Source of the DNA: Tubiluchus corallicola
Lineage: Eukaryota > Animalia > Priapulida
Length of the DNA stretch: 64,000 nt
NCBI GenBank assembly: GCA_030141605.1
Contig: JAQGDQ010000173.1
Coordinates: 366,974-430,973, forward strand
Reading direction: 5' to 3'
In this document: positions 1 through 64,000 of the stretch, piece by piece
Layout of the letters: the number at the start of each line of letters is the position of its first letter
How positions within the stretch are numbered: the stretch's first letter is position 1
The notes under the pieces: model-generated
Database searches by the model: none
Told to the model about the DNA's origin: nothing
What the model saw: the letters and a program-made list of their open reading frames with translations, nothing else
Made by a program: the position numbers and the translations under genes

Positions 1-301
1 AGGCTGACTTGTCGTCCCAGTTACAAGGGCTGCACGTTGTTTTAGTAGGAGTTTTCTACGGTGTACTGGTTGCTCTTGTATTGTGTTCCTAGATGGCTTC
101 ACTAGGTGCAATGGGGTGGCAGCAAAATCTCTGGTTAGTGACCAAAGTTAACAGCATCACGTCTGGCTAATTAATGGATACATGACCACCAGGAAAATTG
201 CTTCTAAGCATTTTTATCTCCCATACTGCCATGCAGAAAAGGTTTAATAAAGAGCAGTGATCATAAATTGTTGCTTTTAAGAAAAATGCTCTCCCCAAAC
301 G

Positions 302-420
302 GTAGGGGTGAGCATACTCCTTCAAAAATCGAATTCAAATCGAATCGAATTTCAAGATTTCGAATTCGAATCGATTTCGAATTTATTACTAACCATTTTC
401 GAATCAAATTTCGAATAATG
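302..420. mobile_element. Orphan DNA-transposon terminus (hAT-like) with CGAAT/TTCGAA subterminal repeats
   Basis: TAGGGGTGAGC followed by clustered cgaat/ttcgaa motifs; partner end not found. Confidence 0.3.
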
Positions 421-3400
421 TGTGCAAAAATCTAAATTTATTTGTGGTGTGTTGGTAAACAATTGTAAAAAATAAAGAAATGTAAATTTCACAAAATATG
501 ATTTGCAGTTTTGTATACCAGTGTAACTTTATATTATATCAGTTTATGTATTATAGACGACACTATAGAAAAGCAGTTTGTGAAATAACAGTAAGCCTGT
601 ACAAGCCAGTCAATGAAAATATTTATGATGTGAACATATAAATATACATAGCTGTTACTCAAAAGCCATCCCCTTGCGGATACGCCATCATTGAAGATGA
701 AACGTTCCTAGCGGCATAATCATGTAATTGACTGCTTTTATGTCAAATAAGAGGCCAAGCTATTTTTTGTAAATAAAATAATTTGAATGATTAAACGCAC
801 GGCTTATGGTGATTCTGCCTTTTACTACGTTGGGTTAACAGTGGCGCTTATAATTTGCAAAGTTACTACCATAGAAACAAATTATCTGCTTTAAATTTTA
901 ATTCTTTTCTCTATTGGAAAACAGTTTACAAGTGTACACAAAGGTACTACTTAGTTGTGCAGCTGTTGTGTTTCGTTTCTCTCGGAAGGCTCCTAGAGAA
1001 AACCAGAAAACACTTCAAATATTGACGCAGTCGACAGGATCCTTGGTAACTCAGTGGACTGTTGTTTATTCAAGCAACGATGGCAGAGCAGATGGACGAA
1101 CTTATCAAGCTCCTCCGCCAACAGATGGTTCAGCAGCAAAACAAACAATTTAACATTGTCGATTACAATTCAGTTCAGTACTGACCTAAAAAATAACAGA
1201 TTTAAAATGTCTTCTGTTTAAAAAATGATGGAGATTTTGACTTTTGCAGTAGCACAAGCATCTCGTACATAGATCTGACAGGTAGTGACTAATAAAAAAG
1301 CTAGACGATAAATTATGAAAAAGCAAAACAATACCTTTTGTGGCTCAGGTGTTTATTAATGCTAGTTGGACTGCGGGAGTACTCCAAACCTATGAACCGT
1401 TTTCGTTTTACAATTATGCCACGGCTTTGCTTGAAGTGTAAAGGCGTGGAGTTTTGTCCAAATTTATTCATTAATCCCATTACAATGCAAGCAGTAACTG
1501 GCTCAAGCATGGGTTACCGGCAAAGAATTTTTCGTGATGTCGCGGGGTAGTCCAAAAACTATTTTTAAAAGATGCTCTTTTCATGAAAAGTATGTAAATA
1601 GGTCTTGTTTCCACAGTGTGAAAGTTATAACTGTATATTTTAGGTGCTGCCATCTATTGATTTGTCACTTTAACATTTTACTAGTTCAATTCACCCCTTA
1701 TTACAATTGTTCGGTCCAGTGAATATTCAAACTCACTGGATCTCCCCTATTTTCACTGTAATGGGATATGTGAAGCCAAGTTTTTGCATAGTTCTCTACC
1801 TATATAAACTGGCTAGATTTCACTGCTAGGGACTGTCTGTCTCAGGCAGTGCAGTCGTGCAACTCATGGGACACACTGTCTCTCTGTCACTCAGTGCTGT
1901 GCAGAGTTGTGATCTTCATTTTACTTGTGCATTTTACTGTGTGTTTAGTGCAATAAAAGTGTTTCAGTTTTGTGCAAATATGTAATATGGTGTTTAGTTG
2001 TTTTCTACAAGTGTTCAATTTCAACTTCACAAATAACGTTCACACACAGTTTCTCGTTACACATTTTGTTCTGGAAAATGAAACTGCGTTTTCCCGCTTT
2101 AAATGCGGTATACCAGTGTTTGATTTTCCGGGAAAATAAAAATTCGCGTTGTTCTGTACAGTGTACACCGTCAGATAGCGTGTCGCTATTCATTTTACGT
2201 CGGTTGTCCTTAGATACCTATTGCATTGCAATACTGGTCGCTGAGAAACAGGCGCAACACACTACATGAATGAATTAATGAAACAATCACTCATTGTTCA
2301 ATAATTTGTTGAATAGTATATTAAAATTAATAAATGAAAACGATAATGATGTTTAATAGTACAACATGCGATTATATTCTTCGTGGGGTCGCGATATGAT
2401 GCAGGGACATGGAAAGGGGTTACCGTCAACAAAAGTTTGTGAACCACTTTGCTAAAGCGAAACGGAGATACGTATAGAAAGCAGTAATTGAAAGTCCTTG
2501 CGTTGCTGGTACCTTTTTTTCTGCACAGGTGCCTTGGGTTACAGAAATTGGAGAAAAAGAGCAGGAGACCAAAGTTCTAAATCTGTTTTATATAGACAGC
2601 TGCGTAGTTGCTACTCTTTAATGCTGCTTTTTAATTCTTGCCCTGTCACGGGAATGTCCTGCTTATTGGACAATGAATACTACTTAAAATGAAATTTTAT
2701 TAAAATAGTAACAAGAAAGAACGTCGCGTGCTTGGTAAGAGTGCATCAAAATGTCGCTTTTGTTAAAATTGTAGTTGCCTTTATTTGCAATGGGTAATGG
2801 GTAATCACTAGATAGAGTGTAGTTGTGTGTTAGCGTTTTTAATTACAGTAAAATAATGTTAATACAAATGATTGCACAAATTTTACTATGAGGTACACCG
2901 AAATTCAAATAATTTTGCTTTGTCATATTTTAAGTTTGAAATCTAATATTGCTAGTGCAGTTCGAAGTAAGGGTCGATTATTCAATCGTGGCTAAAACTC
3001 TTCCAAATTCACAGTAGGATGATTATCTTATTCATTGCTCAGTAGAAACTGTTTTTATTCTAAACTATTGAGACGTTTCTGTCTTGCTGTACTGTTATAC
3101 CCTCATGATTAGGGATTAACCCTTTCAGTCCCAAATTATTTTTTAATAAGAAAAATTTTTTTGGCTTGGTACTTTTGTTCAATATGTCCGTCTTGTTTAC
3201 ACATAATAATAATTTTTTTCTACCTGTGCCACAACATTCTTTGTCATGTGCAAAAAAACAAAGTCCGACTTTTTTAAAAACACAACAAAAGCAAAAAATG
3301 TGCTTCATTTTGCAACTGGTGATATTTTTTAAAGTATTTAAGACATTTAGTATACATGCTATGCTAATCTGTACAAAGTCGTCTCTAAAGTACTGTACCT

Positions 3401-3754
3401 TGCGCAGTTTTTATGCTATGTAGATTTTCTAATTAGCCATTTTATCACCATTTTTAGACTATTGTTATTAGCTGAAATCAAAATAACTATTAACAGATCA
3501 AATTGACAGTCTTAAAATTTTGTTAATTTTAAAGGCAGAAAATATTCTTGTATCACACGGGATACAATGGGTATGAAACGGTTAATCGAGTACATTCACA
3601 GAAACCCCACATTTTTCACAAAATAATTGTCGATTTTACTATTATATTTGGTGTGGCAGTCTCCATTACAAGCAGATTATTCCATTCATTTACCACTCTC
3701 ACTGTAAATGAATATTTACGAATGGCAAGGCGCTCTTTAAACAGTTTTAAACTA

Positions 3755-5471
3755 TAGTAGTAGTAGTAGTAGTAGTAAATCTCCAGTAGTTATAATATAA
3801 CTTTTGAGACAAATAGTTCTTCGACTGTAATTGCGACAAACTGGCACATACAATAGATTGTCATCAACACCTAGGTGACTCCACTGGCAAGTTTTCTCAC
3901 TATAATATGTAATCCAGCATCCTTGTTATAGGCATGTTCCAATTAGCACGGTGATTAAATTTCAAAGGATGATGTTCATAGTGTCTATCTAATTTTGATT
4001 TAAATAAATTTACAAATGTTGCTGTTCTCACATCACAGGGCAATCTATTCCAGATTTCTGGCATCGTACAAGAAAAATAGTCGTATTTACCAGTTTTGTG
4101 TGCAGTTCTTGATTTATGAAGAATAGGACCTGATCTTGCTGTACGATGTACTTCTAATTTAACAGGACAATCATCACAGCTGTAAACTCCAGATACATAT
4201 TTGTATACATCGATTAGTTGGCCACGTAAACGTCTAAAAGCTAATGTAGTTAAACCTATTCGTTTTAACTGACTTTCATACGTCAAGTTCATTAGTTCCG
4301 GTAACATGTTGAAAGCTCTCATTTGGACAGTTTCGACTGGGTCCACTATATATGCCCTAGGACTATTCCAAATACTACTTCCATACTCCACTTTTGATCG
4401 CACAAGTGCCACATATAGAAGCTTGAAAGTTTGCAGATCTAGGTACTTGAAATTCCTCCTTATTAAAGCATTGCTTCGTTTGGCACTCTTTATGATTTCT
4501 GCTATGTGATCTTTAAAATTTAGTTTATTATCAAGTAATAATCCAAGGTCTTTCTCACAAGCACTAAAGTCCAATTCTGCCGGAATGCCACTTGCATCAT
4601 ACATTTTGTATTTATACTCATATCCTGCTCCCACAGATACAACCTTACACTTGTTGGGATGGAACTGCATACCATTTTCAACTGCCCAATCACAGAGCCC
4701 TTCTAGATCCAATTGAAGATCATTACAGCTGGTAAAAGAATCAGATTCAGACCAGATTTTGCTGTCGTCGGCAAAAAGACGAAGAGAATTACTCACACAA
4801 CTAGGCAAGTCATTTATAAATACCACAAATAAACACGGACCTAATACCGAACCTTGCGGTACACCACTAGTAATCAAGGACTCAGTCGATTTGTAACCAT
4901 CAACACACGTACATTGACTTCTATTTTCTAAGAAGTTTACTATCCACTGTAAAACTGAACCAGTTATACCACAATTTTTAAGTTTTGCAAACAGAAAGTG
5001 ATGAGGTACAACATCAAATGCCTTTTTCAGGTCCAGTAGTATTATATCAAAAGGCTTATTAGCATCTTTTAACTCAAACCATGCATCGTAACATTGTAAC
5101 AGTTGGGTAACCGTTGTTCTACCCTTAACAAACCCATGTTGTTCTTCACAAATAATGTTGTATCTTATCAGATGGTTCATTATATGTTTCCGCATGATTT
5201 TTTCTGTCACCTTATTAATTGTATTTAGTAAGCTAACTGGCCTGTAGTTCGATGGATCTGACTTGTCCCCTTTTTTATGAATGGGAGTAACCTGTGCCAC
5301 CTTCCATTGTCCAGGTAACTGACAATCAGCAAAAGACCTATCCAGTAAGGTGTATATAGGCTTAAAAAGCACAGTTCTACATTCATTTAAAATACGTGGA
5401 TGGTAACTATCTGGAGCGGATTTGTTTACATTGAGATTTTGTATCTCTATGTCCTCTAGTTTTAGAACCAA
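3755..5471 (-). mobile_element. 5'-truncated CR1-clade LINE (RT, C-terminus, 3' UTR, (TAC)n tail)
   Basis: 523-aa ORF 3900-5471 with NYRPVSL, DLKKAFDVVPH, GVPQGSVLGP, FADD and CR1-type EKDLG..LVRSKVEY..RRLRGQLI; trinucleotide tail 3755-3778. Confidence 0.9.
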
Positions 5472-5797
5472 GAATTAATTAAAGAATTTTTCAGGTAAAA
5501 TGTTTCTTTTCTAGTTTTTATAAACCTCAACACAATTCCACGGTGTTTTTTAATTCAAGGTTGGTCAAGCTGCAATACCTCAACCTTTCCATATTATGTT
5601 AGATTTTTACAACCGAATTATTTTTGTAACACGCCTTCGTACATCTTCCGTAAGTAATATTTCTTTCTGATAACGGGGATTCCAAAGTTTCACACAGCCA
5701 CTCACTATTCTAGATGAGGTATAACAAAAGCAGTATAATTTCGATTATTTATTTCTTTTTTATTTCTCGAAACTATGTGCCGCTTTATATTATTATC

Positions 5798-6040
5798 ACA
5801 GTGCGCGGTAAATTTGATACGAGAAAGTTTGGTACAGGAAGTTTGATACGGCAATTTTGGTACGAAGAAATTTTGGTATCAGGAAAATTTGGTACTAGGA
5901 ATTTTTAGTACTCGATAGTTTTCGTACGGGTAAATTGGGTACCATCATCTTTAGGTACAAGGAAGTTTTAGTACTAGGAAAATACAGTACGAAGAAAATT
6001 TTATACTGATAAAGTTTGGTACTGGAAAATTTGTTACTAA
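5798..6040. repeat. Degenerate ~15-bp AAATTTGGTAC array, probably transposon subterminal repeats
   Basis: More than ten variants of aa(a/g)tttggtac in tandem. Confidence 0.55.
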
Positions 6041-6079
6041 GCGAAAAAAGAGAGCATCTCTATATCTCGATGTTGATCA

Positions 6080-6395
6080 CCGTAGCCGCCAGGCCAGCTA
6101 GCAGAGGCGCAAGAAAAGCATCGTATTCGACGGCCATTTTGTCTGTTGTGAAGGACGCGCGTACGCCGCATAGCACAAAGCTGTATTGATAATGCTCGTC
6201 TGCTTTGACACTAAGACTTGTTTTTTGCATGCTGCATACATTTAAAATAATGAGCTTTTGATTACTGCATATTTAATGCAAAGACGATGTATGTTGCAAA
6301 TTAGGTGGTGCTTATTTCTTTTGTTTGTAACGCTTTTCCCATAACTTGACATAAGTGTATGTCCAACTCCAAGCGCGTGAATGAGATAAATTCAG
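6080..6395 (+). promoter_or_regulatory. Possible promoter / non-coding first exon of the REJ gene
   Basis: Locally CpG-rich, YY1-like CGGCCATTTTG near 6130, consensus donor CAG|GTAAGC after 6395. Confidence 0.35.
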
Positions 6396-7832
6396 GTAAG
6401 CCTTTTCCCTCTTTGTTAAATTATTAAACTCTTAGACTACTGCAAAAACATGGTATCGAGTAGACCTGACGATTAATTAATCACACTAATAGTTCTTTTA
6501 AAAGGCCTTGTCCAATCACGCCATTTGACTAATTCCATTAATAAAGTTTCACGGCAAACCTTTTAATTTAAAATGTGTCACTTACTACTGTCAACTGGGG
6601 TGACTTTGATTAATCAGAGTTTCGCCTAATAATGCGTGACACCTTGTTGGGTATAACACTTTGAGAGTTAGCCAGTAGACCACCAGTAGATGTAAAGAAG
6701 ATGCCACACTGATAATTACTTTTTAAAAAAAACTTGAACTGGGCCATCAATGTCACCACGAGGTTTAGGGCTACTTTGTTCAAGTGTCAAAAGTATCCTT
6801 ACTACTGGATCTTTTTTTAGAAAAATTAATCAACAATAGCCAAACTATTGCTATATTAGTTATATTATTACTCTTCTGTTTCAAAAAATACTTCGTTTAA
6901 TTTTTACAATTTTTCCACTGAGCTACCATTGACTCTACATCTGAGAAGTAATACTGTTTAGAGCAATTAAATTTACCGAGTTGGATATCTATTTTCATTT
7001 ACCTTGCAACTAAAATTGTCTTACTATATTGGAAACTTCTGCTTAGTTTCAATTCATGTCTGCTAAATTTGTGCACAAAACCTGCGAAAATCTAGATACA
7101 AGGTATAAAAATCTACATAAAAAATCTTGAAGTAAGTTGCCAGTGATGACAGAGCCACCCAGTTGACAGTAAATAGTGTCGGTTTAGATTTTGATGCCAT
7201 GGCTGGGTACTTTAGCACACCAACATTTAGAAAATAAGGATTTGTTTGTTTTTCCATTTCACCATTACTACAATAATAAAAGCTAAACAAAATAAAATTT
7301 TTTTTTCTGTAATGCAAATGTGCAAACTACAGGCAACAAGATGGGCGACCTGTAATTTACTGAAGTTTACTTGAAAGTTGTATTTCCATACCATAGCTAA
7401 AATGTTTGGCTAATAGAGTTTTCAATTTTTATCTATTTGCAATCTTAACTTTCTATTAAAGTTTGAAGTGATTTTAAGTTTGTGACATACTGCATGTCAA
7501 ATGTCTTATGTACTATGCAAGTGACAAATGTCTATCATGTGGCAGTAAAAACTATGACTTTAACTGGGAGTGGTTTAAATACATAATTTATGAGACGTCT
7601 TCTATTCATATTCTTAGATTGGATACCACTTTAATAACATGTAGTTTGCATGTTTTTAGTAATTGTTTATGTATTTCACTTTCCAGCTATATATACCTTG
7701 TTAACATGGGGTGTTACACGCATCAGAACTTGATATGACACCTCTGCCCATTCACTCTCCCATCTCGAAGGATTACCCTAGATAACAAGCTCCTGCTTCT
7801 TCCTCTATCCATGTTAAGTAGACTGTAGACTG

Positions 7833-7945
7833 TGTCATTGTGGCGGGGTTTTGGTTTGAAGCACTTGTGGTGTCATTGTGGCGGGGTTTTGGTTTGAAGC
7901 ACTTGTGGTGTCATTGTGGCGGGGTTTTGGTTTGAAGCACTTGTT
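7833..7945. repeat. 38-bp tandem repeat x3
   Basis: tgtcattgtggcggggttttggtttgaagcacttgtgg repeated. Confidence 0.9.
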
Positions 7946-8075
7946 GAATTGTAAGAAAAATGCCAAAAGTTCATTAACTGCATTATGACTCCATTATGAC
8001 GCTTGCTAGAATGTTGGTAAACCAATGCAGTTTATTTTCCAACAATTATTACCCATCGTGGGTAATGAGTAGGGC

Positions 8076-8529
8076 CTGTAGCGGATAGCCCTATAGGCTG
8101 AATAGGCTGAAGCCTAAGGCCTGGGATCAAAAGGGGCCCGGCAAAATAAAACGAAAAAAATTTTTTTTGTAAAAAAAAATAAATTGACAAAGGAGCAAGG
8201 GGCCCGCCAAAATAAAATATAGAAAAAAGTTTTTTTTTCAAAAGTCAGTCACTATATTTCAAATCGGGTTTACACAAATCAAGTTTACACAATTCACGTT
8301 TACACAATTTAAGTTTAAGTTCAAAATTTCAGTTTCCGAATTTTTCTGGGGCCAAAGTCAGTTATAATTTCTGAAAAGTCCATTTTTTTCAACATATCTG
8401 ACTCAATATGCATCAGTGATAAATTGTTTAATTTGTCATCCTTTACAAACGACGAGAGCTCCACAAAAACACGTCAGCTCAGCAGTGTAGCAACATTTAA
8501 AAGGCCCATAAAATCATAATCCGCCGCTG
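8076..8529. mobile_element. hAT-like MITE
   Basis: Imperfect TIR ctgtagcggat...atccgccgctg; 8-bp TSD-like flanks AGTAGGGC / TGTAGGGC. Confidence 0.55.
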
Positions 8530-8531
8530 TG

Positions 8532-9519
8532 TAGGGCCACATTAACGAATAAGCTAACTAGGCTATAGTCTAGGGTGTCAGAGTTTAAAGGCATCTTGTT
8601 TTAGAATAAATTCCTATTGTCGTTGGAAAGTGTATACTTTCACAGGCATGCAAAGGGCACATTTTATAACACAACACTGGCAGTTACTGAATGCAGCTTC
8701 TACATAAGTGCCACATAATGAACAGGTGCAAGGTATAACACAACAAGCACTTGTGTACCCTGGTTTAATATAAGTGCTATGCAAATACATGTAACTAATA
8801 ATGACCACGTAGAAAGTAGGTTAATAGTGTTTCTAGTACACCACAAGTAATTGTTAATCTGCTCATTACATAAGTAACCATAAATTCACAGTAGAAATGG
8901 GAGAGAGAGAACTATCAGCCTAGGACATCGTAAAGTGTTGACATGCCCCTGGTATTGAGTTGAAGAAAAACAAGAGATGCTGTAAAATTGTGAACCAGTT
9001 GGAATTTGAACTCCCATGCTCTGCCAGCTAAGCTACCGATTAAACAGGTTTTCCCTTTGTAGCATAGCACACATTCGAGCAGTGGCACCTGTACCCATGT
9101 CATAAGTAGACAGGGGCATATTAAGGCTTTGTGATGCCTTAGGCTGATAGTTCTGTCCTGCAAATCTCTATTGAGAATTTATGGCTGTTTATGTAGTGAG
9201 CAGATTAAACAATTACTTGTGGTGTATTAGGAACACTATCAACCTACTTTCTATGTGGTTTATAAGTTACATATATAAATACGTATATTTGCATAGCACT
9301 TATATTTAAGCAGACCTTGCACATGTTCGTTATGTAGCACTTATATAGCAGCTGCTCTGAGTAACTGCCTGTGGTGTGTTATGAAATGTGCCTTTTACAT
9401 GAATATGAAAGCATACGTGTTTTCCGAGGATAATAAGAATTTTTTCTAAAATGTGAGGCTTCTCAAACTTTGACACCCTAGGTTATAGCCTACCTAGCCT
9501 ATTGGTCAATACGCCCATG
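8532..9519. mobile_element. Foldback element with ~400-bp diverged inverted arms
   Basis: 8532-8950 is the reverse complement of 9110-9519 (e.g. ctagggtgtca/tgacaccctag, caccacaagtaattgtt/aacaattacttgtggtg, aactatcagccta/taggctgatagtt). Confidence 0.8.
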
Positions 9520-9587
9520 GTTGTGAAGAATTTTTTGGAATTGCAGATTTTTTTTCACTCAAGTTGCGATTGATGATGATTGTGAAA

Positions 9588-9851
9588 AGGTCAAAGGTTA
9601 AGTGAACCAGAGAATGCATTTGTGTACACTTATCAATGCCCCGCAGCCCACACTGTTGCAATGGTAACAGTTTTAACATATGTTAACAGCTATCTAAAAC
9701 CTTACTCGAACATTCCCAGCAAGATCCTGCTACTAAATCACTTTACACACAGACCAATGCAGTAATTAAGTAAAGATCATGTAAGACAACAGACGGCTTT
9801 GCTTTACCCATGTGTCACATGCATTTCTGCGGTTCACTTAACTTTTGACCT
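9588..9851. mobile_element. Short MITE with ~30-bp TIRs
   Basis: aggtcaaaggttaagtgaacc ... ggttcacttaacttttgacct. Confidence 0.65.
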
Positions 9852-10002
9852 ACAACAACTGCGTGTGCGCACAATGAAATTATGAAAAGCCTTATTAATC
9901 CATCACACTTTCAGTAAGTCTGATTAAAAGTTGAGTAAAAATGATTCTCAATTAAGGAGAACTTCTAAACAATCTCTTATTGCAGGCTGATTGCAAAAAG
10001 CA

Positions 10003-49561
<39,559 letters not shown>

Positions 49562-49817
49562 GTTCGTTTCTAATCTCTCTTTCACTAGTGAAAAGATTAA
49601 AAAGATTGTTTACAGAGACGTTATTTTTATGGTGCCGCTTAGTTATGTAAACTTTGTCCATTGTAATGTATTTTGAAACTCTTACAATGAAAAGTCTTGA
49701 GTTTAATTGCATCGCTGTCTATATAAATAGTCTGTACGATCTTGCTTAACATTCAAATTAACTGACATGTATGCTACTAAGCAATAATACTTATTTCATT
49801 TTATTTCGTAATCTTCA

Positions 49818-50792
49818 GTGCACAATACACAAGTGACAAAGCAATTGAAAAGTGAAATAAAATAATAAAGGACTACTACAAAAACAGTGCAAATTAAAAC
49901 AAAGTGATGATAATAATATGAGTAGAAGATTATGGTAAAAACACAAAGAACTAAAATAGCACAATGTACGAGTGACAAGGCAGTTGAAAAGTGAAATAAA
50001 ATAATAAAGGACTACTACAAAAACAGTGCAAATTAAAACAAAGTGATGATAATAATATGAGTAGAAGATTATGGTAAAAACACAAAGAACTAAAATAGCA
50101 CAATGTACGAGTGACAAGGCAGTTGAAAAGTGAAATAAAATAATAAAGGACTACTACAAAAACAGTGCAAATTAAAACAAAGTGATGATAATAATATGAG
50201 TAGAAGATTATGGTAAAAACACAAAGAACTAAAATAGCACAATGTACGAGTGACAAGGCAGTTGAAAAGTGAAATAAAATAATAAAGGACTACTACAAAA
50301 ACAGTGCAAATTAAAACAAAGTGATGATAATAATATAAGTAGAAGATTATGATAAAAACACAAAGAACTAAAATAGCACAATGTACGAGTGACAAGGCAG
50401 TTGAAAAGTGAAATAAAATAATAAAGGACTACTACAAAAACAGTGCAAATTAAAACAAAGTGATGATAATAATATAAGTAGAAGATTATGATAAAAACAC
50501 AAAGAACTAAAATAGCACAATGTACGAGTGACAAGGCAGTTGAAAAGTGAAATAAAATAATAAAGGAATACTACAAAAACAGTGCAAATTAAAACAAAGT
50601 GATGATAATAATATGAGTAGAAAATTACAGTAAAAACACGAACAACTAAAATAGCACAATACACGAGTGACAAGGCAGTTGAAAAGAGAAATAAAATAAT
50701 AAAGGAATACTACAAAAACAGTGCAAATTAAAACAAAGTGATGATAATAATATAAGTAGAAAATTCAGTAAGAAACACAAAGAACTAAAATA
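49818..50792. repeat. 139-bp satellite (~7 copies)
   Basis: gtgacaaggcagttgaaaagtgaaataaaataataaaggactac.. period 139. Confidence 0.95.
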
Positions 50793-51856
50793 CCTGCTTA
50801 GAAGTGTCTGTTAGAAAGTAAAAATTTGCTAAAATCAACATGACATAGCCGTTTTTACAGATTTTTCTGTTGCCAGCATTTACAGTTGGAGCATCATTCA
50901 CATGTGGTGTAAGTTTATTCCATAAACTTACAACTCTGTTGCTGAAGAAATGTTTGAAGCAATTAAGTGAATTTTTTTCACTTGTAATTTCAAATGGTGG
51001 CCCCTTGTAAAACTTGCAAGTTGTGCAAAGTTAAAAAATATTCACTTGAGATTGATATGTCACCATGAATTATGCTATAGCAAATTCTCTAGTTCATTTG
51101 TACATTCAAAGTAACTTCTAATTCAAAGTACGTTTGCTAATTAAAATAGGCAACATATATAAAAATATTTAAAAAGATAGAATACAACCATAAAACATAA
51201 ACATTAATATTTGGTCTGCTGATGATTATGAGTCGCCTTGGACATCCATAGACGCAGAACAGCTGCTCGTTATTTCCTCTGGGCCTCTTCTCTGCGGAAT
51301 TATTAGCCAGAATATTGTTACGTTGAATTCCTTACGCGCTTCTGGAAGAACGTGGTTCCCAGCACCAGCCTGTTGCTAAGAAATTAGCGCTTTTTTTCTG
51401 GACCGTCTTCCGTTTCACATGTTTTTACCATATGGCTACCGTCTTTGGGTCCACTTGTACAAAACGTTTCGTTCCATCTGTTATGTTTCAGTAAAATTTG
51501 CATAGCAACACATACTCGTTAAACTATTTTAGATTAACTTATGTAGACTTATTTGTGTGTCTTAAATTACAATACCTGGTGCAATAAGTCATATATTAAT
51601 ATATAAAAAGTATGAGTTTAGTTTAAACTTGATTTATTTATATTGGATTTACAAAACAGACTGGGTCTGATTCAGATATCTCCACAGTACAAGTGCTGAG
51701 TGAAAAGTGTTAATAGAAGATTAAAGGACACCACAATTAATAATTATCACACTTTATTTAATAAAACAATTGATTCAATTACAATTACAATCAGTTACAA
51801 TTACAATTACAATTACAGTTACATCAATTCACTGTATGCTGCTAAAATTAAATCTC

Positions 51857-51952
51857 GGACCGGCGAATAGCTCAGACGGTAGAGCATGCCACCTGAATTC
51901 GCAAGGTTCTGGGTTCGGGCCCTTGTTGACTCACAATGTTCATCGTCTTTTT
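51857..51952 (+). mobile_element. tRNA-derived SINE head / tRNA pseudogene
   Basis: A box TAGCTCAGACGG, D-arm GCTC/GAGC, B box GGTTCGGGCCC, unpaired acceptor stem, T5 at 51948-51952. Confidence 0.6.
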
Positions 51953-51961
51953 CCTCAGTTA

Positions 51962-52508
51962 TTTGTTGGCATCCTTGTGTCTCGGAAGACAATGGAATGT
52001 GCGCCAAGAGAGTCAGTTATTGATCACATTGATGGAGCTGCAGCGTCGACTGTGGCTGAGCTGTCCGATCCTTGAACGTCTCCAGGGTGCACGCCTGGAC
52101 AAGGTGTATGGAGATCCTGAGTTGCCCAGACAACAAGAACCCCCTCTCTTCCTCCCTGGTGTAGTCCAAAGGAAAGTGGAGCGATACGTTTGGCACCAGG
52201 TTGGCTGCAGGAACTGCCGGGGTCAGTGAGCATGCTGCACTGGTCCGCCTTCGGGGCTCCACTCCTGATTTGGAAGGTTTACGCCTCTACACATGGCCGT
52301 TGGGTCACTTGACCTCCTCCGCCCTCTAGCCGATGGCTGCTTGTGCAGCTCCTCCGCCTTGTGTCGAGATACAATGTGGGCATCCCGCAAGCCTACAGCA
52401 CCTGGTATTCCTAGGCGGTCACCCATCCAAGCACTAACCAGGCTCTACGTTGCTTAACTTCGGTGATCAGACGAGAACCGGTGTTTTCAACGTGATTTGG
52501 CCGTAGAC
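51962..52508 (-). mobile_element. 5S rRNA-headed SINE (SINE3-type) with RTE-like body and tail, 9-bp TSD
   Basis: TSD CCTCAGTTA at 51953-51961 and 52509-52517; 5S head; ~430-bp GC-rich body ending ccattgtcttccgagacacaaggatgccaacaaa. Confidence 0.82.
52389..52508 (-). rRNA. Full-length 5S rRNA-derived sequence (SINE head, probably not an rDNA gene)
   Basis: rc GTCTACGGCCAAATCACGTTGAAAACACCGGTTCTCGTCTGATCACCGAAGTTAAGC..GGATGGGTGACCGCCTAGGAATACCAGGTGCTGTAGGCTT, 120 nt, no oligo-T terminator. Confidence 0.9.
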
Positions 52509-53329
52509 CCTCAGTTAATTAGCAGTTAGCTTAATTGCTGTAGAGTGGCGTCTCTTTTCAAGAGCATGCGTACGTGCGATTCGAATCGAATTCGATTTCT
52601 TGCTGTGTTTGCTCTCCCTTGCTGCACCAAAGGTAACACCATACCTGCATCGTCTAAGACATCGCTTACACAAACACAGTTCTCTCTTTACGAAACGAAC
52701 CGCTGAAAAATACTGCACTTCGTTTGTCGTCCATCCACATTGTACGATTATTTGTCTTGCGCCTCCACCCTGTGTACCCCGTCTCGGGCACGATCGGCTT
52801 TCCGTGGTTTTGGCATCAAAGTAAATCATAAACTAGTTAGTGTTTGCGTTTACGATTAACTTCCGTTTTCCTCTGCCTTGTTAAAGAATTATCAAATTTG
52901 CCTTTTCGTCCACCATATTTATCCACTCGAATGTCTCCCGGCGGATTACTGTAGAAGTTTCTCAAGACAACGGCAGCGCAGGAGCTTAGCGAATTGTCAA
53001 ATTGCGCACAAGCATATTACGCTGGAGAATTGTCTGTCTGCTATATATTACTGCCGGTTGTCGAATAAAGTTTATTAAACTAGGCTTGGGAGACTTGGAA
53101 TTATCCTTCAAATTGTTTTCCAAGTCGTTGTTGACGTCAGAATTACGTCGATTTAGCTTTTGTGTTTGCAAGTAATGAGAAGTCACTTCTGCATAAGAGG
53201 GCGCACTGTTTTGAGTCGTTCGTGGTTTTTCTTTTAGTTCGCTTTGTGCTTATGCACTGACTCGAGGAGTGACTCCTTAATAGCTGGCAAAAATTTGTGG
53301 CTCTGGCAAAAAGCTGATAGATTATCTAC

Positions 53330-53745
<416 letters not shown>

Positions 53746-54422
53746 ATTTATTTATTTATTTTAGTTCAGACATTTAAAAAAGGGACAAGCAAAAACGCAA
53801 AAAATTAGTTGTTAGTTTACAGAAAAAGTAATTAAGCTTGTTTACAAGAAAATGTTATTTTCAAAATGGGTATTTAAGATTCTCTGCCACATCTTGAAAA
53901 TATTCAGTCTAATTAATTGTATCATTATCGTACATAAAGTTATTATTAATAGTATGTAACTTAAAAACGTCCTACTTGTAAGACTAAATAAAGCAAAGAC
54001 TATAATTAATTATATATATATATATAATTACAGTAAAATATAATATAATAATATTTAATTACATATAATATATAATTACATTATAATATATATAATAAAA
54101 ATAGAATAAAATATAATTACATTACAGTAAGATGGGCTTGTTCACTTTCGCTGAATAGTATAAGTTGTTCAGAACAAAGACGAGTAATTTCACTTCTACA
54201 TGCAAACAGCTTAAACAAACGCCATCTTGCGTTGTGCGGTATACGCTCTGTGAACAGGCGCGACCCAGTTTTTGCTTTAAGTTCAGTTCGGTTTACTTTC
54301 TTTTTTATTTGATGCCGTGTGAACTGTCTCACACGTGTGTCAGATTTTTGTAAAACGTTTAATTGCAACGCACGACCAGGTAGCTGAGCAGTAGGCCTAC
54401 TTTTAGGCCTTTGGTTGTTTAA

Positions 54423-54997
54423 AGGAAAATCGGATGATTGTGTAAACACGAGTTTAGAATAAAGCATGCTCTAAAATATAGAAAACTACAATAGCTTTTT
54501 TTAAATCAAAACTTAGGTTAAATAATAATTACCTCGGATACTCAAATTTTGTTAAACTTTCAAAGCTACGCGCGGCTCAGTGAATCTACTAAGATTGGCA
54601 GCGGCTCCTTTTTGTCACATTAGCGTGGCCGACGAATAGGGGGCGGTACCGTGATAACCAAGATCATGAAATGCAGTGTTAGTTTTTGACGTCATGTGAC
54701 GTAGAGCCCATTTTTCGTGACATCATGCGTTTAAACAGTACTGTAACGCCTATGCAAATGTGCTTAATGCGCAAGGGATCATGCCTGCCATTGCACAAAC
54801 CGTTTTTAGTTTCTGACGTAAGCAATTGCTGTGTTCGGTTGCCGGTAATTAACATTCTAAACTAATTATTCAAATATAAAGAACAATTTTTAGCTTTTAT
54901 AGGCAAGGAAATGTATATTTTGGATAGTAAATTAAAATGTATATTTTGGACAGTAAATTAAAATGAGATTGAGTCAAAACAATCGTCCGGTCTTACT
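54423..54997 (+). mobile_element. Kolobok-like MITE copy 1
   Basis: TTAA|aggaaaatcggatgattg ... caatcgtccggtcttact|TTAG; matches 57993-58534 in reverse. Confidence 0.7.
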
Positions 54998-55483
54998 TTA
55001 GAGTCACAAGTTTTATGCAGCGTTACTACTAATGCAAGTTCTGTGCACAATAAGGCAGTATGTAAGATTTCAAGCCGAACTTTTGAACGTTTTTATAGTC
55101 GTTCATACCTTTTCGCACACACTGAAATAACAACGCATACATGAACACGTCCCTGCAAAACAGGGCTCTCTCTCTAAGCCTAGTTGATTAAAAAATACCA
55201 CAATTTATGACAAACACATCTACGTATGTATCACAGTGCTGACTGAACACATTAGTACGTCAGGCTGAATAAGAGTGAAATTTTCTACGCAAGAACATTT
55301 TAAACAGTGATGCAAACTTTACTTCTGTAATTAGACGTTATTGGCGTAGTTTGTTATATCGTTAATTGTTGTTTGTGTTATTGTTGTGTGTCATGATTTA
55401 TTGTATTATTTGTATTAATTTATGATGTGTATAATAACTTTGAAAAGTTTGAAATAAATTATTAAATCTTAAAAATCTTAAAA

Positions 55484-56203
<720 letters not shown>

Positions 56204-56998
56204 GTAAACATGTATAAACTCGATATTAAGGCAAACTAAACCCTTTAAATGCATCTGAAACATGATTAATTCATGAGCACCGTTTCAGCTGGCTATTAGT
56301 TGCCTGTACACGTTTTAAAACCATTAATATATGCACAATTCACTTCGAAATTAAAATGTGAAAAATGGTAGCAATGAAATGACTAAATCATAGATTATTT
56401 TTGTTCAAGTTTCCGGACCATCCGAGCTCAGTTAACAAATCACCCGAAAAACGATTAGTAGTACTAATCAGTTCCTGTCAGCCTATTGCTAGGTCCTTAA
56501 CTACACTGGCATTCTATGGGAATGTGAGCTCCACGGCCATATGAACGGTGATGCAAATATCGCTTTCTTTTCCTTCATTCTTTTCTTGTTTGTCAAGTAA
56601 ATACACGGTAATGTGAACCAGCCCTCGTGAAAGCGCGCGCAGGCGAGAACCGTCCCGGTGAAATTTACATTTTGGCGAGACTGTAGATTGGCGAATTGAC
56701 CGAGCAGCCGGAACTAGATAACTCTGAAACGGAATGTAAAACGGAATGTAAACGCTGTCAGGTTTGCAAACTGGTAACGTTATGTCGACATTTCGTCGGG
56801 GAGCGTCAATAAATTTGACCATTTCGTCGGGTTCTGTCGGTCATTAGGCCTCTAGGTTAATGTCCTGAGATCTGGTGAACTTCTTCTTTGTCAGGCGTTA
56901 AGATATTTGCATCCTGTTCCATGTTGAAAATACTGAAGCAAAGTTTCTTGGCTTTTCACATATATTGCTATGTAATAAATCTGAACTTATCTCTTTAA

Positions 56999-57127
56999 AG
57001 GAAAATCGGATGATTGTTTAGACTCAATCTCAATATAATTTACTGTCCAAAATATACATAATCTTGCCTATAAAAGTTCTTTCCTATATTTAAATAATTA
57101 GCTTAGAAAGTTAATCAACGGCAACCG
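56999..57127 (-). mobile_element. Truncated copy of the same Kolobok-like MITE
   Basis: TTAA|aggaaaatcggatgattgtttagactcaatctc.., similar to 57993-58125; ends at the (CAA)n run. Confidence 0.65.
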
Positions 57128-57129
57128 TT

Positions 57130-57180
57130 AGTAACAACAGCAGCAGCATCAACAACAACAGCAACAACAGCAACAGCAGC

Positions 57181-57251
<71 letters not shown>

Positions 57252-57254
57252 GAA

Positions 57255-57285
<31 letters not shown>

Positions 57286-57296
57286 AGCAGCAGTAA

Positions 57297-57334
<38 letters not shown>

Positions 57335-57390
57335 TCAGCAACAACAGCAACAACAACAACTATAACAACACACAACAACAGCAATAACAA
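57130..57390. repeat. (CAA/CAG)n microsatellite
   Basis: Direct. Confidence 0.95.
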
Positions 57391-57992
57391 AGGAACCTAA
57401 CTACATGTAATTATCAAGTTTAGTTGTCTAAGGTGAGATACTGAAGGAGCAAAAGCCTTGGTCACATCGTTTTCGTATAAAGCTTCCCTCAGCAAAGAAA
57501 ATAACCAAAAGAAATTGTACAGAACTACAGACGGTCTCCCATCCATTTACCTACCATGTTTAAGACAGGGACAGGTATCATCATGGCAGCTCTGTGCAAA
57601 AACACACAAATACATGCACGAGTAAGTGACCTATGTATTATGTATGGGTACCGTATTTAGCAACAAAACAAAACCACAGTTTACCCCACAACGTTTAAGA
57701 CTTGCCAGAAAATCCATACATTGCCCCCGCTTTTAGTATCCAGGTAACCGGGAAGCAGACCTGCATCAGAGGAAGCTGATCAAGCTCATTAGTATTGATG
57801 TTATAATGTGTGGCGTTAATTAGAGAGGCTGACCTCAGAATTACTGTACAAACATAAGCGACATATCTGATTTAATTAATTATATATTTATATATATATA
57901 TATATATAATATGTCCTAATATATTTATATATATGTCCTAGATGCAGAAGACTTTGCAAGCAGGATATTAGTCGAGTATTGGTGATCATTAA

Positions 57993-58534
57993 AGGAAGAC
58001 CGGACGATTGTTTAGGCTCTATCTCGTTTTAATTTACCGTCCAATAAATACATTTTCTTACCTATAAATGTTAACAGTTGTTCCTTATATTTGAACAATT
58101 AGCTTAGAAAGTTAATTAAAGGCAACAAAACACAGCTATTGCTTACGTCAGAAACTAACCACGGTTAGTGCAATGGTAGCCATCTTCTCTGCGCGGCAAG
58201 CACGTTTGCGTAAGTGTTACTGCTTAAACGGATGATGTCACGAAAATGGGCTCTGCATCATGTGACGTCAGAAACTAACACAGCAGTTCATGATCATGCT
58301 TATCACGGTACCGCCTTCTATTTGTCGTCCACGCGAATGTGACAAAAAAGCGCCGTTGCCAATCTTATTAGATTCACTGAGCCGCGCGTAGCTTTGAAAG
58401 TTTAGCGAAATTTGAGTATCCGAGGTAAGTATTATTTAATCTAAGTTTTGATTCACAAAACGTTAATGTAGTTTTCAATATTTTAGAGCATTCTTTATTC
58501 TGAACTAATGCGTACACACTCATCCGGTTTTCCT
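57993..58534 (-). mobile_element. Kolobok-like MITE copy 2, inverted relative to copy 1
   Basis: TTAA|aggaagaccggacgattg ... catccggttttcct; shared core gattcactgagccgcgcgtagctttgaaag. Confidence 0.7.
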
Positions 58535-59579
58535 TTCCTAAAGGAAGACAGGATGATTTTTCATATACTACCCCATTTTCAAATCCGACAACAAGTATAC
58601 ATTTTAACACAGTTAATATTCCAAAGTTTCTGATAATCAAATAATAGATTTAAAACTTAATTAACGGCGACCGAGCCCAACTATTGATGACATCACAAAC
58701 TAACATAATTTTCAACATCAAAAATATTCCACGAGCGTGTTGCACACGTTTGCAAATGCGAATATTGAAGTACAGTGCTACTATAAGATATTCAGTGTGT
58801 TGTACTAAAATTAAACAAGTTTTAAGATAAAAATTCAACTTTTTAAAATTTACCATTGTGCTCACGCGTGAGCTACCTAACACATATGAACTTTCATTAA
58901 CACGTCATTAACACATCTGGACTGAGAGGTACAGCATCTGTTTTTTATGTAATGCTTTCCGAAATGCTAACGCTAGTGCCCGCGTAACTAGTGAATGACG
59001 AAATGCATGTAACAGCGAAGAACTAGTGGTGCGAACGCGAAATTGTATTTGTGTGGTAATAATTCTTTCACGTGAGTCACTTTTTGAAAAAGTAGTATTT
59101 TCCTTTCAATATTTTAAAGAGTAGATTGTTTTGACTTGCAGTTTAACACTGGGTCCATTTTTGATTTTATATTAATGAGCACTTACCGTTTACATTTGAC
59201 ATTGATTTTTATGACATGCTTTGAAAGTTTCACTTGTGCTTCTCATGATAGCATCAGAGATTAATTAATCATAGTCAGCAATTAGAGTATAATTAGGGGT
59301 TCCTTAGTCTGGTGTTACTAATGATCAGGTTCGTAGCTACTCTCGGCTTGATGGTTAAGAATGAATGAGTGCTAAGCTTACATGATCCACTATTTTCTCG
59401 TGTGCTTACTTCAGACATTCCCAGAGGCAGAACTGTTCTGATTTTAAACCCAGTTTTTTTTCTGCTGGCTTCTTATCTACGGAATTTTCGACTTGGAAAC
59501 TTAACACAATTTAAGAAGAATATAAACTGGTAGGTTTTTATCATCAGTAAAGTAATTATGATGAATTCTATTCTCGTGG

Positions 59580-59886
<307 letters not shown>

Positions 59887-60679
59887 CAGAGAGAAAGACG
59901 AAATCCTTCGCATTTTTTCTTTGGCCAGCTGCTTATGATTTTGCCACATCACATTTCAGAAGTACCTTTACTCCTCTTTAGCTTCCTCCTCATCACCATG
60001 GCAGCTCTTCCGTAGCCTTCCCCGCATGCAAAAAAGAAGTCTTTCAATGTGCTGCATCTCGTGTGTAGGAGGCATATTTAAATAGGTATCAAACAACCAG
60101 GCTTCTTATCAGTTTGCAAATGAAGACTAAGTCATCAAGCTCATTACAGCTGATGGAGTTATTTGACAGACCTCGAGAGACTTCGGAAGCCGCAATGTAT
60201 GGCTTCAGTAAGATAACAGGAAGCCACCTAGATACTCAGAGCCCAATGCTATGAAACAACTCGTAACTCCAGCTGGCACGTAGCAGTGATTGAGATATTA
60301 GTTACGTATTACTTATGATTACGTATTAATAATATTAATTAGTGATCAATTAATCACGTAAGCAATTACGTGATTAGTTACGCATTACTTTAATAATAAT
60401 GATTTCCCCCCTCTATATTTAGTATCTGTACAGAAATTGTCCGGAATTGTTTTAAATCACCTTTTTACAGTTTAGCTTTAACATCCTGGGTTTTATGTGG
60501 CTCAGACAGAATTACGACTTCGTTCAAATTTAGACACTTTTATGAGTAACCCTTCAGTCAACATTACTGGGTGCAAAAATACACATCTTTACAGTTTAGA
60601 AAGAGCATAGTGGTAAGCGATAGGGTGATTTTTACTTGGGATTAAATATCCCGAGGAACAAGGAAAGAAAAAAAGCAAC

Positions 60680-61570
60680 TATATGTTAATTATATAGGAT
60701 AGGTCCTAGTGAAGTACCTTGTCTGACACCACGTGTTGTTTTGGTGATTCAATGAGAAGGGATTTTGCAGTCGTCAAAACAGACAGAAGAGCCATGAAGT
60801 TTATGTTATGAAAGATGGCTGATATTTTATATATGTTCTCGTGTGTTAATTATATAAGATGGACTGAAGCGAAGTACCATGCAGTGATTCGCTGGACTGA
60901 GAGGCGGTTTGACTTTAATATTTGTTCCAAGAAAACTGGGACTTTATATATTTTTGTATGTTAATTATACAGAATGTGTCCAAACTGGGACTTCATATAC
61001 TTTTGTGCGTTAATTATACAGGATGGGTCCAAGAAAGGCACTTTGTCTGACATCTCGTGTTGTTTCAGCGGTCTGCTGCACTGAGAGGCGTTATGACTTT
61101 AAAATTTGCTTCAAGAAAAACTGAAACTTTATATATTTTTGTGCGTTAATTATACAGGATGGGTCCAAGTAAAGCACCTTGGCTGACACCTCGTGTTGTT
61201 TCAGCAATTTGGTATCCTGAGAGGCGATTTTATTTCATTGGTTAATCCAAAGAAGGACCAATAATATTGTTTCAGCAATTTGACTTAATTGATTAAACTC
61301 ATAAAATACGTAGATGTTATTTATTTTTGGTATGATAATTAAACAAGAACGGTCCCAGTAAACCATGCAGCTATTACTGCAGTGGCGTCTTTATTTCGTC
61401 TAATCCAAAGAAAAGCTGGTATTCTATATATTTCTTTGCGTCAATTATATAGGATGGGCCCCAGCAGAGCGCCCTGCTTAACACCACGCGCTGCTTCGTA
61501 TCGACTCCGCTGCGCTGAGAAGCGATTTGACTGTCATCGAGTGATCCGATTTCGATCTGTTTTGCCGAAA
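60680..61570. repeat. Old degenerate ~140-bp tandem array
   Basis: Recurring gttaattata(c/t)aggatgggtcc..tgacacc(a/t)cgtgttgttt..ctgagaggcg. Confidence 0.7.
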
Positions 61571-61844
61571 CCGAAGCCGCGTGAAACGCAGGGCTTTGCA
61601 GCAAAAACAGAATGCAATTATTTACATTGCCACGCTAACAACATCTCGATTTTGGAATAACAGCGTTTTTAGCGCGAATGATACGGTCAACATGCTTTTA
61701 GAGCAATGACTGTTTTGCAACATTTGTTTGTATTTTTCTGTAAGATTGTTAGTTTGAACATAATTTATTATAGGATTGGGTCAGGCAGTTTGAACAACAT
61801 GATTTAGGATCCTCACCACAACAGACTTTATACACTATTTACAA

Positions 61845-62517
61845 AAACATTTACAGTAAGTATAGACTATAACTATACAAGCTGACAAGTTTTACTGCAA
61901 GATTACATTAGACTATCTACAAAAACATTTACAGTAAGAATAGACTATAAATACACAAGCTGACAAGTTTTACTACAAGATTACATTAGACATTAGTAAC
62001 ATTTACAGTAATAATTGACTATACCTACACAAGCTGACAAGTTTTACTACAAGATTACATTAGACATTAGTAACATTTACAGTAAGAATAGACTATAACT
62101 ACACAAGCTGACAAGTTTTACAACAAGATTACATAAGACATTAGTAACATTTACAGTAAGAATAGACTATAACTACACAAGCTGACCAGCTTTACAACAA
62201 GATTACATTAGACATTAGTAACATTTACAGTAAGAATTGACTATATCTGCACAAGCTGACAAGTTTTACTACAAGATTACATTAGACATTAGTAACATTT
62301 ACAGTAAGAATTGACTATATCTGCACAAGCTGACAAGTTTTACTACAAGATTACATTAGACATTAGTAACATTTACAGTAAGAATAGACTATAACTACAC
62401 AAGCTGACCAGCTTTACTACAAGATTACATTAGACATTAGTAACATTTACAGTAAGAATAGACTATAACTACACAAGCTGACAAGTTTTACTACAAGATT
62501 AAATTAGACATTAGTAG
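61845..62517. repeat. 74-bp minisatellite (~9 copies)
   Basis: acatttacagtaagaatagactataactacacaagctgacaagttttactacaagattacattagacattagta. Confidence 0.95.
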
Positions 62518-63847
62518 AAAATGACGGTTAGGAAATATTAATGTACGAATATTTAAGACTGATGCATTTCATATCAGATAGAAACTACTGGAAGCCTTTA
62601 GTACGTAATATGAAGTCATATATGCATTGGAATATTTTACAGTTAGCAACATAGTTAAATTCATCTTTTCCGAATAATAACAACTTCAACAGATCATTAG
62701 TTCCTAAGGCAGCTATATTAAGGCTTTCAGGCAGAAGCTGTAAGATTGTTATGGCTACCAAGTTTTCAAGATTTTACTATGAACGTGTTTAATAATAACA
62801 GCAAGTGAAGTAAAATAAACTAATTTTGCCATTGTGGGAATCGTTGTCTACAAATCATTCAACTTTAATTTACACAGCAACGGCTATACTAACAGCAAGC
62901 AGCATTGTTGTTGTTGCTGTTGTTGTCGTTGTTGTTGCTTAACATAATTTTTTGAAATGACACTGCAAGCTTGAATACTGGCTGATTAGTGATCAGCTTT
63001 ACTTTTTTTTAATTTTTTGTTAAATCTCTTTCCCTGCCCACATTAAAGGTGTTGTTGTTGTTGTAGATGTTGCCGCAGCTGTTGTTGTTATTGTCGTCGT
63101 CGTCATTGTTATCATCGTTGCCGCCGCCACTGTAGTTGTTCTTATTGTTCCCGTTGCTGCTGGCATTGTTGCTGTTGCTGCGTAAACTGCAATAAATTGT
63201 TTGTAACGTTCCTGTAGCTAAATTAAAATAATTTGTTTACTCTAGTTGTTATTTATACTTGTAGGTATTTATATATATATTTATATTTATTCGTATTTTT
63301 ATTATATATTTATATAATATAATATATATATAATATGTAATATATATTTATACAAACTTGAAGGTTTAGTCTAAAAACTTTTGTTGTTTCTACATGGAAA
63401 TAAATTCAAATAATACTGTTGATCTACGGACTACCATCTTGTTTATTTATTTATTTTTATATAAACTTATTTATTTTCCATCACCTTTGGTATACAAAAC
63501 TGATTAACATACCTTAGGAATTAGTAAGTATTGCAAAGTTGAGACACTAAAGATTAGATATAGATACCCATGTCTTAGTAATGACAGTTCATCAAATACA
63601 AAATGTTAAATTAACGTTTACTGAATTGGCCTGAAGGTTTTCTTGTATAAATTCCTGCGTTAAATCAGAAATAGTCTTACTTTGGTAATTATTTATTTAA
63701 TACCTAATCGTTAATAAAAATACTAAAATCATTAAGAGAAAGTACGAAGTATGAAAGCAGGATAAAACGTATATACAGCACAGAATAGAAAATGATGTTT
63801 TGGTAAAGCGGTACTGATGTAAATGATTAGGCCTATTAAAATTTTCG

Positions 63848-63926
63848 TCATAGACATAGACATAAACATAGACATAGACGTAGACATAGACATAGACATA
63901 GACATAGACATAGACATAGACATAGA
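63848..63926. repeat. (GACATA)n hexanucleotide repeat
   Basis: Direct. Confidence 0.95.
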
Positions 63927-64000
63927 ACATTCATTTTCTCCAATTAGTTTAACATCAAAAGTTTTTTAAATATCAAGTAATTATAATCATGGAGCAGGGC

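What the first reader, a model, noticed from the sequence alone, without database searches (positions are those of the whole stretch)
51953..52517. Intact 5S rRNA-headed SINE with an RTE-like body, bounded by a 9-bp TSD
Seen: a complete 120-nt 5S rRNA copy on the minus strand, with its first base directly abutting CCTCAGTTA. It has no T-run terminator and is fused to a ~430-bp GC-rich body that also has no TTTT, so Pol III could read through. The body ends in ..ccattgtcttccgagacacaaggatgccaacaaa plus the second CCTCAGTTA. Established: SINE3 elements use the 5S internal promoter, and RTE-mobilised SINEs often combine RTE 5'-UTR and 3'-UTR pieces. Inference from memory, not a search: the body (ggcagttcctgcagccaacctggtgccaaacgtatcg..tttggactaca..gagaggggg) and tail resemble RTE-clade UTRs. 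A 5S + bipartite-RTE SINE in a lophotrochozoan may be an undescribed family. The start of the body (cattgtatctcgacacaagg) also echoes the tail (cattgtcttccgagacacaagg), hinting at stepwise assembly.
Basis: partly seen in the sequence, partly recalled or inferred. Interest (0 to 1): 0.78.

Follow-up and report, generated by a model that had tools for sequence, protein, structure and literature searches.

The report
Abundant 5S-headed SINE with RTE body
This is one copy of an abundant, dispersed jumping-gene family in an animal genome, made of a whole 5S ribosomal RNA sequence fused to non-coding DNA resembling an RTE retrotransposon, whose enzyme it likely borrows to copy itself; the design is already known from fish, snakes, rodents and moths, so it is probably just a new family of a known kind.

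Summary
Confirmed as a real SINE3-type retroposon, not 5S rDNA and not a one-off chimera. A complete 5S sequence (Rfam 108 bits, 52390-52508, minus strand) runs into a 428-bp body, between 9-bp direct repeats. In sequencing contigs of two samples, head and body lie thousands of times deeper than the flank. Family ends fall at the element's ends, with 131 different 5' flank contigs in one run and a (CAA)n tail. Diverged copies bridge the same head-body junction. This copy differs from the family majority at 13 of 547 sites; 8 of 13 lesser variants are CpG decay. The body matches the 5'-UTR of alligator RTE-12_AMi (25/27, then 10/11 at identical spacing; compared by eye). The tail's RTE origin is inferred: no reference 3'-UTR match and no autonomous partner was found. 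The head-tail 'echo' is chance-level and weaker in the family, and no HDV-like ribozyme was found. 5S heads on RTE-derived bodies are already described (Ped-1, CoeSINE5, HaSE3, SINE-1_Pmo). The host lineage, transcription and Repbase/Dfam status are untested. Verdict: a probably uncatalogued new member of a known kind.

The parts
51962..52508 (-). Whole SINE copy, 547 bp
   Evidence: Summed contig depth over it is thousands of times that of the right flank in 3 runs (X3 has no cover there); loose ends pile up at 51963 and 52506-52508
52509..52517 (.). 5' copy of the 9-bp target site duplication (8 bp if read as starting at the A)
   Evidence: Exact repeat, only two copies in the window; RTE TSDs are mostly 7-15 bp (PMC6007223)
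51953..51961 (.). 3' copy of the target site duplication
52389..52508 (-). Complete 5S rRNA-derived head, ending at the mature 3' end without a T4 terminator
   Evidence: RF00001 108.4 bits, all 120 model positions, all helices paired. One majority difference in the head, at 52432, where 75% of depth has the Rfam-consensus base
52449..52459 (-). Start of box A of the type-1 Pol III promoter (5S +50)
   Evidence: Motif located; box names and positions are recalled, and A/IE/C boxes are named in PMC8010984
52411..52430 (-). Box C region of the type-1 promoter (from 5S +79)
   Evidence: Motif located; no majority difference inside it; label recalled
52283..52388 (-). First 106 nt of the body; origin not shown, probably further RTE 5'-UTR
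   Evidence: Family-wide depth; HDV-like ribozyme descriptor at chance level; no Rfam hit at E<=10
52210..52282 (-). Segment like the RTE-12_AMi 5'-UTR: 25 of 27 identical at 52271-52245, a 24-nt variable spacer of the same length in both, then 10 of 11 at 52220-52210
   Evidence: By-eye comparison with the RTE-12_AMi row in the supplement of PMC5786205; coordinates
52091..52172 (-). Five short motifs in the same order as in the RTE-11_AMi 5'-UTR part of SINE2_Gav
   Evidence: By-eye comparison with supplement part 2 of PMC5786205; weaker than the RTE-12 match, no score computed
52012..52090 (-). Variable middle: a related variant carries about 12 extra letters at 52077-52079 and diverges beyond; 8 contigs skip 52012-52062
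   Evidence: Loose ends and joints
51962..52022 (-). 3' tail, inferred RTE 3'-UTR: 5-bp stem with 4-nt loop at 51978-51991, then a short (CAA)n end
   Evidence: Fold; family 3' loose ends continue as (CAA)n in all 4 runs; one contig of run X24 has a related tail ending in (TCA)n

Best explanation
This is one copy of a dispersed, high-copy SINE3-type retroposon family with a complete 5S rRNA head, likely transcribed by RNA polymerase III from that head and likely copied into new sites by the reverse transcriptase of an RTE-clade LINE. Shown: complete 5S head, constant head-body junction, many different flanks, (CAA)n end, TSD at this copy, RTE-like 5'-UTR segment, low divergence, CpG decay. Inferred: (1) TFIIIA/C/B use the internal A/IE/C boxes and Pol III reads through to the next T4 in the flank, about 660 nt for this copy; (2) the RTE endonuclease/reverse transcriptase binds the 3' hairpin and (CAA)n and inserts by target-primed reverse transcription, leaving the 8-9-bp TSD; (3) the family arose once, when reverse transcription of an internally deleted RTE RNA switched onto the 3' end of a mature 5S rRNA, which explains a junction at the exact end of 5S. 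This copy most likely lies antisense in an intron of, or just downstream of, a polycystin-1-like gene and is probably neutral.
For: Head. Copy number: in X1 summed depth averages about 2.0 million over the body and 1.7 million over the head, against 188 in the right flank; X2 78-262 thousand against 11; X4 (second sample) 35-139 thousand against 13. The tool says this is no copy number; allowing up to 31-fold overlap of contigs it still implies hundreds to about ten thousand copies. Dispersal: 107 + 24 contigs with unrelated flanks at 52506/52508 and 59 + 17 at 51963/51965, agreement 0.41-0.44. Junction: records 7, 13, 14 and 24 (86-90% alike) have at least 31 letters on both sides of 52389/52390, and no junction loose end is among those shown. 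Age: 13 majority differences in 547 nt and no indel at 8% or more. Methylation: 8 of 13 lesser variants are CpG transitions, while CpG holds 52 of 547 sites. RTE: RTE-12_AMi match (hand estimate of chance about 2e-5 over the 142 kb supplement); (CAA)n ends and 7-15-bp TSDs are typical of animal RTEs (PMC6007223).
Against: No autonomous RTE was seen: no genome is held and collection scans gave nothing or chance hits. No published RTE 3'-UTR matched the tail. The RTE comparisons are by eye. Transcription is not shown: the only run with the same species label that may be RNA gave 1 contig of 70,053, a related tail and not this family. No empty site was among the 15 joints shown of 80. This copy lacks the T stretch about 10 nt upstream of the TSD that is described for RTE insertions. 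Table 7 showed 6 of about 290 loose-end rows for X1, so minor junction variants could be hidden.
Confidence: 0.85

Rival explanations
1. Same SINE3 family, but the tail was swapped and another LINE clade mobilises it; the RTE 5'-UTR is only a leftover body, as in Ceph-SINEs.
For: The tail has no demonstrated RTE match. Tail exchange is documented in PMC5786205. The middle of the body varies between subfamilies.
Against: The (CAA)n end, TSD length and terminal hairpin fit animal RTEs. A related tail with another microsatellite exists in X24.
Confidence: 0.07
2. A non-autonomous RTE derivative transcribed by read-through or from its own UTR, with the 5S head as a passenger and not the promoter.
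For: No transcript start was seen. 5S promoters are said to depend more on upstream signals, so retroposed copies may be silent (PMC8010984). RTEs often rely on read-through plus a ribozyme (PMC6765202).
Against: The head is kept in most copies (head/body depth about 0.87) and copies start at or within 2 nt of 5S +1, as expected for a Pol III start. No ribozyme was found.
Confidence: 0.05
4. A displaced 5S rDNA unit (orphon) whose 'body' is the non-transcribed spacer.
For: The 5S sequence is complete and folds normally.
Against: No T4 terminator, a family start at 5S +1 with no shared upstream spacer, unrelated flanks, a (CAA)n tail, a TSD and RTE-UTR similarity.
Confidence: 0.01

Closest known systems
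CoeSINE5 (coelacanth; PMC5786205)
   Same: [quoted passage not shown]
   Different: 225 bp, with a partial, diverged 5S (match to 5S 18-89) and about 50-nt RTE pieces of another RTE lineage. Here the head is complete and the body is 428 bp; no shared body motifs were seen by eye.
HaSE3 and PxSE4/PxSE5 (moths; PMC5786205, PMC8010984)
   Same: Invertebrate SINE3; HaSE3 has RTE 5' and 3' parts; PxSE4/5 have thousands of copies.
   Different: Degenerate 5S head (about 63% identity for PxSE4/5), a central body of other origin, an RTE-2_DPl-type UTR, different tails.
SINE-1_Pmo (python) and Ped-1 (springhare)
   Same: 5S head on RTE-clade sequence; both papers list bipartite 5'+3' UTR structure.
   Different: The partner is BovB; about 240 bp for SINE-1_Pmo; the sequences do not resemble this body.
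RTE-12_AMi and RTE-11_AMi (alligator RTE LINEs); OegopSINE and SINE2_Gav
   Same: Share the 5'-UTR segments found in the body.
   Different: The LINEs are autonomous; the two SINEs have tRNA heads. Similarity is patchy, so these are distant relatives of the partner, not the partner.
Zebrafish SINE3-1, AmnSINE1, OS-SINE1
   Same: 5S-derived type-1 promoter head.
   Different: DeuSINE body and CR1/L2-type tails, not RTE.

Membership tests
SINE3 (5S rRNA-headed SINE) | 5' head derived from 5S rRNA with internal A/IE/C promoter | tested here: met
   Rfam 108.4 bits, full model; box motifs present (labels recalled)
SINE3 (5S rRNA-headed SINE) | Multi-copy and dispersed, with different flanks | tested here: met
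   131 5'-flank and 76 3'-flank contigs of low mutual agreement in X1; depth thousands of times the flank in two samples
SINE3 (5S rRNA-headed SINE) | Uniform head-body structure among copies | tested here: met
   Flat depth across the junction; 4 listed records at 86-90% bridge it. Full copies could not be aligned
SINE3 (5S rRNA-headed SINE) | Short, non-coding, no internal Pol III terminator, simple-repeat 3' end | tested here: met
   547 bp, stops in all 3 frames, longest T run 3; (CAA)n end
SINE3 (5S rRNA-headed SINE) | Target site duplication | tested here: met
   9-bp repeat at both family-defined ends of this copy; no empty site seen; other copies' TSDs not testable
SINE3 (5S rRNA-headed SINE) | Pol III transcription from the head | not testable with these tools
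   Only contigs are served; X24 held no copy of the family
Bipartite RTE-mobilised SINE | Segment from an RTE 5'-UTR | tested here: met
   25/27 + 10/11 to RTE-12_AMi at identical spacing, by eye
Bipartite RTE-mobilised SINE | 3' end shared with an RTE 3'-UTR | tested here: inconclusive
   Hairpin, (CAA)n and a related tail in X24; no reference match in the supplements searched
Bipartite RTE-mobilised SINE | Autonomous RTE partner in the same genome | not testable with these tools
   No genome held; a variant diverging at 52077-52079 may be the partner or a sister family
Bipartite RTE-mobilised SINE | RTE insertion signature (T stretch about 10 nt upstream of the TSD) | tested here: inconclusive
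   Absent at this one site; it is a statistical signature and one site cannot decide
Canonical 5S rRNA gene / rDNA unit | T4+ terminator directly after the coding region, in a tandem array | tested here: not met
   No T run; no second 5S in the 64 kb
HDV-like ribozyme of RTE 5' ends | Nested double pseudoknot with P1-P4, L3 and catalytic C | tested here: not met
   Best descriptor score reached by 110 of 300 shuffles, and 57 of 300 without P1 (descriptor recalled, this copy's letters only)

The most novel reading that the evidence does not exclude
An independently born, recently expanded SINE3 family in a non-insect invertebrate lineage, whose hundreds to thousands of heads are complete, foldable 5S sequences that act as dispersed TFIIIA-bound Pol III units and yield 5S-containing RNAs able to bind TFIIIA or ribosomal protein uL18, so blurring the line between 5S genes and a parasite.
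Probability: 0.12. Interest if true: 0.6.

Novelty: new member of a known kind. Interest (0 to 1): 0.33.

Why it matters
It is a further, probably independent origin of a rare SINE class (5S head on RTE sequence), with an unusually complete head and long body. It fits the model that internally deleted RTEs seed new SINEs by picking up a Pol III head (PMC5786205). Practically, every copy would score as a 5S rRNA gene in Rfam-type annotation and inflate 5S gene counts in this genome, and a young, abundant family is a source of insertion markers. It does not reveal a new mechanism.

Tried and rejected
No whole genome is held, so the genome BLAST could not be run. Within the window there is no second copy. 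Pattern scans: viral contigs 0 and 0; metagenome contigs 0, then 16 loci with only the pattern itself matching; genome contigs 0, then 6 bacterial loci that were not aligned and are taken as chance. Head/tail echo: rejected. HDV-like ribozyme remnant after the head: a hairpin and an L3-like stretch suggested it, but the descriptor score is chance-level, the fold z-score is -0.5, Rfam has no hit, and depth does not drop where cleavage would fall. The family majority differs at 3 sites in this region, which I did not refold. Lack of TTTT as evidence: rejected. Host taxon: two protein searches with one exon gave no hit. X24 gave no cover of the family, which is no proof of absence. The flanking tRNA-like stretch as a high-copy host SINE: depth only 2-3 times the flank. 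Earlier notes by place and by sequence: none. Eight literature searches listed no paper whose title or shown abstract describes a 5S-RTE SINE in annelids or molluscs; most listed papers were not read, and Repbase Reports are not held.

Full report
Observation. On the minus strand, 52390-52508 is a complete 5S rRNA sequence (RF00001, 108.4 bits, model 1-120) and the only Rfam hit at gathering score in the window. It runs without a T run into a 428-bp GC-rich body ending at 51962. One 9-mer flanks both ends (51953-51961, 52509-52517) and occurs nowhere else in the window; chance is about 5e-4 even allowing 91 offsets. The lack of TTTT is real but unremarkable (47% of 2000 shuffles). The first terminator on that strand starts at 51847, so a Pol III transcript of this copy would be about 660 nt.

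Is it a family? No genome is held, so I used public runs. Of 24 listed, 3 hold half or more of the words (one sample) and a fourth, from another sample, holds 0.37. I laid 4 of the 24 on 51500-53000, then X1 and X24 on 51940-52530. Summed contig depth over the element is 1.2-2.3 million in X1 against 188 in the right flank, 78-262 thousand against 11 in X2, and 35-139 thousand against 13 in X4; X3 has no cover of that flank. The tool warns that this is no copy number. Overlapping contigs can inflate it up to about 31-fold (my reasoning from the word length), which leaves hundreds to about ten thousand copies. In X1, loose ends gather at 52506 (107 contigs), 52508 (24), 51963 (59) and 51965 (17) with agreement 0.41-0.44, which means unrelated flanks; the 3' ones continue as (CAA)n in all four runs. 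In 3 of 4 runs the letters beyond 52506 fit a full-length start with another base at +2, so the 2-nt offset may be a variant and not a truncation. Head depth averages 0.87 of body depth (my averages of the bins). Four listed records at 86-90% identity bridge the head-body junction (7, 13, 14, 24; probably two loci). This excludes an rDNA orphon and, nearly, a one-off chimera. Only the best-supported rows are shown by the tool, so rare junction variants could be hidden, and no empty-site joint was among those shown.

Age and chromatin. This copy differs from the majority at 13 of 547 sites (2.4%), and no indel reaches 8%. Of the 13 lesser variants, 8 are CpG transitions, while CpG covers 52 sites. 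That points to a fairly young family methylated in the germline (inference).

Origin of the body. The supplement of PMC5786205 prints part of the RTE-12_AMi 5'-UTR. By eye, window 52271-52245 equals it at 25 of 27 letters, then comes a 24-nt spacer of the same length in both, then 10 of 11 at 52220-52210. A hand estimate of chance is about 2e-5. Five motifs at 52172-52091 lie in the same order as in the RTE-11_AMi part of SINE2_Gav, a weaker likeness. [quoted passage not shown] (CAA)n ends and 7-15-bp TSDs are typical of animal RTEs (PMC6007223). No printed RTE 3'-UTR matched the tail, and scans of viral, metagenome and prokaryote collections gave nothing or chance hits. So the 5' RTE part is tested and the 3' part inferred. 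Figure S4 of PMC5786205 (RTE/SINE alignment) is a picture and could not be read; it may bear on this.

Ideas rejected. The head/tail echo is reached by 7-10% of shuffles, and two of its matches are rare letters of this copy. An HDV-like ribozyme remnant, plausible because RTEs can carry one, scores at chance.

Mechanism. Most likely Pol III starts at 5S +1 from the internal promoter and reads into the flank; an RTE protein binds the 3' hairpin and (CAA)n and inserts a copy by target-primed reverse transcription; and the family began with one template switch from an internally deleted RTE RNA onto the 3' end of mature 5S rRNA. These steps are inferred from anatomy and from known families. Transcription was not seen. 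REJ-domain exons reach 47.8 kb on the plus strand, after WSC and EGF exons, so the copy probably lies antisense in or just after a polycystin-1-like gene; no exon beyond it was identified.

Comparison. 5S heads on RTE-derived bodies are known: CoeSINE5, HaSE3, SINE-1_Pmo (PMC5786205) and Ped-1 (PMC3747384). PMC7245038 says that some bipartite RTE SINEs carry 5S heads and lists SINE3 in vertebrates and some insects. An unchecked note of this scan reports a 5S SINE with an RTE tail in a planarian (e1-9384174). This family differs by its complete head, long body and RTE-12_AMi-like segment. Eight searches listed no description of it, but Repbase, Dfam and SINEBase could not be searched, and the host lineage is untested.

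What was read. PMC5786205: main text parts 1-3 of 5, passages, supplement parts 1-3 of 15 and three motif searches. PMC7245038: passages and a supplement search without hits. PMC8010984, PMC6007223, PMC13295347, PMC3747384, PMC4824008, PMC4758252, PMC6765202: passages only. PMC4844689: supplement search only. Ruminski et al. 2011 is not held and is known only through PMC5786205 and PMC6765202. Promoter box positions and the ribozyme descriptor are recalled.

Verdict. Real and correctly read in outline; a probably uncatalogued SINE3 family of a known design. Interest 0.33.

Noticed in passing
window 51861-51933 (+): tRNA-like stretch (Rfam tRNA 23.2 bits, below the gathering score of 29, E 0.056) 20 nt from the TSD and facing the SINE; depth only 2-3 times the flank. 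Likely a decayed tRNA-SINE head or pseudogene.
   Followed up: partly
window 51615-51775: Another repeat family: depth 27-33 thousand in X1 at 51602-51703 with unrelated flanks at 51615. Not identified.
   Followed up: no
window 10783-47767 (+): Exons with WSC, EGF and REJ domains of a polycystin-1-like gene; no homolog found for one exon.
   Followed up: partly
window 38285-44527: 440-bp direct repeats at 96% (38285-38723, 44088-44527) around fragmented frames, one with DUF1759: likely a decayed BEL/Pao-type LTR retroelement (label recalled).
   Followed up: no
window 3900-5474 (-) and 20538-21336 (+): Reverse transcriptase frames (RVT_1) that look CR1/L2-like by recall, not RTE; clade not tested.
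   Followed up: no
window 52392-52499: A joint that goes back from 52499 to 52392 (depth 893 in X1) hints at a few copies with a doubled 5S head.
   Followed up: no
window 52412: The head has A where the Rfam 5S consensus has G and no majority difference is listed there: either a family-wide mark or this species' own 5S letter.
   Followed up: no
window 54421-55012, 56984-57127 and 57986-58536: Copies of a dispersed repeat in inverted and direct orientation, 70-81% alike.
   Followed up: no
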